Position numbers and translations under genes: made by a program
Sequence record: OR770614.1
Length of the DNA: 64,000 nucleotides
Reading direction: 5' to 3' (one strand)
In this document: positions 1-64,000 of the stretch, one piece after another
Numbering within the stretch: the first letter of the stretch is position 1
Layout: the number at the start of each line of letters is the position of its first letter
Notes under the pieces: generated by a model
What the model saw: the letters and a program-made list of their open reading frames with translations, nothing else
Database searches by the model: none
What the model was told of the DNA's origin: nothing

Positions 1-215
1 AATTAAATGATGTAGACATAACATTAGAAGATACATTTAAACAGTTTGACATAGAATTCTTCAATGATTACTATAAACACTATAATGGAATATATGAACT
101 TCTTGGAATTAATCAAGAGTTTAAAAATGCTAGTAAGGCATTAGTTTTAAGTAGCTTTATAACTTTAAGAAAAATATCAGATCATTCTTTTACAAAAAAT
201 AATCCCAATACCTAA
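1..215 (+). CDS. 3' end of a hypothetical protein (partial, begins before window)
   Basis: Open frame from nt 3 (LNDVDITLEDTFKQF...NNPNT) to TAA at 213-215, converging on the hairpin at 201-238. Confidence 0.6.
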   Translation, partial: LNDVDITLEDTFKQFDIEFFNDYYKHYNGIYELLGINQEFKNASKALVLSSFITLRKISDHSFTKNNPNT

Positions 216-238
216 TTTTAATTAAAGGTATTGGGATT
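201..238. terminator. Conserved intergenic palindrome (family member), bidirectional terminator candidate
   Basis: AATCCCAATACCT / AGGTATTGGGATT 13-bp stem between convergent genes. Confidence 0.75.
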
Positions 239-242
239 TAAA

Positions 243-1064
243 TTATTGAAATGCTTTATTTCTTTGGGCATTTTCAGTTTCTACTAATTTTACACTTACA
301 CCAAAGTTAACAATAATGTTACTTAGAATGTAGTCTTGTTTTAAGAATTGTGTTGAAGCTTGACGATTCATACTGAATAGTTTATTTGCTCTAGTAACGT
401 AAGCTTTTTGTTCGTTTATTTTTTCTTTTCTGTCAGTTTTTCCTTTTTCTAATTCTTTGATTTCACTAATAGCAGTTTTACTATCTTTTTGGATATCATC
501 TTTTAATTTTTTACATATTCTAGCAGATTCTTTAGAGAATGTTACAAGTTGTTCACTTTGTTTCAATAATGTTTCAACATTTTCTAAATTACCTAAAGCG
601 ATGCGATCATCTGCTTCACTCGCACTGTTATTTCTTAATTCACCGTATTCTTTATCAAAATCATCTGAATAGATCTTATTACTTAAATCTTTTAATTTCT
701 TATAATTTTCGGATTTAGCTAATTTACCAACCGGTATTTTCATTTCTGATTTAGATGCGACAAAATCTGCAAGCAATTTTTTATCTTTTTTAAGTTTAGC
801 TAGAACGGTTGCAGCTAAATTGTGTAATTTAGTTACTTTACCAAAATGTGCTACAAAGAAAGTAGAGAATTTTTTCATAGCTTCCTGAACTGCTTTAACA
901 ATCTTAATAAAGAATTCTTTTAATTTTTTAACCATTTTTTTAATGTTAGAATCTTTATTATCTTTAACAACTTCTTGAACTGCTTCATTCATAGAAATTG
1001 CTTCTGTAACTATTTCTAACTCTTCATTTAAAAAACTTTCTTCAATACTGATATTTTCAATCAT
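243..1064 (-). CDS. Putative virion head/internal protein, paralog family A
   Basis: 273 aa; acidic N-terminus with LNEE/MNEA motifs, then KKLKEFFIKIVKAVQEAMKKFSTFF helix shared with ORFs at 1085, 1903 and 27772. Confidence 0.55.
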   Translation of the reverse strand: MIENISIEESFLNEELEIVTEAISMNEAVQEVVKDNKDSNIKKMVKKLKEFFIKIVKAVQEAMKKFSTFFVAHFGKVTKLHNLAATVLAKLKKDKKLLADFVASKSEMKIPVGKLAKSENYKKLKDLSNKIYSDDFDKEYGELRNNSASEADDRIALGNLENVETLLKQSEQLVTFSKESARICKKLKDDIQKDSKTAISEIKELEKGKTDRKEKINEQKAYVTRANKLFSMNRQASTQFLKQDYILSNIIVNFGVSVKLVETENAQRNKAFQ

Positions 1065-1084
1065 CTTATATTTCCACCCTTTTT

Positions 1085-1822
1085 TTATTTTATATATTCT
1101 TCAACTTTATTTAATAACTCATTATGACTTTTTAATGAATTATTAATGACTTTTCTATATAGTATATTTAATTTGTTCAAGTCATTAACAAGTCTTTGAT
1201 TTTCTTTTATCTTCTCAGCTTCAATTTCTTTAGTAGCAAATTTAATTGAAGTTTCGGAAGCACCTTTCATAGTGTCTGAAGATATTTTAAAAGATTTAGC
1301 AAAATTCTTTGAAGCATTAAACTGTTCAAATGATTTTTCAACTACATATTTTAAATCTAATGACATTGTTAAAGGTATTTCTAAATAATGATTATTCTCA
1401 TTTAGATCCATTTCAAATTCTTTGTATTTTAAATCAAAACTAGTCTTACCTGCATGTTTTAATACATCTTCGTATTTCTTAAGATCTTTAGCTTTCCATA
1501 TATAAAATATAGATGCTGAACCAGATAAATTACTCATTGCAACATTTATATTTTCTTTATTCTTTTCTATTTTCTTAAGTATACTTTTTGTTTTTAGTGT
1601 AGTTCTATTAAAATGTGTATTAAAGAATTTCATAAATTTAACTAATGCATTCTTAATAAGTGATAGTATATTTAGAAAGAATTCTTTAACCATTTCAAAG
1701 AAATTACCAACAGGGGATTCGTTTAAAGAATTTATATTTTCATTAAATAATATTGATTCATTAACTATATTAATTTCTTCTTTAAGAATATCTTCCTTAT
1801 AATTTTTATTAGATAATAAAAT
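1085..1822 (-). CDS. Putative virion head/internal protein, paralog family A (start extended to ATT at 1822)
   Basis: ORF track starts at 1693, but the frame is open 43 codons upstream to ATT preceded by SD AAAGGGG at 7 nt; the extension encodes the family-type VNES/FNEN/LNES leader. Confidence 0.55.
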   Translation of the reverse strand: MLLSNKNYKEDILKEEINIVNESILFNENINSLNESPVGNFFEMVKEFFLNILSLIKNALVKFMKFFNTHFNRTTLKTKSILKKIEKNKENINVAMSNLSGSASIFYIWKAKDLKKYEDVLKHAGKTSFDLKYKEFEMDLNENNHYLEIPLTMSLDLKYVVEKSFEQFNASKNFAKSFKISSDTMKGASETSIKFATKEIEAEKIKENQRLVNDLNKLNILYRKVINNSLKSHNELLNKVEEYIK

Positions 1823-1850
1823 TTTAATACCCCTTTCTTATAAAAATATA

Positions 1851-1886
1851 TTGACCTAATACCCAATTTTAAAGGTATTAGGTCAA
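1851..1886. terminator. Palindrome family variant
   Basis: TTGACCTAATACC / GGTATTAGGTCAA stem downstream of the 1903 ORF. Confidence 0.7.
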
Positions 1887-1902
1887 TAATAAAAATTATT
1901 TA

Positions 1903-2700
1903 TTATGCATTTGCTGGTTTAGATTCTTTTTTATCACTTTTTTTCCCAGCAGCATTAATAGCTTTAGCAGCAGAAAATGCAGTAGCTAAAGTTTGATTAG
2001 AAAGTTTAATTGATTTAGTAATAGCTGAACTAGATAAAGAATGTGCTTTACTAGCATTTGATGCTACACGTTTGTTTTCATTAATAGCTTCTTTATCTTC
2101 TTTAGCAGCAGCTGCTACACCAGCTTTAGCAGCTTCTTGAGCTTTCTTATTAGATTGAGAAACTACACTAGCTGCAGCTTTAACTTTTGAAACTGAGTAA
2201 GAAGCAGCTTTAACAGCATCTCTAGCGTCAGAGATTTTTTTAATTGAACCTTTTACAATATGTTTCTCATCATTAAGACCAGATTTAGCATTTTCAAATC
2301 CACGATCAAAATGAGGACTATCAGCTTTAGCTAATTCTTGTAAGTTTTTCAAAGCAGATGAAGCTAATAGCGTATAACTTCTAGCTTCTTCTAATTCAGC
2401 TTTTGATTTAACTCCTTCAACATATTTTTTAACGTCAGTTAAACGATATTCTAATTTTTTATATACTTCTACAAAGAAAGTAGTGAATTTTTTAAATGCG
2501 TCTGAAATAGCCTTAGCAATTTTAATAAAGAAATCTTTAGCTTTTTTAGCAAGTTCTCCCGCTTTTGAAGGTTTTTTCTCTTCTTCTTCTTCACTAGCTT
2601 CATTTAGAGCATTAACACTTTCTAAAACAAAAAGTTCTGTTTGAGATGCAGAAAGTTCTTCTTGTAAGAAAGACATTTCAAATGATTGATTTTGCAACAT
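1903..2700 (-). CDS. Putative virion head/internal protein, paralog family A (Ala/Lys-rich)
   Basis: 265 aa; LQEE/LNEA leader and KAKDFFIKIAKAISDAFKKFTTFF helix. Confidence 0.55.
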   Translation of the reverse strand: MLQNQSFEMSFLQEELSASQTELFVLESVNALNEASEEEEEKKPSKAGELAKKAKDFFIKIAKAISDAFKKFTTFFVEVYKKLEYRLTDVKKYVEGVKSKAELEEARSYTLLASSALKNLQELAKADSPHFDRGFENAKSGLNDEKHIVKGSIKKISDARDAVKAASYSVSKVKAAASVVSQSNKKAQEAAKAGVAAAAKEDKEAINENKRVASNASKAHSLSSSAITKSIKLSNQTLATAFSAAKAINAAGKKSDKKESKPANA

Positions 2701-2739
2701 TATATTTTTCCTCCATTTATTTTTAATTTATTTTAATAT

Positions 2740-3828
2740 TTAGAATCTAATATTAAAATCATTTTCTAATTCTTTTCCAATTTCAACGTCAATAGATTCT
2801 GATTCTGATCTAGACTGAACTTCAGCTACACCATCTTCAATATCTATTTTATCAGCTAATTTATTTAATCTTTCAGCCATTTTTTCCTGTTTCTTACGTG
2901 CTGAATCACTAATATCATTATCTTTTTCACCTTCAATAATACTAACAGCATCACGTAAATATTCAGCAAAATCTGAACGTTTTTTAATAAAATAAATATA
3001 AGCTTGTTTAATCATTAATAATACCATTGGAGCTAAGGCAATAACAAGTATTCCACCTGCAGCCACTTTAGTTCCTTTATTTAATGATTTTAATTTATTC
3101 ATGATAGTTCCTAAAGCACCATCTTTATATGCTTCACTAGCATCGTCTGCAAGTTTTTTAAAATCAAATTCTTCATTTGTAGAAACAAATGAGCCATCAA
3201 TTTTAAAAATTTCTTTTAGTTTTCCAGCTTTATATGTTTTTAAAAGATTATCTAAAGTTTTAAGCTCTATTGAATCTTTTTTACTTAATTTTTTATCAGT
3301 GAATTTTAAATTTCCATTAAGATCTTTTTCAAATCCTAAGAAGAAAAGTTGTACTGTAGCTGACATAACAGAAGCAGCTATAGTTGTATAAGTCAATTGA
3401 CCTACTTCATTATCATTTGTAAAACATTTTTTAAAATTTTGTTTTTCTTTTTCAAGCAATTTTACAGAATTCTCAATAGTGTCAAAAGCGAAAATAAGTG
3501 TTTTGTCAAAGCCTTTAGATTTTTGAGCTTTTATGTAATTAAAAGTTTTCTCAAAATCTTTATACGCTTTGATTTTCTTAAAATCACCCTTACTAGAAAG
3601 AATTGATTTTAAGTTTTTATTTCCAGATTTTTTCAACAGTTTATCAGACATTTTAGCTACGCTTAAACCAAGAGCTTCTACTTGCTCTTCAGGTGATAAA
3701 CGTTTAAAAGGTCTGAAGGGTAAAGAGAATTCCTGTAAAACTTTTTGAGACATTGCATCTTCATTTAAAAGATGTTTACGTTCAAGTTCCACAGAGAATT
3801 CCACTTCCTTTCTAGAGTTAATATACAA
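2740..3828 (-). CDS. Hypothetical, probably virion protein
   Basis: 362 aa; late-type promoter AACA-N6-TA at 3888-3899; LLNED/TNEE motifs. Confidence 0.5.
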   Translation of the reverse strand: MYINSRKEVEFSVELERKHLLNEDAMSQKVLQEFSLPFRPFKRLSPEEQVEALGLSVAKMSDKLLKKSGNKNLKSILSSKGDFKKIKAYKDFEKTFNYIKAQKSKGFDKTLIFAFDTIENSVKLLEKEKQNFKKCFTNDNEVGQLTYTTIAASVMSATVQLFFLGFEKDLNGNLKFTDKKLSKKDSIELKTLDNLLKTYKAGKLKEIFKIDGSFVSTNEEFDFKKLADDASEAYKDGALGTIMNKLKSLNKGTKVAAGGILVIALAPMVLLMIKQAYIYFIKKRSDFAEYLRDAVSIIEGEKDNDISDSARKKQEKMAERLNKLADKIDIEDGVAEVQSRSESESIDVEIGKELENDFNIRF

Positions 3829-3969
3829 ATAAAATAAAAATATAGAATCACTACACGCTAATATAATTTTTCTAATTTTATATTTTATAAATAAATGTTT
3901 AAATTAAATAAACCTTAATTTTCTTCATCTTAAGATTTTATATATACATTATAACTAAAAGTTTCTAAA

Positions 3970-5517
3970 TTATCGTTTTAATAATTTAGCTAAATCTTTA
4001 GAATCAATGTCACCTTTTTTACTATCACTGCTTACTTTCAAAGCACCTAATTTATTTTGTTTTATAATTTCAAATTTACGATGTTCTGGAAGATATTTGT
4101 AAACCAATTCTCTAGCTTCATCAATTACGATAAATTCTAATAAGAAGAATTCTTTATAAACTTTATCTACAGCACGTCTATCATTTAATAAATCAACGCC
4201 AGTTTTACGTTTAACTTCTTGAGTTTCATCAATGCTAATCATTAAAGCTGTTGTAGGAATATAATTTCCGGATTTAGATCTAGTAATACTACCAGCTCTA
4301 TCTACAGTATAAATAGAATTTAATTTATTCCAAATAGCACCTGTACGTCCTTTTTTAGAATCTCTAGCAATTTTCTTAGTTCTTTCAGTATCTAATAATA
4401 AATCTCTAAATAATCTTAATTCACCTGTAGTAAATTTAACTAATTTAGTTACAAGATTAGATTTTCTAGATTTATCAGATAAATAGAATACTACATCTTC
4501 TGTTTTAACAGGATGTACTACAGTTTTTACACCAAATTTAACTGGTTTACTAGGATGATTAATTCCTGAAACTGGTTCACCTTTAGAATCTGTAATTAAG
4601 AAAGTAACATTCGTATTAACCATAGTTGGTATAGATGAATTTAATTTATCTTTTTGAATTGTAGTAGTAGTTCCATAATTATCATATTGATTCGTTTGTA
4701 TATCAGGTTTTACTCCTATAATATTTTTAATATATGAACTAAATGCTTCAGCAATTTCCATAGAACCATATAAGAATTTCATACCATTATCAGATAAAGT
4801 TCCTTCATTACTTGATGTTTTCAAGATATCATATAGTGATCTTGAATTGTCTTCTCCACCTCTATATTTAACCTCTTTCAAATTATTAAATAAGAATTCC
4901 AGTTGTTCACCGTTAGAATTCGGTTTAATTATATATACTGTTGCAGTATAAGTATCCTTAGTATCAGGATTATTAGCCTTTAAGAATTCTTTAACGTCAA
5001 ATTCAATATAACCTTTAATCTCTCTTGAATCCTCAAAATCAATTGTTTCTTCATTTAATAAATCCATTTCTTCTTTAGTAATTGACATATCATTAATTGA
5101 AGTTTTATTAAATTTTTCGTCTGGTGACTCAGTTAAATAATCATTAACACGTTTAATATCTTGCTTAGTACTTTCATTAAAATTAATATTTTGATGTAAG
5201 TCTCCCATAAATGAATTTGGATCTTTTGGATTATATTCTTGAATTGGAGTATTTGTTAAAATATATTCAAATTCATATGCTCTTTCTAATTCTAATTGAT
5301 TTCTCATTAATTCCACAGTATCATTATCTAAAGCATCAGAAGTCACTAATGGAAATTGTAAAATAAAATCTCCAGCTTTTCCTCTTAGTGTTCTATCGAA
5401 TGGTCTTTTACGTCTACTGTTATTTTTATAGTTATTTTTTACATTACCTGTAGTGGAATCCTTAAGTAAATCAATAACATCTGAAAGTATATTTACTTTT
5501 TTAACCAAAACTTTCAC
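3970..5517 (-). CDS. Hypothetical, probably virion structural protein
   Basis: 515 aa, GTG start with SD; late-type promoter at 5548-5559. Confidence 0.55.
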   Translation of the reverse strand: MKVLVKKVNILSDVIDLLKDSTTGNVKNNYKNNSRRKRPFDRTLRGKAGDFILQFPLVTSDALDNDTVELMRNQLELERAYEFEYILTNTPIQEYNPKDPNSFMGDLHQNINFNESTKQDIKRVNDYLTESPDEKFNKTSINDMSITKEEMDLLNEETIDFEDSREIKGYIEFDVKEFLKANNPDTKDTYTATVYIIKPNSNGEQLEFLFNNLKEVKYRGGEDNSRSLYDILKTSSNEGTLSDNGMKFLYGSMEIAEAFSSYIKNIIGVKPDIQTNQYDNYGTTTTIQKDKLNSSIPTMVNTNVTFLITDSKGEPVSGINHPSKPVKFGVKTVVHPVKTEDVVFYLSDKSRKSNLVTKLVKFTTGELRLFRDLLLDTERTKKIARDSKKGRTGAIWNKLNSIYTVDRAGSITRSKSGNYIPTTALMISIDETQEVKRKTGVDLLNDRRAVDKVYKEFFLLEFIVIDEARELVYKYLPEHRKFEIIKQNKLGALKVSSDSKKGDIDSKDLAKLLKR

Positions 5518-5605
5518 TGCCTTTCCTTATTTTTATTAAGATTTTTATAAAATTATGTTTGATGATGATTTTTAGTAAAAAAAGTAAAAAAAAAAATAAT
5601 CATCA

Positions 5606-5629
5606 TCGATCTCTAATTAAAGAGATCGA
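5606..5629 (-). terminator. Intrinsic terminator
   Basis: TCGATCTCT-AATTAA-AGAGATCGA hairpin with a downstream U-tract on the minus strand. Confidence 0.75.
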
Positions 5630-5812
5630 CAATGATTATCATAATATGAAATGAGTTGTTTTTTAAGTACTGTTATATTTAAGAAGGTTATCGCTTTAGG
5701 CGTTCGCCTGCCATATACTAGAAGCGATAAAATACGTATATGACTACTTTCCTGTTTTCCGATACAGTTCCGTTCATTAAATTTATTTCTATTTTTATTA
5801 ATTACTGAGTTT

Positions 5813-5956
5813 CTATATTTTTGGTGTATACAACACTTCATTTAAAATGAAATCATTTAAATTCATACACTTTTCTTTATTTCTTTTGCCATTATCTTGA
5901 TATATATTTTCTTTTTTATAATTTTCTTCCTTCTTTATTATTTCTTCTAATGTCAT
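5813..5956 (-). CDS. Small 47-aa ORF (MTLEEIIKKEENYKKENIYQDNGKRNKEKCMNLNDFILNEVLYTPKI), not in ORF track
   Basis: ATG 5956 to TAG 5813, preceded by SD-like AGGGGAA. Confidence 0.45.
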   Translation of the reverse strand: MTLEEIIKKEENYKKENIYQDNGKRNKEKCMNLNDFILNEVLYTPKI

Positions 5957-6327
5957 TTATTTTTATTCCCCTATACGAGCAGCATATCTCTTACGCTATC
6001 TTATAAATATGTGTAGACTATATTAATCTTATAATAAGATCAATACACCCAAATATAACAGTACGACTTTTTGATTTTAATTAATAATCTTTTTTATTTA
6101 ACTCATTTTGTCTACAATTAGCATTTATTTCCTATTCGATAACTGGGAGGTCCCAGACCTTCTGCTCTTTAATTATAAGGGTGAATTAAAGAGTCAGGCA
6201 TATTTATAGACTAGTTATAAGAGCGAAGAAAGATGACATTCTCTCTTCCATTATTATAATATAAATTTAAAAATTAAATTAAAATAATAAATGTGCTTTA
6301 ACATGTACTTATTAAAATTTTAAGAAA

Positions 6328-7317
6328 ATGAATGGTGGTGAAGAAAGATTGGCTGAAGATGATAAAAGCTTAGAAACTTCTTTTAAGGAAGAACTTAAAA
6401 AAGAAGGTAATGTAAAAGAAATAGAATCCTTTAACCCTTATAGAATGAAGGATAAAAATTCAGAAATATTTAATAAAGGATTACCTTATATTTTCTTTAC
6501 TGCTCCTCGTTTAAATTTAGTAGATGGTAATATAAATAGAGATAGTTTCTTTTCATATCTTAAAAGTGTTAAACCAAAATTATTAGAAACTTTAAATTTT
6601 AGTAATTTAAATGCTATAAGTTCAGGTAAACCTTTTATTCCAATCCTTTCAAATAGATTTATGGGTATATCTATACCTGATACACAAACTACAATGAAAG
6701 AATTCCATGAAACATTCTATGGATATAAACAACACTTACCGGTAGGAACAGTTAACTCAATTGCCGGTGGAGAAATTGCTGTTGACTTTGAAGAAAATAA
6801 AAATATAGATATTATACATTTAATAAAAGCTTGGAGCGAATATATTGAAGGAGTTACTAGAGGTTACATGTATCCTTCAGATGATGCTAAAGATAAACGC
6901 TATATAGATTATACTAGTTCTATATATTATTTCTTATTAGATTTTGATGGTGAAACTGTATTACATTACTCTAAATACACAGGATGTTTTCCTATTAATG
7001 TACCGTATGATATATTCTCTCAAAATGTTGGTGAAGATGTAGACGTTCCACATGTATCAGTTAACTTTGCTTATTCGTATAAAGAAGATATGAATCCAGA
7101 TACTTTAGTTGATTTTAATACAGTATCAACAATGGGAAGTTCAGTTGCAAATGCTTCAGGTGCTTCTCCTATAAGAGCTAATATAAATGCAGTAACAATG
7201 GGTGTTAAACTTAAATACGATGAAATGTATCCTATTAATACAGGTAATCCTTATATTGCGATGGGATCAAGAAGTGAAGATGGATCACAAAATAAATATA
7301 GATTAAGATTTTTATAA
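6328..7317 (+). CDS. Tail-tube-fold baseplate/tail protein (T4 gp19/gp48/gp54-like, tentative)
   Basis: 329 aa; KYTGCFPINVP and V.F.YSY motifs typical of tube-fold proteins; directly upstream of the baseplate wedge; late promoter 6300-6311. Confidence 0.5.
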   Translation: MNGGEERLAEDDKSLETSFKEELKKEGNVKEIESFNPYRMKDKNSEIFNKGLPYIFFTAPRLNLVDGNINRDSFFSYLKSVKPKLLETLNFSNLNAISSGKPFIPILSNRFMGISIPDTQTTMKEFHETFYGYKQHLPVGTVNSIAGGEIAVDFEENKNIDIIHLIKAWSEYIEGVTRGYMYPSDDAKDKRYIDYTSSIYYFLLDFDGETVLHYSKYTGCFPINVPYDIFSQNVGEDVDVPHVSVNFAYSYKEDMNPDTLVDFNTVSTMGSSVANASGASPIRANINAVTMGVKLKYDEMYPINTGNPYIAMGSRSEDGSQNKYRLRFL

Positions 7318-7340
7318 GAAAGTGAGTTGAAATTAATAAA

Positions 7341-10331
7341 ATGGCTATAACACAGTATTTCTCTAACGAACAAGAGAAATTAGATTTTTTAAATAATGCT
7401 AAGATAGATACGGATAGTGTTATTAAAATAGGAAGTACTTCATATGATGTTAAAGAAAAATGGTTTAATATGGCTAGTAAATTCTTTGAAATTGATACTG
7501 AAAATACTCCTATTGATGATAATGAAAATGAAGAACTTATTAGTTTGCTTAAAGCAGGCTTATTTGGTTATATTAATGAAATTAATTCTCATGAAGTTAA
7601 AAATGCTATTTATCACAGAAATGTTTTGTATGATGAATTATTCTTAAATACAGCATCAATACCGATGTCAATTTATAACTTTGCTAAATTATATAACGTA
7701 CCTATTCAAATGGCTACTCCTGCTAATTTTAAAGTAGATTTAGTAGTTAGAAAAGAGGATATATTAAAACTTCCAACTAAAGAGATTATATCCACTAAAA
7801 CTATTGATAAGGAAAAATCTTTAAAAACATATGAAGCAACTATATCTAAAAAACAAGATTTCACTATAGGTAACTTTAAATATAGCTTACCTTATGATGT
7901 TTCTATTATATTAAAACAATATCCAGTTACTAAAGATGGTAAAGAATTAATTGATTATAAAATATCAGCTAATTATAATATAGATAACAACTTATTTAAA
8001 TTCTCATCTATACTAGACAATAATGTTAAAGTAACTAAAAATATTTCTAATGGAATAGATTATTTATTCTTTAGTCTAGATCTATATCAAATTGATAGAG
8101 TTGAAAAAGAATTTAATATTACAAGTAATGATATTGCAGAAAATATTTATCTAGATAGTAGTTATGAAGGTCAATTAGCCGGGTTTAATGTATTTTATGA
8201 ATATATGGGTGAAAGAATCCCTATGGAAACTTATTTCAATAATACATTTACTCCAGATACAGATAATCCTTTCTGTTATTATAATTTTAAAGAGGAAAAT
8301 AAATTAGAAATATCTTTCTCTAATATTGCTAATTCATTTAGACCTAAAGCAAATAGTAGAGTTATAATTGAAACTTTAACTACTAGAGGTGAACAAGGTA
8401 ACTTTAATTATAATGATACATTAAATGTATCATTAGAATCTGGAGTTAGTACATTTGAAAAAATACCTGTTACAGTATTACCTAAAGGAAATTCTGTTAA
8501 CGGTAGAAATAAACCTACAGTAAACTCAGAGAAAAGACGTATTATTAATAAAGCTATAACTAGAGATAATATTATTACAGATTTTGATATTAAAAATTAT
8601 TTTAATGAAGTTAATGATAGTAATAATATTAATAATTCATTTATTAATTTCGTTAAGAAACGTAATGATCTATATACACGTATGTATAATGCATTCTTAT
8701 TATTAAGAGATAGTGATAATAAGGTTATGCCTACAAACACTGCACCTTATTTAGATTTCCCTAAAGAATATTTTATTGGAAATACATCTCTAGGAAATGA
8801 AGAAGACGGTTATGTTATTCCAGAAAATAGTCTATTTAAATACGATCATGAAGAAAAAGAATATATCCATATACCTGATGGTTTAGATGATAAAGATGAA
8901 AAAGAAAAATTTGAAAAAGATAAGGATTCTTTATATTATGTAAATCCTTTCTTAATCAAGATTAATAAGTATCCTTTCTTATCTTCCAACTATTATAAAC
9001 TTCATGTAAATGATTTATTCTCAACTGAATATAAATACATTAATGATTTAATACCTAGTAATATAACTACAACTGATTTATATGTAGAAAAATTAAATGA
9101 TTTCAAAAATACATTAGAGTCAGATACATTTAAATTTAGTGTAGAAATTGGTATGGATACATCATTACAAGAAATGAAAGATTTATTAAGTGTTAGAGCA
9201 GTTCTATTATCTCAAGAAACTGGAGAGAAGTATGGTTACTTTGAATTAAAACCAGAAGAAAATATTGAATCTGAAAATAATATTATTGATGACAGTGATA
9301 GTAGTGTTGATAAATCTTCACTATATACAGGTATGATATCTACAAATAGATCTTTCCATGAAGGAAAACTAGCAATCACAGATTCATTATATGATTCAAA
9401 AGGTATTGTACAAGATAATGTATTTATAGATGAGAAATTTGTAGTCAAAATTGGAATTATGTATAAAGATGAAGATATGAGATATTTTAATGAATTAGAT
9501 TATTCTGATGAAATGAATTTCTTTAAAGATGCTTTTCCTAATCATGAAGATAATGAAATTAATGACTATACATTAGCTTGTTCTATGGAAACTTTTGAAG
9601 GAGTATCTATCTATAAAGATATGTCAAATGTAATGAATAGTACAATATCCATGGATGATTCTAAATGTAGAGTGGAATTAATACCAATGTTTTCATTAGG
9701 TTACTTTATGAATAATTATGAAGAAGTATATAAAGTATTAGATGGTTATAAAGGTATACTAGAAGATGCTATTCCTAGATTACAAAATAATACTAGTATA
9801 GATATGAAACTGTATAATACAAAAGGTCCTTCTAATAATTATTATTTAGATACTAAATTAAATGATGATAATGTAGAAAATAAATATATTTCTAGAACTG
9901 ATATATTACTAGATCTAAATATAACATTATATGCTCCAATTAATGATTTCTTAGATAAAGAAATTAAAAGATATATATCAGATTTTATTGAAGCATGTAA
10001 TGAAAATGGTATTATACCTATATCTAATTTAATAAGATTATTAGAACAAAATTTTGATATTATTAAATATATTGTATTTAATGGAATTTCAGGTAAATAT
10101 GCAGAGAAAGTTGATAATCACTATCAAAAACTTCTTAACACTAATTTAGGTTATAATGATCTAAATAAACAAGAAATTATCGAATATGTTCCAGAATATA
10201 TAAATATTAAAAAGAATCTTAGAGAAAATAAAGTAGAAATTGAAAATGAAGATAATTCAACAGGAACTACAGTTATAGATTTAGGATTAACTTATGATGA
10301 TGTTGTAAATGTTACTTATTCAGTTTCTTAA
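7341..10331 (+). CDS. Baseplate wedge subunit (T4 gp6/baseplate J-like)
   Basis: 996 aa; TLTTRGEQGN and NKAITRDNIITDFD motifs resemble gp6/J proteins; structural context. Confidence 0.6.
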   Translation: MAITQYFSNEQEKLDFLNNAKIDTDSVIKIGSTSYDVKEKWFNMASKFFEIDTENTPIDDNENEELISLLKAGLFGYINEINSHEVKNAIYHRNVLYDELFLNTASIPMSIYNFAKLYNVPIQMATPANFKVDLVVRKEDILKLPTKEIISTKTIDKEKSLKTYEATISKKQDFTIGNFKYSLPYDVSIILKQYPVTKDGKELIDYKISANYNIDNNLFKFSSILDNNVKVTKNISNGIDYLFFSLDLYQIDRVEKEFNITSNDIAENIYLDSSYEGQLAGFNVFYEYMGERIPMETYFNNTFTPDTDNPFCYYNFKEENKLEISFSNIANSFRPKANSRVIIETLTTRGEQGNFNYNDTLNVSLESGVSTFEKIPVTVLPKGNSVNGRNKPTVNSEKRRIINKAITRDNIITDFDIKNYFNEVNDSNNINNSFINFVKKRNDLYTRMYNAFLLLRDSDNKVMPTNTAPYLDFPKEYFIGNTSLGNEEDGYVIPENSLFKYDHEEKEYIHIPDGLDDKDEKEKFEKDKDSLYYVNPFLIKINKYPFLSSNYYKLHVNDLFSTEYKYINDLIPSNITTTDLYVEKLNDFKNTLESDTFKFSVEIGMDTSLQEMKDLLSVRAVLLSQETGEKYGYFELKPEENIESENNIIDDSDSSVDKSSLYTGMISTNRSFHEGKLAITDSLYDSKGIVQDNVFIDEKFVVKIGIMYKDEDMRYFNELDYSDEMNFFKDAFPNHEDNEINDYTLACSMETFEGVSIYKDMSNVMNSTISMDDSKCRVELIPMFSLGYFMNNYEEVYKVLDGYKGILEDAIPRLQNNTSIDMKLYNTKGPSNNYYLDTKLNDDNVENKYISRTDILLDLNITLYAPINDFLDKEIKRYISDFIEACNENGIIPISNLIRLLEQNFDIIKYIVFNGISGKYAEKVDNHYQKLLNTNLGYNDLNKQEIIEYVPEYINIKKNLRENKVEIENEDNSTGTTVIDLGLTYDDVVNVTYSVS

Positions 10332-10359
10332 TATAAAATAAAAAGGAGAATTTAAACTT

Positions 10360-11340
10360 ATGTCTAAACCATTCATCTCAAAATATCGTCAAAGTCAAGC
10401 TGACTTAAATAAAAAAGCTAATAAAGCTTTAGAACAAAAGAAATACAACGATATGGTTAATGAAGAATTACAAGTTTCAAAAGAAAAAGATTTAATTTCA
10501 GGAAGAAATAACCAAATCAAGGCTACAAATAAAAGAGCTATAGATAACGCTAAAAATAAAAATGATAGAGATTTATTATCATTAAATACTCAAACTATCA
10601 TGACTACTTTATTCTCAGCATTAGTATTTAATACTTTCCCTAACAAAATTGCTGATAAAAGTAAATTACGTGACCATATTGTAAATAAGAGTCGTGTTTT
10701 CTTTAATGAAGCAATTGATGCTGAATTGGCTGATTATCAAGGTAGTGAAGTATTTAAAAATGCAAAATTCAATGCTGCAACTTATGCTAAAGATGCTCAT
10801 GGAGTTATTGATCCTAAAGACTCAATTAAAGGAGCTAAAGTAGTTTATAAAAAAGGTAGTACTGAATTTGACTACTTAGTAAATGTAGTTGCTAAGAAAA
10901 TTGAATCTGCAGTAATCAGAGAATCAGAACTAGTTGAAGTACGTGAAAAATTAAATGAAGGTATTGCTGATACTCATAAAAAACAAAGTAAAACATTTTT
11001 CCGTACATTACATGAAATGGCAATTAATGATATTGTAAATAATGAAGAATATCTTAAAGAAGAAATTTCTGCTGAAGAAGTTAATATGAATGCGTTAACT
11101 GAAGCTGTTTTAGACTATACTATTATGGAATTAGTTCATACAGCTAAATTAAGTACATTTGATATGTCAGAAGTTCAAAAATCTATTAAAAATGGATCAT
11201 TGAAAGTTAATACATCTCAATCTTCTAAAGTAAATCCTGAGAATGGTTCTACTAAACCATCTGGTGATGGTGTAAAACCTAGAGTTAGAGATAATGAAAA
11301 TAAACCAAAATCAGGAAAAGTTCAATTAAACGAAGAATAA
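10360..11340 (+). CDS. Hypothetical virion protein
   Basis: 326 aa with SD; VNEE/FNEA/LNEG/LNEE motifs. Confidence 0.5.
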   Translation: MSKPFISKYRQSQADLNKKANKALEQKKYNDMVNEELQVSKEKDLISGRNNQIKATNKRAIDNAKNKNDRDLLSLNTQTIMTTLFSALVFNTFPNKIADKSKLRDHIVNKSRVFFNEAIDAELADYQGSEVFKNAKFNAATYAKDAHGVIDPKDSIKGAKVVYKKGSTEFDYLVNVVAKKIESAVIRESELVEVREKLNEGIADTHKKQSKTFFRTLHEMAINDIVNNEEYLKEEISAEEVNMNALTEAVLDYTIMELVHTAKLSTFDMSEVQKSIKNGSLKVNTSQSSKVNPENGSTKPSGDGVKPRVRDNENKPKSGKVQLNEE

Positions 11341-11356
11341 AAAAAATAATAAAATT

Positions 11357-11388
11357 TCCCCAATACCTATTAATTTAGGTATTGGGGA
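11357..11388. terminator. Palindrome family member
   Basis: TCCCCAATACCT-ATTAATTT-AGGTATTGGGGA between convergent genes. Confidence 0.8.
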
Positions 11389-11396
11389 TTATATTT

Positions 11397-11867
11397 TTAA
11401 ATAGATTTTTGATAGTCATTTCTTTCTTTTACATATAGTGTTAATTTGTAGTACATTATATCTAATATGATATTTGGTAATTCTTCATTGTCATAAACTT
11501 TATAGAGTTTTTTCTTAAAGTCTTCAGATATATAATTCATGTATCTATTATAAACATCTTCTAGTATTGTATTCTTTCTTTGTTCCGTAATACTTACATT
11601 AGAAAATTTCATAGATGGATTTTCTAAATATACATCTAGATATATTTCTTCTATTGTTATATCATAAGTAGGTTTTAAGAAGTTATCAATAGAATAATCT
11701 AAATCATCAATGATACTTTTACCATCAAATTTGTCTTCCATGTCTTTTACTTTATATTGAAGTTGATTAATATTCTTTAAGCTTTGCTTATATTTATAAT
11801 AATAATGCCCTATGAATATACCTAGAAGTACACATATAAATATTAAAGCTGTAACTAAAAACCACAT
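11397..11867 (-). CDS. Membrane-anchored hypothetical protein
   Basis: 156 aa; hydrophobic N-terminus MWFLVTALIFICVLLGIFIG. Confidence 0.6.
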   Translation of the reverse strand: MWFLVTALIFICVLLGIFIGHYYYKYKQSLKNINQLQYKVKDMEDKFDGKSIIDDLDYSIDNFLKPTYDITIEEIYLDVYLENPSMKFSNVSITEQRKNTILEDVYNRYMNYISEDFKKKLYKVYDNEELPNIILDIMYYKLTLYVKERNDYQKSI

Positions 11868-11906
11868 TTATTTCACTTCCTTTTTATTTTTAATTCTAAT
11901 TTTTCA

Positions 11907-12461
11907 TTACAGTTCATCATCCTTAATTCTAATGAAGTTAACATTATTCTCTATTAATAAATCCATAACAGGTTCATAATCATCATAGAGTTCATTAAAG
12001 TAAACTGTTTTTATTCCTGAAGCTATGATATTCTTAGCACAATTGTAACATGGTGAATGTGTGCAATATAAATCAAGTCCTTCTGTAGATATTCCTTTTT
12101 TACTCATCTTAGTCAATGCATTTATTTCTGCATGAACTTCATTAAGTAATGACCATTTATGATGGAGTTCTTGATCTTTGCATTTCATTAACTCATCTCC
12201 ATTAATTTCATACCAAATATTATCTTTTTTCTTAAATATTTCATTACAATTAACTTTACCCGGAAATGATCCATTTACTCCTATAGAATATATTGAAGAA
12301 TTATCTGCAATAATTGCACTAACTTTTTTAGCTGCACATTTACTTAATTTAGAAGCTTCTTTACAGTATTTCATACATAATATGTTCCATTTATTAATTT
12401 CATAAAAATCATTAAATTCATTATCGTTAAAATCTATTTTTGTAGCCATAATTAAATTCAT
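11907..12461 (-). CDS. dCMP deaminase
   Basis: Zn-deaminase motifs HAEINAL and THSPCYNCAK. Confidence 0.9.
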   Translation of the reverse strand: MNLIMATKIDFNDNEFNDFYEINKWNILCMKYCKEASKLSKCAAKKVSAIIADNSSIYSIGVNGSFPGKVNCNEIFKKKDNIWYEINGDELMKCKDQELHHKWSLLNEVHAEINALTKMSKKGISTEGLDLYCTHSPCYNCAKNIIASGIKTVYFNELYDDYEPVMDLLIENNVNFIRIKDDEL

Positions 12462-12470
12462 AAACTCCTT

Positions 12471-13082
12471 TTATTTTAAATTATTAACAAATTCAGTTAT
12501 TTTCTCTATAATATAATCATATGAATAAGCTTCATCATTATTTTCATAAGCAAGTAATTTTCCTTTATTTGCATATTCATCAGCTATTTCATTATATTTT
12601 GAATCTTGATCAATTGATTTATTATGTCCTTTTGTCCATGATAAATTTATATTAAACTTCATTCCTAAATTATGTTTTATATCATCCACTAATAACCATA
12701 ATTCTTTATTTTTTATAGGAGTTCCTGTATTTGTTAACCAACCATTTTCTGACCATTTTAAGAGATATTTATTAAAACCATCAACAACATATCTAGAATC
12801 AGTTTTAATATTTATATTCAATTTTCTATCACCCTTATAAGTTTCTATAGCAAATAGAGCAGAAAATATAAATGATAGTATTTCTAAATTGTTATTAGTT
12901 AATTTTTCATCCATTACCGGTATTCCCATAGACTCAAAAGGTCTATTTTCTTCAGGTAAATATATACCTAGTCCACCATATTTAGTTCCTTTAGATTTAA
13001 CACCTTTTATTGCACCATCACAATATATTGTTACTTTATTACTATTTTCATTTAAATATTTCTTAAAGTCTATCAAATTCAT
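12471..13082 (-). CDS. rnhA: Ribonuclease HI
   Basis: IYCDGA, TNNNLEI, TDSRYV, WTKGH and NEIADEYA motifs. Confidence 0.9.
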   Translation of the reverse strand: MNLIDFKKYLNENSNKVTIYCDGAIKGVKSKGTKYGGLGIYLPEENRPFESMGIPVMDEKLTNNNLEILSFIFSALFAIETYKGDRKLNINIKTDSRYVVDGFNKYLLKWSENGWLTNTGTPIKNKELWLLVDDIKHNLGMKFNINLSWTKGHNKSIDQDSKYNEIADEYANKGKLLAYENNDEAYSYDYIIEKITEFVNNLK

Positions 13083-13116
13083 ACACCGTCCTAGAATTTA
13101 TAAAAAAAAAAAATAA

Positions 13117-13143
13117 ATGAAGAGAGATTTAATCTCTCTTCAT
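13117..13143 (-). terminator. Intrinsic terminator
   Basis: ATGAAGAGAGATT/AATCTCTCTTCAT hairpin plus U-tract on the minus strand. Confidence 0.75.
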
Positions 13144-13184
13144 CCTTTATATAATTAAAAAGTTTTCATCATTTATTAATTTTA

Positions 13185-15254
13185 TTAAACCATAAATGAA
13201 TCTAAAACTTCTTCATCTAAAGAATTGATATCAGTTTTCTCACCAGCAATTAAATTTACTAAATCTTCATCACTATCTAAATCTTTATTAGTAACTTTAA
13301 TTCTGATATCTTCTAAAGTATCTGTTCCTTCAAGAACATCAATATAATCACTAACAAATTGAACTTCACCATCAATATTAGTAACTTTAATAGTGTGACT
13401 ATCAGAGAACTCTACACTATCTACAAAAGCAAATTTAGTATTATCATTAATTAACTTGTTGATAAATAATTTACGTTTAGCAATTTCTAATTCAATATCA
13501 CCTTTACGAATTTTATCAATTCTATGTGTAGCTCCTGCATATTTAAATGATACATCCTTAGTGAATTTATTTTCTTTAATAATTTGGTATGTCATATTTA
13601 ATTTCTCCTCTTTTTTATCATTTTTAGTTTCTTCTACATGTTCTATAGTAGTTTCTTTTGATTTAATTTCTTCTTGTACTTCTTTCAATTCATCTTCATT
13701 ATTAATTTCAATAATACTTTCTTTAGGTTTAGAAATTGCATATTTTCCTTCAATTATATTTTGATATTGATTGGTAAATGCATCAACGTAATTTTTATCT
13801 TCATTGAATATTGCCTTTAATGAAGATTCTAAACTTAGTTTTAGATTTGTATATCTAGTTGAAGATGTTTTAATACGTTTACTACTATCAAATATATCTT
13901 TTCTTGAAGTGAAGACATCTTTAATATCTTCATTAAAATCAGTGTTATTATTTTCAAAAGTAATGAATTTCATTAATTTTATAACATTGAAATCATCAAG
14001 TTTTATAGTTTGATTACTTGACTGTATATATTCAAATAAGAAGTTATTGAATAAAGTATAACCTACTATATGAGTGCTAGTACTTGATGTTTCTAATATA
14101 TTCATTTTTAATGGATACTCATTTTTCTTCTTCTTAATATAACCACGTTTATTTTCTGAATTCAATAAATATGATTTTGATGTGAATTCATTAACATTAC
14201 CTTTAGAATATATTCCTGAATAAACCCCTTGAAGAAGTTCAAAAGTAAATCTCTTTAAAGTATTTTCAATATTTTCTATACCTAAGAAACTTAAGAATAA
14301 ATCATATATCAATGTCTCTCTAATAGGATGGTCATAACTAACTGATAAGAAACGTTGTCTAAATGGATTGAAATACAAATTTTCTCTAGTTAAGATACTT
14401 GTATCTCTTATCTTTTGTTCTTTTCCATTTGTGCATATAAATAAATCTACTCTAGTATCATCTCTTACATCGCTTACTTTTGGAATATTGAATAATGGAT
14501 TACTAGCGAAATAATAATCTGAACGTTGACTAAATGTAAACACTTCAGAATATGTTCTCTGTGAAAATATATCATTTCTTTCAATCTTTTCAATTAATTT
14601 ACCTTCTTTACTTCTAACATTTAGGTTAGCATCCATTAGTAAATCAAAATAATTAATTGCATCATAAGATTTATTTAATAGTTCCTCACTGTTTAGTGAG
14701 ATTAAATAACTACCTAAATTGTCTACACTTAATTCTTTATACGCTGTCATAATAGAATCTTTATTAATTTCAGCAATTAAATCGTATAATGTATTTCTTT
14801 CATAATTACCAAAACTGCTTAGTTTTTTATGGAAACTAAAATTTCCAGTTTTATAAAATTTATAAATCATTAAATTGTCAATTATACTTGATTTGACAAA
14901 TTTTAATAATGCATCTACATTTACATCGCTGTGTTTATCTTTAATATTCATTTTTGGACCATATACTCTAGTAACAAAAGGAATATTATCAATTGAATAA
15001 ATGATAAAAATATTTCTAGATTCTTCATTATTATCATTAGAAATAAATCTAAACATTGTATCTGTTATTTTATTTTCTTTCATAATATTAATAACACCAT
15101 CAAAAAGATTATCTACATTATTTACATAATCTTTATCATTTATCATTTTAGATGATTGATTAACATCCATTTCTTTCTTAAACCAACGTTTAACCTCTTT
15201 TAAACTGATATTACCTTCTGACAAATTGTTTTTCTTTAGTATTATTCTACTCAT
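13185..15254 (-). CDS. Hypothetical protein (early)
   Basis: 689 aa; SD GGAG; early-type promoter 15318-15334; no motif recognised. Confidence 0.6.
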   Translation of the reverse strand: MSRIILKKNNLSEGNISLKEVKRWFKKEMDVNQSSKMINDKDYVNNVDNLFDGVINIMKENKITDTMFRFISNDNNEESRNIFIIYSIDNIPFVTRVYGPKMNIKDKHSDVNVDALLKFVKSSIIDNLMIYKFYKTGNFSFHKKLSSFGNYERNTLYDLIAEINKDSIMTAYKELSVDNLGSYLISLNSEELLNKSYDAINYFDLLMDANLNVRSKEGKLIEKIERNDIFSQRTYSEVFTFSQRSDYYFASNPLFNIPKVSDVRDDTRVDLFICTNGKEQKIRDTSILTRENLYFNPFRQRFLSVSYDHPIRETLIYDLFLSFLGIENIENTLKRFTFELLQGVYSGIYSKGNVNEFTSKSYLLNSENKRGYIKKKKNEYPLKMNILETSSTSTHIVGYTLFNNFLFEYIQSSNQTIKLDDFNVIKLMKFITFENNNTDFNEDIKDVFTSRKDIFDSSKRIKTSSTRYTNLKLSLESSLKAIFNEDKNYVDAFTNQYQNIIEGKYAISKPKESIIEINNEDELKEVQEEIKSKETTIEHVEETKNDKKEEKLNMTYQIIKENKFTKDVSFKYAGATHRIDKIRKGDIELEIAKRKLFINKLINDNTKFAFVDSVEFSDSHTIKVTNIDGEVQFVSDYIDVLEGTDTLEDIRIKVTNKDLDSDEDLVNLIAGEKTDINSLDEEVLDSFMV

Positions 15255-15432
15255 ATCCGATTCACTCTCCTAGTGTAATTTTTATGAAATACTATTAGCT
15301 AATTAGTACTTCATTTTTATAATATATATTTAAAAATTGATATAAAACGGTAATATAAAATTCATGTAGTTTAAAATATTATGGTAACATATTATTATAA
15401 TAATACAAATAAAACTATCTAGAAAGAAGGTC

Positions 15433-16125
15433 ATGAAATCTATGCAAATGCCAAAAGTAGATAAAAAAGACCTGCCAAAATTAATAGAAACAATAGAGTT
15501 AAATGTAGATGAAACTAAAAAATTTGATATGTACAATACTGAAGACGAAATCAAGTCTGAAGAGACTTTTAATAAATATGTAGAAAAAATAATTAGAAGC
15601 TCATTTGAATATAAATCATTTATTAAAGCTTTGAAAACTGAAATGGATCTAACTAAATGTAAATTTATTCCAGAGGTAGATATAAATGATGATAAAAAGC
15701 TTACTATTGAGATGCATCACTACCCACTTTCATTGTATGACATCGTCTCTAGCTATCGTGAAAAATTAAAAACTAATTATGAATATAAAAAATCATATGA
15801 AAGTTTTACTGTAGCTGAAGATGTTATCAAAATGCATTTTGAAGGTAATATAGGTATTGTACCATTATCATATACTGCACATGAACTAGCTCATAATGGT
15901 GATCTTTTCATTCCATTAAATGAGGAATTTGTTTTTGGTAATTTTGAAGGTCTTTTTAATCAGATTGAGTTAGAAGCTCCTTTAGAAAATAAAATAGAAG
16001 CAGTTAAGAAAATGACTAAGAAATATGAAGAAGATCCTTCTTTATATGAGTCAGAGGTTCTTGATAAAGTTAAAACTGAAATCAAGATGAAGAATGAAGT
16101 TAAACCAAATAAGATAATACAATAA
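15433..16125 (+). CDS. Hypothetical protein with HNH-like His cluster
   Basis: 230 aa; IEMHHYP ... GIVPLSYTAHELAH; late promoter 15387-15398. Confidence 0.5.
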   Translation: MKSMQMPKVDKKDLPKLIETIELNVDETKKFDMYNTEDEIKSEETFNKYVEKIIRSSFEYKSFIKALKTEMDLTKCKFIPEVDINDDKKLTIEMHHYPLSLYDIVSSYREKLKTNYEYKKSYESFTVAEDVIKMHFEGNIGIVPLSYTAHELAHNGDLFIPLNEEFVFGNFEGLFNQIELEAPLENKIEAVKKMTKKYEEDPSLYESEVLDKVKTEIKMKNEVKPNKIIQ

Positions 16126-16143
16126 AAAAAAAAATAATAAAAT

Positions 16144-16173
16144 TCCTCTAACCTAAATTAATAGGTTAGGGGA
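16144..16173. terminator. Palindrome family member
   Basis: TCCTCTAACCT-AAATTAAT-AGGTTAGGGGA between convergent genes. Confidence 0.75.
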
Positions 16174-16184
16174 TATATTTTTAA

Positions 16185-18389
16185 TTATTCAAATATAAAA
16201 TTAGTTGAACCTGTGTCATATACTTTATTTATATAAGTTTTATTTCTATCAATCTTATTTCTTATATAGCTATCATTACTTGTACCTTTTAAGAAAGTCT
16301 TTTCAATAGGTAATTCATTACCTACTTTATACATTCCAAATTTTTCAAATTTATAACACGTATATGAATCAGATTTTACATTAAAAGTTAAACTTGGAAA
16401 TGTCTTTTTAATTTTAATTAAATCTGCGTCTGTATTTAAAAGTGAAATAAAATTATGTGATACATTAGTCTTATTATTAAAAGAAAATGCACAAATAATA
16501 TAACCTTTATAATAAAGAGCGAAGAAGTCAGAATCTTTCCCATAAAAGTCTTCTGTTGAGTGATTTTCAAAGAAATCTTTAAATGTAAAGAATCCCATAG
16601 ATTTAATTTTCACACCGCCATAGTCTAATACAGAATAATCATCTTTAAATAGTAACAATTGATGTAAGAATTTAGCATAATTCTTACCATCAATTCTTTT
16701 AGTTTCATTACGGATATCATCATCAAATAAATTAAGAAGATGGTATCCTTTTTCTTTAAGTTCATTGTATTTCTTAAGTTGATGATACTTAGCATTTATC
16801 TCAGATTTAGTTTCATTAGAATGATATTTAACTCCATTAACTTCAATAGCCAATTTATGTTCTTTACAGAGTATATCAATTTCTTTACCATCTAATAAAT
16901 CTCTATTCTGTCTTTCTATTTCAAAACCTAAATATTTCATTTCATCAGATACTTTTGATTCAGCAATAGATGATTTTCCATTACTACATGATGGACAATT
17001 AATACCTTTTTCTATTAAGTCATTTGCATTTATTTTAAATTCACCATGGTCTTTACATATTACTATTGATCTTTCATATTTATCGCTAGGTCTAAATTTA
17101 CTCATATTGTATTTATCTTTACCATGTTTAATATTTGCAAGTGTTTGATATACTTCAGTCTTTTCTTTTTCAGTATAATCAAAGTTATTAAGATTTTTAA
17201 TCTTAGTATTAAGTGACTTTATACGTTTATACTCTTTTAATTCTTGAACAGAATATTTTCTCTTATCCTTTATTTTTGGTATTGATTCTGGAATTATTTC
17301 TTTTTTATTTTCATTTGATTCTTTAATATTATCCTTAACTTTATCAATATTAAAATTATTAGAAATTTCTCTTTCTATACTTTCTTTCTTCATGTTCTTT
17401 TTAGCTTTTGGTGTTTTCTTTATACCCTTAAGTAATTTCTCAGTTTCTTCTTCACGTTTCTTTTTATTATTTTCTACAATCTTTTCCCAGTCTTTATCTA
17501 TACTAAGTTTTTCTTCTTCACACTTAGGGCAAGCTAATTTCTTATCAAATAACATTTCGTGTATAGATGTTTTAAATTCACCATGTTTTTCACATATAAT
17601 TGGTTGAACATCTTTTTCGTTAATAGGTCTAAATTTAGAAAAATCATAGTTTGTATTATTAGCTTTATTCAGAGCTAAATCATAAATATGACTTTTTTCA
17701 TCTTCTGTATAATCTTTAGTCAACTCTAAAAATAAATCAGGGTCTATGTCTTTTAAATTATTAAAGATATTTTCAGTAGTTGCAACTTCTCCATCTTTTT
17801 TACAACCTGGACAACCATCAAGATTATTCATAAGAAAATTTTTAACTGAACTTTTAAAGCTACCATGTTTTTCACAGATTATATTTTGTTTAGTATTTAT
17901 ACTGTTTGGTTTAAAATTAGATACATCATAAGGAGAATATAGTCCATATTTAGCTATCGTAACATTATAGAAGAATAAATATTTTTCTTCTTTACTTTTA
18001 TTTTTTAAATATCTAACTTTATCTTTCATTTTAGTAGAGCTATTTAAGAAAAATGTATAAGGTTCTAAATATTCATTAGGATCTTCTACCATAGGAGATT
18101 CAAGTCTCTTAGTTCTTTCTTTATTTTTTAAAAATTTCTCAGCGTTAGCTTTATTTTCATTTTCTCCTAATTCAATTATTCTTAAACAACTTTCAAAATA
18201 ATTATCAAACCATTCTTTACTTTTAACGTATTTAATCGTTCTTATTTTAAATTCTTCAGATATTTTTCCTTTATAAGTTACTTTTAATTTATCTTCATTT
18301 ATTTGATAATCTTTATCATTATCTATATTAAATGTATAGTCTTTACCTAATTTTTCTTTAAAGCTTTCTCTTAATTTTTTACCTAACAT
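16185..18389 (-). CDS. Free-standing homing-endonuclease-like protein: three CxxHG...CPxC Zn-ribbon repeats plus Vsr/Hef-like nuclease domain
   Basis: ICEKHG..GCPGC, ICEKHG..ACPKC, ICKDHG..NCPSC; EIDILCKEHKLAIEVNGVKYHS. Confidence 0.7.
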   Translation of the reverse strand: MLGKKLRESFKEKLGKDYTFNIDNDKDYQINEDKLKVTYKGKISEEFKIRTIKYVKSKEWFDNYFESCLRIIELGENENKANAEKFLKNKERTKRLESPMVEDPNEYLEPYTFFLNSSTKMKDKVRYLKNKSKEEKYLFFYNVTIAKYGLYSPYDVSNFKPNSINTKQNIICEKHGSFKSSVKNFLMNNLDGCPGCKKDGEVATTENIFNNLKDIDPDLFLELTKDYTEDEKSHIYDLALNKANNTNYDFSKFRPINEKDVQPIICEKHGEFKTSIHEMLFDKKLACPKCEEEKLSIDKDWEKIVENNKKKREEETEKLLKGIKKTPKAKKNMKKESIEREISNNFNIDKVKDNIKESNENKKEIIPESIPKIKDKRKYSVQELKEYKRIKSLNTKIKNLNNFDYTEKEKTEVYQTLANIKHGKDKYNMSKFRPSDKYERSIVICKDHGEFKINANDLIEKGINCPSCSNGKSSIAESKVSDEMKYLGFEIERQNRDLLDGKEIDILCKEHKLAIEVNGVKYHSNETKSEINAKYHQLKKYNELKEKGYHLLNLFDDDIRNETKRIDGKNYAKFLHQLLLFKDDYSVLDYGGVKIKSMGFFTFKDFFENHSTEDFYGKDSDFFALYYKGYIICAFSFNNKTNVSHNFISLLNTDADLIKIKKTFPSLTFNVKSDSYTCYKFEKFGMYKVGNELPIEKTFLKGTSNDSYIRNKIDRNKTYINKVYDTGSTNFIFE

Positions 18390-18478
18390 ATCATATTCAT
18401 CTCCATATTATAATATTAAGATTATATTTTAATAATCTCAAATTTATAATATATATTTAAAACGTAAAATAAAAATAA

Positions 18479-18508
18479 TCCCAATATCTATTAAATTAGA
18501 TATTGGGA
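18479..18508 (-). terminator. Palindrome family member ending the tRNA/ncRNA transcript
   Basis: TCCCAATATCT-ATTAAATT-AGATATTGGGA with compensatory A-T change, U-rich tail on the minus strand. Confidence 0.75.
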
Positions 18509-18509
18509 A

Positions 18510-19026
18510 ATATGTATAAAGATAACCCTAACCTCTTCGACTAATTTTGGAATCAATCTGTAGGTTAGGGTTATAGTTACTTTTACGAGAAAAGTATAAA
18601 GTTGCTTTAATAATTTTTTATATCCCATAAAGCATAAGAAGGATTAAAGAAACCAATATATGCATGGAACATATTAGGAATCTTGTAGCGATTTAATAGT
18701 CTAGTTTTTCTTATATTAGGGACTAAGAAACTAGAAAACCTAAAAAAGTATTAAAGTCAGATATTTATCACAAATTAATGTAAAATAAGTCCTCTTTAAT
18801 ACTTCGATCTAATAACTAAACGTAAATTAGATCTAAGACTGTAATGATTGTTGTGATACATATATTTAATTTGGCAGATTAAATATATGTGCTATTTTTT
18901 TTACAACTAAAGATATGCCTTAACTTTAGTTGAATCTAATAAATTAAGTTTGGCATATTACTTAATTTATATTTTATTCATAGCAGGTCTGCAGCCAAGC
19001 TATAAGGATGATTAATCCTATAGGGT
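18510..19026 (-). ncRNA. Candidate large structured RNA (hairpin array with complementary loops)
   Basis: No ORF; about ten stems, e.g. 18522-18574, 18701-18734, 18746-18804, 18806-18833, 18858-18890, 18904-18932, 18939-18970, 18981-19002; lies downstream of the tRNAs. Confidence 0.6.
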
Positions 19027-19129
19027 TGTTCCTAATGAGATTCGAACTCATAACCTACAGATCCATAAATTATCCTATCCAGGTATAATTCATAAAATCC
19101 GTACACTCTGACCATTGAGCTATAGGAAC
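19027..19129 (-). ncRNA. tRNA-like RNA with anticodon loop replaced by a long hairpin
   Basis: Acceptor GTTCCTA/TAGGAAC, D arm GCTC-AATGGTCA-GAGT, T arm ATGAG-TTCGAAT-CTCAT; 38 nt between TACGG and CTGTA instead of 7. Confidence 0.8.
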
Positions 19130-19136
19130 ATAGAAA

Positions 19137-19208
19137 CTGCTCTAGTTTGATTCGAACAAACAACCTCTTGATTAACAGTCAAGCATTCTACCATTGAATT
19201 ATAGAGCA
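19137..19208 (-). tRNA. tRNA-Asn (GTT)
   Basis: Cloverleaf TGCTCTA/TAGAGCA, anticodon arm CTTGA-CTGTTAA-TCAAG, T loop TTCGAAT, discriminator G; CCA not encoded. Confidence 0.92.
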
Positions 19209-19223
19209 TTAATAAAAAAAAAT

Positions 19224-19256
19224 AAAAGAGTACATTTATCATCTATGCACTCTTTT
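19224..19256 (-). terminator. Terminator-like hairpin immediately upstream of tRNA-Asn
   Basis: AAAAGAGTGCAT/ATGTACTCTTTT stem (G-U pair on the minus strand) followed by a U-tract. Confidence 0.55.
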
Positions 19257-19457
19257 AAGTAAATAAATATATAATAATATCTATTCATTTTTAATTATAC
19301 GTAAGGAGGCGTATGGATTTCTATTTAAAACCATGACATATTAAAAATAGAAACAAGAAATCAAAGGAACATTTTTAAAGCAACAACAAATGACAAAGTA
19401 AGTTATAATAGAATTTAATCTATTATATTTTTTAGTTAAATCAAAAACTAAAAAAAA

Positions 19458-19494
19458 AAATCTATAATAATTTGACGAGGATCATTATAGATTT
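19458..19494 (-). terminator. Intrinsic terminator downstream of tRNA-like RNA 19562-19631
   Basis: AATCTATAAT/ATTATAGATT stem followed by a long U-tract on the minus strand. Confidence 0.7.
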
Positions 19495-19561
19495 ATACTA
19501 TATAGTTAATTAATATTTTTAAATAAAATTTTTTAATAAATAGGAATTTTAGACCAAAAAA

Positions 19562-19631
19562 AGCTTATCCGAGGGATCGAACCCCGGACACATGATGAAA
19601 ATCATTGCTCTACCAACTGAGCTAGATAAAC
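19562..19631 (-). ncRNA. tRNA-like RNA with a 4-nt anticodon loop (Phe-like scaffold)
   Basis: GTTTATC/GATAAGC acceptor, GCTC-AGTTGGTA-GAGC D arm, CGGGG-TTCGATC-CCTCG T arm, anticodon arm ATGAT-TTTC-ATCAT; own early-type promoter 19644-19658. Confidence 0.75.
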
Positions 19632-19678
19632 TTTCTTCATTATTATAATATATGTTTATATTTCACTATATTACGCTT

Positions 19679-21055
19679 TTAATAAATATAATCTTCGATA
19701 TCAATTTCATTTTGTTTAATTGTCATATCATGGAAAGACTTCATGGAGCTTGTTACAATTGCTTGAGCTACCTGATTGACTAATAAACCAATATTTTCAA
19801 TACCTAATTTGTAAGGTAATTCTCCTGCACATTTACTACAAATATCTTCACTCGCACAATACATAGGACTTCTGAAGTTCAATACTTTCTCAATATACTC
19901 ATCTACATTTTCAGGAGTTAATAATATTAATTGACCTTTTCTTCCTGAAGTATTTTCAAAATATCTATAAAGTAAAAGACTTGCATTATCTTTAGTTAAA
20001 GTTAATTTTAATGTATGTTTTGTTCTACAATCAGAACCTTGTTTATCTAATACAGTTGTTTGGAAAGCGGACATAAGTTTTTTAGCTTGATCATTTTATT
20101 ATCTATATTTTACTATAGATTAGACTATATCTTATGAATTTAATCATTTCTATATTTAGTCGTTGGACAACTTTATTAAGTTGATGCTAGTTAGTTTTAA
20201 CATTCTAGCAATTAATAGAATTTATTGTGAGCATCTAATTTACCCACCTTCTTGAGTACCTAAAGCACGTCCAGCTGAACCAGCTGTCATAATATCACCA
20301 AACATATATAATTCTTCTGGATCAATTCCATCAGCTAAAGAACTCTTAGCAATACGTATTTTACTAGGATCAGCAAAATTTTTATTTGCTCCACGAATAA
20401 GAGCTGTTAATTTAAAGTTATTTTCAAAACTACCTCTTGATTTACTATCATAAATATCAAGATCTGCTAAACCTTCTAATTCTTCCTTACTTAACTTAAT
20501 TAATTCTTCTTCAATAGCACTAATAGCATTCAATTCTTCACCAGGAGTATTTAATGCTTTACCGTATTTCTCTAGTAATTCTTCTTTCTTTTGTTTAACT
20601 TTATCTGGAGCAACCATCATTGTAGTTGTTAAGCTAGAATTAATAAATCCTGCTATAGAGAAACCAAGCCATTGAAGTTTATCAATATACATATTCATAT
20701 CTTTAGTTGTAATAACGTCATTAAGTAATAAACTAGATAGTTCAGATTGTAGATTTCCTACACCTGATCCTCCCATATCTTTATTCATATATCCTATAAT
20801 AGGTCCTATTTTATTGTCTAATATAAATTTATTAAATATATATCTTCCAACTGTTGTTCTTTCATCTTTACTATTATAAACTAAATCTTTTTTAAGTTTA
20901 AATCTATCGCTAGGGTTAAACATTGGTTGTGTATTTTGTCTAAATGCAAATAATTCTTTAAGTTTATCAAGAGTAATATCTTCTTTTTTTATACTTAATA
21001 AAGTTGATATTTCTTTCTCAGATAAATCTTTTTTATCATAAGTCATATTAACCAA
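19679..21055 (-). CDS. rpoC: RNA polymerase beta' C-terminal subunit (probably virion RNAP), spliced; exons 21055-20242 and 20091-19679, 408 aa
   Basis: Splicing gives ALGTQEGGYQAKKLMSAF (bridge helix/switch); RSPMYC..ICSKC Zn site; SMKSFH trigger loop; late promoter 21089-21100. Confidence 0.88.
20092..20241 (-). mobile_element. Group I intron, 150 nt, no ORF
   Basis: P1 GTGGGT/GCTCAC with U-G splice pair; P AATTGCTAG, Q CTAGCATC, R TCCAACGACTA, S AAGATATAGTCT; terminal G. Confidence 0.9.
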
Positions 21056-21371
21056 TTTAATTTCACTTCTTTCATATATTATTTGTAATATTTGAATGTT
21101 ATCATCAATTTTATATTTTTGTAATTTATAAAATTATCTCATAAAAAATTTGAAAACCTCCGGAATATTATATTTATATAATAATATAATTATTATAATA
21201 TATTAAAATATAAAATATTTTAATATATAAAAAATATAATATTAGAGGGGGTATATTTAGATTTTGATATAATCAAAATCTAATAAATTATTTCTCCTTA
21301 AATTACATAAAAAAGATAAAGAAAACAAGTACATATATAAAATTTATTAAATGAAAGGAATTGAATAATAA

Positions 21372-24300
21372 GTGAAGTATCTTAATAGATTAAAGAATTT
21401 AAAATTCTATTCAATTTCAGGATATAAGATTAAAGCTATAGATGAAAATATTAAGGATCAAAAGAAAAACCAATTAATAATTTATAAAGGTTTTAAAGAA
21501 AATTCATTTATAGAATTCTTAAATAGTGGTATATTATATTATCAAAATTTCAAGAATATTTATACTCCTAGAATATATAGAACATCAAATAGAAAATCAA
21601 GATTAATTACTAATATTTCAGATTACCAACAAGAAATTAAAAGTAAATCAATCAAATCTTATAGAGTAGAAAGAAATGAGAAATTATTTAAAGGTAGAAA
21701 TTATATAGTTGATTCAAGTAAATTTATCAATCTTGAAAATAAATCTTTAATGACTAAGAATTTTAAAACTGTATTAGATTCAATTAAAAATACTTATAAT
21801 AATTTAAATAATCCAGAAGAATATGAAAATTTATTATATGTAATTAATGTAGATGGATACAATAAATCTTCTCAAGAAGCTATTAGACCAAATACAAAAG
21901 ATTTTATGTCAAGTTTATTTATGATGATTAAGAATCAGGAAGAATTACCTCACAAAGAAAATCAAAATGTAGTAGCTTTATTTGTTTCTATTGAGAACGG
22001 TATAATGTTCAAATTTGATTTTAAAGATTATAATAAATTGAATAATAGATTAAGACAAAGGTTAAGAAGAGCTATTGATTTAAATACTCAACAAATGGAT
22101 ACAGATGAAATTTCTAATGTTGAAGATGATGATAATACAGAAGCTATAGATTCAACTATTAAAAAGAAATCATTTAACAATGTTAAAGATATTGATCCAA
22201 TTGAATTACAAGATAATAATAAAGATGAAATTAATCAAAACATTGAAGATTCTAAGATGGAAAAAATATCTAAGAAAATAGATGATACATTAAGATATAT
22301 CAAATCTAATGATAATATTGATATGGATATTAATGATGAGTATAATATTGCAATGATAATTGAAAAAGAATTAAATGATAATAATGATCTTATTGATATT
22401 GATGAAGATACATTATATAATGATGTACTTGATAAGAATGATTCATTTAAATCAATTAAAAGAGATATTAAAAATAAATCATATATTGGAGACACTGCAT
22501 TAAAGAATTCTAAAAAGATATTATCATTATCTAAAAATCAAGATGAATATCTTGAAAAATTAGAAGATTTTAGTTTCTCTGAAGATAGTGTTATTGATAG
22601 AGAGATTAATGAAAATGTTAATAGTATTAATGATGAAGCAATCAACAATGTATCTTCGAATGATTTTGACTTATCTTATATGAAAAAGACATTTAATAAA
22701 GACTTTGTAAATATCATGAAGAGTTTTAATGATAAAGAAGAAATACCTGTATTCATTAGCAAAATGAATGTAGAAGATAATTCAGATTCTCAATCATTAA
22801 AAAATACTGTAAAAGTCCAATTTAAGAGTCCTGATGGGATTAATCATAATGTAAAATTTGATGTACCTAAAATTATTGATGGTAAATATTTAAAATTAAA
22901 TGGTGGTAAAAAGGTACTAACTAAACAATTAATGATGTATCCTATTGTTAAATATAGACCAGATACAGTTTGGATTACAACTAACTATAATAAATTCATC
23001 ATTGAAAAATTTGGTAGCAAAGAAAATTCTGAAACTGAATGGCTTAAAAAAGTTATTGAAGATAAACAAGTACTAGAATACATTAAAGATAAAAATGATA
23101 TTAGTATTCAAAAAGGTAATTCATCTTTAATTAATAAAGAATATTTAACTTCTGTGTTGTATAATAATTTATCTAAAAATATATTAAGATTCTCTAAAGA
23201 TGATTTAATAATTGATTTTAATCAAAGAAATCTTAAAAAAGTTATTTCAGAAAGTAAAACTTTAAGTGAGATTGATTACGATAAAGATAAATACTATCCT
23301 ATCGGTTATAATTCAAACAAATCTAAATTAATATTGTCAAATACTACAGAATCTATTATTTTTAAAGCTACTAAAAGTAATATAGAATCCATGAATATTA
23401 ATATCACAGATTATATTATTGAACAACTTGAAGATAATATTGATTTTAGTCTAATAGATAAAAAATTCAGTAAAAATATTCAAGCTAGTAAAACAATGGC
23501 ATTCTCTCGTGTTAAAATTACTAATAAATTAATCCCTACAATAGTGTTATTAGGTTTCTATAAAGGTTTAACTAGTATTCTTGATCTCTATGAAGTTGAT
23601 TATAAGTTTGTTAAGGAAAATGAAAGAATAACTATTAAAGATAAAAAGAATAAAATTAAATTCCAAGATGGTTATCTTATTTATTCAACAGATAAATTAA
23701 GATATGATTTATTATTATCAGGATTAAATACTATTCCTACTTCACAATATGACTTTGAAGAATTTAATAGTGAAACACCTTACTTAGAATACTTTAATGA
23801 TAAGTTCTATAGTCGTAATGTTGGTAAAGGTATTAAAAATGCATTAGATTTAGCAATGGATCCTATTACAGAAGATGTATTAAGAGATTTAAAATTACCT
23901 GAAACTATGGTAGAATTATTACTCTTAGCTAATACCATGCTAGAAGATGTAACTGCTAGAGAACACAATGACATGGGAATATATCGTGTACGTGGTCCAG
24001 AACAAGTTAATGCTTTAATATATAAAATGATTGCAAATGCATATAAAGAATATTCAGACTCTTACAATAATAAGAATCCTAAGAATATTTCTGTTAAGCA
24101 AGACCAATTAATCAAAACTATAATGGAACAACCTACTGTAGATGAAGTATCTGATCTTAATCCATCTTTAGAGATTGATAAGATGACTTCTGTTACATTT
24201 AAAGGTCCAGCAGGACGTAATAATGAACAATCATATGAACCTGACATTCGTTCATACAGTGAAAGTATGCAAGGTGTATTAGGAATATCTAGTCCTGATT

Positions 24301-25982
24301 CTAATAAAATTGGGGTAGTTAGACAGCTTTCATATAATTCACTAATTAAATCTACTAGAGGTTATACAGATGGTGGTAAAAAAGATGCTAATGACACATC
24401 TCTATATACTCCATTAGAACTACTTAACCCATATTCTAGTAGACATGCCGATGATCAAACATGGATAGTCGGCTTAAAAACTATTTAATTGCTGAAATTA
24501 CTTTAAAGTTAATCAGCATCAATCAAATTGTTCAACGACTAAATAATAGTTACTAATTATATAATTAGTAATGATATAGTCTCAACTATGTATAAAGTAT
24601 ATAGAAATAAGATAATGTCTCCACGTATTGGAATGACTGGTACTCAAGCCAAGCACGTAATTCCAACAAAAACTAATAGTAAACCATTAGTTGGATCTGG
24701 TGTTGATAAATCTTTAGCTTATCAATTATCAGATACATTTGCTTTTAAAGCTAAGCAAGATGGTAAAGTATTAAAAATTAATGAGAAAACTGGTTTAATG
24801 ACAGTGGAATATATCAATGGTGAAAAAGATATTGTTGATATATCTGAAAAATTAGCCAAAAACTCTAACTCAGGTTTTTATCAATCTAATAAACTTGATC
24901 CACAATTTAACGTAGACGACACTTTTAATAAAGGTCAAATACTTGCTAAAAATAATAATTTCTTTGCTGGATCTGGTAAAAATAATGATATTCAATTCAC
25001 TTCAGGTAAATTATCTAAAGTATCTGTAGCTAGCTCATATGGTATTATAAATGCCTTTCATTATAGTAATGTAATGTCAAAAAATTATTAATTGCTGAGA
25101 AATATTAAATTAATCAGCATCTCTATATTTATAGAGTTCAACGACTAAATATAATTATTCATTAATGCTAATGAATTTGATATAGTCTAATCTATTATAA
25201 AAATATAATAGCTAATATAAATGACTTATGAAGATAGTTCTATTATTTCTAGTAGTATGTCTGAAGCAATGTCTACTAAAGTTACTATGAAGAAAACAGT
25301 AAATATTCCATCAAACACAAATATTCAATATATAGTTAAAGAAGGTCAGAAAGTACGTACAGGAGATCCTTTAATGATATTTGAAACTTCATTCGATGAA
25401 GAAGGTATTGGTTCTTTATTAGATAAAATTGGTAGTGAATTTGAACAAGATATTCAAGATATAGCTAACCGAGCTGTTAGAAGTAAATATACAGGTAATA
25501 TTAAAAAGATTAATATTTATTATAATGATGATATTGAAAATATGACTGATAGTTTAGCTAAATTAGTTAATAATTACATTAAAAAATCAAATGATAAATA
25601 TAAAGAATATAAATCTGGAATTAAAAATAATAAAGAAACTTTACCTGGTATTGATGTAGATATCGCTGCAGTTGATAAAATTAATACAGAGAAAATTAAA
25701 GGGGAAAAAGTTGACGGAGTTCTTATTGAAATCTTCACTGAGTATGAAGATGATATGAGTGTTGGAGATAAAATTAGTTTCTATGGAGCTTGTAAAACTG
25801 TAGTTGCTGATGTAACTCCTCCAAATGAATCTCCTTATGCAGAATATAGACCTGATGAGGAAATCGAAGCTGTATTCTCTCCATTAAGTATTGTCTCTCG
25901 TATGACAGTTGATATTTACATGATGCTATTTACAAATAAAGCTTTAATAGAATTAAAACGTAAAGTAAAAGATATGATTTAA
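21372..25982 (+). CDS. rpoB: RNA polymerase beta subunit (probably virion RNAP, phiKZ gp178-like size), spliced; exons 21372-24452, 24618-25043, 25224-25982, 1421 aa
   Basis: KYLKLNGGK, SPDSNKIGVVRQL, spliced HADSPRIGM and SSYGTYED, GDKISFYGACKTVV, PLSIVSRM; late promoter 21324-21335. Confidence 0.88.
24453..24617 (+). mobile_element. Group I intron, 165 nt, no ORF
   Basis: P1 GCCGAT/GTCGGC; P AATTGCTGA, Q AATCAGCATC, R GTTCAACGACTA, S GATATAGTCT; terminal G at 24617. Confidence 0.9.
25044..25223 (+). mobile_element. Group I intron, 180 nt, no ORF
   Basis: P1 GGTAT/ATGCC; same P/Q/R/S core; ends AATATAAATG; splicing yields YG|TYED. Confidence 0.9.
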
Positions 25983-25987
25983 TTCAC

Positions 25988-26020
25988 ATATCCCAATGAT
26001 TATATTGATCATTGGGATAT
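25988..26020. terminator. Palindrome family variant
   Basis: ATATCCCAATGAT-TATATTG-ATCATTGGGATAT after the beta gene. Confidence 0.75.
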
Positions 26021-26071
26021 TATTATTTAACACAATATTATTATAAATATTAAAGAAATGAGGAAAATATA

Positions 26072-27100
26072 ATGGATTTTAAATCTCTAGAAGAATCTTT
26101 AGATAAAGAATTTGGTTTAGTTAATGAAGATCCTGAACAAAACCTTTTTAATGATTTAAAAGGTGTTATTATAAATCAATATCAAAAAGGAATTGATAGA
26201 TTAACTAAACAAGGATATGCTAATTTTCAACCTAGTAAATTTGTTTATGCGGGAACTAATATAAACTTAGAAGTAAAATGTAAACATTTAGTTAGCGGAG
26301 ATAATACGGAAAGAGACTTTGCTGTAGTTAGAGTTAATAGAACTATTGCATCTGGTGGACAGTATGAAAGTTTAATGAATAGAAATAAATCATCCGTATT
26401 TCCTGAACTTAAAAAGATGAAACCTTCAGATGAAGCTAAAAAAGCTGCTGAAAGTAGAATTAAGAAAGATAAAATGAAAACGGAACTTCAAAAAGATATT
26501 GAAGATATTAGAAATACTAAAGACAAACAAGAGAAAAAAAGAAAGATTAAAGAATATAAAGAGAAATTGAAAAATAGTAAGAAAAAATTAAATGAAGAAT
26601 TGAATCGTGATATCGATACTGATAAAGAAGAACCTATTTGTGAAGAGTGTGGTTCTAAAATGTCTCCAAATGAATCAGGTCAATTAGTATGTGAAGATTG
26701 TGGTAACACTGCAGATGTTGCTGTTCAAGAAGGAATTGTTGAACCTGATACTCTTGAAGCGGATTTTGCTAAAGCTTGTATGAATTTTAAAATAAAAGCT
26801 AAAAGTAAAGGTATTAGGATTGATTCGGGTAATGCTGTGGTAGTAGCTAAACGTACTGGTGGCAAAAACGCTGCTTTAGAAGTACCTATTATATATAAAG
26901 GTAAAGATAAAATTAGAAGAATACCTATTGGAATAGTTGCAGATCGTTTCAAAGAAGCTCAGAAATGGGCTCAAAGTAATGGTAATAAATTTGTATCTAT
27001 CTTTAAAAAAGCTCCTGATAAAAAACCTGAGATTGATGAAGATGATAAAGTGGTAGAAGAATTAGAAAATAAATTGAATGAAGAATTCTTTTTAAACTAA
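26072..27100 (+). CDS. Putative virion head protein with Zn ribbon
   Basis: 342 aa; N-terminal LEESLDKEF; CEECG...CEDCG; late promoter 26029-26040. Confidence 0.55.
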   Translation: MDFKSLEESLDKEFGLVNEDPEQNLFNDLKGVIINQYQKGIDRLTKQGYANFQPSKFVYAGTNINLEVKCKHLVSGDNTERDFAVVRVNRTIASGGQYESLMNRNKSSVFPELKKMKPSDEAKKAAESRIKKDKMKTELQKDIEDIRNTKDKQEKKRKIKEYKEKLKNSKKKLNEELNRDIDTDKEEPICEECGSKMSPNESGQLVCEDCGNTADVAVQEGIVEPDTLEADFAKACMNFKIKAKSKGIRIDSGNAVVVAKRTGGKNAALEVPIIYKGKDKIRRIPIGIVADRFKEAQKWAQSNGNKFVSIFKKAPDKKPEIDEDDKVVEELENKLNEEFFLN

Positions 27101-27137
27101 TAATTATTAAAAATAAAAAAAAGGTAGGAAAAAACTT

Positions 27138-27728
27138 ATGGAAGATATTTATATTCAAGAAGGTAAAAAATTAGATAAAGCTAAAAAAGCAGCTAGAAAA
27201 TTATTTTTAGGATTAACTCCTGAAGAAATTAAAGAAAAATTTGCTATACGTGTAGCTAAAAAGAAATATAGTCTTGAAGTTAAAAAAGGTTATAAGATAA
27301 ATTATTCTGACGCTAAATTATTTACACATGCAACTACACGTAAAGATTCACATGCTATAGATTACGAATTAAGTTTAGTGTTTTCTTTTACTAAACCTAA
27401 TGGTAAGAAAAGTTTCTTTGATAGAAGCGTTTTTATTTATAATCGTTTCGGATCAATGCAAGAAGCTGTATCATTCCAAAATAAACATGGAAAAGATTTA
27501 TTAAAAATATTTAAAACGACTAAAGCAGATAAAAAACCTAAGAAATCTAAATCAGTTAATGAAAGTATGGAAGAATTAGGTATTAATGAAGATTTTGAAG
27601 ACAAATTATTTGAATATTTAGAAGGCGTTACAGAGCAAATCTTATCTGAAGAAAATAAAGAAGAAAATGATAATAAAAAAGAATTAGATTCTCTAGAAGA
27701 ATCTTTAGATAAAGAATTCAGTTTATAA
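27138..27728 (+). CDS. Putative virion head protein
   Basis: 196 aa; basic core with acidic tail ending LEESLDKEFSL. Confidence 0.55.
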   Translation: MEDIYIQEGKKLDKAKKAARKLFLGLTPEEIKEKFAIRVAKKKYSLEVKKGYKINYSDAKLFTHATTRKDSHAIDYELSLVFSFTKPNGKKSFFDRSVFIYNRFGSMQEAVSFQNKHGKDLLKIFKTTKADKKPKKSKSVNESMEELGINEDFEDKLFEYLEGVTEQILSEENKEENDNKKELDSLEESLDKEFSL

Positions 27729-27732
27729 TAAT

Positions 27733-27766
27733 TATCCCAATACCTAAATTAATAGGTATTGGGATA
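27733..27766. terminator. Palindrome family member
   Basis: TATCCCAATACCT-AAATTAAT-AGGTATTGGGATA between convergent genes. Confidence 0.8.
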
Positions 27767-27771
27767 TTTTA

Positions 27772-28941
27772 TTATTTAAGTAAATCTAATTTATATTGTA
27801 ACGTTTCAATTTCTATGCCTAGTTTAACTGCTTTAAGAATATTTTTTCTTTCAGTTATAATTGTAGGAATAACATAAGATATTTCAGTGTTTAAGAAATT
27901 AATATAATTTAATTTCTTGCTATTTGATGCAATAAATTTATTAAGACTATCTATGTCTTCTCTAGTTATATCTGATTCTGGATCATTAGCTGCTTTAAAA
28001 TACTCATCTGATCTTTCTAAATCTTCATTAAGTTCTTTTTCAACTTCTTTATAAATTTTATCCATATCCTTAGAGAATAATTTTAAGTTATTTGTAAATT
28101 TATCAATTTTTTCTATATCTTTATATCTAATATTTGCAGCATTATTTTCATTAATCACTTCATTAGCTGGAAAGATTTTTAAAGAGCTCTTATAATTTCT
28201 ATAATTAGATATTAATTCATCGATTTGTCTTACACTTCTTTTAACTTTAATTACTGAGCTGTTTATATTAACTTCATCTTTTATTCCCATAAATAAATCT
28301 TTAATGTCATTCAATACAGAAAGTTCTTTTAATAATCCTACGCTACCTCTTCCGATTATTCCTTCATAACCATCTTTTATTTTAATTTCACTTAAAGCTT
28401 TTTTCTTAGAGATTATTATATCATTAAATTCTTTTTTCTTCTCTTCTTTATTTTTTCTTAATTCTCTTTCATAGGTATCATTTAAATTATTTAAATATTT
28501 TCTAGATTTTTCTAGATCATTTATTGTTGAATCTTTCTTTTTACTTTCTCTTTCTTTATCTGCTAATTCTTTTTCTTTTTTCTCTATAGTCTTTTTCATA
28601 CGATCTAATTCAGAAGAATAAATATTATAATTATCTGAATTTACTTTTTTCATTTTTTCATTTTCTTTTTTAAGTTTATCTATCTCAGCAATAAATGCTT
28701 CTTCTTTCTTAGAATAACCTGTAATTTTATTAAATAGATTAACTATAAATTTCTTGAATTTCTTATAAATATTTACTAAGAAATTTTTAATTTTTAAAAG
28801 CATTTTCTTAATCTTTTCTAATACACTCTTTTTATTTTTATTTGAAGATTCTTCTTCATTAATTACTTCATAAAAAGAAATTGATTCTTTAACAAAATCT
28901 ATTTCATATTCTTTCATCTCCAACATAGTATCTTCCCTCAT
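27772..28941 (-). CDS. Putative virion head/internal protein, paralog family A (with coiled coil)
   Basis: 389 aa; VKESI..INEEE leader, KIKNFLVNIYKKFKKFIVNLF helix. Confidence 0.5.
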   Translation of the reverse strand: MREDTMLEMKEYEIDFVKESISFYEVINEEESSNKNKKSVLEKIKKMLLKIKNFLVNIYKKFKKFIVNLFNKITGYSKKEEAFIAEIDKLKKENEKMKKVNSDNYNIYSSELDRMKKTIEKKEKELADKERESKKKDSTINDLEKSRKYLNNLNDTYERELRKNKEEKKKEFNDIIISKKKALSEIKIKDGYEGIIGRGSVGLLKELSVLNDIKDLFMGIKDEVNINSSVIKVKRSVRQIDELISNYRNYKSSLKIFPANEVINENNAANIRYKDIEKIDKFTNNLKLFSKDMDKIYKEVEKELNEDLERSDEYFKAANDPESDITREDIDSLNKFIASNSKKLNYINFLNTEISYVIPTIITERKNILKAVKLGIEIETLQYKLDLLK

Positions 28942-29029
28942 TTTATTATTATTTTTTATATAAATTTAATGTTAACATTAACATATCGTATAAATAATAA
29001 TAATAATAATAAGAAAGTGAGGAAAATTA

Positions 29030-30298
29030 ATGGGTTATTTTATTAGTAATGATGATCTTCAACCGAAAGATATTGTAAATAGTTATGTATCTTCATATCT
29101 TTCAGGTACTGAAAAGTATAGTAAATTCCAAGCTGGAGCTCCTAGTTTTGTTACTTATTACAGTAAAGATCATGAGAACTCAACCTCAGATAGATCATTA
29201 GATAATGTTGAAGAAATTGTTGGAGATAATTCTCCACTTAAATATAATAAATTAAAAGATTTTCCTATATATTCTGTTACTGAAATGAATCCTACTATAG
29301 AATGGGATGAAGAGTGGGGAACTGAAAAAGATTTAGAAAGTGAAGCTGTAATATTACCTGGAACTATTGAACCTCTTCCAGATGATTTTATTGTATTTCA
29401 GTATCAAACTAAAGATAATTTAAATAGTAGAATATATAGAGTAAATAATGTAGAAATGAGTTCATTAGAAAATTCATCATATTATAAAATAAGTTACCAG
29501 AATTTTAATGTAAATACAGAAGATATTGAAAGACAAGTTTCTAATACTTATAGAACTGTATTTTCTAATATTGGTACAGATAATAAATCATTGATATTAG
29601 AAGAAGATTTCTATCAAGTTAATAATAGTATTAAATACTCCGATGAAATATCTGCGTTAATTATTGATAATTTCTATAATTCTTCATTAAATACATTCAT
29701 TTATTATGAAGATGAAATTAGTGCAATAGCAAATATAAAATATATAGATTTAAATTTATCTAGATTTATATACGATAATAATTTATTAGTAAAGTCTAGT
29801 ACCTATTTATCAAACATAATGCCTTATAAAGATAAAAATCCTAAAAATGAAAGAATAAACCAGAAAAATTATAAATATTCTTTATATGAAAGATTGAAAG
29901 ATAGAAAAGAATTACCTAATATAATAACTTTAGATGAAACTAAAGATAATTTTTTAAAAATGTTTAGAGAGAAATATTTAGAGATTAACTTTATGAATAA
30001 AGCTCTTCATGATACAAAAATATTAAATGATATGAATGATTTCACTGAATTATCTAATATAAGTAAGATTAATAGAATTAATGAAGATTATCAAGGTTTA
30101 AATAGTTTAACTGATCTTGATGAACGTTATAAATTAATTATACTATACTTACAAAAAGATAATATTGATGAAAAAATTCTTGATAAAATATTTAAGTACT
30201 ATGACAATAAATTTGAATTAGATATGGAAGATTATATATTATTACCATGCATATTATTTATTATAAAGAATAATATTGAATCTAAATTTAAAAAATAA
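29030..30298 (+). CDS. Virion structural protein, possibly neck/head-completion
   Basis: 422 aa; PLPDDFIVF..IYRVNNVE resembles head-closure proteins; late promoter 28974-28985. Confidence 0.4.
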   Translation: MGYFISNDDLQPKDIVNSYVSSYLSGTEKYSKFQAGAPSFVTYYSKDHENSTSDRSLDNVEEIVGDNSPLKYNKLKDFPIYSVTEMNPTIEWDEEWGTEKDLESEAVILPGTIEPLPDDFIVFQYQTKDNLNSRIYRVNNVEMSSLENSSYYKISYQNFNVNTEDIERQVSNTYRTVFSNIGTDNKSLILEEDFYQVNNSIKYSDEISALIIDNFYNSSLNTFIYYEDEISAIANIKYIDLNLSRFIYDNNLLVKSSTYLSNIMPYKDKNPKNERINQKNYKYSLYERLKDRKELPNIITLDETKDNFLKMFREKYLEINFMNKALHDTKILNDMNDFTELSNISKINRINEDYQGLNSLTDLDERYKLIILYLQKDNIDEKILDKIFKYYDNKFELDMEDYILLPCILFIIKNNIESKFKK

Positions 30299-30336
30299 TA
30301 AACTGTGAAATATAGAAAATAAAGGAGAATTTTAAT

Positions 30337-32253
30337 ATGTCTAAAAAAATAAATAAAACAGATTTAAATGAAGAAGATATGTTTTTATATGAAGGAAATG
30401 ATTTAGATAGTAATGATGAAGAATTAAAACGAGATATTCCTGAAGATGAAGAAGAAATTGAAGAAACTTTCAATAAATTAATCAATGAAGAAGAAATTGA
30501 TGATGAAGAATCTGATGATCTTGATGAAGTAGAAGATGCTGAAGAAGAAGATGATGTAAAAGTTATTGATTCTGATGATCCTGAATACGATGATCCTATT
30601 ATCTTAGATAAAGATGATGTAGTTGATGATGATACTGCAAATAATGACATTCAAGAGAATCTTTTATTTAATGAAGATGATAAAGAAGATGAAGAAAAAA
30701 CACAACCTGGTTATACTGAATTAAGAGCTAAATTCTTAGATTCTCAAATGGTAGTTCCTACTACTTTTGGTCCTCATTCAACTTATGGAGTTAATACATC
30801 CAGTGCAAATACTTCAGCACCTTCCGTTAGTGATGGAGGAATGTCAACAGCTAACGGTACAGCTAGTGTTGGAGGAGCAGTTACTGAAACTTATTTATAC
30901 AATAAAGATCCTAAACCTGAATTTACTTTTGTAGATTTAAAAAATGCTTTGTTAGATACTGATGCCGAAGTAGGATATACAATAGGTACACCTGAATCTA
31001 GTGAAGTAAAAAATCAAAGTAAAAATATTGTTGCGAATGAAGCTTATGTAGATGAGGAAAATAAAGCATTTCCTTTTGTTAAAGTAAATGAAAATTACGA
31101 TACTGCTATTGTAAAAGCTTTTAATGGTGAAGTTAAGAAAATTAGTGAATCCATTTTAAATACTTTTAAATTAGAATCTAAAAGTAGAAAACAAATTTTT
31201 GTTACTAATGAATCAATTGAAACTATGCGTGGATTATTAAATGAAACTGGAAAAATTAAAAACGGTCAACAAATTTGTGAAGATTGTGGTAGTAAACTTT
31301 CTCTTAATGAATCCAATGAATTAATCTGTGAAAATTGTAATAAAGATATAAATGAAGCAATTAAACAAGAAAAAGAAGTTGGAGAAGTTATCTGCAATGA
31401 GTGTGGGGTACAAGAAGAAGTTGACCCTAACGTTAATGAAGCTGAATTAGTTTGTGAAAATTGTGGTTCTGATGATGTTGAATTTAAAACTAAAGTTATT
31501 AATGAATTTGAAACTAATGAAGAATTTTCACCTAAAGATTTATTAAGATATGCAACTACAATTTCCGAATCATTAGGTAAACGTGTAGATATAGTTGTAT
31601 CTAAAGAATCTTATTCACAAATTCCTTCTGTATATGATCCATCTTCTTTACTTGTAGATAAAGTTGACTTTGGTAAAGGATTTAAAAAGGTAATTGTTGT
31701 GGCTCCTAAAGGAAATAAATTACTTAAAGAACTTTATACTAGTAATGAAATTGATTTTGATTCACTTAAAGAAGAATTCAATAGTCAATTAATACAACGT
31801 GTCACTAATGAATCACTAAATGGAATTTTAGAAAACTTTTTAAATCCTTTAGATGAAGTTGATCATAGTGTAAAAGAAGAACTTAATAATAATGAAGTTG
31901 ATCTAGAACAATTAGAAGAATCAATTAATGCTGAAATGAAAAATAAAGATGAAGTATTATATGAAGGTCATCAAGAGTCTTTAGAAGAATTCTATGAAGA
32001 TATTGTTTTTGAAGCTTATGAAAATGTACCTAATAAAGATGAAGAAAAATTCAAAAAAGCTTTAAGTGAAAATATCAATGATCTTAATATCAATAAAGAA
32101 ATTAAAGTTAGTGAATCATCATTAATTATCAATGGAAAAACTATTGATTTTGAAGATAAAAGTGAAAAAGAATTAAAAGAAATGCTAATGAATGAAAGTA
32201 GATTAGAACAAAATCTATTGAACGAAAATATTTTTAAAATTATTAATGGTTAG
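30337..32253 (+). CDS. Acidic putative scaffold/head protein with two Zn ribbons
   Basis: 638 aa, very D/E-rich, many x-N-E motifs; CEDCG..CENC and CNECG..CENCG. Confidence 0.5.
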   Translation: MSKKINKTDLNEEDMFLYEGNDLDSNDEELKRDIPEDEEEIEETFNKLINEEEIDDEESDDLDEVEDAEEEDDVKVIDSDDPEYDDPIILDKDDVVDDDTANNDIQENLLFNEDDKEDEEKTQPGYTELRAKFLDSQMVVPTTFGPHSTYGVNTSSANTSAPSVSDGGMSTANGTASVGGAVTETYLYNKDPKPEFTFVDLKNALLDTDAEVGYTIGTPESSEVKNQSKNIVANEAYVDEENKAFPFVKVNENYDTAIVKAFNGEVKKISESILNTFKLESKSRKQIFVTNESIETMRGLLNETGKIKNGQQICEDCGSKLSLNESNELICENCNKDINEAIKQEKEVGEVICNECGVQEEVDPNVNEAELVCENCGSDDVEFKTKVINEFETNEEFSPKDLLRYATTISESLGKRVDIVVSKESYSQIPSVYDPSSLLVDKVDFGKGFKKVIVVAPKGNKLLKELYTSNEIDFDSLKEEFNSQLIQRVTNESLNGILENFLNPLDEVDHSVKEELNNNEVDLEQLEESINAEMKNKDEVLYEGHQESLEEFYEDIVFEAYENVPNKDEEKFKKALSENINDLNINKEIKVSESSLIINGKTIDFEDKSEKELKEMLMNESRLEQNLLNENIFKIING

Positions 32254-32303
32254 AATTTTATAACATTATTATATAATATTAATTATTTTTCGCTGTTTTG
32301 AAT

Positions 32304-32388
32304 AAATACCCTAATACATTACTAAACGATGAGCCAATTTAAATATAAGAGACAATCATCGGTTTACAAGTGTATTAGGGGGATTTAT
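32304..32388 (+). promoter_or_regulatory. Structured 5' leader of the fibre operon (palindrome-family stem with inserted inner stem-loop)
   Basis: CCCTAATACA/TGTATTAGGG outer stem enclosing AAACGATGA/TCATCGGTTT; late promoter at 32262-32273 upstream. Confidence 0.45.
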
Positions 32389-32421
32389 TTGAAAAATTTA
32401 AACAGAAAGTAGGAGAAACTC

Positions 32422-33576
32422 TTGAATAATGAAGATGGTAAAATTCTAATAACGGTCCCACATAGAACATATATACCCAATAAAGGAATGGGACCAATAA
32501 ATAAACCTTTTTATGTTGATAAAGATATTTTAAAATTGTATGACTTAATGAACATACAATATAAAAGAATAACTGAGTATGATTATGTTGATATAAATGA
32601 AGATGGAAAATATGAAGTTGAAGAAATTAAATCAGTAGAAGAATTTATTGAACTAAAGTATCTACAAATTAATGAAATACTTAAACAAATAAAGATTATG
32701 TCTAATGACAGTGAAAAGATTAATAAAGAAATGGAAGATAAATTTAACAAAGTTAAAGAAAATTTAATCAATACTGATAATCTTGATGCATACTTAAGTG
32801 ATCTTGATGAATTTAAAAACAACATAGAAAATAAAAAATCAGATCTTCAATCTGAAAAAGAAGATGTGATTTCAACAATAGAAGATATGAATACTAAGTT
32901 GAATGATATGAAAGCCACTTTATCTGATTTTGAAAAAGTCAAAGAACAGTTCAATAGTAATTATAACAATACAATGAGTCTTAATGATGAAATGCAAAGT
33001 TTAAGTGAAACTGTAAATTATATTAAGGATATGGAAAATAGTGTAATTAAGGTTGAAGAAAAATTAAATCTTATAAAAGATAAATCTGAAGAATTAAAAT
33101 CTTCACAAGATTCATTTAATAATAGAATAAACGATTTTGAAAATAATTTATTAGATTATAAAGAGAATCTTAAAAATTATATGATAGAAAATGCTGAAAT
33201 GTATAAAGGTGATCCAGGCAAACAAGGACCTAAAGGCGATCCTTTCAAATACTCTGACTTTACTCAAGAGCAGTTAAATGGATTAAAAGGTGAAAAAGGA
33301 GATAAATTAACTTTTAATGATTTAACTAGCGAAGAAAAAGAAGAATTAAAAGGTGAAAAAGGAGATAAATTAACTTTTAATGATTTAACTACTAAAGATA
33401 AAGAAGAATTAAAAGGTGAAAAAGGCGACCCCTTCAAATATTCTGATTTTACAGAGGAACAATTATCTAACTTAAAAGGTGAAAAAGGCGATTCAGCACC
33501 TCCTAAAGTTTTTACTAGAGAAGAGTATGAAACTTTAGAAGAAAAAGACCCTAATACTCTTTACTTTATTATATAG
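32422..33576 (+). CDS. Fibre-like protein: coiled coil plus collagen-like GEKGD repeats
   Basis: 384 aa, TTG start; ~60-nt tandem repeats at ~33225-33495; C-terminal TREEYETLEEKDPNTLYFII motif. Confidence 0.65.
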   Translation: MNNEDGKILITVPHRTYIPNKGMGPINKPFYVDKDILKLYDLMNIQYKRITEYDYVDINEDGKYEVEEIKSVEEFIELKYLQINEILKQIKIMSNDSEKINKEMEDKFNKVKENLINTDNLDAYLSDLDEFKNNIENKKSDLQSEKEDVISTIEDMNTKLNDMKATLSDFEKVKEQFNSNYNNTMSLNDEMQSLSETVNYIKDMENSVIKVEEKLNLIKDKSEELKSSQDSFNNRINDFENNLLDYKENLKNYMIENAEMYKGDPGKQGPKGDPFKYSDFTQEQLNGLKGEKGDKLTFNDLTSEEKEELKGEKGDKLTFNDLTTKDKEELKGEKGDPFKYSDFTEEQLSNLKGEKGDSAPPKVFTREEYETLEEKDPNTLYFII

Positions 33577-33581
33577 AAAGG

Positions 33582-34322
33582 ATGGCTAAAATGATAAATA
33601 TAGGAAGTCTTAAATCATCTTTTCTATATAAAGGTAAAGATTTAATCTATCCGAATCCTATTAAAGATGGTTTAATTCTATGGTATGATTTTGCAAGCAT
33701 GAAAAATGATAGTGCTAATAAAAGTATTGCAAAAAATATGATAAATATTGATAATGATGGAAAATTAAATAATTTTGCTTTTAATAGTGAAAGTGGATAT
33801 AGTAATAATAATCTTAATTTTGACGGAATAGATGACAAGATAATTGTTGATGGATCTGATGGCAGATTTATGTTAGATAGTTTAACTGTAGAATGGACTG
33901 GAAAAATGAATGCAACTGAAAATAGTGGAACAAATCATATAATATATTGTGGTTATTATATGGGCTGGTCCTTAACTTATCATGATTCAAATCAATTGAT
34001 GTTGTGCATGAAAAATTCTTTAAAGGAAGATGGATGGAATAGAAATTACTTATCAAGAACCGTATTTGAAGTTGGTTCAGAAGCTTTTCACTTTACTGCA
34101 GTTTTCAGTCCTAATGGAATTAAATGTTATATTAATGGAGATTATAAAGAAAACGGATCAAACACTACAGAAATAAAACCTCAATATGAAAAAATGTTTG
34201 ATATAGAGATTATGAATGATTTAGAAGGAAGTTTAATGTCAACTAGAATATATAACAGAACTCTTACTGAAGAAGAAATCAAACATAATTATCAGTTAGA
34301 AAAAGAAAGATGGGGGTTATAA
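33582..34322 (+). CDS. LamG/concanavalin-like lectin-domain virion protein
   Basis: IKDGLILWYDF, FDGIDD, IYNRTLTEEEIKHNY. Confidence 0.7.
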   Translation: MAKMINIGSLKSSFLYKGKDLIYPNPIKDGLILWYDFASMKNDSANKSIAKNMINIDNDGKLNNFAFNSESGYSNNNLNFDGIDDKIIVDGSDGRFMLDSLTVEWTGKMNATENSGTNHIIYCGYYMGWSLTYHDSNQLMLCMKNSLKEDGWNRNYLSRTVFEVGSEAFHFTAVFSPNGIKCYINGDYKENGSNTTEIKPQYEKMFDIEIMNDLEGSLMSTRIYNRTLTEEEIKHNYQLEKERWGL

Positions 34323-34324
34323 TT

Positions 34325-35149
34325 ATGAATACAATTAGATTAGGCAATAATCCCATATCTTTTGTTTATCAAGGTAGTAAATTAATATACCCTAACCCAA
34401 TTAAAGATGGATTAGTTTTATGGTATGATTTTAATGGTATGAAAAATATTGATACTAATAAAGGTGTTACCAAAGATCTAACTGGAAGATCTACTGAAAA
34501 TACACAACATTTTAATTTCCTATATAACTCTGAAAGTGGTTATAATAAAGGATTAAAATTTGATGGTATTGATGATAGAATTATACCTATGGCAAAACAC
34601 CCTGACGGAACGGTAAGTCAGTTAGATATGAAGAAAATTAACAATGGTCAAAAATTTTCAGTTGAAATGACACTAAAAATGTCAGATAAACTTATAGAAA
34701 AAGGATCTGAAATTTTTATGACCAGTAAAACATATGGTAGATTTTGGTTACAGTTTATAAAGGACAATAATATAGTTTCTTCTGAGGAATATAGTATTTC
34801 TGCTTCTACTTACTATGGAGCTGAAGGTGGTAGAAGTACCTATTCATTTAGTAAATCAGAAGGATATAAATATGGCGATGAATTTCATCTAGTATCTACA
34901 GTTGATAAAAACGACAAAATTACATTATATGTAAATGGGGTAAAAAAGGATGAGAAACCTTTAAATGATATTACAATTACAACTTCTCAAGAAACAGATT
35001 TTAAAGTATTTTTAGGTCAAGGAGATGCTACAGCTTATTATAGAAGATTTGAACATGAACTCTATTCAATGAAAATTTACGATAGAGTGCTTACTGAACA
35101 AGAAATTCAGTACAACTATAATTTAGAAAAAGAAAGGTGGAACTTGTAA
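34325..35149 (+). CDS. LamG/concanavalin-like lectin-domain virion protein (paralog)
   Basis: IKDGLVLWYDF, FDGIDD, IYDRVLTEQEIQYNY; start taken at ATG 34325. Confidence 0.7.
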   Translation: MNTIRLGNNPISFVYQGSKLIYPNPIKDGLVLWYDFNGMKNIDTNKGVTKDLTGRSTENTQHFNFLYNSESGYNKGLKFDGIDDRIIPMAKHPDGTVSQLDMKKINNGQKFSVEMTLKMSDKLIEKGSEIFMTSKTYGRFWLQFIKDNNIVSSEEYSISASTYYGAEGGRSTYSFSKSEGYKYGDEFHLVSTVDKNDKITLYVNGVKKDEKPLNDITITTSQETDFKVFLGQGDATAYYRRFEHELYSMKIYDRVLTEQEIQYNYNLEKERWNL

Positions 35150-35370
35150 TGAAATTTGTAATTGCAAATGTAGAATTTTTTGAGAAATTAGGATATAGTA
35201 CTAAATATTGGAGAAAATCTGTAGATGGAAATAAAACTATTTGTCATCTAGAATATGCTGAAATTTTAGATAATGGAATTCAAGAGGAAGAAAATGTTTT
35301 AGTTGTTGATGCAGCTGAAGCCCAAGATATTATGAATACTGAAGAATGGTCTAGTAAAGAAGAAGAATAA
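35149..35370 (+). CDS. Small hypothetical protein (possible fibre chaperone)
   Basis: 73 aa; TAATG translational coupling with the upstream gene. Confidence 0.5.
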   Translation: MKFVIANVEFFEKLGYSTKYWRKSVDGNKTICHLEYAEILDNGIQEEENVLVVDAAEAQDIMNTEEWSSKEEE

Positions 35371-35411
35371 GAACAAGTAAATATAATAAAAATAAATGGA
35401 GGAAATTTTTT

Positions 35412-36374
35412 ATGGCTAAAAAACATATCGGTACATGGAACGGTGTTCCTGTATATACTGATTTTTTACCAATAGGTACTCGTAGAGCTGGAGATAAGCT
35501 TAACGGACCTAAATTTATTGTTGCTCATGACACTGGGAACCCTAACACTACAGCACAAAATAATGTAGATTACTACCGTAATTCATATAATATTGATTGG
35601 AATTATACAGCATCAGCTCATATCTTTGTTGATGATAAAGAATGTATTATCTGTGTTCCTTTAGATGAAAAAGCATGGCACGTTATGTATGGTACACCTA
35701 CAGATAATGCTTGGTATGGAGTGGATGCAAACGATTCAGCAATTGGAGTAGAAGGATGTTACTTCTCAGACCGTAATCGTTCATTAAAATCATTTGATAA
35801 TTACTGTCGTGTATTAGCTTATTTATGTAAAACATATAAGATTAACGCTAGCACAAATATGCCTGGACATCAAGATATTCAGGCAGATAAACAAGATCCA
35901 GGTAACTTATTAGCTGCGTGCGGTATGTCTCGTAGTGTTTCTAATGTAGATAAAAAAGTATTAGCTTATATGAAATCTGGTGTTACTTCGACTGCAAAAG
36001 ACAGTAAAACAACTAAAGTTGCTACTAAAGAAGAAGTTGCTAAGAAAGCTCCAGCTAAACCGGCTAAAACTTCAACTGTAACTTCTAAAACTTGGAAACG
36101 TAATTCTGCAGGAATTCTATGGAAAACTGAAAAAGCTACATTTAAATGTGGTGTTTCAGTAGGTATTAAAACTCGTAAAGGTGGTCCATGGACTGGATGG
36201 CCGCAAGGTCCATTTATGGCTAAAGGAGATACTATTAAATATGATGAAATTCAAGATTTTGATGGTTATATTTGGGTATCAGGTAACTTTAAAGGTCAAT
36301 ATGTTTATGTACCGGTTGGTAAATCAACAGGAAATGGTAAACGTGTAGGGCCAGCATGGGGTACATTTAGTTAA
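35412..36374 (+). CDS. N-acetylmuramoyl-L-alanine amidase (Amidase_2) with SH3b cell-wall-binding domain
   Basis: IVAHDTGN, SAHIFVD, AWHV, E-C, GHQDI..KQDPG; C-terminal IKYDEIQDFDGYIWVS; late promoter 35372-35383. Confidence 0.9.
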   Translation: MAKKHIGTWNGVPVYTDFLPIGTRRAGDKLNGPKFIVAHDTGNPNTTAQNNVDYYRNSYNIDWNYTASAHIFVDDKECIICVPLDEKAWHVMYGTPTDNAWYGVDANDSAIGVEGCYFSDRNRSLKSFDNYCRVLAYLCKTYKINASTNMPGHQDIQADKQDPGNLLAACGMSRSVSNVDKKVLAYMKSGVTSTAKDSKTTKVATKEEVAKKAPAKPAKTSTVTSKTWKRNSAGILWKTEKATFKCGVSVGIKTRKGGPWTGWPQGPFMAKGDTIKYDEIQDFDGYIWVSGNFKGQYVYVPVGKSTGNGKRVGPAWGTFS

Positions 36375-36389
36375 TTTATTAATTTAATT

Positions 36390-36418
36390 GTCCTAACGTT
36401 CATATAGAGCGTTAGGAC
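36390..36418 (+). terminator. Intrinsic terminator
   Basis: GTCCTAACGTTC/GAGCGTTAGGAC stem followed by T-rich sequence. Confidence 0.75.
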
Positions 36419-36489
36419 TTATTTCTTTAATAGAAGAACAGGTTATTATAAATATATAAAATGGAATAAAGAAAGGATTTGAATTCTAT

Positions 36490-37287
36490 ATGAAAACAAA
36501 AACTCAAGCTCTTGATTGGGTTAATAGTCGTATTGGTCGTAGACTAGATTTTGATGGTTGGTATGGAGCTCAGTGTATGGATTTAACTATAGGTTACTGT
36601 AATTATATCTCAGGTGGTTCTTTCCGTCCTTGGGGTAATGCAATTAATCTTAAAGACAACACAATGCCAGCTGGATGGAAATTAATTAAAAATACTCCAT
36701 CATTCTTACCTCAACCTGGTGATATTGCTATTTGGGCTTATGCACCTTATGATGTTTATGGTCATACAGGTATTATTACTTCAGCTAACTTAAATAACTT
36801 CTATTCAGTTGACCAAAACTGGTTTAATGCAGGAAGTAACGGTTCACCGGCAGCTAAAGTATTTCATGATTATACAGGTTTCTGGGGAGTAATTCGTCCA
36901 GCTTTTGGTAGTACATCTACTAAGAAAGCAACTCCTAAGAAAGCGGCTCCTAAGAAAAAAGTAGTTAAAAAAGCAGCTACTAAGAAAGCAGCTACAACTG
37001 CTACTTGGAAACGTAATTCTGCAGGAATTCTATGGAAAACTGAAAAAGCTAAATTCACATGTAATGTTTCTTCAGGAATTATTACTCGTAAAAATGGTCC
37101 ATGGACTGGATGGGCTCAAGGTCCATTTATGAAGAAAGGTGATACTATTAAATATGATGAAATTCAAGATTTCGATGGACATATTTGGGTATCAGGTAAC
37201 TTTAAAGGTCAATATGTTTATGTACCAATTGGTAAATCAAATGGTAAAGGACAACGTATTGGTGCTGCATGGGGTACATTTAGTTAA
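36490..37287 (+). CDS. CHAP-domain endolysin with SH3b domain
   Basis: DFDGWYGAQCMDL, PQPGDIAIW, YGHTGII, DQNW; SH3b near-identical to that of the amidase; late promoter 36437-36448. Confidence 0.9.
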   Translation: MKTKTQALDWVNSRIGRRLDFDGWYGAQCMDLTIGYCNYISGGSFRPWGNAINLKDNTMPAGWKLIKNTPSFLPQPGDIAIWAYAPYDVYGHTGIITSANLNNFYSVDQNWFNAGSNGSPAAKVFHDYTGFWGVIRPAFGSTSTKKATPKKAAPKKKVVKKAATKKAATTATWKRNSAGILWKTEKAKFTCNVSSGIITRKNGPWTGWAQGPFMKKGDTIKYDEIQDFDGHIWVSGNFKGQYVYVPIGKSNGKGQRIGAAWGTFS

Positions 37288-37297
37288 TTAAGTTCTT

Positions 37298-37322
37298 AAA
37301 GGGATTTTTATAAAATCCCTTT
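37298..37322 (+). terminator. Intrinsic terminator
   Basis: AAAGGGATTTT/AAAATCCCTTT stem. Confidence 0.7.
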
Positions 37323-37372
37323 TTAACTTTTTTATATAATAAAATAATAAAGATGAAAGGAAAGAAAATTAT

Positions 37373-37897
37373 ATGTTAAATTTCAATGAAGATAATAATT
37401 TCATTATTATTAATGAAAAAGCATTTGTTCCTGGTAAAGGTAAAGGTCCTTTTGTTAAACCATTTGTGGCTACAGGATCTCAAATTCGTTTATATAGACG
37501 TTTAGGTTTACAAGTAACAATAGTGGATGAAAATTATGAATATCCTAGTGATAAAGATAATAAAAAAGAAGAAAAAGCTGAAAAGAATGAAGAAGTCAAT
37601 GTTGAAGAAAATAATGATACAACAACTGAGACAAAGAAAGATGAGGAAAGCGACTCTTCAGAAAGCAAAGAAGAGAGCGAAGTTTCTGAAGAAAGTAATG
37701 AAGAACATTCAACTGATGAAAAAGTAGATGAACCTCAAGAAGATAATTCTAAAGAAGAATCAGAAATTAGTGAAGAAGATTTAAATGAATTCACTGTTGC
37801 TGAACTTAAAGATGAATTAGATTCAAAAGGCATTGAATATGCAAATAATGCACGTAAAAAAGATTTAATTGAATTATTAAAAGAAAACTCAAAATAA
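37373..37897 (+). CDS. Acidic protein with C-terminal HeH/LEM/SAP-like helix pair
   Basis: 174 aa; LNEFTVAELKDELDSKGIEYANNARKKDLIELL. Confidence 0.6.
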   Translation: MLNFNEDNNFIIINEKAFVPGKGKGPFVKPFVATGSQIRLYRRLGLQVTIVDENYEYPSDKDNKKEEKAEKNEEVNVEENNDTTTETKKDEESDSSESKEESEVSEESNEEHSTDEKVDEPQEDNSKEESEISEEDLNEFTVAELKDELDSKGIEYANNARKKDLIELLKENSK

Positions 37898-37917
37898 GAA
37901 AGGAAGTTTAACTAATA

Positions 37918-39825
37918 ATGGCAACTACTAACTTTTATAAAGTGAAAGTATTAGATGAAAAAATAATTCCATTTTTAGGTTATAAAGAATACGGTCCTAG
38001 AGAAAATGTTATTCTTTCTGGTAGCGATTTAGCTAGTTTAAAACAAGCTGGCTGGACTATTACTGATGTTACACCTTTACCTGAAACTGGAAAAATTAAA
38101 TATGATAGACGTACTATCTATTTCAAAACTGAAGGAGAACAAAATAAATTTATTAACGTTCCTTTCTATGTAAATCCTATTGATGCTCGTGATGTATTTG
38201 GTTTACTTAAATTTGATTTAATCAAATTATCTGATAAAACAGTTGTAAGTACACATAATGTTAAAGAAATTAAAAATGAAATATTAAGTATACCTACTTC
38301 TGATCTTGAAATTGGTGAAGAATACAAATTAAGATTATACTTCCCTAAAGATGCAGATGAAAACTATGACATCGCTATTTCTGAAGGTTATAAAGATCTT
38401 TTTGAAAGAGTACATGATGAAGTATTTATTCAAGTAAAAGAATACGGTAAAATTACAGGTCGTCTTGTTCAATTACAACAAGATATTAATGTATATAAAG
38501 AATCTGTATTACCTTTAGAGAAAATTGTAGGATATAAAGACTTTGATTCTAAAGAAGTAACTCCTATAAGTAAAGAGAATTTATTACAATTATTATCAGT
38601 TGAAGTTAGTGATACTAGCTTTGCTAAATTTGAACGTAATAAAAATCGCTTATTCTTCTATAGTAAAGAAGGAAAAATAGTTGTTAAAGTTATTGAAAGA
38701 AACATTCAAGACAATATCATTAACTTTAATGTACGTATTTTAAGTGAAGAAACTGCACAAAAAGAAATTGATAAAAAACTTGAATATTCTGTTTATAATC
38801 CTAAAGATGGAAAATTTGAAAGCATTAATCAAACTAAAAGTATAACTGTTACTCCAGAAACAGTTAATATTGAAGCAGAAGGAACTCAAAAATTAGAAGT
38901 TACTACTGAACCAGAAGGAAGAAAAGTAAGCTTTGAATTAAAAGACGGTTCTGAATTTGCTTCATTAGATAATAACGGAAATATTACTGGTATTTCTGAA
39001 GGAACTGCAACTGTTACAGTTAAATCAGATAATGTTTCTAAAGATGTAAAGGTTAATGTAAGCCGTTTAAAGACTAAGAGTCTAACTGTTACTCCAGAAG
39101 AAATTAACATAGACGCAGAATCATCTCAACAGTTAGACGTTAAACTACAACCATCTACAAATGTTGTAAATTATTCTATTACTGAAGGATCTGAATTTGC
39201 TTCAGTTAATAGTAGCGGTCTTATAACTGCTAAAGCTGTAGGAACTGCTAAAGTTAAAGTAAGTTCTGATTCTATTAGTAAGACAGTTAATGTTAATGTA
39301 ACTAGAGTAAAAACTAAAAATCTAACTGTTACTCCACAGACAGTTAGTATAGATGCAGAATCAACTAAACAGTTAACTGCAACTACAGATCCTAAAGGAA
39401 ACCCTGTAAGTTATTCTATTACTGAAGGATCTGAATTTGCTTCAGTTGACAATAACGGTCTTGTAACCGCTAAAGATGTAGGAACTGCTAAAGTTAAAGT
39501 TGTTTCTGATAGCGTAAGTAAGACAGTTAGTGTTAATGTAACTAGAGTAAAAACTAAAAATCTAACAGTTACTCCTAATAGTGTTGATATGAAAGATAAT
39601 GAAACTCAACAATTAACAATAACTACAGATCCTAAAGGAAACCCTGTAAGTTATTCTATTACTGAAGGATCTGAATTTGCTTCAGTTAACAACAGTGGTC
39701 TTGTAACTGCTAAAGCTGCAGGAACTGCTAAAGTTAAAGTTACTTCTGATAGTGTAAGTAAAGATGTTAGTATTAATATTTCTACTTCACAAGTAGAAGA
39801 AACTCCAGAAGGAACTTCAGAATAA
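37918..39825 (+). CDS. Ig-like (Big_2) repeat virion surface protein
   Basis: 635 aa; four 80-aa repeats with ASV..SGLVTAKAVGTAKVKV. Confidence 0.85.
   Translation: MATTNFYKVKVLDEKIIPFLGYKEYGPRENVILSGSDLASLKQAGWTITDVTPLPETGKIKYDRRTIYFKTEGEQNKFINVPFYVNPIDARDVFGLLKFDLIKLSDKTVVSTHNVKEIKNEILSIPTSDLEIGEEYKLRLYFPKDADENYDIAISEGYKDLFERVHDEVFIQVKEYGKITGRLVQLQQDINVYKESVLPLEKIVGYKDFDSKEVTPISKENLLQLLSVEVSDTSFAKFERNKNRLFFYSKEGKIVVKVIERNIQDNIINFNVRILSEETAQKEIDKKLEYSVYNPKDGKFESINQTKSITVTPETVNIEAEGTQKLEVTTEPEGRKVSFELKDGSEFASLDNNGNITGISEGTATVTVKSDNVSKDVKVNVSRLKTKSLTVTPEEINIDAESSQQLDVKLQPSTNVVNYSITEGSEFASVNSSGLITAKAVGTAKVKVSSDSISKTVNVNVTRVKTKNLTVTPQTVSIDAESTKQLTATTDPKGNPVSYSITEGSEFASVDNNGLVTAKDVGTAKVKVVSDSVSKTVSVNVTRVKTKNLTVTPNSVDMKDNETQQLTITTDPKGNPVSYSITEGSEFASVNNSGLVTAKAAGTAKVKVTSDSVSKDVSINISTSQVEETPEGTSE
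38841..39790 (+). repeat. Four tandem 240-nt Ig-domain repeats
   Basis: TAAC(T/A)GTTACTCC recurs in register near 38842, 39082, 39322 and 39562. Confidence 0.9.
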
Positions 39826-39841
39826 AAAAAATAATAAAATT

Positions 39842-39873
39842 TCCCCAATACCTAAATTAATAGGTATTGGGGA
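39842..39873. terminator. Palindrome family member
   Basis: TCCCCAATACCT-AAATTAAT-AGGTATTGGGGA between convergent genes. Confidence 0.8.
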
Positions 39874-39881
39874 TTATATTT

Positions 39882-40730
39882 TTAACCTCTAATAATATCA
39901 TCATCAGAAAGTTCTATTTTATTACCTGCATCCATTTTATTTATCTCATCTGTATCTATTGTTTCTTTAATGAATTCTATTTTTAAATTCATTCCTAAAG
40001 AATTGATGACTGTTTCCATAGTCTTCCAAGTTAATTTTCCTTGTTTGATCATTTTATCTAAAGATGATTTTAGTTTACTTACTACATTAACTTCATCTGA
40101 ATTCTTTTCTAGCTCACCAAATAACATTTCAAATGTATAACCTTCATTACCTAATATTTCTAAGAAATCCACAAATTCTAATATATATTCTTCATATAAA
40201 ACATCCGGCATTAATTTAAATCCTAGTTTACCTGAAAATTTAGATGTCTTAGTTTTTCTTTTAGGATTATATAAAGTTAATTCATCTTTATCTTTAAATT
40301 CTTCTGAAACTAATGAAACTTTATACCCGATTACTTCACAAATACTAATTAATGAATGTATAGTAAATACTTTACTACTCTTTAATCTATACATAGTGTT
40401 TTTAAATGAATCGATTTCACCTTCACCATATACTTTAGCATATCTTTCAAAATATTCTTCGAAAGTCATTCCTTCTTTATCGCCTACAATATTTTCCATA
40501 AATTGTATTACCTTTTTACCTAAATAAGGTAATTTATCATATTCTTCTTTAGTAACAATTCCTTGTATACTACCATGATATTTTGAAGAATTTGATTGTT
40601 CTTCTTGATCTTCCATTTCATCATTTAATTCAGTATATCTGACATCTTTAAATACTGATTTAACATCAACTTCGTCTACATTAGATATAATTCTTTCTAA
40701 TTCGTCTGAAACATCTCTATTGTTTTTCAT
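39882..40730 (-). CDS. Hypothetical protein with two HTH-like repeats
   Basis: 282 aa; internal duplication FTIHSLISICEVIGYKVSL / LTWKTMETVINSLGMNLKI. Confidence 0.45.
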   Translation of the reverse strand: MKNNRDVSDELERIISNVDEVDVKSVFKDVRYTELNDEMEDQEEQSNSSKYHGSIQGIVTKEEYDKLPYLGKKVIQFMENIVGDKEGMTFEEYFERYAKVYGEGEIDSFKNTMYRLKSSKVFTIHSLISICEVIGYKVSLVSEEFKDKDELTLYNPKRKTKTSKFSGKLGFKLMPDVLYEEYILEFVDFLEILGNEGYTFEMLFGELEKNSDEVNVVSKLKSSLDKMIKQGKLTWKTMETVINSLGMNLKIEFIKETIDTDEINKMDAGNKIELSDDDIIRG

Positions 40731-40810
40731 TTACATAATCTCCTTACAGTATATAAAAAATAAATATAATATTGGTATAATGTGAGGTTAATCACATTAT
40801 ACCGTATTTA

Positions 40811-42016
40811 TTAAATTCCTAAATCATCATCTTTATCTAATTCTTTACTTTTACTTGTAAATTTATCTAATAATGATTTTGATCTACCTTGATCTTCACC
40901 ATTTTCTTCATTTACATTATTTGATAAGTCTTCCATAGATCCAGATTCTTTATTAACATCTGCATCTTTAAACATTGTAGATTTATCAATTTGTCTATCA
41001 TCTTGTTGATTGTTAGTTTCTGTTTTATCAGCAAAAGGTAAATCGTCATCAGAAATATTATCCACTGCACCAAAAGGATTTTCCGGAGTACTTTGTTGTT
41101 GATTTTGTGGTGTATTATTTACATTACCGAAAGGATTTGGATTTGATTGTTGCTGCTGTTGAGGTTGATTAAAATTACCAAATTGATTATTTGATTGTTG
41201 AGGAGCATTATTCTGTTGTTGATTAAATCCTCCATTATTATTACCAAAATTTCCAAAACCATTATTTTGTTGGTTAAATCCACCTGAGTTATTTTGTTGT
41301 CTTGGAGCACTATTGTATGAAGCTTTCTCATCCATATGATGATTAGACATATCAGTTGGTAAACCTTGAGCTCTTAATAATCCTTTAAGTAGTTGATTAT
41401 TTTCAATTTCTTTAGCTTGCATTTCAGCTTGTACACATTGATTTCTAAATGTTAAAGGATCATTAGTAATTCTAACTAATAAATTAACTAAACTAATAAA
41501 AGCATTTGCTGAAATGAAATCATATTTATTATTATCATTTACAATAATAGCAAAACCAATTTCAGTTGAATTAGTACGTTTATTAACAATTGTAGTTGGA
41601 GCGAAAGCAATACCTTTACCTGAAACTAAACTAGGTGATTGCCAAATATGATTTTGATACTCAGCAGTTACTTGATTATTTTGGAAAATACTATTAAAGT
41701 TTTCACCAATACTTTTGTAAGTAGCTTTTAAGAAATTATTAAATTCTTGTAAGTGTGGATAACTAATTAATACATCCTCTGAAATAGGTGCTTGACCTTG
41801 TTGAAATTTACTGTAAGAGAATGAAATATAATGATTACCGTTATTTTCAATTTCACTTAAAAATGGAATATTGTTATATTGACTTGATTTATAAGTATTG
41901 ATATATTCACCATTAATAGCATTACCAGTGTTTTTATTCTTTCTAGCAAATAGTGTGTAAATTGAAACTGAAACATTTTGTCCTCGGTATAGATGGTCTT
42001 TGAAATTTGTTAACAT
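40811..42016 (-). CDS. Putative single-stranded DNA-binding protein
   Basis: 401 aa; N/Q/G/F low-complexity linker followed by NPFG..ISDDDLPF, the Firmicute SSB tail motif. Confidence 0.5.
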   Translation of the reverse strand: MLTNFKDHLYRGQNVSVSIYTLFARKNKNTGNAINGEYINTYKSSQYNNIPFLSEIENNGNHYISFSYSKFQQGQAPISEDVLISYPHLQEFNNFLKATYKSIGENFNSIFQNNQVTAEYQNHIWQSPSLVSGKGIAFAPTTIVNKRTNSTEIGFAIIVNDNNKYDFISANAFISLVNLLVRITNDPLTFRNQCVQAEMQAKEIENNQLLKGLLRAQGLPTDMSNHHMDEKASYNSAPRQQNNSGGFNQQNNGFGNFGNNNGGFNQQQNNAPQQSNNQFGNFNQPQQQQQSNPNPFGNVNNTPQNQQQSTPENPFGAVDNISDDDLPFADKTETNNQQDDRQIDKSTMFKDADVNKESGSMEDLSNNVNEENGEDQGRSKSLLDKFTSKSKELDKDDDLGI

Positions 42017-42081
42017 AATAAAATCTCTCCTAATAAAATAATTTTTGTATTACTACTTTTATATAATATATATTTAAATTT

Positions 42082-42687
42082 TTAATCTAAAATTTTTGCT
42101 TTCTTAATGAATGACAATAATAATGATGCAATTGATAGTGAGGAATCAGTCATAGATTCATTTGTTCCCATTAATTCTTCTGCATAAGAATAATCACCAT
42201 CTTTAATACTAGACATTCTTACTACTGATTTCACATCAATAGGTTGGAAATCAATATATGAAGGAAATTCATAAGTGTTATCTGAAGATCCACCGTATAC
42301 CAATTCAATTAATTGACTCCATAAAGTTATTTCATCTATCCAGAAAACTAATTTATCTGCATATTCAGAAAGTCCTTCAAAATAATCTCTAATACGTTGA
42401 ACTTGAATAACTGTATCATCTTTAATTAATCTCAAGTTATAATCATCTAACGTTTTATCAATCTTAGTATAGTTAGACAATTGACCTTTTTCATATGCAT
42501 CCTTAAGCATTTCATTTTTAAATACTTCATTTAGATCTATATCTGAGAACTCTAAATACAAGTCTTTAAATTTAGGACTATCTACCATAAATGTCATATT
42601 GATAAATTCAGTATTAGTTTTAGGTGAAGTAGTTACTGCAGAAACTATTATATTTAACGCTGGCAATTTTTCTTCAAATTCTATCAA
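42082..42687 (-). CDS. Hypothetical; degenerate DEDD (Rv2179c-like) exonuclease fold, tentative
   Basis: 201 aa; LYLEFSDIDL, FWID..LWSQL, PIDVKS spacing, but no ExoI D-x-E; early promoter at 42062-42078 lies downstream of it. Confidence 0.35.
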   Translation of the reverse strand: MIEFEEKLPALNIIVSAVTTSPKTNTEFINMTFMVDSPKFKDLYLEFSDIDLNEVFKNEMLKDAYEKGQLSNYTKIDKTLDDYNLRLIKDDTVIQVQRIRDYFEGLSEYADKLVFWIDEITLWSQLIELVYGGSSDNTYEFPSYIDFQPIDVKSVVRMSSIKDGDYSYAEELMGTNESMTDSSLSIASLLLSFIKKAKILD

Positions 42688-42689
42688 TC

Positions 42690-43403
42690 TTATAACCTAC
42701 CTTCATATTTAATGTAAAATTCAAAACCATATTCATTTCTAAAATACTGTAAGAAACCATTTATCTTATTGATAATGAAATCTTTATTAGCAAATCTGAA
42801 GTCATATTTACTAATTGTATCTTTTTCTTTTTGAAGTGAGTTTAATTCTTTATTATTCTTATCTAATAACTCTTCATTACTATAGATTCTCTCTTTTAAT
42901 TCATTTATTTCTTTTTTAATTTTAAATGAATTATCCATACCTACTAGATTTAATAATGCATTAGATAAAGAACCTAGTTTAATTTTTTCAATTAGTTCAT
43001 TATTTTTATCTTCTAATTCTCTATTATATTTTTTATTATTTCTATTCATAATTTCGATAGTATTTTTTCTAGTGTCTATTTTATTTTCTAATATATTTAT
43101 TTGATTATTAATTGATTCTTTTAAAAATTCAATATTCTCTTCTAAGTCATATAAGAATATAATACCTTCGTAAATATCAAATTCAATAAATTTGTTTAAG
43201 ATTAAAAGGGATATATTATTCTTATTTTCAACTATATCAAAATTAGATTTAATATTTTTAATAATAGATGATTTAAAACTAGTATGATTAATTTTAAATA
43301 TCTCATCTGATAAAAAATTATTAATATCTCTTCTTACATTTATAAATAATTCGTTGAGGTATTGATAATTATCAATTGCCTCTTTACGAGATATACGTGT
43401 CAC
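42690..43403 (-). CDS. Coiled-coil hypothetical protein
   Basis: 237 aa, GTG start with SD. Confidence 0.55.
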   Translation of the reverse strand: MTRISRKEAIDNYQYLNELFINVRRDINNFLSDEIFKINHTSFKSSIIKNIKSNFDIVENKNNISLLILNKFIEFDIYEGIIFLYDLEENIEFLKESINNQINILENKIDTRKNTIEIMNRNNKKYNRELEDKNNELIEKIKLGSLSNALLNLVGMDNSFKIKKEINELKERIYSNEELLDKNNKELNSLQKEKDTISKYDFRFANKDFIINKINGFLQYFRNEYGFEFYIKYEGRL

Positions 43404-43423
43404 AATACCTCAACTACCTTTCT

Positions 43424-44980
43424 TTATTTTAACTTAAAATCAGTAACGTTTAAAGCTTTTTTCTTAAATACATTTTTTAATCTATTATTAGCTTGCGTTA
43501 CTAGTTTTTTAAAACCATGATCGACAAAATCAAAATACATCAATTTTTCATTTTCAATATAGCGTAATCTTCCCATTATCTGTATAACTTTACTTTCAGA
43601 AGATAATGGAACTGTATTAATGACAGCTTTGAGATCAGGTATGTCTATACCTGTTCCTAAAGATAAATCTGTAGTAATTATTAGATTAGATTCTAATACT
43701 TTAGATTTTTCTTCTTTATCAATTCCATCATAGTAGCGAATACAGTTTAGAAATTCTAATCCTTCTTTACCTAATTTTTCTTCTAAATAGTAATAAAACT
43801 CATCTATCATATTTTTCAATTTAAACATAACGACAGTTTTTCTTATTTCTTTTTTCATAATAACTTCATTAATGATATTAAATATCATATCAAAATATTT
43901 ATCTTTTCTCTCATCTTTATCTATAAGATATTTACTGTAATGATTTACATTAAGACCATTTCTTCTTGATGCTGAAACAAAATCTGCTAGCTCTGTTTCA
44001 CTAGGTTCACTATTGTAGCGTATAATGAACACATCATGATATTTAGATGGTATCTTTCTATTAGAAGCTATTTGTTTATCATAATTGTCAGATCTAAATA
44101 TAGGAACATTTAAGAATATATTATTAAATACAAAGTTCTCTGATTTATCAGATCTTTCAGGAGTTGCAGAGAGATATATAGACGGTAAATCTGTTTGTAT
44201 ATCTATATTTGTTAAACTTCTAAAGTCTAAATGTGCTTCATCAAATATCTTAATAGATACTTTAGTTTTAAATATTAGTTCTTGTAGTTTTTCAATGTCG
44301 TCTTCTATAAATGAATTTAATGTCTTATACATAACTATATAGAAATCTATTTTATTACGTTCATCAGACTTCATTTTAAATAATTTATTAATACTTGATT
44401 TACCTTGAATAATATATATTCTTTCATCATCAATATTGGTATATTCTTTAATCTTATCAAACCATTGTTCTTTAAGTTTATTATTATTGACAAATATCAT
44501 AGGAACTAACTGACGATCAATAACACTTTTTAAAGCACAAAAAGTTTTACCTTCACCAGTTTTAAGTGATAAAAATTTCTGAGTTGAAGCTTCATATATA
44601 CTAAAAGCATTTAAGAATTCAATAGATTTCTTTTGTAATAAATCTCTTGGTTTAAAATTCATTTCTACATCATAATTCTTTTTAGGTTTAAAATATAAAT
44701 TGTCTACTTTTCTAAAATCTTGAAAATCTACTTCTCCATGATTTTGTAATGACTGAATTAGTATCTTCATATTTATTCCAGCAGGAAATGATATAGTTTT
44801 CTCTTCTTCATTATATACGAAAGCTTTATACGTATGTTTAAAGTATATTTTATCCCATACAGATAGATACTTCTCTATTGCTGAACAATATCCTAGTTCA
44901 TAATTTTCAACAAGAATTCGTGTCGGATAAACCGACACTTTTATTTTTCTTGTTTTATTTAAAACTACCATAAATTTCAA
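43424..44980 (-). CDS. Superfamily 2 DNA helicase (UvsW-like)
   Basis: LKTGEGKT Walker A, IFDEAH, LSATPERSD, LGTGIDIPDL, QIMGRLR. Confidence 0.9.
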   Translation of the reverse strand: MKFMVVLNKTRKIKVSVYPTRILVENYELGYCSAIEKYLSVWDKIYFKHTYKAFVYNEEEKTISFPAGINMKILIQSLQNHGEVDFQDFRKVDNLYFKPKKNYDVEMNFKPRDLLQKKSIEFLNAFSIYEASTQKFLSLKTGEGKTFCALKSVIDRQLVPMIFVNNNKLKEQWFDKIKEYTNIDDERIYIIQGKSSINKLFKMKSDERNKIDFYIVMYKTLNSFIEDDIEKLQELIFKTKVSIKIFDEAHLDFRSLTNIDIQTDLPSIYLSATPERSDKSENFVFNNIFLNVPIFRSDNYDKQIASNRKIPSKYHDVFIIRYNSEPSETELADFVSASRRNGLNVNHYSKYLIDKDERKDKYFDMIFNIINEVIMKKEIRKTVVMFKLKNMIDEFYYYLEEKLGKEGLEFLNCIRYYDGIDKEEKSKVLESNLIITTDLSLGTGIDIPDLKAVINTVPLSSESKVIQIMGRLRYIENEKLMYFDFVDHGFKKLVTQANNRLKNVFKKKALNVTDFKLK

Positions 44981-44988
44981 CTACTTTC

Positions 44989-45447
44989 TTATTTATTAAT
45001 TTCAATTGTAGAAGAAAATACGTTATTAATTATTTGAAAGATATCAGGTCCATCAGCTTTAAACATTCCTGAAAGATCAAATGTAGCATTTTCATCTTCT
45101 AAATTAACATATACAGGCATAGGACCGAATAAAATATCAGAAACAACATAGAATAAACCTTCTTTGAATTGATTATTTTCTTCAGCTTTAATTAGAGTAA
45201 TCTGTTGATCTTCTTCTTTATCTACAATAATATTTAATTTATAAATATCTTTAGAAGTAATACCATCTTTTGAGTATTTTAAATAATCTTCAACATTTTC
45301 ATTAATTAATTTAGTAATAGAAAAAGTACCTTTTTCTGAATTGAAAAAAGCATCTTTAATCTCTTTTAAGTATTTATCTTCTGTATTTAACTCAATTGTA
45401 ACTTCTTTAGGGTATTCTAATTCTTTTAATTTAGTAACTTTCAGCAT
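44989..45447 (-). CDS. Hypothetical protein
   Basis: 152 aa ORF with SD in operon. Confidence 0.6.
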   Translation of the reverse strand: MLKVTKLKELEYPKEVTIELNTEDKYLKEIKDAFFNSEKGTFSITKLINENVEDYLKYSKDGITSKDIYKLNIIVDKEEDQQITLIKAEENNQFKEGLFYVVSDILFGPMPVYVNLEDENATFDLSGMFKADGPDIFQIINNVFSSTIEINK

Positions 45448-45516
45448 ATTGAAAATTCTCCATTCTATATAATTTTAAAATTTTATATCTATCAGTTATT
45501 ATAAATTTTTAATTTT

Positions 45517-45810
45517 TTACGAATTAATTTCTCTAATTATCTTTTTATTTAAATCTTCAAACTCATAAATATCTTCAATAGAAAAACTATGTGAAGACAC
45601 AGGTATATCATCTTTAGTTAATAAGAATGAAAGTACATATTTATCATTAATATCAGCATCAGAAATTAAATATATATTTCGTTCACCATCGTCATTAATA
45701 TTGTCAAATACCGCATCACAATTTTTAAATATCGCCTTTAGTAATTCATCTTTATCATAATGAAACTTCTCTAATAAATTATCATTAAAAATATTTTCTT
45801 CATTAATCAT
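45517..45810 (-). CDS. Hypothetical protein
   Basis: 97 aa ORF with SD GGAGG. Confidence 0.6.
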   Translation of the reverse strand: MINEENIFNDNLLEKFHYDKDELLKAIFKNCDAVFDNINDDGERNIYLISDADINDKYVLSFLLTKDDIPVSSHSFSIEDIYEFEDLNKKIIREINS

Positions 45811-45886
45811 ACTTAAATTCCTCCTTAGTAATTTTTATATAATATACCAAACTCTAAAGTTAATTAGAGTTTGGTTAAATCAATTA

Positions 45887-47803
45887 TTAAATATCAAAAT
45901 CAAATAATGGATCGAACATAGATTCATCATCTTTACTGAAGAATCCATTAGTTTCATCTGTAGTAAGCTGAGCACGAACATTTTCAAATATCAATGAATG
46001 TACTGGTGAAGGTGAATTTAATATAGAGTTACCTACATTACGTAAAGTAATTTTAGGATTAAAGTCAGGATCTTTATATTTCACTCTATCTTTATATATA
46101 GTATCATTTAAGAATACCATATTACGAATAATAGTCTCAACATGAACTGACATAACATCTGTACCTGATTTTAATAATAGATCCATTACATCATTAAACA
46201 TTCTTTGATAATCTTTTTCTTCATAATCATTCTTAATAAAATTACTTCTTTCTAATATAGAACGAATTTTTAGAAGTGGATCTGCGACACCTTCATTTTT
46301 AATTTTAATATTAAATAAGAAATTCTCTCCTAAATCTTTCATATTAAATACATAAGCATTTTCATCTTCATTGTAGAATTTTTCAATTGAATCAAATTTC
46401 TGATCTGGTATTCTAAGAATAACAGGTGATTTAACTTCATGTACTTTAGTACCTATTTTAAATTTAAATGATTTAGCTTTATATTTTCCATAATCAATAT
46501 CTTCATTAATAATCATATCATCTATAATAACTTTAGTTTTCTCATCACGAGGAATAATATTATCACCAGAGAATTCAAAGTGTTCGTTAAATATATCTGG
46601 CCATGAGAATTCAGAAAGTTGAACAGCTTGAAGATGCTTTGTTGAAAGTAATTTCTGTGTCATAGGTTCTGTTAACTGTAATGTAGCTATGATACCTACT
46701 GCTAAATTTCTATTAATATCATATAGTCTTCTTCCATAACACATTTGACATATTTTACCATTTGGTTCAGCACATGTTATAGGAGATCTTAATGGTACAA
46801 TTTGCCCTATTAAATGAACATCATTTCTACTATCAATTAATTTAAATTCTTGATCGTTATCATCATAATAATATCTATCATTAATACGATCTAGTTTTTC
46901 TTGACTATCTACATTAAAGTAAAGTAAGTGCTTACTACCACAATCATGATTATCTGATAGTTTTAAATCTGAAGTTAATAATGTAATCTTACGGTTTAAG
47001 TATCCTGATTCTCTAACTTTATTCTTAGAGTTCATTAATGCATTTAAAGAAGATTCTGCATCAATAGCAAATTGAGTTGTATTCTTTAATCCACGCATAA
47101 ATGAAGTATCAATAATATCAGTAACAACATCTCCACGAATATCAGGTTTAAATCCTACAAAACTTAATACCTCATTCAATTGTATTTTATTTATACCTGT
47201 TCCTGACTCTAAGAAAGTTTTATAATCATTTTCTTTATCCATCTTAATATGTTTAATAAGATTATCCATATTAGGTTTTTGAACTTCATTAATAATTTGT
47301 TGATACGTTAAATTAGGATCGATATCGTCATTATCAAAGTTAATTAATCTTTCAATTTCTTTATCTTCATTAGCTAATCTCATAATATCATATAAAGATA
47401 TAGAAGGTCCATCTACAGGAAGAATATATTCATTTGAGAATATAGTAAGTTCATCAATGATATAAGCTATTGATTGACTGATTTTAATAGGATCATGTCC
47501 TTCTTTAATAAAGTTCACTACAATTTTATCAAAATAATCATAGTATTCATTAATATTAGTTGGATTAACTAAATACTCTTCTGTAAATTTCTTATTCATT
47601 TCTCTAAAAGGTTTTCCTAAAATTAATAATGTTAAATAATTACTTTTAGAAATATTATCTTCAAAATAGTCATTCATTCTATCTTTAGGGTTATTAATAA
47701 TATCCTGCTTTAATTCTTCTATTATTTCATAATAATTATCTGAATGTAAATAATTATTATATTTACCCAATTTTAAATCCAAAACTAACTTTTCTTCACT
47801 CAT
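45887..47803 (-). CDS. rpoC: Second RNA polymerase beta' C-terminal subunit (probably non-virion RNAP)
   Basis: KVRESGYLNRKI, DCGSK, RSPITC..ICQMCYG, EPMTQKLLSTKH, VHVETIIRNM; early-type promoter 47852-47864. Confidence 0.88.
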   Translation of the reverse strand: MSEEKLVLDLKLGKYNNYLHSDNYYEIIEELKQDIINNPKDRMNDYFEDNISKSNYLTLLILGKPFREMNKKFTEEYLVNPTNINEYYDYFDKIVVNFIKEGHDPIKISQSIAYIIDELTIFSNEYILPVDGPSISLYDIMRLANEDKEIERLINFDNDDIDPNLTYQQIINEVQKPNMDNLIKHIKMDKENDYKTFLESGTGINKIQLNEVLSFVGFKPDIRGDVVTDIIDTSFMRGLKNTTQFAIDAESSLNALMNSKNKVRESGYLNRKITLLTSDLKLSDNHDCGSKHLLYFNVDSQEKLDRINDRYYYDDNDQEFKLIDSRNDVHLIGQIVPLRSPITCAEPNGKICQMCYGRRLYDINRNLAVGIIATLQLTEPMTQKLLSTKHLQAVQLSEFSWPDIFNEHFEFSGDNIIPRDEKTKVIIDDMIINEDIDYGKYKAKSFKFKIGTKVHEVKSPVILRIPDQKFDSIEKFYNEDENAYVFNMKDLGENFLFNIKIKNEGVADPLLKIRSILERSNFIKNDYEEKDYQRMFNDVMDLLLKSGTDVMSVHVETIIRNMVFLNDTIYKDRVKYKDPDFNPKITLRNVGNSILNSPSPVHSLIFENVRAQLTTDETNGFFSKDDESMFDPLFDFDI

Positions 47804-47909
47804 ATCCTAATCTCTCCTTAAGTATAAATAAATCAAATATTGTTACATGTTTATAATATATAATTGAATAATGATTTGTAATAAACCATTATTCAATTAT
47901 TTTTATATC

Positions 47910-50396
47910 TTAAAAATCACTATCATCATCTGCATTGTTATCATCAGAACCAAATGAATCATCATCTGTATTACCATCAGAACCAAATGAATCATCATCA
48001 GATTTTTTTGATAACTCATCTTCTTTTTTATCTTTTTCTATATCTTTTTTAACATTCTCAATAATGTTTTCAAATCTATCATAAGATAAATTAGACATAA
48101 ATTCTTGTGTTACTAATTCTTTCCTAAATAATCTCTTAAGTTTATCATTTTCAGTCTCGTCTTCAGTTTCTGGAGTATATAAAGGAACTAAGAAATCTAA
48201 CATTTGTGTTACTGCACCAACTTCTTCATTTAAATTACCTAAATTTAAAAATACTGGTGGTGGGAAATATGCTTCTATTTCTGATACAGTTCCTAATAGT
48301 TCTTCATAATCTTTTTCATTATTAGTTTCTTTATTTTCTAAATAATATAAACGTCTTAATACTTTAGTAAAGAAATCTCCAAATGAATTTTGATAGTTAA
48401 CTACTTTTCTTACAAATCCATTATTTTGCATTGCTAATGATCTTGCATAATCAGTTTCAGCTTCAGAATCAATATAATTTAAAGGTACTCCTGTACCTGA
48501 AATAACGGATTTCTTAAGCCATTCTAAGAATTCATCATTAATATCAATTTGAATACCTGAAATGGTATCTATTTCTAAAGGTGTATTACCATCTTTATTC
48601 TCAGGAATGTACATGTTCTCTAAATTACCTACTTGGTTAAACATTGTTTGAACTGATGTTCCATCTCCAAACATACCAGAAGACATTTCACTAGATCTTA
48701 CATTACGGATAACTTCTTCTACAGTACCTTCATAATCATCATCTAATCCAGATTTAACTCTAAATACACGTCTATCTCTTGACTGATTTATTTTAACCAT
48801 CATTGTAGTAATTAATGTACTTAAATATAATTTAGCAAAGAATAATGATTTGTATAATCTTGAAACTCCATATGTCTTCTGACTATCAAGTTTATGATGT
48901 ACAACTTCTTCAGGTTCTAAGTACGTTAATTTAATACCATTTTCAATAATATAATTTTTACGTATTAAACGATATATAACATCTTTAAAAGAATCATTTT
49001 TATTTACAAAATCCATATCAATCTTTTTAGCTATACCTTTAACCATTACATCTACAAGACCTTGATAAGCCATTAATGTATTACCATTTTCAAAGTAAGA
49101 ACCTGAAGTAGCATTCATTCCAGCATTTGGATTTTTAGAATTAGTAGTTGTTCCTCCCGTAGCTGAATTACCTGTAACAGGATCTAAATTAGTTATTCCC
49201 ATTCCATTTGGCATAGAACCCATTTGGGATTGTTTTTGATATCCATCTCCCATAATACCGTTCATAGCACTTAATAAAGGATTTGCTCCTCCTCTAATAT
49301 CAGTACCAGAATCAGGTTCAATATAAAGATAACCAATACATAAACCATCAATTTCTAATTTAATCATATCTTCTGGATTAACATTTCGGAAATATGTAGT
49401 TCCACTTTTAATCTTTTTATCTCTGTTACTTCCTTGAGCTTTATCTAAGAAAGATTGAAGGTCATTTGAACCTTTATATTTACCAACATCAGAAAGCAAT
49501 TCAGAAGAATTTTTAAAGAACTCTACATTTTCATTAATACTCTTAAGAATCTCATTTTTAAAATTTTCTTTTTGTAATTTAACATTCTTTTCATCTTTAT
49601 ATATTGATCCTTCATCAATATGATTATTTAATTCCTTAAGTAAGATATCTAAATCTTCATTATTAATTTCTTCATCTAAAAATGATTCATTAATAACTTT
49701 AGCATCATCAACAGAAGAACTTTCTCTACCTAAAACATCATCGTTCTCAGTAAGTATTTCTTCAAAATCTTTTCTAGTATCTTTAATAATATAGAAGAGA
49801 TCACCTAACATTAATCCTTCTCTCACTGAAGGATATATTAATTTATTTAAATCATATTTATCTACAATACGATCTAATTCTCTTTTAACTTTTCTATTCT
49901 CTTCATTATTTTCATTAATGTCAGATTTATATCTATACATTAATGATAATTTACTAGTATCATCAGGAGCTATAATTGAAGTTGAGAATACATCTATACT
50001 AGAAGAAATTTCTGGTATAAATTTATCTATAATACGATAATCATCATATCTAGATATTCTAGCTACTTCAGTACTAAAATCTTGATCATCGATATTCTCT
50101 TTAATAAAATCATTAACAAAGTTTTGTCTCTCATCTTTAGATACAGTTTTATTCCTTCTACTGTTACTCATTTCTTTAGCAGTAACCTTAGCACCTAAAG
50201 ATAATAAATCTCCACCATTTTCATCTCTATGACTAGTTTTTCTTCTTATATTAGGCAATCTTTTATTAAAATCGTTAATACTATTTCCTAGTATTTTAGG
50301 ATTTTCTTCAGGATCTAAACTTTTAATAATATCTTTATCTAAATTATTAAAAGAATTATTTATTTTATTATTTTCATCAGCCAAATTCCATTTCAT
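47910..50396 (-). CDS. Portal protein (T4 gp20-like)
   Basis: 828 aa; SRDRRVFRV, ENMYIPEN..LEIDTISG, LKKSVISGTGVP pattern matches gp20-type portal core. Confidence 0.75.
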   Translation of the reverse strand: MKWNLADENNKINNSFNNLDKDIIKSLDPEENPKILGNSINDFNKRLPNIRRKTSHRDENGGDLLSLGAKVTAKEMSNSRRNKTVSKDERQNFVNDFIKENIDDQDFSTEVARISRYDDYRIIDKFIPEISSSIDVFSTSIIAPDDTSKLSLMYRYKSDINENNEENRKVKRELDRIVDKYDLNKLIYPSVREGLMLGDLFYIIKDTRKDFEEILTENDDVLGRESSSVDDAKVINESFLDEEINNEDLDILLKELNNHIDEGSIYKDEKNVKLQKENFKNEILKSINENVEFFKNSSELLSDVGKYKGSNDLQSFLDKAQGSNRDKKIKSGTTYFRNVNPEDMIKLEIDGLCIGYLYIEPDSGTDIRGGANPLLSAMNGIMGDGYQKQSQMGSMPNGMGITNLDPVTGNSATGGTTTNSKNPNAGMNATSGSYFENGNTLMAYQGLVDVMVKGIAKKIDMDFVNKNDSFKDVIYRLIRKNYIIENGIKLTYLEPEEVVHHKLDSQKTYGVSRLYKSLFFAKLYLSTLITTMMVKINQSRDRRVFRVKSGLDDDYEGTVEEVIRNVRSSEMSSGMFGDGTSVQTMFNQVGNLENMYIPENKDGNTPLEIDTISGIQIDINDEFLEWLKKSVISGTGVPLNYIDSEAETDYARSLAMQNNGFVRKVVNYQNSFGDFFTKVLRRLYYLENKETNNEKDYEELLGTVSEIEAYFPPPVFLNLGNLNEEVGAVTQMLDFLVPLYTPETEDETENDKLKRLFRKELVTQEFMSNLSYDRFENIIENVKKDIEKDKKEDELSKKSDDDSFGSDGNTDDDSFGSDDNNADDDSDF

Positions 50397-50421
50397 CTCC
50401 TTTTTAGAATTTTTCCTTACA

Positions 50422-51207
50422 TTATATATTATAAATCAAAAAATCTAAATTTGCTATAAATTTATCTTGAGAAATTGAAAATTTTAGTAAGATAAATTCA
50501 CTATATACATCTGTTTCCGGAGCAAAGATATCTACATGAACTTCAGGACAAACAATATTTCCTTTTGTCGTTTTATATTTTAATCCTAATAGATATTTCT
50601 TTGAAGTTCTGAAATCAATTAAATAATCATCTTCATCATAAATATAATACGGTTCTCTTACAAACATTTCATTTTCAGTAAATATACATTTAAAGAATTC
50701 AGAAGGTTTACATTCTTTAATATATAATAAAGATTTTTCATCTAAATTAAAAGAATAGAAAGGATCTGATTCTTTAAGAAATTTAATAGCATCCTCTGTA
50801 TAATTATATTCTTCATTGATATTCTCTTCAATATGATAATCTTTATCATCAATAATTGTTTCTAAATCAGATTCTCTAGTAAACTTAATACCTTTATTAT
50901 CTTCATCATTAAAGAATTCTACTTTAATAATTTTATCAGCTTTATTAGTTCTAACTTGTATAAAATCTTCTACATTAAAGCTACAATATTCAATTGGAAG
51001 AAGATAATCATAAATTGGATTATCTTCTTTAATTTGTACATTAACATTATTAGGTATAGTCTCTAAATTAGAACCATTAGTAAATACATTATTTTTGAAA
51101 TCTATCAATTTATTTCCATTTTCAATATTATTAAATAATTTAGAAATTTCTTCAAAAGTCATGACTAATTTATTTACTATTTTACTTTCTTCAATTAAAA
51201 TACTCAA
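50422..51207 (-). CDS. Hypothetical protein
   Basis: 261 aa, TTG start, coupled downstream of DNA polymerase. Confidence 0.6.
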   Translation of the reverse strand: MSILIEESKIVNKLVMTFEEISKLFNNIENGNKLIDFKNNVFTNGSNLETIPNNVNVQIKEDNPIYDYLLPIEYCSFNVEDFIQVRTNKADKIIKVEFFNDEDNKGIKFTRESDLETIIDDKDYHIEENINEEYNYTEDAIKFLKESDPFYSFNLDEKSLLYIKECKPSEFFKCIFTENEMFVREPYYIYDEDDYLIDFRTSKKYLLGLKYKTTKGNIVCPEVHVDIFAPETDVYSEFILLKFSISQDKFIANLDFLIYNI

Positions 51208-51210
51208 AGG

Positions 51211-53844
51211 TTAAGCTCCTTTACTTTTTATTTTATCAGATACTTTCTTAGCTGCAACATTCAATGGAGGTAAACCATGAAATTCTTGAGCAAATGCTAC
51301 ACTATCTTGACTGTTAAATTTACTAATAAATTCAGTATTAAAGTCGTAATTTAATTTGTCTTCTTCATACTTAGGAACTGTCATTGTAGATTTATCTTGT
51401 ATTTGAATTTTACCTATATGTCCTTCAGGTGTTATATTATATGCTCTAATAATAGATGGATATAGAGCAGTCAAGTCAAAGTCACAAACATTACTAAATA
51501 ATCTATTAGATCTAATATCTCTACCTTTAACTAAAATATCACCCATACGTTCTATTAATGTCATATTAGCTACAAATCCACCACGTATTTTATCTGCGTT
51601 TGGATCAGATAGTATTTTAGAGTGATTATTACTTAATACATATCCTTGATTTTCAAAGAAGACAGAACTACGATTTCTTAAACAAATAGTTTTCTTAAGT
51701 GCTTTACTTGGTCTCGTTCTAGTCATATCTACAATAGAGAATAATAAATCAAACATATTAGTGTTCTTTTCTATTAAAGCAGTTAATACTGTATCTTTAA
51801 TATTGTATAGAATAAATGTATAATAATCTCTAAAATGTAAATCAGAGATAGATCCTTCATATACATCCTTTTTAATACCAGTTTCTTTTTCACCAACATC
51901 ATTTAACTTAACTGATTCCATAACACCATTTGGTTTATTTACATTTGCATATAAAGCTAATTGGTCAATCCAGTTAGTGTATGAGTTAGTTTCGAATGTA
52001 GATGATCTATTAGCTGCATCTGTAGCATTTTTATCTAATCTATAATAAGCTTTTTTATCTTGTAAATCTTTAGAACAGAAATAATCAGCTGGATCTTCTC
52101 CATTAGCTCTGATTCTTTCAAATATAGCAGGAAAATCGTAATCAAGATTCCACTTTTATTTAAATAGACTGTATCTTATTTGTTATTTAAACAAATTTCC
52201 TTATTCAGTCGTTGAACGTATATTAATACGATGCTGATTAGTTTAAACACTTCCAGCAATTAAAGGAATTTTACACGACCTAGAATTTTGATTAAGCCGT
52301 ACATACATCAGGTTTACTAATTTCATTAATATAATATAAAAATGCTTTTATAATTTCCATTTCAGATTCTAATTCATATATTTCAAATTCTAATCCTAGA
52401 TTACCAATTTTACTATTTTCATTATTATAAATATTATTTAAATCTTCTAACAGTTTACTTTTATTTTCCATAGTTTCTTTATAAGTATCTGTATCATATT
52501 TTAAAGCAAATGTTAAACATTTACGTTTACTCCAGTCAACAGCAGTTATAATATTAACTTCAGCCTCTGCTTTTTCTGGTTCAGGGACATTTATATTAAC
52601 TTTATACAATTGTATAAAGATTAGACTATATCTTTTAAATTCAAATATATTTCCATTTAAAATTTTTGTAAGTTTTACTATTTCTATAACCATTTGCAAC
52701 TGCTTGTATTCCTTTTCTATCTATATTTAATTCTTCCGCTGCAAATTTAGCACTTTCATATTCTTTTATAATTTTATCTGTTTCTTTATCTATTTGTGCC
52801 ACTGGTTTTCTTCTCTTTTTTAATGATTCTTCCATTTTATCAGTTTTATGAAGATTATTTTCTATAGCATGTAAATTATTTTCTAATACTGACATCCATT
52901 CTAAATTAGATAAATTATTATTTAATTTATTACCGTCAATATGATTAACTACATTTTTATCAATATCTTTATTTTCGATAAAATTCTCTGCAACTAAACG
53001 GTGTATTCTTCTTGTATGCTTCTTATTATTTTTATATAATTGAACATCTTCATAACCATTTTTATTTATTCTTGTCTTTAATACTCTTTCTTTAATAAGC
53101 ATTCTTTTATCTTTACCTTTTAAAGAATCATTATATACATATCTTGAAACCGATTTAACTTTACCAGTATTGGATATTTTATAGTAATTTTCAAAATCTT
53201 TAATGTCTTTCCATATTTCTTTCATTATTTTCCTCCTTTTATAAAGGAAGTATATTTGAATTATATTATTATATTTAGTCGTTGAACACTAAATTAGTGA
53301 TGCTGATTATTTTTAAACTTTTCAGCAATTAATAATTTTTTAATTGAGCTACCTAAATTAACCCAACTGTTTGCGAAGAATCAACTTCTATATCAAAGAA
53401 AACTATATCAATTCCAACTTTACTATCTAAGTTTTGTTTGATATACTCATTAATATTATAATCTTCAATATTAATATCAGATCCATGAACATTATTCATT
53501 AAATGAAAATCTTTTAATTTTCTAAACTCTTCATAATTACCTGAAGATAATATTCTATCGTATTCTGATTTATCTTGAGCATTACCTGCTTCTCTAACTA
53601 TAGATTTAATAACATCTTTATGTTTACAGTGTACAGTTCTAACTTTTTCTTTAGCCATAGAACCTACAACTATATTAGGTGGTAACCAATGTTCATCTTT
53701 AGTTACATAATAATGCATCATAGGATCTACTATTTCCATATGTTTCTTAGTTCCATCTTCTTCTTTGACTACCATTACTACTTTTTCTTTTTTATTAGAT
53801 GTTTCTTTTTTATTCAAATATGTTGATTTTATAAAACGACCCAT
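51211..53844 (-). CDS. Family B DNA polymerase, N-terminal half (exonuclease plus motif A), spliced; exons 53844-53361, 52587-52295, 52152-51211, 572 aa
   Basis: Splicing restores FFDIEVDSSQTVG|FPEPE and CTA|WNLDYD; YNIKD ExoIII; DFDLTALYPSII motif A; no motif B/C. Confidence 0.9.
52153..52294 (-). mobile_element. Group I intron, 142 nt, no ORF
   Basis: P1 TACGGCT/GGTCGTG; P4 TGCTG/CAGCA; P7 GACTG/CAGTC (covariant with GACTA/TAGTC of the sister introns); terminal G at 52153. Confidence 0.9.
52588..53360 (-). mobile_element. Group I intron, 773 nt, with HNH endonuclease ORF in P8
   Basis: P1 TTGGGT/GCTCAA; P/Q/R before the ORF, S AAGATATAGTCT after it; ends AATATAAATG. Confidence 0.9.
52641..53225 (-). 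CDS. Intron-encoded NUMOD4-HNH-NUMOD1 homing endonuclease (I-HmuI-like)
   Basis: EIWKDIKDFENYYKISNTG, IHRLVAENF, VNHIDGNKLNN..NLEW, YESAKFAAEEL; SD AAGGAGG. Confidence 0.92.
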   Translation of the reverse strand: MKEIWKDIKDFENYYKISNTGKVKSVSRYVYNDSLKGKDKRMLIKERVLKTRINKNGYEDVQLYKNNKKHTRRIHRLVAENFIENKDIDKNVVNHIDGNKLNNNLSNLEWMSVLENNLHAIENNLHKTDKMEESLKKRRKPVAQIDKETDKIIKEYESAKFAAEELNIDRKGIQAVANGYRNSKTYKNFKWKYI

Positions 53845-53921
53845 AACTAAAAATTCCTCCTAATTCAAGTTATTTCATAATTGCTAGTTATTACAATTTT
53901 GTAAAAAATTAAAAATATAAT

Positions 53922-53950
53922 GCCAAACAACCTTATTAAAGTTGTTTGGC
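53922..53950 (-). terminator. Intrinsic terminator
   Basis: GCCAAACAAC/GTTGTTTGGC stem. Confidence 0.7.
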
Positions 53951-54009
53951 TTGTTTTATATTTATTTAGTCCAAATAAAAACTGTTTCTTTAGTAGTTTT
54001 TGATTCTTT

Positions 54010-54210
54010 TTAAATTTTCTCCTTTGATTTTAATTCTAAGTAATAATCATTTAACTTTTCACAAATATTTAAAGATAATCCACCTATTTCTCTTTTACCA
54101 TTCTTAAGTTTAGATATTTGTGATTGATCTACTTTTGTTTCTTTTGCAATTCTACTTCCATTTATATTACTTTTAAGTAATTTTTCTATATTATTTCTCA
54201 TCTCACTCAT
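54010..54210 (-). CDS. XRE-family HTH protein
   Basis: 66 aa; GSRIAKETKVDQSQISKLKNG. Confidence 0.8.
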   Translation of the reverse strand: MSEMRNNIEKLLKSNINGSRIAKETKVDQSQISKLKNGKREIGGLSLNICEKLNDYYLELKSKEKI

Positions 54211-54232
54211 ATATAAACTCCCATTCTATATT

Positions 54233-54394
54233 TTATAATAATTTATCTTCTTCATTATATACATATTTTTCTGTATCAACTGTGTCGATATCATCTTGCT
54301 GATATCTAGTTCTTAAATGTTCAAAGAATAAGTTAAGTGGTAAAGCAATTGCAATAGTCATTAAAGTAGATATTAGTAGTCTTTTTTTATTCAT
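54233..54394 (-). CDS. Small membrane protein, 53 aa (not in ORF track)
   Basis: MNKKRLLISTLMTIAIALPLNLFF...; SD AAAGGA upstream. Confidence 0.55.
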   Translation of the reverse strand: MNKKRLLISTLMTIAIALPLNLFFEHLRTRYQQDDIDTVDTEKYVYNEEDKLL

Positions 54395-54434
54395 TTTAAA
54401 ACATCCTTTTCAAATTTATTTAAATAAGTCTTGT

Positions 54435-57170
54435 TTAATTTAATTTAAATAACACATTCTTACCTTGCATTATTTCTTCATCATTAATATCAATCTTACT
54501 TTCATATCCTTTAAGTAAAATTAAATCAATATCAGAACTATAAAATTCATCATTATGACTAATTAAGAATACTTGTTCTAATCCCATTAATTCAATTTGT
54601 TTATCTATAACATCAACAAATCTTCTACGATTATTAGAGTCTAATGTTGCGTCCATCTCATCTAGGTAAAGAATATTATAATCTTGTGATACTTTATTTA
54701 ATAATGATAATGATAAACTAATATTAGTTAAAGCTGTTTCACCTTGAGAAGCTTCTTTAATGTCTTGTAATTCAGTTCCATTACCTTTATAAACATTAAT
54801 AAAGAAATCCTTGTCAGTTAAATCAAAATCAATCTTGAATGAATTATTATAAGCTACTGAAAGAAGTTCATTAGTACTTACTGCAATATCTTTAAGGTAA
54901 TTAGTAATGAATATTAATGGTATAGAATCTTTTTTAGGGTTTAATGAATCGACTACTAATGAATATTTCCATAAAACTTTCTCAATATCATCAATCTTAT
55001 TAATAATCGTATTTACTGTAAAGTATTTTTCTTTAGTAGATTCTAATTCATTTTTCTTCATAGTTAAATTATCTTTAATAGAATTAATCTTATTATCTGA
55101 TTGTTGATTAAGTTCATATAATCTACTTAATTTATTTAAATCTTTATCAACTTCATCAATCTTATATTGTTTATCTTTAATGTTAGATTTAATTTCATCA
55201 GACTTCTCTGTTAAATTAATAAATTCATTAATAATGTCTAAAGTATTTTGTCCTTTATCTTTCTTTGCATTAAGTTCATTAAGATTCTCTAAGATATTAT
55301 CTTTATTACTTTTAACTTCTTCAATCTGCTTTTCTAATTCAGCTTTATCTTCATTATATTGATTCATTAATTTTTGATTAGAATGATCTTCTTTAAACGC
55401 ATATCTTTTTCTTTCTAATTCTTTAGATAATTCATCTCTATTGCGTTCAGATGTTCTAATTTCATTAACATTATCTGATAATGATTTCAAGCTATTTTCT
55501 TCATTAGTAAATGAGCTATTATTAATAAATATTTCTTTAATATTATCCATAGTAATAATATCAAAACCTAAATATTCGTTTAATGAATCGACATCTTCTT
55601 TAATATAATTAAATTGATTTAATATATCGATATGATTAGAAAGAAGTTCATTATCATTTTCTAACTGATTATTTTCTTCATAAAGTTCATTAACTCTAGT
55701 TTCCAATTTATCAATTGAATCATATTCATTATCTTTAAAATCAACTACTAAAGGTACAAACACACATTCTTTATAATGTTCATGATCTTTTTGTTCTAAT
55801 ATTTTAAGTAAATCTGATTTACCTTTAATTTGATTAAGACTTGTATTAAGTTCATTAGCTTCATTTAGGTTCATAGAAATTTTTTCTTTATTAGATTTAA
55901 TTTCAGTTTCAAAATCTCCATGAATATCATTATATTTAAATTTATTATCATTAACTAGACTCTTGAATTTATTAACTTTATTTAATAGATTATCTATATA
56001 TAAATTAAGCGTATTAACTTCAATGTCGTCTTTAATTTTAATATTAAAGTTATTGAAATAAGATCCTCTAGCAGCATCTATATCATTATCCAAATCAGTT
56101 AGATCATCTTTATATGATTGAAGAATTTCATCAATTTCCTGTGAAGCGTCATAATCTTCATTGAACTTAATAGCATTCATTCTAGATTCAATTTTAGATT
56201 TTCTACTAATTAAATCATCTAATTTATCTTGATTAGATTCTTTATCTTTTTTAGTTGATGTTAAATTTGTATGAACTTCATTAAGTATAGAAGATACTTT
56301 TTCTTTCTTTTCATTAGCAGATTCTAATGTATAATTATTTAAATTTTCATTAGATTCTTTTAACTTTCTTTCTTTTTCTAATTCAATTTCAAGTTCATGA
56401 AGTTCATTACTTAAATTTTCTTTTAATTGAGTTGGATGAATTTCATTATACTTTTCTTCCATAATAGAATTTAATTTAGTTTCATTAGAAGTCTTTTCTT
56501 TATTAGCATTATCTAATTCATCCTGAATTTCATTAATTAGATTTTCTAGTACTTCTTTTTCTTTCTTAATTTCATCAAATTCTTTATATTTATCTAAATC
56601 AAATCTTAATGATTTAAGATCTTTATCAATAAGTCTTTTCTTTTCATTAGCTACTTTATAAGCTTCTAAATATTTATCAATATTAGGTACAAATTTATTA
56701 ATATATGTCTTACGATCACCAGTAGTATAATCAATAAAGTTAGAAACATTATCTCCTAATCTACCTACAGTGAAATATTCTTGAGATACGTCTAATTCTT
56801 TATCAACTATTTCATTAAATAACTTAATACCACCATTCTCATTTAGCTCTTCACCATTCTTTTTAATAAATGATTTATTTTGAGAACTGTTTTTTCCATA
56901 ATGATGTTTAATCTCATATATGTCACTATTTTTAATATAATCGATTTCTTTAATTCCTTTTTCATCTTCAATAATATGATTTTTTCTTACATCATTAGAA
57001 CCTCTGTATGGACTTAATTGAGATATAATCGCTGATTTTCCAGATCCATTATCTCCAAGAAGCATTATCATATTATTTTTACTTTTACTGAAGTCTATTT
57101 CAATTTCTTTTAATCCTGTTCCAGCATATATACCTATAAAATTCTTTAACTTTAATCTTTTAATTTTCAT
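54435..57170 (-). CDS. sbcC: SbcC/Rad50-like SMC ATPase
   Basis: GDNGSGKS Walker A, long coiled coil, ASQGE signature, LYLDEMD Walker B, LISH. Confidence 0.88.
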   Translation of the reverse strand: MKIKRLKLKNFIGIYAGTGLKEIEIDFSKSKNNMIMLLGDNGSGKSAIISQLSPYRGSNDVRKNHIIEDEKGIKEIDYIKNSDIYEIKHHYGKNSSQNKSFIKKNGEELNENGGIKLFNEIVDKELDVSQEYFTVGRLGDNVSNFIDYTTGDRKTYINKFVPNIDKYLEAYKVANEKKRLIDKDLKSLRFDLDKYKEFDEIKKEKEVLENLINEIQDELDNANKEKTSNETKLNSIMEEKYNEIHPTQLKENLSNELHELEIELEKERKLKESNENLNNYTLESANEKKEKVSSILNEVHTNLTSTKKDKESNQDKLDDLISRKSKIESRMNAIKFNEDYDASQEIDEILQSYKDDLTDLDNDIDAARGSYFNNFNIKIKDDIEVNTLNLYIDNLLNKVNKFKSLVNDNKFKYNDIHGDFETEIKSNKEKISMNLNEANELNTSLNQIKGKSDLLKILEQKDHEHYKECVFVPLVVDFKDNEYDSIDKLETRVNELYEENNQLENDNELLSNHIDILNQFNYIKEDVDSLNEYLGFDIITMDNIKEIFINNSSFTNEENSLKSLSDNVNEIRTSERNRDELSKELERKRYAFKEDHSNQKLMNQYNEDKAELEKQIEEVKSNKDNILENLNELNAKKDKGQNTLDIINEFINLTEKSDEIKSNIKDKQYKIDEVDKDLNKLSRLYELNQQSDNKINSIKDNLTMKKNELESTKEKYFTVNTIINKIDDIEKVLWKYSLVVDSLNPKKDSIPLIFITNYLKDIAVSTNELLSVAYNNSFKIDFDLTDKDFFINVYKGNGTELQDIKEASQGETALTNISLSLSLLNKVSQDYNILYLDEMDATLDSNNRRRFVDVIDKQIELMGLEQVFLISHNDEFYSSDIDLILLKGYESKIDINDEEIMQGKNVLFKLN

Positions 57171-57227
57171 TATCCAAAGTCATCTCCTAGCCGAATTATA
57201 ATTTTCCGTTACTATAGATTTTTAATT

Positions 57228-58088
57228 TTATTTAAAATTATCCCTTACTTTATATTTAGCTATAATCTTTTCATCATTAATTTTCTCAAATGTATCTGTT
57301 TCATCTATATAACTGAATAATTCTATATATTCATCTTTAATATCTTCTTCTTTTATTTTTAAATCTTCTTTGCTAAATTCTAAAAAATATTTTTCATTTA
57401 AATAAAAATTTATATTAAGATGGTTAGTTATTTTATTCAATAATATTAGTATTTCACTATTTATATTTAGAAGAACTTTATACATCATATGATGACCTAG
57501 ATTTTTTTTCTTTAAAGCATTATATAATTGAATTGGATCTTCTTCAGGTATAAATTTATTTATTTCAAATACCAATGTATTATTTTCTCCTTTAAACTCA
57601 AATACATTTCCACATATTTTATTAAATAATTTTTTGTCTAATTCAGTTCCAAGATTTGAAATATTCAATTCTAAACTAAGATCAATACCATTTTTAAGTA
57701 CATAAATATCATTATCGTCTTTATCTTTATATTTACCTTTTTCATGAAATTTAACATCTGAATTTAAATTTATACTAAAATTATTTAATATTTTTGAATT
57801 GTCTATACTATAAGATAAAAAAGGTAGAAATGACATCATATCTAGATTAACTCCTTTAATATGTCTTGGTTCCTCTTTAAAAATATTAAAAAGCATAAAA
57901 GGGGATTTATCAGGGTTTCTATTTTCTTTATTTGAGAATTGTAAATTTGATAATATATGACTTAAAGTATTAATTTCTGGAGTTATAAAATTCTTTATAC
58001 CTATATCCGATAAATCTTCAATTTCATTTTCAACTGTGTACATTTTGTCTTCTAATTTATATAGATAATAATCTTTATTTTTATCCAA
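57228..58088 (-). CDS. Hypothetical, paralog family B
   Basis: C-terminal FEKINDEKIIAKYKVRDNFK. Confidence 0.65.
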   Translation of the reverse strand: MDKNKDYYLYKLEDKMYTVENEIEDLSDIGIKNFITPEINTLSHILSNLQFSNKENRNPDKSPFMLFNIFKEEPRHIKGVNLDMMSFLPFLSYSIDNSKILNNFSINLNSDVKFHEKGKYKDKDDNDIYVLKNGIDLSLELNISNLGTELDKKLFNKICGNVFEFKGENNTLVFEINKFIPEEDPIQLYNALKKKNLGHHMMYKVLLNINSEILILLNKITNHLNINFYLNEKYFLEFSKEDLKIKEEDIKDEYIELFSYIDETDTFEKINDEKIIAKYKVRDNFK

Positions 58089-58102
58089 CGAAAAATCCTC
58101 CT

Positions 58103-58834
58103 TTATTTAAAATTTTCTCTTACTAAATACTTCTCAATAGTTTCTTTATCAGTTATTTCCTTAAATATTCTACCAGAATCAAAATTTTTAAGAAATTCAA
58201 TTTCTTTATTATCGAATTTACTATAGTCTTCTAAATTTTTAGTTCCAATTATAGATGCAAAAGAAACTTCTTTTATTAAGAATTCTAAATCAAAATGTTT
58301 AGACATTGCATGTAAAACATTGATAATTGCACCATTCATATCAGATAAAGTAAACACCATATCATTATTATTTTTAAGATTTTCATTTTCAAGATCTGAA
58401 ATGAAAATATCATAATCACTTATTACCGGTAAATACTCCATTTTTATTGAATTATTTTTGTCTAAGATATCTCCAGATACAGATCTAAAGAATGGATTAT
58501 AAACAGTAGGATAAACTCCAGTATTAAATACTAAAGTTAAGTAGCTGGTATCATTTTTATTTATTTCAAATCTTCCAGCAATATCGATATAATCAATTGA
58601 TTCTTCATTTTTACTTTTTATTGAATAATATAATCTAGGAAATATATTATGAAAATCTATAGTACAAGATTTTTTATCTTTTTCATAGCTGGACCATTCA
58701 TAGGAATCAGTTTTAACTTGTAAACTAGCAAGCAAATAATTGAAAAATATTTCATTATTTGTTTGCTCTGAATTTATATTATCTATTTCAATTAATCTTT
58801 CACTTAGTTTTGTTACAAAATATTTTTTACCCAT
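58103..58834 (-). CDS. Hypothetical, paralog family B
   Basis: C-terminal FKEITDKETIEKYLVRENFK. Confidence 0.65.
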   Translation of the reverse strand: MGKKYFVTKLSERLIEIDNINSEQTNNEIFFNYLLASLQVKTDSYEWSSYEKDKKSCTIDFHNIFPRLYYSIKSKNEESIDYIDIAGRFEINKNDTSYLTLVFNTGVYPTVYNPFFRSVSGDILDKNNSIKMEYLPVISDYDIFISDLENENLKNNNDMVFTLSDMNGAIINVLHAMSKHFDLEFLIKEVSFASIIGTKNLEDYSKFDNKEIEFLKNFDSGRIFKEITDKETIEKYLVRENFK

Positions 58835-58850
58835 ATTAAATTTCTCCTTT

Positions 58851-59633
58851 TTATTTAAAATTATTTTTCACTAAATATTTTTTAATAATCTTTTCATCTT
58901 TAATCTCTTCAAATACTCCAGATATTTTATACTCGTCAAATAAATTATAGTATTCATCATCTATATCAACATTATCTCTTTTATCATTCTCTGGTATGTG
59001 CGAGAAACAACCATCTGATACAAAAAATTCTATATCAAAATGATCTCTAATTTGTGATAAAATTTCCAATATAGAACTATTTACTTCAACTAATATTTGG
59101 TATAAATCTTTATTATTTCTAAAATTATTCTCTGTACCACTATTAAAATCTGATATTAAATCTTCCATGCTATTTATATGAAATCTAAAAGGCACTTTTA
59201 AAGAATTGGATTCATCTAATATATTGCCAATAACGCTATTAAAAATTATTGAATTTATACCTGAAGAGTATGGATTTTCAATTCTAACTTTTAAATAGTT
59301 CTTATTTTCTATTGATTCGTTGAAAATAATATCAAAATCAATAATAAGTATATTCGTTGTCTTTTTATTATTAACATTATATTTGATAACTGGAAAAATA
59401 TATCCAGCCGATATAATCCCTGACCATAAATTCTCTCCATTATCATCTTTATCAACAATCTCTTCAGAAGATATAGTTATTTCTTCATTACTTTTTACTT
59501 GTAAATTAGAAAGTAATTGAGGTAGATATAAATAATCTTCACTTATATTATATTTGTATAAATTAGTAACTTCAAATAAATCATCTGTCATTTTACTTAA
59601 AAAATATTTTTTATGACTTTTATTTATACTCAT
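58851..59633 (-). CDS. Hypothetical, paralog family B
   Basis: C-terminal FEEIKDEKIIKKYLVKNNFK. Confidence 0.65.
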   Translation of the reverse strand: MSINKSHKKYFLSKMTDDLFEVTNLYKYNISEDYLYLPQLLSNLQVKSNEEITISSEEIVDKDDNGENLWSGIISAGYIFPVIKYNVNNKKTTNILIIDFDIIFNESIENKNYLKVRIENPYSSGINSIIFNSVIGNILDESNSLKVPFRFHINSMEDLISDFNSGTENNFRNNKDLYQILVEVNSSILEILSQIRDHFDIEFFVSDGCFSHIPENDKRDNVDIDDEYYNLFDEYKISGVFEEIKDEKIIKKYLVKNNFK

Positions 59634-60442
59634 TATGAAAATCCTTTCTTGACTTTAAAATTTTTAATATCTTTTTCATCTGTTAATTCTTTAAATAAAT
59701 CATTTTCATCACTTTCTATTAGATGTAATAAATTAATTAAACTGCCACCCTTACTGGAGAAACTAATATAAAATTCTATATCATCTTTATACATATATTT
59801 AATCTCATAAAGAGACATTAATACACTAAGATTATTCTGATATAATATTATAAAGAATAAATCCTTAAAATCTTCTATAAATTTAATAATAGGATTTTTC
59901 TCAAATGCCGATATTGAAAAACTTAAATCCATAAATGATTCATTATTATATTTGATCTCGTATAAACTCTTTTCAAATAATTCAATATTTACAAGAGATC
60001 TCATTTTTTCATTTATTCCTTCATTAACTAAATTATTTTCATTTACTAAACCATTAGTAATTGTATTGAAATATTCTTTATATAATGAATTATCAAAATG
60101 AAAATCTAATTTAAATTCTCCAGTTTCAATTTTATCCATTCTACCAGTATTGAAATTAATATGAAAATTAGTATTAAATCTTTTAAAAGCATCATTTTTA
60201 TTATGTTTGTCTATAAAATAAATATCATTATCAATTTCTTTATAATGAAAATTCATATAATCTTCTTCTTTAGAAATATTATTTATGAAAGATTTAGCGT
60301 ATCCTTTACTACTTAAAATATTATTAATATCCATAGTGGTTAATACATATGCAATATATTCATATCGGTTAAGATAATTTCTATCAATTTCAATTAATTC
60401 ATCTCTTTCTTTATCTATAAAATATTTTGTATTATTTTTCAT
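59633..60442 (-). CDS. Hypothetical, paralog family B
   Basis: Start taken at ATG 60442; C-terminal FKELTDEKDIKNFKVKKGFS. Confidence 0.65.
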   Translation of the reverse strand: MKNNTKYFIDKERDELIEIDRNYLNRYEYIAYVLTTMDINNILSSKGYAKSFINNISKEEDYMNFHYKEIDNDIYFIDKHNKNDAFKRFNTNFHINFNTGRMDKIETGEFKLDFHFDNSLYKEYFNTITNGLVNENNLVNEGINEKMRSLVNIELFEKSLYEIKYNNESFMDLSFSISAFEKNPIIKFIEDFKDLFFIILYQNNLSVLMSLYEIKYMYKDDIEFYISFSSKGGSLINLLHLIESDENDLFKELTDEKDIKNFKVKKGFS

Positions 60443-60443
60443 A

Positions 60444-61223
60444 TTAGGAAAATCCTTTCTTGACTTTAAATTTTTTAATCTCTTTCTCATCAGTTATTTC
60501 TCTAAAATATGCATCAGCGTCAAAATCATTTAAACTGATATACTTATCATATTCTTTTTCAAAACTAAAACCTTTTTCTTTTACCTTTTCCTTAACGCTA
60601 AAATCCCAATCCGGTGCAATAAGAAATTCAATATCTGAATGGTCTTGTATCTGATCTAGTAATTCAAAGATTAATTTATTTGTATCATTAAATATTTTAT
60701 ATAAATCATCTTTGAGTTCTACAGCTCTTTTTCCTTTTTGTATATGACTTTTATAATATTTTAAAAATCGAGATATAATTTCTTCATTAAAGCTATGATG
60801 TAAATATAGTTCGCCATCATCATCAAATATACCAGATCTTTTACTAAATAATCTTTTACCTATCTTACTATTATTATATACAGGGAAAGCTCTAATCTTA
60901 ATATAGTTATCGTCTTCTTCTTTTAAACTAAAACGTATTGTAGCGTAAAAGAGAAGTTCCATTTTATTTTTTTTACCCTTATATTTATATTTTACGGTAG
61001 GGAAAGCATCAAAAAATAATCTAACACCAAATAAGCCATCATTATCATCATATTCTTCATGAGTTATGAAAAATCTTTCATTATACTTTAACTGCATTTC
61101 AGCGAATAATTTGCTTAAAACTTTCCATTTAAAGTCAAAATAGTTTGTTTCATTTTCATTGAAACTTAATTCCATAAATTCTTCTCTCAATTTACTAATA
61201 TAATATTTATTAATTTTCTCCAT
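60444..61223 (-). CDS. Hypothetical, paralog family B
   Basis: C-terminal FREITDEKEIKKFKVKKGFS. Confidence 0.65.
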   Translation of the reverse strand: MEKINKYYISKLREEFMELSFNENETNYFDFKWKVLSKLFAEMQLKYNERFFITHEEYDDNDGLFGVRLFFDAFPTVKYKYKGKKNKMELLFYATIRFSLKEEDDNYIKIRAFPVYNNSKIGKRLFSKRSGIFDDDGELYLHHSFNEEIISRFLKYYKSHIQKGKRAVELKDDLYKIFNDTNKLIFELLDQIQDHSDIEFLIAPDWDFSVKEKVKEKGFSFEKEYDKYISLNDFDADAYFREITDEKEIKKFKVKKGFS

Positions 61224-61248
61224 TTATTTAACTCCTTTTATTATAATA

Positions 61249-61280
61249 ATCCCAATACCTAAATTAATGGGTATTGGGAT
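61249..61280. terminator. Palindrome family member
   Basis: ATCCCAATACCT-AAATTAAT-GGGTATTGGGAT. Confidence 0.75.
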
Positions 61281-61305
61281 AACATTTTTATAATATATAT
61301 TTATT

Positions 61306-61707
61306 CTAATCTTCAGAATTGAGTGACACTTGAACATTTTCCATTTCTTCACGTTGTTCTTTAAGTCTATCAAGAACTTCTTTTTCTTCTTTATTTTGAG
61401 TTAATTCTGGTTCAATTAATAATTCTTTTTCTTTCATGTCTTCTAATATACTTAAACCTTTTTGAACCTCTGGCGATTCATTAGAAGGATTAAATCTATT
61501 ATGTTTATTATCATAATAATTTAATTTAACTAGATCTGAATTAGTTTCAATAACCACTTCAGCTTCTATGAATAAAATATCATTCGGATCAGTTACACGT
61601 TTTCTATATATTAAAGCTTTAGTATAAGAATCCTTTTTAAAACCATAATCTCTTAATAGCTGTTTAATATTTTCTTTATTACTATTTAATCTATATTCTG
61701 ATAACAT
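61306..61707 (-). CDS. Hypothetical protein
   Basis: 133 aa with SD GGAG. Confidence 0.6.
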   Translation of the reverse strand: MLSEYRLNSNKENIKQLLRDYGFKKDSYTKALIYRKRVTDPNDILFIEAEVVIETNSDLVKLNYYDNKHNRFNPSNESPEVQKGLSILEDMKEKELLIEPELTQNKEEKEVLDRLKEQREEMENVQVSLNSED

Positions 61708-61720
61708 TATAAATCACTCC

Positions 61721-61846
61721 TTAATTATTTTTACTAAATTCATGAACTTCATTAAGATGCTCATGATCTTGGTAGCTAAATTTAAACTCGTATAGTTTCT
61801 TTTCAAATCTTTTTCTAGTTAATAATTCGTATAATCTTTTTAACAT
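61721..61846 (-). CDS. Small 41-aa hypothetical protein (not in ORF track)
   Basis: MLKRLYELLTRKRFEKK...; SD AAGGAG upstream; fills the gap in the operon. Confidence 0.5.
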   Translation of the reverse strand: MLKRLYELLTRKRFEKKLYEFKFSYQDHEHLNEVHEFSKNN

Positions 61847-61869
61847 ATCTAATACATCTCCTTATTAAT

Positions 61870-62280
61870 TTAAAATGAAGCATCTATTACTAAATAAAAA
61901 TTATGCTTATTGCTTTCTAAATAGTATCTATTTTGAAATATTTCTAACATTAATTTGTAGTATTTTGTTAGATCATTATCAAAATTATCTTCTTTTAATT
62001 CTTTTTTCATTAATTCTTTTAAATTTGATTCTGAAATTACTTGAACATCATAACCTTCATCATCTTTAAAAATAGTTGAATTTTCACTTAAAACTTTAAA
62101 TAATTCATGTGGTTTATATAATTCTAATTCAAATAAGTGATTTTTCTTATTTATATATCTTTTATTTTTAATATACCAATCTAAATTTCTTTGATGACTT
62201 TTATTTATTCCATATATACTAAGTTCCATACCCATAAATAATACATCTCCTATATAATAAATACCCATAATATATTGCAT
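61870..62280 (-). CDS. Hypothetical protein
   Basis: 136-aa ORF; true start may be an internal Met. Confidence 0.5.
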   Translation of the reverse strand: MQYIMGIYYIGDVLFMGMELSIYGINKSHQRNLDWYIKNKRYINKKNHLFELELYKPHELFKVLSENSTIFKDDEGYDVQVISESNLKELMKKELKEDNFDNDLTKYYKLMLEIFQNRYYLESNKHNFYLVIDASF

Positions 62281-62294
62281 TAATATATTATGGG
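62264..62294 (-). terminator. Hairpin terminator candidate
   Basis: CCCATAATATATT/AATATATTATGGG stem. Confidence 0.6.
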
Positions 62295-62303
62295 CAAAAT
62301 AAT

Positions 62304-63089
62304 CTAAAATTCTGCTTTTTGATAAATATTTCCAAATTCATCTTTAACTATTTCATCATTACCTTCAATATCTTCAAAGATAAGATCTCTAGTCATAGTA
62401 AATAATTCTGGATATTCATCTTCAAGCTCATCTTCTTCAATGATATTCATTTCATTATCAGCAATTACTAGTTCATATTCATTTGGAGTATCACCTAATA
62501 CAAAGAATTGCAATGTGCCTTTATATACTTTTAAAATAGAAGCTAAGTCTTGATATTTAAGTTCATTGACCTCTTTTTGTAATTCCTCTCTTTTTTCAAT
62601 TTCTTTTTCATCTTCATCTATATCTTTATTTAGATTTTCTAAAGTTTGATCTAATTTATCTTTCAAATCTTCTTCATCTTCAGCAGTATCTTCTTCATTT
62701 TCTGTCATGCTGTTTAATATATCTTTATTAGACATATTATTAAGCTGACTAAGTACATTTTTAGCAAGCACTTTATAGTTATCTTCAGATTCATCATCTT
62801 CAGCCATTTTCTGAGCTTTCATAGTTAAGTCAATAATATCTTTTTTAACATTTTTCATTTGCATAATAGTGTCTTTAATTTCTTTTTCTACACTAATAAT
62901 ATTAGCTTCCATATTAGATACAAATGTATGTTTAGGATATTTCAGATTCTTAGTTAAATCTCTAATTCTTTCTTCTAATTGAATTTCTTTACGTTCCATT
63001 TTAGATTTAAAACCAACTAGCATTTTATATTCTTCCATCATATCATTAATTTGTGAAATTAAATCAATTCCGTTATTTTCATTAGACAT
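62304..63089 (-). CDS. Acidic coiled-coil hypothetical protein
   Basis: 261 aa with SD. Confidence 0.6.
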   Translation of the reverse strand: MSNENNGIDLISQINDMMEEYKMLVGFKSKMERKEIQLEERIRDLTKNLKYPKHTFVSNMEANIISVEKEIKDTIMQMKNVKKDIIDLTMKAQKMAEDDESEDNYKVLAKNVLSQLNNMSNKDILNSMTENEEDTAEDEEDLKDKLDQTLENLNKDIDEDEKEIEKREELQKEVNELKYQDLASILKVYKGTLQFFVLGDTPNEYELVIADNEMNIIEEDELEDEYPELFTMTRDLIFEDIEGNDEIVKDEFGNIYQKAEF

Positions 63090-63135
63090 TTAGTTAATCA
63101 CTTCTTTCATATATTATAAAAGTAAGTTAATTAAA

Positions 63136-63813
63136 TTACCTAAAGTTTTTATTTACTAAATAGTTTTTAATTTCTTTCTCATCTTTAATTTCAATAAATT
63201 TCTTACTGAAATTTAATATATTATAATCTTCTAATGTACCATCTTTATACTTCGAGAAATTTTCTAGTTTTATTTTATTCTTATTTTCTTCAAATTCTTC
63301 TATAATTTCTTCATTAATTACATAAAAATCAATATCATCATTTTCAATTTCTTTTAATACCGCTTCAAACATTTCACTAAAGAAAATCTGATCTTCTTCT
63401 TTATAATCATATTCAAATTTAGGATAATTTTCATATTTAAATAATTTCCGGTTATAAAATAAGTTTCTTACTTTTGTGAAATTTCCAACACTTTCAAATT
63501 TATTAAGAGTTGCAGCTGTAGGTGTAAGTTTAATATTAATTATAGCTTCATGATTAAGCTTCAACCGAATAGTCAATTCTATGTGTTTTATTCTATACAT
63601 AATGTTATTGTGATTAATTACAATGAAACTTCCAGTCATTCCTTGATGTCTCAATATATAGTCGTCTTTTGTATATTTTTCATGCTTCACTAAGTATAGA
63701 TTATCATCCACATAGTTAATAAATGAAAAAGATCTAATATATTTTTCTATACCATCTTTTGCTTCTATATATTTTCCATTATCTATATTTTTGTATAATT
63801 TAAAATCAATCAT
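63136..63813 (-). CDS. Hypothetical, paralog family B
   Basis: C-terminal FIEIKDEKEIKNYLVNKNFR; start taken at ATG 63813. Confidence 0.6.
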   Translation of the reverse strand: MIDFKLYKNIDNGKYIEAKDGIEKYIRSFSFINYVDDNLYLVKHEKYTKDDYILRHQGMTGSFIVINHNNIMYRIKHIELTIRLKLNHEAIINIKLTPTAATLNKFESVGNFTKVRNLFYNRKLFKYENYPKFEYDYKEEDQIFFSEMFEAVLKEIENDDIDFYVINEEIIEEFEENKNKIKLENFSKYKDGTLEDYNILNFSKKFIEIKDEKEIKNYLVNKNFR

Positions 63814-63814
63814 A

Positions 63815-64000
63815 TTATTCAAAACCTTTCTTGACTAAGTAATTTTTAATTTCCTTTTCATCCGTTACTTCTTTAAATAGTTCATCTATAATATTTAAAT
63901 TATAGATTTCTTTTATATCCTCTTTACTTATTTTGTAATCATGAATATTGTCTTCGTTATTTAATGAAAAGACATTAAATGCAGAACCATTTTTATTAAA
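63815..64000 (-). CDS. 3' end of a paralog family B gene (partial)
   Basis: Reads ...DELFKEVTDEKEIKNYLVKKGFE then TAA at 63815-63817. Confidence 0.65.
   Translation of the reverse strand, partial: FNKNGSAFNVFSLNNEDNIHDYKISKEDIKEIYNLNIIDELFKEVTDEKEIKNYLVKKGFE

Follow-up and report, generated by a model that had tools for sequence, protein, structure and literature searches.

Candidate structured early mRNA around a small gene of Staphylococcus jumbo phages

Our comparison of related phage sequences suggests that an elaborate and conserved structured RNA of ~650 nt surrounds a small open reading frame (ORF) in a Staphylococcus aureus jumbo phage of the AR9/PBS1 lineage, whose tested kilobase is identical to vB_StaM_PB50. 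The unit is self-contained and occupies 6249-5595 on the minus strand of the window (the whole 64,000-nucleotide stretch of DNA analysed here). As its best reading we propose, with our confidence evenly poised, a new structured mRNA that regulates the translation, or else the stability, of the small gene it carries. In the 5' to 3' direction it consists of an early promoter, a hairpin at the predicted +1, a leader of ~290 nt, the 47-codon ORF, a trailer of ~220 nt and a 20-bp terminator, giving a transcript of ~655 nt in the window phage and of ~510-660 nt across the family. It lies between divergent genes, amid the structural operons of a lytic phage, and cumulative GC skew turns near 6000-6300, the same place as the switch in transcription direction.

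We found the unit in all ten sequenced Staphylococcus jumbo phages of our collection and in five Logan assembly contigs, in every occurrence immediately 5' of the gene for a 515-aa virion protein. Together these provide 11 distinct sequence variants, our comparative set, which split into the window type (window, AH12, L013, L014, L016) and a second group (group 2) that includes MarsHill. The groups are far apart in sequence: a profile HMM built from group 2 only (nhmmer) misses the window unit, and a group-2-only covariance model ranks it first, yet with E = 0.16. Searches further afield, using the tail-tube-like protein as query (IMG/VR, JGI metagenomes) or a degenerate B-L1 DNA pattern (IMG/VR, JGI metagenomes, GTDB genomes), returned zero relatives and zero matches, respectively.

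Transcription signals and the small gene

The unit is framed by the following elements.

6250-6275, minus strand: early promoter of the virion RNA polymerase type, with core TATATTATAA at 6254-6263
5967-5975, minus strand: ribosome-binding site region UAUAGGGGA, complementary to the loop of hairpin H2
5813-5956, minus strand: small ORF of 47 codons, a CDS in the Machias annotation
5595-5640, minus strand: intrinsic terminator with a 20-bp stem and a 6-nt loop, followed by a T run

An earlier note on this DNA had proposed a minus-strand unit with a promoter of early type at one end and a terminator at the other, and our data bear this out. The promoter core fits the AR9 and MarsHill early-promoter consensus TATATTAT (bioRxiv 10.1101/2020.12.14.422802), and the motif occurs 11 times in the window, which exceeds every one of 100 shuffles. 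Since the mapped AR9 start sits 7 nt past the motif, transcription is predicted by analogy to start with the G at 6249, after TATATTATAAnnnn; differential RNA-seq of AR9 shows an early start at the equivalent spot, distinct from the late start that serves the virion gene downstream (PMC5312081 supplementary tables). The terminator, previously placed at 5606-5629, is stronger than described there, with its 20-bp stem (5640-5595) and T run; nine base pairs of the stem are changed on both sides in AH12, and the Machias record annotates a terminator here.

Homologous ORFs of 23-52 codons are present in all 11 variants and share the C-terminal motif [DE]-F-x-x-x-[EDH]-[ILV]-L. Among the four closest pairs, three have dN/dS values of 0.09-0.18, and the 47-codon ORF is, judged by sequence comparison, a genuine gene that appears to be under purifying selection; so the earlier suggestion of a new large non-coding RNA class does not apply to a unit that is not non-coding. 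The predicted product is a Lys/Glu-rich, hydrophilic protein for which a single soluble helix is modelled from the window sequence alone (residues 3-43, pLDDT 80), and it is without homologue outside its own cluster and without Pfam or PHROG family. An overlapping 74-codon ORF (5617-5841), whose N-terminal half is unconserved and which lacks a group 2 counterpart, was rejected as a gene.

The small ORF diverges far faster than the untranslated parts of the unit, and the segment between the arms of helix L2 is hypervariable. While ORF synonymous sites diverge by 14-68%, the untranslated parts do so by 2-15% (Fisher p 0.05 to 2e-9).

Conserved helices and what they argue against

Folding and comparison of the variants define these structural elements, listed from the 5' end of the RNA.

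6225-6249, minus strand: hairpin P1, beginning at the predicted +1
6199-6207, minus strand: 5' arm of helix A (AUAAAUAUG), partner 6003-6011
6165-6193, minus strand: hairpin H2 with a conserved C-rich apical loop at 6175-6183 (CACCCUUAU)
6157-6163, minus strand: purine box AGAAGGU, complementary to the pyrimidine box at 5682-5688
6143-6156, minus strand: G+C-rich hairpin CUGGG-ACCU-CCCAG, only in window-type relatives
6110-6116, minus strand: 5' arm of helix B (UGUAGAC), partner 6012-6018
6100-6108, minus strand: 5' arm of helix L1 (AAAUGAGUU), partner 5649-5657, ~450 nt apart
6048-6064, minus strand: 5' arm of helix L2 (14 bp perfect, 17 bp counting a G.U extension), partner 5667-5683
6019-6047, minus strand: local hairpin lying between L2 and B; AH12 has a shorter, perfect stem capped by a GAAA loop
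6003-6018, minus strand: contiguous 3' arms of helix B (6012-6018) and helix A (6003-6011)
5688-5770, minus strand: 3' domain of window-type relatives only, with hairpins Ha, Hb, Hd and Hc
5752-5767, minus strand: Ha, hairpin of the 3' domain
5736-5742/5712-5718, minus strand: Hb, five sequence variants
5723-5730/5688-5695, minus strand: Hd, four sequence variants
5699-5708, minus strand: Hc, tetraloop hairpin with loop GAAC, GAAA, GAGA or UUCG
5682-5688, minus strand: pyrimidine box ACCUUCU, anti-Shine-Dalgarno-like, abutting the L2 3' arm on its 5' side
5667-5683, minus strand: 3' arm of helix L2
5649-5657, minus strand: 3' arm of helix L1

For the window sequence taken by itself, no stem of at least 14 bp arose in any of 100 dinucleotide shuffles, and 4 stems reach 10 bp or more where 0.6 are expected. 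At 7-9 bp the numbers of stems are at chance level (37 observed vs 27 expected, 12 vs 8 and 5 vs 2). The 14-bp stem is the only one to exceed chance in the window sequence, and it is comparative data that decide the remaining helices. Folded as a whole, the unit lies below shuffled sequences in energy (window, z = -5.7; AH12, z = -7.3; 20 shuffles each).

All complementarities that the earlier note had listed are present, and the comparison of relatives that it called for reveals compensatory changes in each of the long-range helices A (5999-6011/6199-6210 in that note), B (6012-6018/6110-6116), L1 (5649-5657/6100-6108) and L2 (5667-5680/6051-6064). We scored covariation as pair counts with our own scripts, comparing native with chimeric arms; because the variants belong to few lineages, independent compensatory events are fewer than the following cell counts imply. 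Helix L2 occurs in nine sequence variants with 143/143 cells paired (native 13 vs chimeric 10.5), its native total is reached by 5/20000 arm permutations, and RNAalifold recovers it independently. For L1 there are six variants with 79/80 cells paired (native 8 vs chimeric 4.5 of 8 positions), for A five with 98/99 cells paired (native 9 vs chimeric 6.0 of 9 positions) and for B seven, among them UGUGAAC/GUUCACA and AGUAGAA/UUCUACU (native 7 vs chimeric 4.7). A first set of seven variants had 272/273 canonical cells and 8 pairs changed on both sides; its observed pairing was reached by none of 5000 column shuffles, and sliding the partner arm lowered pairing to 28-57%. Consistent with this, RNAalifold run on five divergent sequences recovered P1, L2, the G+C-rich hairpin, Hb and Hc, with 18 pairs changed on both sides.

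The local hairpins noticed before also stand. The stem of H2 covaries and its loop is C-rich in 11/11 variants; the G+C-rich hairpin is kept in all five variants of the window's type (in AH12, L013, L014 and L016 with G-C to G.U changes) and is missing from group 2. At the predicted +1 every variant carries a 9-13-bp hairpin of unrelated sequence, extended in the stem in L013 and L014. A pairing formerly drawn over the start codon of the small ORF (5949-5956/6233-6240), however, finds no counterpart in group 2, whose 5' hairpin carries a GAAA loop. The proposed switch at 5682-5695 survives in part: local pairing 5688-5695/5723-5730 (Hd) covaries (30/30 cells paired, native 6 vs chimeric 2.4 of 6) and complementarity between the boxes (5682-5688/6157-6163) is conserved, but the further partner 6137-6143, pairing with 5687-5693, is missing in L013, L014 and L016. 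As judged by reading the sequences rather than by formal count, the two boxes are complementary in every variant, with both sides changing. Hb and Hd cross each other, which makes the 3' domain a predicted H-type pseudoknot.

Could the arms instead be a passive feature of the DNA, such as terminal repeats of a mobile cassette, an origin or a packaging signal, with the RNA fold incidental? The hypervariable ORF segment between the L2 arms does resemble an exchanged cassette, and the turn in GC skew lies here. Yet the pair types (291 Watson-Crick, 25 G.U, 1 A.C) indicate that the fold belongs to the minus-strand RNA, as a DNA repeat would lack such a bias; moreover, covariation extends over many helices and hairpins, nested as well as crossing, and so beyond any single repeat pair, promoter and terminator are the unit's own, and it is present once per genome stretch examined, without a paralogue in the window by nhmmer. 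To our minds a DNA-level explanation, already disfavoured, is therefore highly improbable.

Models for the role of the fold

Helices A and B close a 5' domain, and L1 and L2 join leader to trailer and enclose ribosome-binding site and ORF, an arrangement kept by compensatory change in the 11 sequence variants. Opinion among us is balanced on whether the unit is a monocistronic early transcript in which the message for a small helical protein that evolves fast is combined with a large and precise fold acting in cis. If so, protection against host RNases may come from the hairpin at the 5' end, from the clamp between 5' and 3' parts and from the terminator. Both the H2 loop and the CUUCU box next to L2 are pyrimidine elements, and in competition they would gate ribosome entry to the G-rich ribosome-binding site, with the CUUCU box alternatively captured by the purine box downstream of H2; the small protein might then be made in one conformation only or following a processing step.

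Pairing between H2 loop and ribosome-binding site is predicted to comprise 5-8 bp at -8.3 to -9.7 kcal/mol (seven variants computed). [quoted passage not shown] Nested folding in the window's group yields a site that is 0.63 unpaired in the full RNA vs 0.2-0.4 when truncated, so that masking by the trailer is not predicted there by this type of model; for these phages gating would rest on loop-to-linear pairings, which are outside what folding programs model.

The same exposed C-rich H2 loop could also work in trans, and we consider it possible, if rather unlikely, that the unit is a dual-function riboregulator that encodes a protein and, besides, pairs with G-rich ribosome-binding sites in mRNAs of the host or the phage (in the window's lineage with the CCUCC-containing hairpin too), reprogramming translation early in infection. 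This would agree with a C-rich loop on a covarying stem in 11/11 variants, with RNA parts much better conserved than the peptide and with the early promoter; C-rich loops are a recognised seed of S. aureus regulatory RNAs, namely RNAIII and the Rsa RNAs (PMC3053349). The only TATAGGGG within the 64-kb window, however, is the ribosome-binding site of the unit itself, which points to a partner in cis, and there is no Rfam relationship to RNAIII.

Helices A and B cross L1 and L2, and this implies either one large pseudoknot or alternation between two folds. The two are near-equal in predicted energy in group 2 (-111.1 vs -109.1 and -107.3 vs -108.4 kcal/mol), and when the fold is predicted for the nascent 5' part, A forms (plus B in group 2). 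A counter-point to the cis model is that the fold is far more elaborate and better conserved than the protein it would regulate, and a function of the RNA itself fits such a fold at least as well as cis regulation does. Hence we also entertain, with clear reservations, a large pseudoknotted phage RNA of a new class, which would switch between A/B and L1/L2 folds and whose fold would have its own function; the 3' pseudoknot domain could then sense a cellular or infection signal, or the C-rich loop act in trans, with the peptide as one output.

Taken further, the RNA might be autonomous (scaffold, sponge, sensor or catalyst), comparable to ROOL, GOLLD and OLE, with the ORF as a tolerated or accessory passenger. 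Its length of 510-660 nt, the crossing helices, a 3' pseudoknot whose caps are GNRA or UUCG and a fold kept while ORF length ranges over 23-52 codons would all suit this idea, as would the association of ROOL and GOLLD with phages (PMC12286853). We nonetheless judge it quite unlikely: every variant keeps the ORF with its ribosome-binding site and purifying selection, ROOL, GOLLD and OLE models give no match, and an invariant core typical of ribozymes is not recognised.

Relation to known RNAs and to the AR9 locus

That the unit matches no recognised family was confirmed with the covariance models of Rfam 15, among them RNAIII, ROOL, GOLLD, OLE, group I/II introns, riboswitches and small ribozymes: nothing relevant emerged at E up to 10 in positions 4500-7500 of the window, and the units of L013, L014, L016 and L020 gave no match with an E of 1 or less. 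In general terms, though, several RNAs invite comparison with a structured mRNA of the kind we favour. RNAIII of S. aureus has a small ORF, 14 hairpins, long-range helices that close domains and C-rich loops (PMC3053349); the unit is alike in size class, embedded small ORF, domain-closing long-range helices, C-rich loops and host genus. Unlike RNAIII it is phage-encoded from a phage early promoter, has crossing helices and shows no sequence or covariance-model similarity, and whereas RNAIII encodes delta-haemolysin, the product of the unit's ORF is hydrophilic, 23-52 aa long and unrelated.

Leader-trailer complementarity, as in the unit (L1 79/80 and L2 143/143 cells paired), is known from Bacillus subtilis hbs mRNA with its 14-bp duplex (PMC5737220) and from S. 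aureus icaR, where translation is under the control of a pyrimidine-rich motif in the 3' UTR, which pairs with the ribosome-binding region (PMC3868564). The hbs duplex equals L2 in length, and both belong to monocistronic Firmicutes mRNAs; in group 2, not in the window's group, the pyrimidine box of the unit is predicted to mask the ribosome-binding site as the icaR motif does. Different from both, the unit has two long-range helices, a crossing A/B pair and a leader of 290 nt, to which one lineage adds a 3' domain with a pseudoknot.

In hok-type mRNAs of type I toxin-antitoxin systems a 3' element pairs with the 5' region, resulting in fold-back inhibition. The unit is similar in being a compact, presumably stable small-ORF mRNA with putative translational control and alternative folds during and after transcription. 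Its peptide, however, is a predicted Lys/Glu-rich soluble helix and not the small hydrophobic membrane toxin of hok or fst systems, and the unit sits between structural operons of a lytic phage. An antisense RNA gene overlapping the unit was not found, the sole strong promoter-like site on the plus strand (6233-6260) pointing away, and no conserved opposite-strand unit was seen. In peptide and antisense gene alike, the unit does not resemble a type I system. ROOL, GOLLD and OLE share with the unit a length of several hundred nt, many conserved helices and an association with Firmicutes phages (PMC12286853), but they are non-coding and their Rfam models do not match, whereas the unit bears a conserved and selected ORF. 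As for riboswitches, the unit has two crossing sets of covarying helices and a conserved 3' pseudoknot domain, in which no known aptamer or ligand was recognised.

Other candidates were discarded. A group I or II intron is contradicted by the lack of exons, by the unit's own promoter and terminator, by its place between divergent genes and by the lack of an Rfam intron match; a retron RNA by the absence of a neighbouring reverse transcriptase; type III toxin-antitoxin repeats by the absence of repeats; and a tmRNA or tRNA by an ARAGORN search that was empty across the unit. A link to the uracil-DNA glycosylase inhibitor missing from these phages (PMC10303552) was dismissed as well, given that AR9 has Ugi plus an early RNA at this locus and that the peptide is not acidic.

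This AR9 counterpart, an early transcript upstream of g214, takes the equal genomic position between the genes for the tail-tube-like and a minor virion protein, and it is alike in early promoter type, own terminator and a long-range helix around ribosome-binding site and mini-ORF. It differs in length (~260 nt) and in its hydrophobic 14-15-codon ORF, which is unrelated to the Staphylococcus ORF, and nhmmer detects no sequence similarity between the unit and the AR9, BpSp or LPJP1 loci. The AR9 authors treated the region as a 340-nt 5' UTR of g214 (PMC5312081). We think that this long 5' UTR is probably an independent early RNA. On the more speculative reading of a fold with its own function, a functional analogue at this locus in Bacillus and Listeria relatives would make the unit an early device common to the whole lineage of uracil-DNA jumbo phages.

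The early genes of AR9/PBS1-lineage jumbo phages are transcribed by a virion RNA polymerase that is injected, and almost none of their products, to our knowledge, are understood. Our analysis defines a conserved early RNA in which constraint on the fold appears stronger than on the encoded protein. Few large structured RNAs are listed for Firmicute phages, and the unit is a further candidate. Crossing long-range helices are uncommon in bacterial mRNAs, and small, rapidly evolving early phage proteins usually serve host takeover or counter-defence. The unit may provide a concrete model for how a phage would time or limit the output of such a protein. Since the phages at issue, which infect S. 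aureus, are being considered for therapy, their early regulatory elements are of practical interest as well.

The early unit, its neighbours and its relatives

The unit sits in an 810-bp spacer separating two divergent late genes, within a stretch (window 5400-6400) that is 100% identical in vB_StaM_PB50, 99.6% in Machias and 84.6% in AH12, jumbo phages of ~270 kb and 25% G+C from the AR9/PBS1 lineage. Its early-type promoter and terminator, both anticipated in the earlier note, are present at its ends. Motifs of the promoter type, for which a consensus (TATATTAT) has been published for AR9 and MarsHill (bioRxiv 10.1101/2020.12.14.422802), occur 11 times in the window, above every one of 100 shuffles, and the start is predicted by analogy with the mapped AR9 site, which lies 7 nt past the motif (differential RNA-seq, PMC5312081 supplementary tables).

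Features of the unit and its flanks (window positions)
3970-5517, minus: gene for the 515-aa virion protein
5548-5559, minus: late-promoter motif AACA(N6)TA upstream of the 515-aa gene, just past the unit terminator (read from sequence, with the consensus as quoted in the bioRxiv paper above)
5640-5595, minus: terminator, 20-bp stem and T run
~220 nt, minus: trailer
5956-5813, minus: 47-codon ORF, annotated as CDS in Machias
5967-5971, minus: G-rich ribosome-binding site
~290 nt, minus: leader
6249, minus: predicted start G
6254-6263, minus: early promoter motif TATATTATAA, from motif search
~6296-6307, plus: late-promoter motif AACA(N6)TW upstream of the tail-tube-like gene
6328-7317, plus: 329-aa gene, putative tail tube protein (Pfam PF23971, E = 8e-14)

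With late-promoter motifs on both sides, the early unit is thus wedged between two late promoters. The 329-aa gene is the adjoining 'virion structural protein' with the PF23971 match; a sigma-70-like near-consensus promoter directed at it (plus strand 6233-6260; ATGACA, 16 nt, TATAAT; 11/12 matches) overlaps the opposite-strand early promoter and hairpin P1. The 515-aa gene has a hypervariable central patch (window 4680-5035; L003:1410-1935) whose nucleotide identity is 30-60%, against 88-100% on either side of it, a pattern seen in PB50 against AH12 and in MarsHill against S6.

Read from its 5' end, the unit comprises P1 at +1, the 5' arm of helix A, hairpin H2 with its C-rich loop, a purine box, a hairpin (CUGGG-ACCU-CCCAG) confined to the window's lineage, the 5' arms of helices B and L1, a variable hairpin, the 5' arm of helix L2 and a further leader hairpin, after which the 3' arms of B and A follow each other without a gap and precede the ribosome-binding site and ORF. 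3' of the ORF, again in the window's lineage only, lies a domain where helices Hb and Hd cross as an H-type pseudoknot; hairpin Hc is capped by GAAC, GAAA, GAGA or UUCG, and the unit closes with a pyrimidine box, the 3' arms of L2 and L1 and the terminator. The window holds one copy. Elsewhere on its minus strand, 18390-19680 is a 1.3-kb stretch without genes that carries two early-type promoters (19643-19652, 18444-18453), tRNA-Asn (19137-19208), an unusual tRNA prediction whose anticodon has 2 nt (19561-19632) and, near 19030-19135, a tRNA-like sequence that contains an insert. One hairpin of this stretch (~18700-18735) has a loop, GUCCCUAAUAU, that resembles the H2 loop, and falls inside the second-best match of our covariance model (18672-18745).

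Every Staphylococcus jumbo phage of our collection has the unit, always on the same strand as the 515-aa gene homologue and directly upstream of it. Group 1 units (PB50, Machias, AH12) measure 653-663 nt, and group 2 units (MarsHill, Madawaska, SA1, S6, PALS_2, LY01, DC4) 510-535 nt, with additional small genes between unit and divergent gene. Identity between the groups is only ~40%, and nhmmer found no link between their units. Fetching contigs that encode the 515-aa protein, used as search query, yielded five further units, three strongly diverged ones of the window's type (L013, L014, L016), a diverged group 2 unit (L020) and one near DC4 (L015), so that 11 distinct unit sequences were compared. 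A 12-nt string, AAAUGACAUUAG, forms the small-ORF start in group 1 (window 5947-5959) and in group 2 (L003:2832-2844) lies within the variable leader hairpin, at the beginning of a 14-codon ORF; chance or a past rearrangement may account for the shared string.

Compensatory changes in the long-range helices

All complementarities listed in the earlier note exist, and whole-unit folding is better than that of shuffles (z = -5.7 for the window, -7.3 for AH12; 20 shuffles each). In a single-sequence chance test only the 14-bp stem exceeds shuffles; since stems of 7-9 bp are equally common there, which of the short ones were real could not be known from one sequence. Comparison of variants decides this. 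In a first set of seven variants, the 39 pairs of helices A, B, L1 and L2 were canonical in 272/273 cells; eight pairs had both sides changed, eight only one side, and 23 were invariant. Column shuffling matched this level of pairing in 0 of 5000 trials, and sliding the partner arm by 1-3 nt lowered pairing to 28-57%. In an expanded set, with four to nine sequence versions per helix, native arms pair essentially completely whereas chimeric arms do not.

Pairing of native and chimeric arms (manual anchor-based alignment and our own scripts rather than R-scape; variants fall into few lineages, so independent compensatory events are fewer than the cell counts)
Helix A: 5 versions; native 98/99 cells; chimeric mean 6.0/9 positions
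Helix B: 7 versions; native 71/77 cells (L014 row scored out of register, its true pairing being AGUGG/CCACU); chimeric mean 4.7/7
Helix L1: 6 versions; native 79/80 cells; chimeric mean 4.5/8
Helix L2: 9 versions; native 143/143 cells (total reached in 5/20000 permutations of 3' arms); chimeric mean 10.5/13
Helix Hd: 4 versions; native 30/30 cells; chimeric mean 2.4/6

L1, for instance, reads AAAUGAGUU/AACUCAUUU in the window, GAGUGAGUU/AACUCACUC in group 2, GUAUUCAUU/AAUGAAUAU in L016 and UAAGGUUU/AAACCUUA in L014, and versions of B include UGUAGAC/GUCUACA, UGUGAAC/GUUCACA and AGUAGAA/UUCUACU. RNAalifold, which is independent of the manual alignment, agrees with this picture: both sides changed in 13 pairs among window, Machias and AH12 and in 18 among five diverged window-type relatives, where P1, the G+C hairpin, L2, Ha, Hb and Hc were recovered, and group 2 alone gave an unchanged global architecture. 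Over all distinct variants there are 291 Watson-Crick, 25 G.U, one A.C and one other pair, and this excess of G.U over A.C identifies the fold as that of the minus-strand RNA, neither of duplex DNA nor of the opposite transcript.

The earlier proposal of a structured RNA around a small ORF is borne out as a conserved, strand-specific multi-helix fold enclosing a conserved small gene, yet not all its contacts survive. The suggested pairing of the P1 loop with the start codon (5949-5956/6233-6240) has no counterpart in group 2, whose P1 loop is GAAA, and that of UUAUCG (6137-6143) with CGAUAA is missing in L013, L014 and L016. The local partner proposed for segment 5682-5695, that is Hd, does covary, and the purine-box/pyrimidine-box complementarity recurs in every variant by reading of the sequences without a formal count (window AGAAGGU/ACCUUCU, L016 GGAAGUU/AACUUCU, L013 GGAGAU/AUCUUC, group 2 GGAAGU/ACUUCU).

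A and B cross L1 and L2, so the RNA would form either a pseudoknot or a switch. Nested folding, which handles neither pseudoknots nor loop-to-linear contacts, places the alternatives close in energy in group 2 (MarsHill -111.1 vs -109.1 kcal/mol; S6 -107.3 vs -108.4) and favours L1/L2 in the window (-145.5 vs -132.9 kcal/mol). In the predicted nascent 5' fold helix A forms (A and B in group 2). The B-L1 spacing of 1 to ~25 nt among variants makes one pseudoknotted fold sterically possible.

The small ORF and its proposed gating

An ORF of 23-52 codons lies at the equivalent place in all variants, and the C-terminal core is common to them all (for example DFILNEVLY, NFILDELLY, QFILLDEL, NFINEHILSNY, DFRNKEILSNY or EFKNKELLSCY). 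dN/dS is 0.09-0.18 in three of the four closest pairs and 0.69 in the fourth (MarsHill-SA1); among deeper pairs only MarsHill-S6 exceeds 1 (1.49). Judged by its sequence, the small ORF is a gene. The window's product is predicted as a single helix (residues 3-43, pLDDT 80), with no homologue beyond its own cluster and no Pfam or PHROG family. No other part of the unit is as poorly conserved as the ORF: between MarsHill and S6, leader and trailer are 94-98% and the ORF 46-72% identical, and untranslated positions diverge by 2-15% against 14-68% at ORF synonymous sites (Fisher p 0.05 to 2e-9), a contrast that could in part stem from mosaic exchange of that segment. As the adjoining virion gene is 88-100% identical outside its variable patch, the untranslated parts equal conserved coding sequence in constraint. 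A 74-codon ORF (5617-5841, minus), which overlaps the small-ORF end together with the 3' RNA domain, is probably not a gene: AH12 keeps it open only through conservation of that domain, the N-terminal half of the ORF is unconserved, and group 2 has no counterpart.

Between the H2 loop and the ribosome-binding region there is complementarity of 5-8 bp (-8.3 to -9.7 kcal/mol across the seven variants for which it was computed), and paired changes can be read in several lineages (CCCUUAUA with UAUAGGGG, UCCCUU with AAGGGA, CCCUA with UAGGG), a co-change that is suggestive only and in most of group 2 does not extend past the G run. The window contains TATAGGGG a single time, at the ribosome-binding site. 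In group 2 this site is predicted to be unpaired at 0.15-0.33 in the full RNA and 0.83-0.88 without the trailer (MarsHill 0.49), with the start codon inside a predicted local hairpin; for the window's group nested folding predicts no trailer masking of the site. To our minds, the fold may act in cis, where it would stabilise the message and gate translation of the small protein, possibly by a mechanism in which one ribosome-binding site, two purine boxes and two pyrimidine elements compete for one another.

Counterparts and known systems

At the equivalent locus, Bacillus and Listeria phages carry a shorter early RNA (AR9, L008:3622-3882; BpSp, L012:2629-2873; LPJP1, L007:3480-3930; contig L018:2650-2915). 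In AR9 its early start site (181724) was listed as a '340-nt 5' UTR' of g214, a gene that is expressed late and has a separate late start site (182012) past the terminator (PMC5312081 and its supplementary tables). In the AR9 and BpSp units (~260 nt) a long-range helix encloses a ribosome-binding site and an ORF of 14-15 codons (MFKALRTVLSIIGLQ, MFKLVRIIVSLING), with both-side changes in 14 pairs; by reading, the loop of a hairpin and the segment that separates terminator stem from U run covary (AR9 AACCACCU/AGGUGGUU, BpSp AACCGCCUU/AAGGCGGUU). The units of Listeria phage LPJP1 and contig L018 are comparable, likewise with a long-range helix, and across the four loci the mini-ORFs are hydrophobic and 12-24 codons long (also MKALIGLFIKDY, MKIAVLIVTVCIDILLKEDKRRPF). 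Position and design are common to these and the Staphylococcus unit; nhmmer detected no sequence similarity between the latter and the AR9, BpSp and LPJP1 loci.

The earlier note recognised no known family, and a covariance-model search indeed gave no Rfam family for window 4500-7500 or the L013, L014, L016 and L020 units. Among the closest working analogies is hok-type fold-back inhibition. Others are the 5'/3'-UTR interactions of icaR and hbs (PMC3868564; PMC5737220) and RNAIII, in which a small ORF occurs together with C-rich loops and with long-range helices that close off domains (PMC3053349). The unit belongs to none of these types. Beyond gating in cis, the RNA may act in trans or have an autonomous function, readings that gain plausibility from a fold which exceeds the enclosed peptide in both elaboration and conservation.

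What the first reader, a model, noticed from the sequence alone, without database searches (positions are those of the whole stretch)
18510..19026. tRNA-linked hairpin-array RNA with complementary loops (kissing-loop or nanocage candidate)
Seen: an ORF-free ~510-nt stretch of about ten hairpins between the tRNA-like gene and a terminator. The loop of 18904-18932 contains ATATGCC (18913-18919), perfectly complementary to GGCATAT (18952-18958) in the next hairpin 18939-18970. The loop of 18858-18890 (TTGGCAG) is 6/7 complementary to CAGCCAA in 18981-19002, which also holds the palindrome CTGCAG. GC-rich complementary loops in ~80% AT sequence are unlikely by chance. The first two hairpins are only 6 nt apart, favouring intermolecular pairing. 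Known: GOLLD and ROOL RNAs lie near phage tRNAs and oligomerise; phi29 pRNA forms rings through loop-loop pairing. Inference: a new multimerising phage RNA, possibly released by tRNA 3' processing.
Basis: partly seen in the sequence, partly recalled or inferred. Interest (0 to 1): 0.82.

Follow-up and report, generated by a model that had tools for sequence, protein, structure and literature searches.

The report
New tRNA-headed hairpin RNA, Staphylococcus jumbo phages
This stretch is a previously unannotated, strongly structured non-coding RNA gene found only in one group of giant Staphylococcus phages, and two of its never-changing hairpin loops are perfectly complementary, which makes it a testable candidate for an RNA that pairs with copies of itself.

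Summary
The window is Staphylococcus jumbo phage vB_StaM_PB50. The RNA lies on the minus strand. A tRNA-like structure (19129-19027) is followed by an array of about 11-14 hairpins (fold z = -9.2) and ends at intrinsic terminators (18572-18466).

Ten related phages and one metagenome contig carry it, in single copy and unannotated. No Rfam family matches, including GOLLD, ROOL and pRNA.

In the 135-nt core, three stems (H1b, H2, H3) are kept by 15 compensatory pair changes, while the loops are invariant:
- GCUGCAGA, which contains a palindrome;
- AUAUGCC;
- GGCAUAU.

The last two are 7/7 complementary. They sit on regular helices joined by an invariant 6-nt linker. Chance gives about 0.03 for any loop pair and about 0.004 for adjacent loops.

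Because the loops never vary, their pairing has no covariation proof. The only change, A-U to G-U in SA1, is compatible with it.

Release of the RNA by RNase Z is uncertain.

Best reading: a new clade-specific tRNA-headed structured RNA that acts through loop-loop contacts. The function is unknown. No expression data were found.

The parts
19645..19657 (-). Promoter-like motif AAACATATATTAT-(6N)-G. It has one mismatch to the AR9-type early (virion RNA polymerase) consensus and lies just upstream of the first tRNA-like gene. It is present only in the PB50/Machias/AH12 group.
   Evidence: The consensus AAATATATATTAT-(6N)-G is from PMC5312081. Activity is not shown.
19561..19632 (-). First tRNA-like gene of the cluster. 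It is a cloverleaf with a shortened (about 6-nt) anticodon loop.
   Evidence: ARAGORN 'tRNA-??? (tt)'; Rfam tRNA 45.8 bits; sequence
19137..19208 (-). Canonical tRNA-Asn (GUU)
   Evidence: 72.1 bits
19027..19129 (-). tRNA-like structure (TLS) heading the RNA. The acceptor, D, anticodon and T stems are kept by compensatory changes. The anticodon loop is not kept: about 38 nt here, 5-7 nt in the S6/MarsHill group, 8 nt in SA1.
   Evidence: Rfam tRNA 52.5 bits; cloverleaf 98.8% paired, 8 pairs with changes on both sides; alignment A3
19005..19019 (-). H1: hairpin AGGAU-UAAUC-AUCCU. All 15 nt are invariant in 10 phages, stem included.
18980..19003 (-). H1b: 8-bp stem. The invariant 8-nt loop GCUGCAGA (18995-18988) contains the palindrome CUGCAG.
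   Evidence: 6 of 8 pairs show changes on both sides; loop 8/8 invariant
18939..18970 (-). H2: 11-bp stem, loop AAUAUGCCAA. The core AUAUGCC is at 18958-18952.
   Evidence: 5 of 11 pairs with changes on both sides; loop 7/10 invariant
18933..18938 (-). Invariant 6-nt linker UAGAUU between H2 and H3
   Evidence: 6/6 invariant; no indels anywhere in H2 or H3
18904..18932 (-). H3: 9-bp stem, loop UUAAGGCAUAU. The core GGCAUAU (18919-18913) is 7/7 complementary to the H2 loop.
   Evidence: 4 of 9 pairs with changes on both sides; loop 9/11 invariant; proposed kissing helix has 6 invariant pairs plus one A-U to G-U change; duplex about -9.5 kcal/mol
18858..18890 (-). H4: optional 13-bp hairpin with loop CUGCCAA. 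It is present only in PB50, Machias and SA1.
18806..18833 (-). H5: optional hairpin with the conserved loop UUACGUUUAGUU. It is absent in AH12 and Madawaska.
18748..18802 (-). H6: long hairpin with the conserved internal loop (AGG / AUCUGA). It is absent in Madawaska and degenerate in LY01.
   Evidence: a few compensatory pairs
18700..18738 (-). H7: hairpin with an invariant stem (UCUAGUUU / AAACUAGA) and a variable C-rich loop. It is present in all 10 phages.
   Evidence: 8 invariant pairs, no covariation
18575..18699 (-). Clade-specific 3' region of further hairpins. The S6/MarsHill/SA1 group carries a different sequence here.
18524..18572 (-). T1: long hairpin AACCCUAACCU...AGGUUAGGGUU followed by a U-rich tail. 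It is the counterpart of the single terminator in the other phages.
18466..18508 (-). T2: intrinsic terminator, a 12-bp stem followed by UUAUUUUUAUUUU. It marks the 3' end of the RNA unit.
   Evidence: (terminator scan)
18440..18461 (-). Boundary feature, not part of the RNA. It is a perfect AR9-type early promoter, AAATATATATTAT-AAAUUU-G(+1), for the downstream homing-endonuclease-like ORF.
   Evidence: consensus from PMC5312081 and 10.1101/2020.12.14.422802

Best explanation
The stretch is the body of a previously unannotated structured non-coding RNA gene on the minus strand. It is specific to the PB50/MarsHill/S6 clade of Staphylococcus jumbo phages.

Anatomy: the RNA starts with, or directly after, a tRNA-like structure. 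That structure keeps the cloverleaf but not a decoding anticodon loop. The RNA ends at intrinsic terminators. Its universal core is the tRNA-like head plus four hairpins (H1, H1b, H2, H3).

Shown: the stems are kept by compensatory changes, while the loops and the H2-H3 linker are invariant.

Inferred mechanism:
- The tRNA-like head recruits host RNase P, and possibly RNase Z, to give a defined stable RNA.
- The invariant loops are RNA-RNA contact surfaces. AUAUGCC of H2 pairs with GGCAUAU of H3.
- The palindromic CUGCAG loop of H1b offers a second self-contact that could extend assembly.

The cellular role (scaffold, decoy or container) is unknown.

My probabilities: real structured RNA gene about 0.9; the H2-H3 loop pairing is functional about 0.55; that pairing is intermolecular about 0.3.
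For: - Identity and spread: the window is 100% identical to phage PB50. The locus is present once each in 10 Staphylococcus jumbo phages and is unannotated in all of them. One metagenome contig also carries it.
- Fold: z = -9.19 on the minus strand against -5.68 on the plus strand.
- Covariation in the core: 96.9% of cells paired, 15 pairs changed on both sides, and 0 of 500 shuffles reach this. Slid controls give 26-39% paired. RNAalifold finds the same helices on its own.
- Strand: 10 G-U cells against 1 A-C cell in the core, plus the tRNA orientation and the U-tails.
- Selection pattern: loops and linker are invariant (H1b 8/8, H2 7/10, H3 9/11, linker 6/6). Stems are much less so (4/16, 8/22, 10/18). 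There are no indels in H2 or H3.
- Loop complementarity: 7/7, about -9.5 kcal/mol; chance about 0.03 for any pair and about 0.004 for adjacent loops. The only substitution in the proposed helix keeps pairing (A-U to G-U).
- tRNA-like head: the cloverleaf covaries while the anticodon loop length varies.
- Conservation level: core nucleotide identity (76-85%) equals that of the neighbouring RNA polymerase gene (79-81%). The adjacent ORF is only 33-37% identical in protein.
Against: - The loops never vary, so there is no covariation proof that they pair with each other. Invariance fits protein binding or pairing with a third RNA equally well.
- There are only about five independent lineages, all in one phage clade.
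- No expression data were found. A promoter is recognisable only in the PB50 group, and with one mismatch. In every phage a terminator-like hairpin sits just upstream of the tRNA-Asn/tRNA-like genes.
- An intramolecular kiss cannot be excluded, because the H3 loop has a 4-nt flexible flank.
- H1 is invariant in stem and loop, which hints at sequence-specific recognition rather than structure alone.
Confidence: 0.55

Rival explanations
1. It is a monomeric structured RNA. The H2 and H3 loops kiss within one molecule, or make other tertiary contacts, and build a compact fold that binds a phage or host protein or ligand. There is no self-assembly.
For: The same conservation pattern applies. H2 and H3 are adjacent and of similar length (11 and 9 bp). 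The H3 loop has a 4-nt unpaired 5' flank that could act as a hinge. Many natural RNAs use intramolecular loop-loop contacts between neighbouring hairpins, for example purine and lysine riboswitches and the SRP Alu domain (my own knowledge).
Against: A 7-bp kissing helix stacks roughly coaxially between its stems. That gives 27 bp, about 76 A. The 6-nt linker spans at most about 45 A. Neither stem has a conserved bend motif (alignment). This is reasoning from standard A-form geometry, not a test.
Confidence: 0.22
2. The invariant loops are binding sites for something else, such as proteins, host or phage mRNAs, or rRNA. The RNA would then be a multi-site regulator or sponge, and the complementarity between the two loops would be incidental.
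For: Invariance without covariation is what trans-target or protein recognition predicts. H1 is invariant even in its stem. The H7 loop carries a C-rich motif (CCCUAA/UCCUA) of the kind S. aureus regulatory RNAs use against ribosome-binding sites (my own knowledge). The single-sequence chance of complementarity is not negligible at about 3% for any loop pair.
Against: Adjacent-loop 7/7 complementarity has a chance of about 0.4%. Both partners, the linker and both stem lengths are fixed together. The loop sequences are not enriched elsewhere in the 64-kb window. The host genome could not be searched.
Confidence: 0.18
3. The conservation acts on DNA rather than RNA. The stretch would be a homing-endonuclease target or insertion hot-spot, a replication or packaging signal, or decaying tRNA-cluster debris.
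For: Hef-like homing endonuclease genes flank the locus: one downstream in all phages and a second upstream in S6, PALS_2, DC4 and LY01. AR9 has such a gene at the same place. A published account calls the tRNA genes of these phages degenerating (10.1101/2020.12.14.422802).
Against: Compensatory changes keep four tRNA stems and three hairpin stems. G-U pairs exist only on the minus strand. The strands differ in fold z-score. A terminator follows the array. Debris would not keep 15 plus 8 covarying pairs.
Confidence: 0.04
4. It is a divergent member of GOLLD, ROOL or phi29 pRNA.
For: It shares the context of GOLLD and ROOL: a phage, next to tRNA genes. Those RNAs are reported near tRNA islands and use quaternary kissing loops (10.1101/2024.12.08.627333). 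Like pRNA, it has two mutually complementary loops.
Against: No match to any of the 4227 Rfam models other than tRNA, even at E up to 10 on the 1.4-kb region. The architecture is a linear array of local hairpins, not a multi-domain pseudoknotted fold.
Confidence: 0.01

Closest known systems
GOLLD and ROOL RNAs (Rfam; cryo-EM nanocages, 10.1101/2024.12.08.627333)
   Same: They are large structured RNAs encoded by phages or prophages, often beside tRNA genes, and their function is unknown. They are held together by conserved loop-loop (kissing) contacts between molecules.
   Different: There is no sequence or structure homology. This RNA is a string of simple hairpins with a 135-nt conserved core, not a 580-800-nt multi-pseudoknot fold. 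It is limited to one Staphylococcus phage clade. Assembly is not shown.
phi29 pRNA (packaging RNA)
   Same: Here the H2 and H3 loops are 7/7 complementary on adjacent helices.
   Different: There is no Rfam match. pRNA loops pair through 4 nt and the RNA docks on the portal of small podoviruses. This phage is a jumbo myovirus, and no link to packaging is known.
HIV-1 dimerisation initiation site (DIS)
   Same: A hairpin loop holds a 6-nt palindrome flanked by purines. Here it is G-CUGCAG-A in H1b, invariant in all 10 phages.
   Different: The system is unrelated. Self-pairing of H1b is untested, and a 6-nt palindrome in a loop is not rare by chance.
Stable RNAs C and D (rnaC, rnaD) of the phage T4 tRNA gene cluster
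   Same: They are phage-encoded stable RNAs of unknown function, co-located and co-oriented with phage tRNA genes and cut out by host tRNA-processing enzymes. The T4 cluster also harbours a free-standing homing endonuclease gene, segB (my own knowledge).
   Different: The T4 RNAs are much shorter (about 120-140 nt). No homology to them was tested here, and no complementary-loop module is known in them.
tRNA-like-headed transcripts: MHV68 TMERs (tRNA-like plus hairpins), MALAT1-mascRNA
   Same: A non-decoding tRNA-like fold is fused to another structured RNA, so that RNase P or RNase Z defines the ends (my own knowledge).
   Different: Those are eukaryotic or herpesviral. Here processing is only inferred, and CC after the discriminator in two lineages may block RNase Z.

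Membership tests
GOLLD RNA (Rfam) | Match to the family covariance model (conserved 3' domain) | tested here: not met
   cmscan of the window at gathering scores and of 18300-19700 at E up to 10 lists no GOLLD hit
ROOL RNA (Rfam) | Match to the family covariance model | tested here: not met
   No ROOL hit at E up to 10
GOLLD/ROOL kind | Phage-encoded, adjacent to tRNA genes | tested here: met
   Phage PB50; directly 3' of tRNA-Asn and a tRNA-like gene
GOLLD/ROOL kind | RNA-only homo-oligomer held by intermolecular kissing loops | not testable with these tools
   Only the sequence potential is seen: 7/7 complementary invariant loops and a palindromic loop
phi29 pRNA | Match to the family covariance model | tested here: not met
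   No hit at E up to 10
phi29 pRNA | Two mutually complementary loops in one molecule | tested here: met
   AUAUGCC (18958-18952) and GGCAUAU (18919-18913), invariant in 10 phages
tRNA (for 19129-19027) | Cloverleaf with acceptor, D, anticodon and T stems | tested here: met
   Rfam tRNA 52.5 bits against a gathering score of 29; 98.8% of cells paired and 8 pairs covarying
tRNA (for 19129-19027) | 7-nt anticodon loop with U33 and a conserved anticodon | tested here: not met
   The loop is about 38 nt in PB50/Machias, shorter in AH12, 5-7 nt with G33 or A33 in the S6/MarsHill/LY01 group, and 8 nt in SA1. ARAGORN does not call it in PB50.
tmRNA | tRNA-like domain plus tag reading frame, detected by ARAGORN or Rfam | tested here: not met
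   ARAGORN finds no tmRNA; no Rfam tmRNA hit in the stretch
Group I / group II intron | Match to the intron covariance models | tested here: not met
   None in 18300-19700. The same search does find a group I intron at 20103-20287 and a group II intron in LPJP1, so the method works in this context.
RNA-guided nuclease guide RNA (HEARO/omega-RNA type) for the downstream ORF | RNA co-transcribed with, and co-evolving with, an IscB/TnpB-type nuclease | tested here: not met
   The ORF is a Hef-like/EDxHD homing endonuclease with its own early promoter behind two terminators. It is 33-37% identical between clades while the RNA core is about 80%. AR9 has such an ORF at the same site without the RNA.

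The most novel reading that the evidence does not exclude
A compact natural self-assembling RNA. Through the palindromic H1b loop it could form larger rings or cages in infected Staphylococcus cells. That would be a third, unrelated, tRNA-linked phage RNA of the GOLLD/ROOL kind, with a minimal assembly module of only about 135 nt.
Probability: 0.27. Interest if true: 0.82.

Novelty: new variant of a known kind. Interest (0 to 1): 0.62.

Why it matters
Natural RNA-only assemblies are few, and their biology is unknown. This RNA offers a small, cleanly delimited module: two regular hairpins, a fixed 6-nt linker, 7-nt complementary loops and a palindromic loop. A native gel and a handful of loop mutants can test it directly. 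It comes from phages that grow on laboratory S. aureus strains, so a knockout phenotype can be sought.

It also corrects the published reading that the tRNA genes of these phages are merely decaying. The tRNA-like fold is under selection for shape, not for decoding.

Even if the RNA turns out to be monomeric, it is a new conserved RNA family. It is about as conserved as the neighbouring virion RNA polymerase gene, in a group of phages that is being considered for therapy.

Tried and rejected
- Wider homologues, to test loop covariation. I ran exact and gapped motif scans of IMG/VR, of JGI metagenomes and of GTDB genomes. After filtering, all hits were chance matches in coding regions, except one MarsHill-like contig, L082. 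A protein-anchored scan of IMG/VR found no relatives.
- Synteny. AR9 and BpSp have no room for the RNA after the RNA polymerase gene. LPJP1 has an ORF-less group II intron there instead. A relative 67% identical in that gene (L220) has ordinary ORFs there.
- Covariance model. A model of the core (R1) finds only the known copies: 158 bits in the window and 98 bits in L082.
- Short-query blastn at E up to 10 finds only the 10 phages.
- Coding potential. Short ORFs exist, but the compensatory stem changes alter their products and lengths. Rejected.
- RNA guide for the neighbouring nuclease. Rejected (see membership test).
Not conserved. A shorter 5-nt register, UCUG(C/U) with GCAGA, is shared by the three phages that have H4 but is too short to weigh.
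- Alternative long helix. AUAUGCC pairing with GGCAUAU as a stem, extended by CUUAA/UUAAG, is not kept in SA1.
- An 8-nt pairing between the tRNA-like 5' strand and the sequence before H1. It exists only in the PB50 group.
- Promoter search. No AR9-type early or late motif was found upstream of the RNA in most phages.

Full report
**Source and orientation.** The window is 100% identical to Staphylococcus phage vB_StaM_PB50, a 274-kb jumbo phage. It is 22-32% G+C. The three tRNA-type genes near the finding are all on the minus strand: 19632-19561, 19208-19137 (tRNA-Asn GUU) and 19129-19027. The flanking genes are on the minus strand as well. The terminator is a 12-bp stem plus U-tail at 18508-18479. 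The tRNA-like gene is therefore the 5' neighbour and the terminator is the 3' end.

The 562-nt minus-strand RNA (19026-18465) folds into a chain of local hairpins at -140.3 kcal/mol, z = -9.19 against dinucleotide shuffles. The plus strand gives z = -5.68.
- H3 lies at 18932-18904.
- H2 lies at 18970-18939.
- H1b lies at 19003-18980.
- H4 lies at 18890-18858.

The H2 loop core AUAUGCC (18958-18952) and the H3 loop core GGCAUAU (18919-18913) are 7/7 complementary, with a duplex energy of about -9.5 kcal/mol. The two hairpins are separated by 6 nt. With the loops of this RNA, shuffling gives a 7-nt match between any two loops in about 3% of trials. It gives one between adjacent loops in 0.3-0.5%. 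Only short ORFs (45 aa or less) overlap the stretch.

**Relatives.** blastn finds the locus once each in ten Staphylococcus jumbo phages: PB50, Machias, AH12, PALS_2, S6, DC4, MarsHill, Madawaska, SA1 and LY01. No record annotates it. A metagenome contig (L082) holds a truncated MarsHill-like copy. Nothing else was found:
- Motif scans of IMG/VR, JGI metagenomes and GTDB genomes gave only chance hits.
- IMG/VR holds no close relative of the neighbouring polymerase gene.
- The syntenic sites in AR9, BpSp, LPJP1 and an uncultured relative 67% identical in that gene lack the RNA.
- A covariance model of the core scores 158 bits on the window and finds no second copy.

No Rfam family other than tRNA matches, even at E up to 10. 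That rules out GOLLD, ROOL, pRNA, tmRNA and introns by homology.

**Anatomy from the alignment.** The universal core follows the tRNA-like head:
- H1 is AGGAU-UAAUC-AUCCU. All 15 nt are invariant.
- H1b has an 8-bp stem and the loop GCUGCAGA.
- An A-rich joint follows.
- H2 has an 11-bp stem and a loop holding UAUGCCA.
- The linker UAGAUU follows.
- H3 has a 9-bp stem and a loop holding AAGGCAUAU.
- The core ends with UAAAA.

Counting pairs on nine distinct sequences gives 96.9% of cells paired and 15 pairs with changes on both sides (6 in H1b, 5 in H2, 4 in H3). None of 500 shuffles reaches this. Sliding the partners drops pairing to 26-39%. RNAalifold finds the same helices on its own.

G-U pairs number 10 cells against one A-C cell, so the folded strand is the minus strand.

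The selection pattern is the telling part:

| Element | Invariant positions |
|---|---|
| H1b loop | 8/8 |
| H2 loop | 7/10 |
| H3 loop | 9/11 |
| H2-H3 linker | 6/6 |
| H1b stem | 4/16 |
| H2 stem | 8/22 |
| H3 stem | 10/18 |

There is not one indel in H2 or H3. The core is 76-85% identical in nucleotides between clades. That matches the adjacent virion RNA polymerase gene at 79-81%.

Downstream modules are less constant. H4 exists only in PB50, Machias and SA1. H5 and H6 are missing in some phages. H7 is universal, with an invariant stem and a variable C-rich loop. The 3' region comes in two unrelated versions. All versions end in a terminator.

**The tRNA-like head.** All four cloverleaf stems are kept: 98.8% of cells are paired, 8 pairs changed on both sides, and 0 of 500 shuffles reach this. 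The anticodon loop is not kept. It is about 38 nt in PB50 and Machias and shorter in AH12. In the S6/MarsHill/LY01 group it is 5-7 nt with G or A at position 33 and different 'anticodons'. In SA1 it is 8 nt. It is therefore selected for tRNA shape, not for decoding. This revises the published view that the tRNA genes of these phages are simply decaying (10.1101/2020.12.14.422802).

No CCA is encoded. The three bases after the discriminator are ACC, CGC, CCC, CCG or AAC. From my own knowledge, Bacillus RNase Z is inhibited by C at positions 74-75. Release of the downstream RNA is thus plausible in some lineages and doubtful in Madawaska and SA1. The head may stay attached, with RNase P defining the 5' end. 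This is inference.

**Transcription is not shown.** The downstream ORF has a perfect AR9-type early promoter, AAATATATATTAT-6N-G, at 18461-18440. The motif recurs before other genes in the window (consensus from PMC5312081). The RNA unit has such a motif only in the PB50 group. It carries one mismatch and sits before the first tRNA-like gene. In every phage a terminator-like hairpin sits just upstream of the tRNA-Asn/tRNA-like genes. The promoter therefore remains unidentified. I found no transcriptome for these phages in the library searches made here; no query targeted phage transcriptomes directly.

**Does the loop pairing exist, and is it between molecules?** The seven proposed pairs are invariant in six positions and change once, from A-U to G-U in SA1. 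That is compatible with pairing, but it is not covariation.

For geometry I use standard A-form values, which is reasoning and not a test:
- A 7-bp kissing helix stacks between its two stems. H2, the kiss and H3 together make about 27 bp, or roughly 76 A.
- The 6-nt linker spans at most about 45 A.
- Neither stem has a conserved bend motif.
- An intramolecular kiss therefore needs a sharp bend.
Each linker would then bridge only about 20-25 A.

The fixed stem lengths and the fixed linker fit a precise three-dimensional arrangement. The invariant palindrome CUGCAG in an 8-nt loop offers a second, self-complementary contact (about -10 kcal/mol). I rate it as a hypothesis: loop pairing functional about 0.55, intermolecular about 0.3.

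**Neighbourhood.** The downstream 734-aa ORF (18389-16185) matches homing-endonuclease families. The hits are PHROG 3339, DUF559 and treble-clef fingers, and weakly the PDB entry 3r3p, 'mobile intron protein'. It is only 33-37% identical between clades. It has a paralogue upstream of the RNA in S6, PALS_2, DC4 and LY01, and a Hef-like counterpart at the same site in AR9, which has no RNA there. It is best read as a free-standing homing endonuclease lodged next to a conserved RNA gene. This resembles segB in the T4 tRNA cluster (my own knowledge). It is not a partner of the RNA.

**Comparison with known systems.**
- In kind it resembles GOLLD and ROOL, which are phage RNAs beside tRNA genes that assemble through kissing loops (10.1101/2024.12.08.627333).
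- In its complementary loops it resembles phi29 pRNA.
- In its genomic setting it resembles the T4 stable RNAs C and D.
- In having a tRNA-like head it resembles MHV68 TMERs.

It is a member of none of these. The homology tests that could be run, against the Rfam families, were not met. No comparison with T4 RNAs C and D or MHV68 TMERs was run. I file it as a new family and a new variant of the kind 'tRNA-linked structured phage RNA'.

**Verdict.**
- It is a real and new RNA family of narrow distribution, with a clear and cheap experimental test for self-assembly.
- Interest is 0.62. The narrow phylogenetic range, the lack of expression data and the absence of loop covariation hold the score down.

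Noticed in passing
window 16185-18389 (-): A 734-aa ORF just downstream of the RNA is a Hef-like/EDxHD homing-endonuclease relative (PHROG 3339, DUF559, treble-clef fingers). It has its own perfect early promoter. It is only 33-37% identical between phage clades, has a paralogue upstream of the RNA in S6, PALS_2, DC4 and LY01, and a counterpart at the same site in AR9.
   Followed up: partly
window 20103-20287 (-): The virion RNA polymerase beta-prime mid-domain gene is split into two ORFs (21055-20240 and 20074-19679). The roughly 185-nt intervening sequence gives a sub-threshold group I intron match (34.6 bits against a gathering score of 50, E = 2e-7). It would be an unusually small group I intron, and the default Rfam scan misses it.
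   Followed up: partly
window 19561-19632 (-): The first 'tRNA' of the cluster also has an abnormal anticodon loop (about 6 nt, UUUUCA; ARAGORN reports 'tRNA-??? (tt)'). PB50 therefore carries two shape-only tRNA-like genes and one normal tRNA-Asn.
   Followed up: no
window 19209-19560 (-), including 19303-19336 (+): The 350-nt spacer between the first tRNA-like gene and tRNA-Asn (PB50 group only) holds several hairpins and two terminator-like elements. On the plus strand it has a strong ribosome-binding site (AAGGAGG) followed by a 7-codon mini-ORF (MDFYLKP).
   Followed up: no
window 15316-15334, 18443-18461, 42060-42078, 47850-47868, 61287-61305 (all -): The AR9-type early promoter motif TTTAAATATATATTATAAA recurs upstream of minus-strand genes. 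There are 13 matches with up to 3 mismatches, against about 4 expected by chance.
   Followed up: partly
window 18714-18723 and 18524-18535 (-): The H7 loop (GUCCCUAAUA) repeats the 5' strand of terminator hairpin T1 (AACCCUAACCU). It could therefore compete for the terminator's 3' strand (UUAGGG). The match is 8 nt in the S6/MarsHill group and absent in Madawaska and SA1. It may be a lineage-specific alternative pairing or a coincidence.
   Followed up: no
L217:7227-7822 (Listeria phage LPJP1, MZ422438): The 866-nt gap after the homologous RNA polymerase gene holds an ORF-less group II intron (domains 1-4 at 43 bits, domains 5-6 at 66 bits). The record does not annotate it.
   Followed up: partly

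Follow-up and report, generated by a model that had tools for sequence, protein, structure and literature searches.

A tRNA-shaped gene with a 4-nt anticodon loop beside a virion RNA polymerase gene of the Staphylococcus jumbo phage PB50

The locus and its phage relatives

The Staphylococcus jumbo phage vB_StaM_PB50 (OR770614.1, here PB50) is an AR9-like phage with a genome of 273.7 kb. The AR9-like phages of this group possess two multisubunit RNA polymerases (see Korn et al. 2020, bioRxiv 10.1101/2020.12.14.422802, the paper on phage Machias, and the Machias record MW349128.1). Within the window, i.e. the whole stretch of 64,000 nucleotides that was analyzed and to which all positions refer, the last exon of the gene for the beta-prime subunit (mid-domain) of the virion RNA polymerase is found on the minus strand at 19679..20074, according to the GenBank annotation of PB50 and Machias and the list of open reading frames. 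A short tRNA-shaped gene follows at 19562..19631 (minus strand), and no hairpin terminator lies between it and the stop codon of the beta-prime gene (19679). Further downstream are a canonical tRNA-Asn and a second, aberrant tRNA shape (19027-19129; Rfam tRNA model, cmscan) that heads a structured RNA.

Two isolates that are independent of each other, Machias and AH12, from the USA and China, resemble PB50 closely over positions 18000-21000 (95.5% and 93.9% identity, respectively). The Staphylococcus jumbo phages Madawaska, MarsHill, S6, PALS_2, SA1 and DC4 match the same positions at 81-83%, and they do so in the neighbouring gene only. The short gene carries no annotation in the records of PB50 and AH12.

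A complete cloverleaf with a shortened anticodon arm

The gene comprises 70 nt, including a U discriminator (T in the DNA), and does not encode the CCA end. It was delimited by Rfam, ARAGORN and its identity in Machias and AH12. The Rfam tRNA model RF00005 matches 19562-19631 of the minus strand with 45.8 bits (gathering score 29; E-value of 1.5e-6 for the whole window). The acceptor stem consists of 7 bp (G1-C72, U2.G71 and five Watson-Crick pairs), the D arm of a 4-bp stem with the 8-nt loop AGTTGGTA, and the T arm of a 5-bp stem with one G.U pair and the T loop TTCGATC; the variable loop reads GTGTC. None of the 21 stem pairs is broken, and the full set of usual tertiary nucleotides is there: U8, A14, G15/C48, G18G19, A21, G46, T54/A58 and G53-C61.

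The departure from a tRNA lies in the anticodon arm (19592..19605, minus strand; read from the sequence and the cmscan alignment). It is formed by ATGAT (19605-19601), TTTC (19600-19597) and ATCAT (19596-19592), that is by 14 nt instead of the usual 17, which can be drawn as a 5-bp stem with the 4-nt loop TTTC or as a 4-bp stem with a 6-nt loop. The hairpin folds with -1.8 kcal/mol. In the cmscan alignment the cloverleaf is complete, and four loop positions of the model are matched by a single base. The earlier note on this DNA had described a stand-alone tRNA-shaped gene with canonical D and T arms, a 7-bp acceptor stem, an anticodon arm that is 3 nt short and a U discriminator; direct reading, Rfam and cmscan bear out every one of these details. 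ARAGORN, a check proposed there, finds the same gene as the Rfam tRNA model and can assign no proper anticodon: it calls a tRNA-??? at 19561-19632 (minus strand) with the two-letter 'anticodon' tt.

Judged as an elongator tRNA of the RF00005 family, the gene thus has the cloverleaf and the score, whereas its 14-nt arm lacks the 7-nt loop with U33, the three-base anticodon and purine 37. As the arm is 3 nt short, tRNA geometry implies that the RNA would be unable to place a three-base anticodon on a codon and hence would not decode. No aminoacylation identity set could be recognized in the sequence (U73, U2.G71, no G3.U70, no long variable arm). Open reading frames of at least 25 codons do not overlap the gene on either strand. 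Its G+C content is 46%, versus some 24% in the surrounding region.

Promoter, leader, trailer and terminator

The early promoter of AR9, used by its virion RNA polymerase, has the consensus AAATATATATTAT-N6-G(+1) (PMC5312081), and the same promoter core precedes 29 genes of MarsHill (Korn et al. 2020). Comparison with this consensus revealed the motif AAACATATATTAT at 19645..19657 (minus strand), which agrees with AAATATATATTAT at 12 of the 13 positions and is followed by six bases and then by a G at 19638. Five copies of the extended motif are present in the window where 0.10 would be expected (a 50-fold enrichment). The copy at 19645-19657 is the only one of the five with a C at the fourth position. 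In AR9, a predicted early promoter with a single deviation, at the third position, had no start point (PMC5312081). Considering that a one-base deviation at another position went together with the lack of a start point there, promoter activity of the PB50 copy is plausible, not assured. The motif is intact and identical in PB50, Machias and AH12. The early-type promoter put forward in the earlier note is therefore present as a motif of the AR9 type, with the qualification that it is the one copy with C at position 4.

As a result of the T to C exchange, the copy at 19645-19657 also contains AACA, which in AR9 is the core of the late promoter, and TA follows seven bases later. The spacing from AACA to TA is one base longer than in the AR9 late-promoter consensus. 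Both polymerases of the phage might recognize the site.

The AR9 spacing rule predicts transcription to start at the G at 19638 and hence a 7-nt leader GAAGAAA (19632..19638, minus strand). The leader is complementary over 7 bp to a T7 tract that begins at the discriminator (19556..19562, minus strand). The segment 19555-19638 folds into a cloverleaf on a closed stem of 14 bp, an extended acceptor stem (-26.1 kcal/mol, z -3.6). The T7 tract, identified by sequence and by a consensus scan that flags the T arm with the T-run as terminator-like, may act as a first terminator and forms a U-rich trailer; AH12 has T8 in its place. A second stop signal is predicted by folding at 19451..19494 (minus strand), where an AT-rich 14-bp hairpin with a T-run (~19494-19451, -10.6 kcal/mol, z -2.7) would terminate both the unit itself and read-through from the upstream gene. 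This hairpin is kept in Machias and AH12, with one substitution in the loop and a T-run of varying length. Apart from the terminator hairpin at its end, the trailer of ~105 nt has no significant structure (z -1.2). The terminator claimed earlier thus exists as hairpin and T-run, although a nearer stop is possible at the T7 tract, which adjoins the tRNA body.

Likeness to other tRNAs

To trace the likeness to other tRNAs, the gene was compared with the tRNAs of the phages K, A511 and Bc431v3 and of Acidisoma (a contig of 62% GC), which served in place of an S. aureus set. The best database matches in BLAST were tRNA-Lys genes of mycobacteriophages (86.7%), which head the list because the T arm is nearly identical. 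The tRNA-Lys of mycobacteriophage Snenia has an identical D arm and a T arm that is equal save one base. The tRNA-Phe of phage K, on the other hand, has a D arm that is equal save one base, the same variable loop GTGTC and the same A26; the combination of GTGTC and A26 is also found in the tRNA-Phe of the one bacterial genome compared. Unlike these phage tRNA-Phe and tRNA-Lys genes, the PB50 gene has no 7-nt loop and no anticodon, has U instead of A as discriminator, and has AT-rich acceptor and anticodon stems. The resemblance of D arm and variable loop to the tRNA-Phe of Firmicutes, proposed in the earlier note, is therefore borne out in part, by the variable loop. The D arm is generic and common to many isotypes, and the best matches are to tRNA-Lys by way of the T arm.

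A gene published as 'tRNA-Phe' in phage DC4 (PMC10638138; MZ779063.1 52143-52236, 94 nt) was considered as a cousin and rejected, as it is unrelated and reads like coding sequence. This annotated tRNA-Phe (locus L017, 1644-1737) looks like a false call.

The second tRNA shape and the remainder of the RNA locus

The tRNA shape at 19027-19129 resembles the short-loop gene in that its acceptor, D and T arms are those of a canonical tRNA body, its anticodon arm is non-standard and it lies in the same intergenic region. The differences are as clear. The second shape has counterparts of 71-103 nt in relatives as distant as Madawaska and S6, whereas the short-loop gene is specific to one lineage; the former is joined to tRNA-Asn on its upstream side and to a long RNA on its downstream side, whereas the latter stands alone. 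Compared by eye and unaligned, the two have no specific sequence resemblance.

In a tick metatranscriptome (run X5) a contig over 18675-19040 reached a depth of 328 and a contig from 19314 to ~20795, with the polymerase gene and the short-loop gene, a depth of 13, where depths are averages over assembled contigs (~1.5 kb for the contig with the short-loop gene). The 25-fold depth of the structured-RNA contig relative to the contig with polymerase gene and short-loop gene suggests that the structured RNA at 18675-19040 is strongly expressed. The segment 19209-19323 of the minus strand holds a sigma-70-like promoter (TAGAAA-18-TATAAT), followed by a hairpin and T-run directly before tRNA-Asn. 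In the same place a hairpin also occurs in Madawaska and S6, though with another sequence, and this element is possibly a conserved attenuator or processing structure.

Distribution and site of insertion

A tRNA search of whole records gave three matches in PB50, three in Machias, two in AH12, two in Madawaska and one in S6. The three matches in PB50 and Machias are tRNA-Asn, the 103-nt tRNA shape with a long insert in its anticodon arm, and the short-loop gene. The latter is absent from Madawaska and S6, which carry a plain hairpin terminator at the position of the cassette of the PB50 lineage. In an alignment, the segment from promoter through tRNA body to trailer stands out as inserted at the former terminator of the beta-prime gene. 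With the neighbouring polymerase protein as query, nine polymerase-gene loci were retrieved from metagenomes (IMG/VR, JGI, ENA). In eight of them the encoded polymerase has 44-85% amino-acid identity; the ninth includes no more than its last 20 residues. A tRNA match is lacking in all nine, and other genes come after the polymerase gene there. Since the gene occurs only in a lineage of at least 94% identity and is absent from the relatives, the cassette is a recent gain.

Searches of INPHARED and of IMG/VR (the latter with three exact or gapped patterns) brought up no relative with a normal 7-nt loop, and a functional ancestor within this phage lineage is thus hypothetical. The possibility, raised in the earlier note, that orthologs have a normal loop found no support: every sampled member has the short-loop form. 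Taken together, we conclude with high confidence that the gene at 19562-19631 is a tRNA-derived, non-decoding gene with plausible signals for early transcription, gained recently by one phage lineage.

Identity in isolates and public sequencing runs

The gene is identical to that of PB50 at 70 of 70 positions in both Machias and AH12. Contigs that span it were recovered from four public runs (an indoor metagenome, a tick metatranscriptome, an isolate-type run and a wastewater metatranscriptome), and the short arm is seen in all four. Among the differences listed for these runs, a single base within the gene departs from PB50, namely 19572 A>G on the plus strand. This corresponds to U to C at RNA position 60, by which a G-C pair takes the place of G.U in the T stem. 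Indels or other substitutions inside the gene are not among the differences listed for the four runs, and in two of them the contig totals leave no room for any. As a query, the 121-nt unit gave hits in 12 runs from six studies, most of them with the share of words expected for the one-base variant. The same 70 bases in two other isolates and the short arm in the spanning contigs of four runs mean that the short arm is not an assembly error, an explanation that the earlier note had left to be checked.

Conservation, decay and mobile surroundings

The earlier note had argued for selection rather than decay. This was not borne out, as the gene is confined to one lineage of at least 94% identity and varies no less than the flanking spacer. 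Over the isolates and the four runs, the differences listed place one variable site within the gene (70 nt) and ~12 within ~390 nt of flanking spacer, and this difference is not significant. The second aberrant tRNA, which the note had called upon for the same argument, does not carry it either in view of its much wider distribution and the lack, by eye, of specific sequence resemblance. The loss of the anticodon loop is the loss of a function-defining element as expected of a pseudogene. The one pair-keeping change fits constraint; it also agrees with the onset of decay, from G-C to G.U, in a genome biased towards AT.

The tRNA locus itself is in flux. The tRNA-Asn (GTT; 19137-19208) is the only canonical tRNA and its presence varies. 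AH12 lacks it and yet keeps the short-loop gene, and the same holds for the majority population of one run (X1), in which a joint 19136>19214 at depth 56 was found beside the intact tRNA-Asn form at depth 19.

The surroundings bear the marks of mobile elements. In AH12 an ORF of 415 aa that resembles an endonuclease (locus L003, 3544-4791) is flanked on either side by a copy of the final ~45 nt of the beta-prime gene and lies just upstream of the promoter of the short-loop gene. It matches DUF7487 and, weakly, the restriction-endonuclease-like MTES_1575, and it appears to be a homing endonuclease that has inserted there. Downstream of the RNA locus, a 'hypothetical protein' of 734 aa is encoded at 16185-18389 (minus strand; DUF723 match), with weak matches to the DUF559 and MTES_1575 endonuclease domains and to a treble-clef zinc finger. 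The product is probably a free-standing homing endonuclease, with an early promoter of its own at 18439-18458. In addition, the contig of run X6 (19452-19888) differs from PB50, among the differences listed, at 14 of 210 positions of the polymerase gene, mostly third codon positions, and at 1 of 227 in cassette and spacer. The boundary of divergence at the end of the polymerase gene implies a recent transfer of the cassette region between genomes that had diverged.

A young pseudo-tRNA or an RNA kept for its shape

The reading that we prefer, with a confidence that is about evenly balanced, is that of a young and still expressed pseudo-tRNA, trimmed but idle, which persists through its youth and through recombination. 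A cassette of early promoter, 7-nt leader, tRNA body and T-tract would have entered the lineage of PB50, Machias and AH12 where the beta-prime gene of the virion RNA polymerase has its terminator. In the tRNA body the L-shape is complete in all its elements, but the RNA presumably cannot decode. The virion RNA polymerase would probably transcribe the cassette early, and transcription that runs on from the late gene upstream may contribute to the transcript. Host RNase P, RNase Z and CCA-adding enzyme would probably trim this transcript to a tRNA-shaped RNA of ~73 nt. Family searches in PB50 and Madawaska found no CCA-adding enzyme, Ro60/TROVE protein (PF05731), RtcB or Rnl2-type RNA ligase; with the CCA not encoded and no phage enzyme to add it, maturation would rest on the host enzymes. 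The gene would be too young to have decayed, and its persistence would be owed to a spacer that is young as a whole and is passed on by recombination, in a region with many homing-endonuclease genes, rather than to any function of the RNA.

Speaking for this reading are the structure with its defect, the lineage-specific distribution, the lack of excess conservation, the flux of the tRNA locus, the mobile surroundings, the lack of partner proteins and the published view of such genes, which together make it a middling probability. Counted against the relic are the lack of a relative with a 7-nt loop, the intact pairs and tertiary nucleotides, the pair-keeping change and the G+C content of 46% versus ~24%. 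So are the promoter motif and terminator, intact and identical in the isolates, the retention of the gene despite the loss of tRNA-Asn in AH12, and the existence of a second conserved non-decoding shape.

Several of these observations would follow naturally if the RNA were a selected tRNA mimic, made in the first minutes of infection, matured like a tRNA and acting via its acceptor end and elbow, an explanation that we regard as less likely. Its target could be a host factor that recognizes the tRNA shape or the CCA end, such as a defence enzyme that modifies or cuts the 3' ends of tRNAs, with the RNA as competitive substrate or sponge. As decoding would be irrelevant to such a role, the anticodon arm would be free to shrink. 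The cloverleaf with its tertiary nucleotides, the early-promoter motif and terminator of its own, the short loop as the sole form seen in three isolates and six studies, the preservation of a pair by the single variant, the retention where tRNA-Asn is lost and the conservation of another non-decoding tRNA shape in these phages all agree with mimicry. They have to be set against a conservation no higher than that of a neutral-looking spacer, the restriction to one lineage of at least 94% identity and the failure to find a partner gene in the family searches. Moreover, a decoy for an anticodon nuclease would need the very anticodon loop that is absent. A doubtful but possible extension joins the short-loop RNA to the rod-armed tRNA shape 430 nt downstream, both being tRNA bodies that the phages would employ as functional modules, with anticodon arms that may become shorter or longer. 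Such a module could be a sponge for a host enzyme that targets the ends or the elbow of tRNAs, or it could offer RNase P and RNase Z a handle.

The position of the cassette suggests a third explanation, which we consider unlikely. The tRNA shape, the A-rich leader and the T-tract may replace the plain terminator and so end and stabilize the late beta-prime mRNA. Elsewhere, mRNA ends are set by tRNA-processing cuts, a principle known as tRNA punctuation. Cuts by RNase P and RNase Z could likewise define the 3' end of the beta-prime mRNA or release the trailer of ~105 nt, which seems equally improbable. Several points are in line with such an end-module: no other terminator precedes the gene after the stop codon (19679), the cassette lies at the site of the Madawaska and S6 terminator, leader and trailer pair over 7 bp into a closed stem followed by U residues, and the terminator scan flags the tRNA shape. 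The end-module would be a parallel to the second tRNA shape, which heads the downstream structured RNA. However, the conventional hairpin and T-run 60 nt later could suffice alone, the trailer has no significant structure apart from that hairpin, and a terminator needs no dedicated promoter.

Finally, the idea, prompted by ARAGORN's two-base anticodon 'tt', of a tRNA able to decode, in which a 6-nt loop on a 4-bp stem would read two bases and lead to -1 frameshifts, is most improbable, because an arm that is 3 nt short should, from tRNA geometry, leave the loop unable to reach the codon with the acceptor end in the peptidyl-transferase centre, no purine follows the two bases where a tRNA has purine 37, and no aminoacylation identity set is recognizable.

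Comparison with known tRNA-like RNAs

The element is already known and not new. It is the same as the pseudo-tRNA CPT_Machias_173 in the GenBank record of Machias (MW349128.1), with which the 70 nt and the flanks are identical and which is labelled 'tRNA-Asn, pseudo'; nothing supports the Asn label. Such tRNA genes were called degenerating by Korn et al. (2020), whose paper does not contain the 4-nt loop, the promoter, the pairing of leader and trailer or the distribution of the gene. What the present analysis adds is the exact defect, the layout of promoter, leader and trailer, the distribution and the mosaic context. If the gene is a relic, the value is modest: an annotation is corrected (missing in PB50 and AH12, mislabelled 'tRNA-Asn' in Machias), and a mobile, fast-changing spacer beside a virion RNA polymerase gene is documented. 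If the gene is kept for a purpose, it would provide a natural tRNA-shaped RNA with its own early-promoter motif that departs from a tRNA only by its 4-nt anticodon loop, and a simple, testable case of a phage that uses the tRNA shape without decoding.

Non-decoding tRNA-like RNAs are known from several sources, such as tRNA-Other of Bacillus cereus, the tRNA-like module of the bacterial Y RNAs (YrlA) and the stable RNAs C and D of phage T4, and some are encoded by phages beside true tRNA genes. Y RNAs need Ro60 as a partner and a Ro-binding helix. PB50, in contrast, has no TROVE-domain gene and the short-loop RNA has no Ro-binding or extra helix, and it does not belong with the Y RNAs. A literature search on phage tRNA-like decoys or shortened anticodon arms yielded nothing relevant to this gene. 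An anticodon-nuclease decoy or a nuclease-resistant tRNA should have an anticodon stem-loop like that of the target, and the loop here is only 4 nt. A further comparison is with the phage tRNAs that act against tRNA-cutting defences, such as the tRNA-Lys variant of T5 versus PARIS (PMC11455837), which are likewise phage-encoded and differ from the host tRNAs in the anticodon loop. The counter-defence tRNAs of the T5 type, however, keep a 7-nt loop and still decode, which the short-loop RNA cannot. If retained for a purpose, the latter would bear on how phages handle the host enzymes and defences that act on tRNAs.

Follow-up and report, generated by a model that had tools for sequence, protein, structure and literature searches.

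A 150-nt insert with group I intron anatomy in the gene for the virion RNA polymerase β′ subunit of a Staphylococcus jumbo phage

The DNA analysed (the window, the whole stretch of 64,000 nt) has a GC content of 24% and comes from a Staphylococcus jumbo phage of the PB50/Machias-like kind. A gene for the β′ subunit of the virion RNA polymerase (RNAP) lies on its minus strand in two pieces:

20242..21055, minus strand: exon 1 of the virion RNAP β′ ‘mid’ gene (ORF list, PHROG 2962, PB50 match)
20092..20241, minus strand: ORF-less intron of 150 nt, very probably group I (indel, Rfam RF00028, RNA contigs)
19679..20091, minus strand: exon 2 (PHROG 2962; follows exon 1 without a break in Madawaska, DC4 and AR9 g264)

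The exon 1 protein has 99.6% amino acid identity to the ‘viral RNA polymerase beta-prime subunit’ of vB_StaM_PB50, 97-98% to its counterparts in Machias and AH12 and 84% to those of the S6/Madawaska/DC4 group. Identity to the Bacillus phages AR9 and PBS1 is 45%; the AR9 orthologue, g264, is annotated in its record as a piece of the virion-RNAP β′ subunit, and this piece of the β′ gene is named the ‘mid’ domain by Korn et al. (bioRxiv 10.1101/2020.12.14.422802). Exon 1 starts at either TTG 21055 (the PB50 annotation) or ATG 21046 (the Machias annotation). When the exons were searched separately, exon 1 matched PHROG 2962 at profile positions 40-301 (E 1e-40) and exon 2 matched it at positions 303-432 (E 2e-27); the uninterrupted Madawaska gene served as a stand-in for the spliced product. 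Just downstream of the β′ gene there are three tRNA-type genes on the minus strand (19027-19129, 19137-19208 and 19561-19632), which comprise one normal tRNA-Asn, one gene whose anticodon arm is longer by about 34 nt and a third whose anticodon loop is shortened; the Machias record labels these pseudo-tRNAs.

Comparison with relatives defines the insert. Madawaska and DC4 have the β′ gene as a single unbroken CDS of 1227 nt, and on alignment these genomes lack exactly the 150 nt in question: the intronless site reads ...GGCGGGT/ACCAAGC and the studied DNA GGTGGGT/[150 nt]/ATCAAGC, the strokes marking the boundaries. The gene is unbroken in at least six relatives, and every sequenced genome of the close clade, three in number (PB50, Machias and AH12), has the intron, the Machias copy at the same site being 97% identical to the studied one. 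The insert, 20241..20092, has a GC content of 22% and stops in every one of its three frames, so that no endonuclease ORF is encoded within the 150 nt. The initial annotation had placed it at 20092-20241, which is exact; the feature lies on the minus strand, with exon 1 ending at 20242 and exon 2 starting at 20091. G20092 is the last base of the intron only in the placement where a U also precedes the 5′ splice site; it is the terminal G expected of a group I intron.

The consequence for the reading frame is equally clear. Exon 1 finishes ...GGT GGG T, its protein ...GRALGTQEGG, and its last base, U20242, is base 1 of a tyrosine codon; reading on leads to TAA. Exon 2 opens AT CAA GCT AAA AAA CTT, supplying the AT of that codon and then QAKKLMSAFQ..., and runs to a stop codon at 19681-19679. 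The description of a GG-stop that becomes GGYQAKKL on excision is thus accurate to the base, with U20242 plus AU giving Tyr, followed by QAKKL. The Madawaska protein segment gsagralgtqeggyqakqlmsafqttvld aligns to solved bacterial β′ chains (8dy7_D, E 1.5e-4), and the segment opposite 8dy7_D is, as judged from this alignment, the β′ bridge helix. Because of this alignment the intron can be placed within the Tyr codon, in phase 1, of SGY(LTRRL), and its assignment to the bridge-helix junction is upheld.

The elements of the group I core were located within the insert and its flanking exon as follows:

20247-20242 / 20232-20227, minus strand: P1, exon GUGGGU with internal guide GCUCAC, 6 bp (MFE fold)
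20220-20215 / 20153-20148, minus strand: P3, UUCUAU/AUAGAA
20210-20205 / 20190-20185, minus strand: P4, UGCUAG/CUAGCA, invariant or compensatory in all copies
20184-20168, minus strand: P6 hairpin, CAACUU AAUA AAGUUG, 6 bp
20167-20162, minus strand: J6/7
20161-20157 / 20127-20123, minus strand: P7, GACUA/UAGUC
20147-20134, minus strand: P8 hairpin, 4 bp
20133-20128, minus strand: J8/7, AAGAUA
20119-20102, minus strand: P9 hairpin, 6-7 bp (fold)

At the 5′ splice site P1 ends in a U20242-G20232 wobble, as is characteristic of group I introns, and GAU at 20235-20233 could pair with AUC, the first bases of exon 2, in a putative P10 of 3 bp. P1 is joined straight to P3 by J1/3 (AAUAAA). P3 (20148..20220) in turn encloses P4, a vestigial P5, P6 and the 5′ strand of P7; its 3′ strand (20153-20148) adjoins P8 (20147-20134) with no helix between. 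P4 has an A-rich, J4/5-like loop; the vestigial P5 could form only about 2 pairs and in the studied copy fails to fold by itself. The stretch 20123..20167, made up of J6/7, P7, P8 and J8/7, is the guanosine-binding core, and 3′ of P9 there is a tail of 10 nt ending at the terminal G20092. All the helices named in the initial annotation were found (P1, P4, P6, P7, P8 and P9), and P3 is present too, though it had gone unnamed; ‘complete P4-P6’ is slightly generous, P5 being vestigial. That there are essentially no peripheral domains agrees with the helix parse, from which P2, P7.1/7.2 and P9 extensions are all absent. Subgroup IA2 (the T4 td/Twort type) was considered and rejected, there being no P7.1/P7.2, no P2 and no P9 extension; the intron was not filed there because P7.1/P7.2 are missing and J1/3 links P1 directly to P3. 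Its J8/7-P7 sequence does resemble that of phage introns.

A local search of 501 nt with the Rfam model RF00028 (Intron_gpI) gave 34.6 bits (E 3e-7), with model positions 1-253 aligned end to end. This falls below the RF00028 gathering score of 50, which is a database cut-off and not a biological criterion; the shortfall is due to the missing P2, the length of P8 and other missing peripheral parts. Both a gathering-score scan and an E-value scan with Rfam over the whole 64,000-nt window missed the intron. Within the alignment the core strings CAACGACUAAAU (J6/7-P7-J7/3) and AAGAUAUAGUCUAAUCU (J8/7-P7) follow the Rfam consensus with high posterior probability, and 20123..20167 matches the consensus CAAxGACUAAA ... 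AAGAUAUAGUCUAAUCU at the guanosine site and its junctions. The minimum free energy fold, compared with shuffled sequences, has z = -3.1. Taken with the Rfam E-value and the exact indel, this fold score sets the insert apart from chance.

Further evidence comes from the paralogues of the intron. For a pattern spanning the core from one P7 strand to the other, PB50 has 17 occurrences, Machias 27, Madawaska 11 and LY01 30; AR9 has 0, and the reversed control pattern also gave 0. In agreement with this, a blastn search with the intron found 17, 24, 25, 24, 11 and 8 places in six phages. Members range from about 142 to 180 nt, and 58 copies were parsed in a fixed register. At the six P3 positions 95-100% of these copies have canonical pairs, of 3-6 pair types each, against 59% for shuffled partners; for P6, where pair types are likewise numerous, 96% are canonical, against 63%. 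A P5 of 4-6 bp is present in 31/58 copies and a stem of any sort in 32/58.

A U-G guide in the register of the target was present in 27/58 copies; removal of 1 identical duplicate and 1 P2-containing false positive (L042) left 25 (alignment A3), which are distinct, P2-less like the target and located at different insertion sites. The P1 guide was taken as the six bases 12 nt upstream of UAAUUGC, its partner as the exon hexamer ending in U. Although the exons differ by site, P1 pairing with the U-G is 6/6 in 24 of the 25 and 5/6 in the remaining one; when guides were swapped between copies only 12% reached 6/6 pairs. Across A3 as a whole 100% of 475 cells are paired, compared with 22-45% in slid controls, and the covariation score is 0.32, compared with 0.08 for shuffles. 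Changes on both sides are seen in eight pairs; double changes affect 5 of the 6 P3 pairs and one P7 pair. In the tally of 58 copies P7 has one double change, GACUG/CAGUC, in the copy at 52153-52294 on the minus strand. The P3/P7 pseudoknot is backed by these compensatory changes. P8 and P9 vary in sequence between copies with their pairing kept. P1, P3, P6, P8 and P9 vary by compensatory substitutions across the family. RNAalifold, run on a mixed alignment of 8 sequences, drew P4, P7 and P8 only, the P3/P7 pseudoknot being beyond what it can draw.

P8, a helix normally conserved in the group I core, is absent in 10 of the 25 P2-less copies, from PB50, Madawaska and LY01 (L049, L061, L062, L065, L072, L079, L084, L087, L088 and L093), in which a linker of 5-6 nt, for example CUAAG, lies between the 3′ strand of P3 and J8/7.

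The P3/P7 pseudoknot, the U-G pair in P1 and the terminal G constitute the defining anatomy of group I, and all are found here. Based on the whole-model Rfam alignment, the U-G wobble, the terminal G and the compensatory changes in P3 and P7, the insert in the virion RNAP β′ ‘mid’ gene is very probably a true group I intron in miniature.

Removal of the insert at the RNA level was sought in Logan contigs of four runs, two from RNA libraries and two of DNA type. In a 1485-nt contig from a tick metatranscriptome (X1) and a 259-nt contig from a gut metatranscriptome (X7), which belong to two separate studies, 20090 is joined to 20241 and 150 nt are skipped. Since A20241 and A20091 are the same base, the position of the joint is ambiguous by 1 nt; it amounts to excision of 20241..20092, and within that ambiguity it agrees with the boundary at G20092. 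The contigs of two indoor DNA metagenomes (X2 and X3) continue through the intron (19706-20257). They also carry, at 20257, the upstream intron of the Machias type described below. Both joined contigs are thus from RNA libraries and none is from a DNA library. X1 and X7 differ from the studied sequence at about 3% of positions; the precise removal and the restored frame that they display, in assembled contigs of a strain about 97% identical, support splicing of the studied gene, though short of proof, since carry-over of DNA is possible. Splicing had also been held to be necessary for a functional subunit, and this is in keeping with the division of one PHROG profile between the exons (301/303) and with the absence of the 150 nt from the RNA contigs. 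In X2 and X3 the contig depth over 20151-20191, in the P6-P7 core, exceeds the depth over the exons on either side about 8-10-fold, which is consistent with the many genomic copies of the core.

The joined form could alternatively be nucleic acid (DNA or RNA) from a strain that naturally lacks the intron rather than spliced mRNA, in which case the contigs would carry no information on the splicing of the studied allele. Intronless alleles do exist in nature, at 84% amino acid identity, metatranscriptomes can contain DNA, and X1 and X7 diverge from the studied sequence by roughly 3%. This explanation is nevertheless improbable: the intron is carried by PB50, Machias and AH12 alike and by the DNA contigs X2 and X3, which share most of the X1 variants, the joined contigs are both (2/2) from RNA libraries, and X1 also lacks the Machias-type upstream intron. 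A split gene, with the insert as a mere spacer and ORFs of 271 aa and 131 aa (the latter from the in-frame ATG at 20074) assembling as separate polypeptides, would fit the two separate CDSs annotated in the PB50, AH12 and LY01 records and the natural division of jumbo-phage β and β′ among several genes (PMC7598289). Such a break would cut the bridge helix, losing the six residues YQAKKL, and no Shine-Dalgarno-like sequence precedes ATG 20074 (upstream bases AAGCTAAAAAACTT); for these reasons the split gene is very unlikely, indeed scarcely credible, and was rejected. It is further at odds with a full group I core showing covariation, with RNA-library contigs that lack exactly the 150 nt and with a gene that is uninterrupted in at least six relatives. 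Translational bypass was likewise ruled out by the full ribozyme core in the insert.

A more serious question is whether the RNA acts alone. It could be a group I-derived intron that no longer self-splices and needs a phage or host maturase or chaperone, or that splices only in the intracellular setting. The absence of P2, P7.1/7.2 and P9 extensions, the vestigial P5 and the GC content of 22% all point this way, as does the loss of P8 from 10/25 sister copies, which suggests a tolerated loss of scaffold and perhaps a shared factor; a single helper acting in trans would go well with the large number of near-identical cores in each genome. Against this, every element of the catalytic core and the junction sequences match the group I consensus, the helices are maintained by compensatory change and no candidate maturase was identified; moreover, the Azoarcus intron self-splices at 205 nt. 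Dependence on a helper is thus rather unlikely, if far from negligible. It is quite possible, and we suggest it tentatively, that the 150-nt RNA and its sisters of 142-180 nt, those without P8 included, are natural self-splicing ribozymes far below 205 nt. With a GC content of 22%, a vestigial P5 and no stabilising periphery, the RNA may need protein or high Mg2+ to fold.

A self-splicing group I intron at this locus would be expected to act as follows, the steps being inferred from group I chemistry. After transcription, P1 would form between the guide GCUCAC and GUGGGU, the final six bases of the exon, and free guanosine bound in P7 would attack after U20242. The terminal G20092 would then occupy the guanosine site and the exons would be joined, rebuilding the bridge-helix Tyr codon and giving one subunit of 408 residues.

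Introns in these RNAP genes have already been published, and the main interest of the present one is its small size. Korn et al. (bioRxiv 10.1101/2020.12.14.422802) predicted, for Machias, MarsHill and Madawaska, introns in a number of genes that include those for RNAP, DNA polymerase and terminase; those predictions concern the same virion RNAP β′ mid gene in the same phage clade, and were inferred from protein alignment only, with no class, fold or exact splice sites given. For introns of Bacillus phage AR9, that preprint cites Lavysh et al. 2016 for mature mRNAs determined experimentally. In AR9 itself g264 is uninterrupted and the core pattern of the family is lacking, in contrast to the gene studied here. 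The DC4 paper found no introns with Rfam.

Parallels are also offered by the huge gut phages known as Jug, which have about 18.5 small group I introns per genome with a mean length of about 206 nt, their splicing being supported by metatranscriptome mapping (PMC12880540). Both systems combine a large number of short, ORF-less group I introns, located in essential genes, with numerous free-standing homing endonuclease genes. The studied intron differs in being shorter (150 nt, in a family of about 142-180 nt), in scoring below the Rfam gathering score and in its host, a Firmicute phage with an AR9-type RNAP. In PhiPA3 a jumbo-phage RNAP gene also contains a group I intron; according to PMC11620839, that intron is mobile and encodes its own homing endonuclease, gp210, whereas the one described here is ORF-less, and the biology of the PhiPA3 intron and endonuclease is tied there to competition between co-infecting phages. 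Repeated targeting of the bridge helix, as described below, fits a role of introns and endonucleases in competition between co-infecting jumbo phages.

As regards size, the usual point of reference is the Azoarcus tRNA-Ile group I intron, which at 205 nt is usually cited as the smallest natural self-splicing one. Both are compact group I cores with few peripheral elements. The Azoarcus intron, a GC-rich and very stable RNA, has retained P2, tetraloop-receptor contacts and a full P5; the studied intron has no P2, a vestigial P5 and a GC content of 22%, and is 55 nt shorter. We know of no group I intron of 150 nt or less that naturally self-splices. If it does self-splice, it would be a new minimal natural scaffold, with no P2, no real P5 and a P8 of 4 bp, and a useful minimal model of what a group I ribozyme requires, with a bearing on compact splicing or circular-RNA tools. 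There are also consequences for annotation and detection: the two β′ fragments listed for PB50 (the nearest GenBank record), AH12 and LY01 represent one spliced gene, and standard Rfam scans miss this family of mini-introns.

The same region is interrupted in other ways among relatives. Machias (L002:3307-3483), AH12 (L004) and LY01 (L005) have a second mini-intron 16 nt upstream, a group I intron of about 177 nt with a P2 hairpin, and the 16-nt micro-exon between the two is ACTCAAGAAGGTGGGT (TQEGG). The Machias record (GenBank MW349128, CPT_Machias_171) annotates the β′ gene as a single join of 2 pieces, whereas its DNA contains two inserts, read here as two introns, round this micro-exon. 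At the studied site the LY01 copy has compensatory changes in P3 and P9 (P9 UCUGUA/UACAGA) and has lost P8, and in a metagenomic relative (L097, 77% amino acid identity) the GGTGGGT/ site is likewise occupied by a mini-intron. In a more distant metagenome contig (L099, 47% amino acid identity) this site is filled by an ORF-containing intron (2306-3873) that shares the guide GCUCAC and whose ORF lies in L5 and encodes at least 484 aa with DUF7487 and a zinc ribbon; in another (L098, 41% amino acid identity) an ORF-bearing group I intron (2299-3362) lies 7 nt upstream. Among these relatives three insertion sites thus fall within 23 nt, which makes the bridge-helix codons a hot spot for insertion.

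About 1.3 kb downstream of the intron-bearing gene there is a free-standing gene of 734 aa (16185-18389, minus strand) that matches the homing-endonuclease PHROG 3339 and in which a Vsr-like nuclease (DUF559) is combined with zinc fingers of the treble-clef type (DUF723, DUF4379). It has a Vsr-like nuclease block in common with the L099 intron ORF (E 1e-7), and in AR9 a ‘Hef-like homing endonuclease’ occupies the same position downstream of the β′ gene. This endonuclease may be linked to the intron; since the gene slot is also filled in the intronless Madawaska, DC4 and AR9, we claim no specific partnership between the two. The studied intron would most likely be the ORF-less descendant of a mobile, endonuclease-carrying intron aimed at the conserved bridge-helix site, the simplest history being that a homing intron lost its ORF and then shrank. 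It would now belong to a family of nearly bare cores with 17-30 members per genome, the spread of which is possibly still driven by free-standing endonucleases.

Other members of the family are found in the window. ORF-less introns at 24453-24617 and 25044-25223, both on the plus strand, lie in the virion RNAP β gene, and the ORF-less intron at 52153-52294 (minus strand) lies in another gene. A larger member at 52624-53330, also on the minus strand, has about 640 nt between its 5′ and 3′ P7 strands and contains an HNH-endonuclease ORF at 52641-53288 (PHROG 59, E 2e-47).

Follow-up and report, generated by a model that had tools for sequence, protein, structure and literature searches.

A minimal ORF-less group I intron within the virion RNA polymerase beta-like gene of the Staphylococcus jumbo phage PB50

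Positions 24453-24617 of the DNA analysed here are very probably a real, very small and minimal group I intron, devoid of an open reading frame (ORF), in the virion RNA polymerase beta-like gene of the Staphylococcus jumbo phage vB_StaM_PB50, and this degree of confidence extends to the whole explanation offered below, its mechanism included. Its boundaries, ribozyme fold, covariation, presence/absence polymorphism among related phages and exactly joined contig from an RNA library are each demonstrated in the following sections. The central proposal of a preliminary description of this DNA, a group I intron in an RNA polymerase beta gene, is thereby borne out from several directions: the Rfam match, the covariation, compensatory changes in P1 and P10, the Rpb2 domain of the third exon, the alignment of HADSPR with HNDANR and the RNA-library contig.

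The novelty that the same description implied was overstated. The kind of intron, and even the orthologous intron itself, was already known from the annotation of phage Madawaska and from published introns in these genes of AR9 and the MarsHill-like phages. What is new is the correction of the PB50 annotation, an explicit ribozyme model with covariation, the co-variation of P1 and P10, the joint in the RNA library, and the place of this intron in a large family of mini-introns that falls below the Rfam threshold. The intron is more interesting as a member of that family than alone.

A polymerase gene interrupted within a conserved motif

The window, that is, the whole stretch of 64,000 nucleotides that was analysed, corresponds to positions 186001-250000 of record OR770614.1 (273,701 bp), and window coordinates, used throughout unless a record coordinate is specified, are obtained by subtracting 186,000 from those of the record. 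PB50 belongs to the AR9-like jumbo phages and has a G+C content of about 24%. Its GenBank record gives three consecutive coding sequences (CDS), all named 'viral RNA polymerase beta subunit' (21372-24488, 24588-25091 and 25221-25982), and does not annotate 24453-24617 as an intron; the AH12 record gives the pieces of the same beta gene as 'hypothetical protein'. In phage S6 (LC680885, CDS BDE75638) the gene is a single uninterrupted ORF of 4254 nt encoding 1417 aa. Relative to S6, PB50 carries an insertion of exactly 165 nt after the D codon, being collinear up to 24452 and again from 24618 in both blastn and alignment, and a second insertion of exactly 180 nt at 25044-25223. The gene thus resolves into the following parts:

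21372-24452, plus strand: exon 1 of the virion RNA polymerase beta-like gene, 1027 codons, ending ...SSRHAD; collinear with S6 BDE75638 exactly to 24452
24453-24617, plus strand: ORF-less group I intron, 165 nt, 24% G+C, beginning with G and ending with the terminal G 24617; from Rfam RF00028, the S6 gap and the RNA-library contig
24618-25043, plus strand: exon 2, 142 codons, beginning SPRIGMTGTQAKH; collinear with S6 and joined to exons 1 and 3 in the RNA-library contig
25044-25223, plus strand: second mini group I intron of the same family, 180 nt; a gap relative to S6 and Madawaska, matched by the family model R1 (see below) at record 211080-211188, and skipped in the RNA-library contig
25224-25982, plus strand: exon 3, 252 codons and stop, RNA polymerase Rpb2 domain 6; collinear with S6

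All three exons contain whole numbers of codons. Exon 1 ends with CAT GCC GAT (H-A-D), and the frame resumes at 24618 with TCT CCA CGT ATT GGA ATG (S-P-R-I-G-M). When searched separately, exon 3 recovers the Pfam domain RNA_pol_Rpb2_6 (PF00562, E 2e-8), and the rHADSPRIGM of the S6 ortholog aligns with eHNDANRALM of the plastid RNA polymerase beta subunit (8r5o_C). Judged by this alignment, the intron site is within the universally conserved beta motif HxD-xxR-xxM, which it splits as HAD|SPRIGM. Insertion into conserved motifs is typical of phage group I introns (PMC12908238).

The three-CDS annotation of PB50 is wrong: the CDS starts at 24588 (in P9 of the first intron) and 25221 (in the tail of the second) are annotation artefacts that lie inside introns. 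The PB50 and AH12 records present an essential polymerase subunit as fragments, in the form of separate or hypothetical genes, when the correct PB50 product is a single protein of about 1421 residues encoded by three exons. As a side observation on the second intron, 25044-25223, its P1 looks weaker by eye, with 3-4 pairs to the exon end TATGGT.

A group I core stripped of peripheral helices

A local Rfam scan matches 24453-24617 to Intron_gpI (RF00028) over model positions 1-253, that is, the whole model, with 42.5 bits and an E-value of 3e-9, a score below the Rfam gathering score of 50. Whole-window Rfam scans, at either the gathering or an E-value threshold, do not report 24453-24617, and the local scan alone found it. 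The score falls short because the peripheral helices are deleted, with the core unbroken: the Rfam alignment places P1, P3, P4-P6, the P7 strands with the conserved GACUAAA and GAUAUAGUC, P8 and P9, and deletes P2 along with the long extensions of P5, P6 and P8. The elements of the fold, all on the plus strand, are as follows:

24447-24452: exon strand of P1, GCCGAT; 6/6 pairs with the guide, U·G at the 5' splice site
24462-24467: P10 part of the internal guide, TGGATA; 5/6 pairs with the 3' exon TCTCCA
24468-24473: P1 part of the internal guide, GTCGGC (guide overall 24462-24473); pairs with the 5' exon
24479-24485 with 24545-24551: P3; encloses P4, P5, P6, J6/7 and the P7 5' strand (24479-24551)
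24486-24488: in-frame stop TAA, which is J3/4, within the P3-enclosed region
24490-24495 with 24513-24518: P4; from RNAalifold on the paralog alignment
24500-24502 with 24507-24509: P5, 3 bp; enclosed by P3
24520-24523 with 24527-24530: P6, 4 bp; from RNAalifold on the paralog alignment
24537-24541 with 24577-24581: P7 pseudoknot; 100% paired in 18 paralogs with one GACTG/CAGTC double change, and in the Rfam consensus
24552-24558 with 24563-24569: P8 hairpin, then J8/7; minimum free energy (MFE) fold and Rfam consensus
24586-24592 with 24598-24604: P9 hairpin; MFE fold and Rfam consensus

The MFE fold recovers P1, P4/P5, P8 and P9 with a z-score of -3.83, and none of 200 shuffled sequences folds as well. 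The hallmarks of group I introns are in place, namely the U·G pair in P1, the P3-P8 and P4-P6 domains including the P3/P7 pseudoknot, conserved sequences in J6/7, P7 and J8/7, and a guanosine as the last intron nucleotide; this 3' boundary at 24617 is fixed by the S6 alignment together with the contig joint.

In the 165 nt we found neither peripheral stabilising elements, be it P2, P5abc or an extended P5, P7.1/7.2, GNRA loops or an evident tetraloop-receptor pair, nor a homing endonuclease ORF, the longest internal stop-to-stop frame being 33 codons. These results agree in detail with the structural proposals of the preliminary description. The P1 helix GCCGAT/GTCGGC with its U·G splice pair forms with all six pairs between 24447-24452 and 24468-24473; the core, the tiny P5 and P6 and the terminal G are all present; and the proposed exon boundaries, HAD|SPRIGM, coincide exactly with the edges of the 165-nt gap against the intron-less S6 allele. 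The length is, as claimed, a multiple of three (55 codons), and without splicing the frame runs into the stop codon TAA at 24486-24488, giving the ORF 21372-24488.

Covariation across a family of mini-introns

By blastn, PB50 itself contains about 21 significant paralogs of the intron. R1, a covariance model of the family's P3-to-P7 core, yields the following copy numbers: PB50 22, AH12 31, Machias 30, LY01 34, Madawaska 12, MarsHill 10 and S6 0; its matches in AR9 (about 30 bits) and BpSp are weak.

In a plain MAFFT alignment of the 18 ORF-less PB50 copies, RNAalifold predicts the long-range P3 as well as P4 and P6, with double changes at 11 of 17 pairs. Across P3, P4, P6 and P7, 98.2% of the cells are paired and 12 pairs show compensatory changes; when the 3' partners are shifted by 1-3 columns, pairing drops to 24-48%, and none of 500 shuffles reaches the observed values. 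The core sequence of the paralogs is almost invariant while the helices vary. Further, the exact core motif occurs in 85 stretches of IMG/VR contigs of 200-400 kb, in which R1 has 236 matches. The 34 distinct sequences among these, an independent set, show 94.5% pairing and a covariation score of 0.62, which shifting the partners reduces to 0.13 or less. A tblastn search of the IMG/VR loci with an S6 beta fragment recovered no ortholog of the 24453-24617 insertion site.

A boundary script combining exon/guide pairing with frame continuity was applied to the 18 PB50 paralogs. It gave a clear best candidate in four (24453-24617 among them), was ambiguous in ten because the sequence is AT-rich, and found no candidate in the remaining four. 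In the four clear cases the guide pairs 6/6 with its own exon end, the lengths being 159/165 nt (24453-24617), 164, 150 and 142 nt; over the 14 paralogs with any candidate, the best candidates are about 142-192 nt long.

Another family member, at 20090-20224 on the minus strand between the ORFs 19679-20074 and 20240-21055, splits the virion RNA polymerase beta-prime gene, for which the record shows two CDS. The best model of this intron is 150 nt long, and its exon end GTGGGT pairs with the guide GCTCAC.

The same site in related phages

At the site of 24453-24617 an intron is present in PB50, AH12, Madawaska and LY01 and absent in S6, Machias, MarsHill and PALS_2, a presence/absence polymorphism of the kind displayed by mobile introns, found here in an element that has no endonuclease ORF. 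The AH12 intron is 99% identical to that of PB50, and those of Madawaska and LY01 about 80%. The two pairs of phages carry distinct alleles of the guide and its targets:

PB50/AH12: 5' exon GCCGAU, P1 guide GUCGGC; 3' exon UCUCCA, P10 guide UGGAUA
Madawaska/LY01: 5' exon GCGGAU, P1 guide GUUCGC; 3' exon UCACCU, P10 guide AGGUAA

These alleles differ by compensatory double changes, one in P1 and two in P10, which support both helices and show them to be tuned to this insertion site.

The region of the beta motif is an insertion hot spot. MarsHill (locus L035, 2469-3770) and PALS_2 (locus L036) have a 1.3-kb group I intron with a 310-aa ORF 17 nt downstream of the PB50 site, following ...ATTGGGAT and with the guide GTCCC. 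In AH12, Machias and LY01 a further mini-intron follows ...ACTGGT, and in AH12 (locus L034, about 2454-2800) and LY01 (locus L038, about 2634-3010) a 24-nt micro-exon of eight codons (TCTCCACGTATTGGAATGACTGGT or its LY01 variant) lies between two ribozymes.

An exact joint in an RNA library

One contig assembled from run X5, a metatranscriptomic RNA-seq library from a sample other than that of PB50, bears on the removal of both introns. It is 3311 nt long and about 97% like PB50 (27 differences in 1056 aligned bases), and it covers 24000-24452, 24618-25043 and 25224-25400 contiguously with no letters between them, skipping exactly the 165 nt (GA..TG) of the first intron and the 180 nt (AT..TG) of the second. 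Contigs from the DNA runs X1 and X7 keep the introns and span 24453-24617 and its borders. The joint fits a spliced mRNA and is the first RNA-level hint of exact removal; as an assembled contig from another sample, it is supportive but not decisive.

The contig may also derive from an intron-less DNA allele of a relative that was carried into the RNA library, given that DNA can occur in such libraries and that alleles without the intron exist at this site in S6, Machias, MarsHill and PALS_2. Against this, the contig matches PB50 at every base over the 33 nt that precede and the 35 nt that follow the first joint, whereas the intron-less alleles of S6, Machias, MarsHill and PALS_2 all differ from PB50 beside the junction, the first three within 12 nt around the site. 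The differences of the contig from PB50 are mostly ancestral bases common to other phages.

Proposed mechanism and the question of a helper

We infer for 24453-24617 the two-step transesterification chemistry of group I introns. In the pre-mRNA, the guide GUCGGC would pair with the exon end GCCGAU to form P1, in which the U·G pair would mark the 5' splice site, while the P3-P9 core with its P3/P7 pseudoknot would furnish the guanosine-binding catalytic centre. After the first step, P10 is predicted to align the 3' exon UCUCCA, and the terminal G 24617 would be used in exon ligation. Ligation would restore ...RHAD-SPRIGM... and, once the 180-nt intron 25044-25223 is also removed, a frame of about 1421 codons.

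We suggest, as a tentative claim to which we give somewhat less than even credence, that 24453-24617 and its paralogs are the smallest functional natural group I introns, consisting of essentially the bare catalytic core, which would either self-splice unaided or rely on a shared cofactor. A more doubtful, though by no means negligible, reading is that the intron is real and removed in vivo but too reduced to fold alone, so that splicing would depend on a protein, be it a phage product or an RNA chaperone of the host, that serves all 22 copies by recognising their nearly invariant P4/J6-7/P7 core. The 165 nt devoid of P2, an extended P5, P7.1/7.2 and tetraloop-receptor candidates speak for such a helper, as does a core that is almost invariant across paralogs with varying helices; and, as copy numbers run from 0 (S6) to 34 (LY01) in close relatives, a comparison of gene contents could reveal a trans-acting one. 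However, the 205-nt Azoarcus intron self-splices without a protein (PMC3895272), and hence small size alone requires no helper.

A real intron is far more probable than the reading suggested by the PB50 record, in which the three ORFs (21372-24488, 24588-25091 and 25221-25982) would be separate genes whose products form a further-split beta subunit, and the intron-like stretch a decayed, unspliced remnant. The record does list three 'viral RNA polymerase beta subunit' CDS, and there is precedent for split RNA polymerase genes in jumbo phages (PMC7598289). Yet, the break falls within an invariant motif, and S6 encodes the whole subunit in a single ORF; the ATGs of the second and third ORFs are located in P9 or the intron tail, and no Shine-Dalgarno-like motif precedes any of the candidate restart codons (24588, 24615 and 25221). 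The fragments thus display neither translation starts of their own nor a conserved split point, and the ribozyme retains an intact and covarying core, guide and P10, with an exact joint in the RNA-library contig. Least credible of all is a mobile non-ribozyme repeat with a chance likeness to a group I core, for although 24% G+C makes hairpins easy and the Rfam match does not reach the curated threshold, the full Rfam model is matched, the long-range P3 and the P7 pseudoknot covary (0/500 shuffles, with collapse of the slid controls), and the guides of four clear paralogs, including 24453-24617, are 6/6 complementary to their own exon ends.

Relationship to known introns

The closest precedent is CPT_Madawaska_160 (MW349129), which has the intron in the same gene at the same site, HAD|SPR, with the same length of 165 nt and the same core, and whose exons are about 80% identical to those of PB50. 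Its CDS is a two-piece join, the span of which exceeds the S6 gene by 165 nt. The Madawaska intron was predicted from protein alignment to AR9 only, without a ribozyme structure, and its guide and flanking codons differ from those of PB50 by compensatory changes. More generally, the RNA polymerase subunit genes of MarsHill, Madawaska and Machias have been described as intron-disrupted, as in AR9, with junctions predicted by protein alignment (Korn et al., bioRxiv 10.1101/2020.12.14.422802).

The PB50 ortholog in AR9 is the virion RNA polymerase beta subunit AR9_g189 (KU878088; 41-52% identity), a six-piece join interrupted in the same conserved region. Unlike PB50, AR9 is uninterrupted at HAD|PPR, and its nearby introns, of about 300-350 nt, occupy other sites. 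The introns of the AR9 virion RNA polymerase beta gene were reportedly described by Lavysh et al. in 2016.

Beyond these phages, two sets of introns invite comparison. The Azoarcus tRNA-Ile group I intron, of subgroup IC3, is 205 nt long and self-splices without protein (PMC3895272). Like the PB50 intron, it is compact with a minimal helix set, and it is the usual small self-splicing reference; the PB50 intron differs from it in being 40 nt shorter and AT-rich, in residing in a protein-coding phage gene, and in having no P2 or obvious tetraloop-receptor contacts. The classical phage group I introns (T4 td/nrdB/sunY, SPO1/SP82 DNA polymerase and Twort) are about 250-1000 nt long and often carry homing endonuclease genes (PMC12908238). 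They share with the PB50 intron a location in the conserved catalytic motif of an essential nucleic-acid enzyme and the presence/absence polymorphism among related phages, but the latter has no ORF and belongs to a family with 10-34 copies within single genomes.

All best candidate lengths of the paralogs are below the 205 nt of the Azoarcus intron, and our literature search on the smallest group I intron turned up no usable figure other than that one; nor did a search of the literature find a paper on miniature introns in jumbo phages. If the size claim is true and the introns self-splice unaided, they would push the lower size limit further down. With its dozens of covarying copies, a natural group I core of at most 165 nt would be a convenient system for studying the minimum size of a self-splicing ribozyme.

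The curated Rfam threshold misses the whole PB50 mini-intron family. At least one paper on a related phage states, on the basis of Rfam, that there are 'no intronic sequences' (PMC10638138), and this threshold is a possible reason for that report.

Spread of the family

Copy numbers between 0 (S6) and 34 (LY01) in Staphylococcus jumbo phages that are close relatives suggest that ORF-less introns have recently bloomed or been purged, and they provide a way to study how introns that have no ORF move between genomes. Some family members in PB50 have an ORF directly after the P7 5' strand, where the mini forms have P8: 53272-53343 on the minus strand (record 239272-239343), and record 35624-35692 and 29351-29429. 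One such intron ORF, starting MKEIWKDIKDFENYY..., presumably resembles HNH homing endonucleases. These ORF-carrying members may be the mobile parents of the ORF-less copies.

In IMG/VR phage contigs of 200-400 kb the mini-intron core is likewise common and often forms tandem arrays with a spacing of only about 200 nt, for example seven matches within 2.5 kb, and these arrays adjoin an RNA polymerase beta-prime-like ORF and endonuclease-like ORFs (locus L129, 417-2879 on the minus strand, and other loci among L051-L130).
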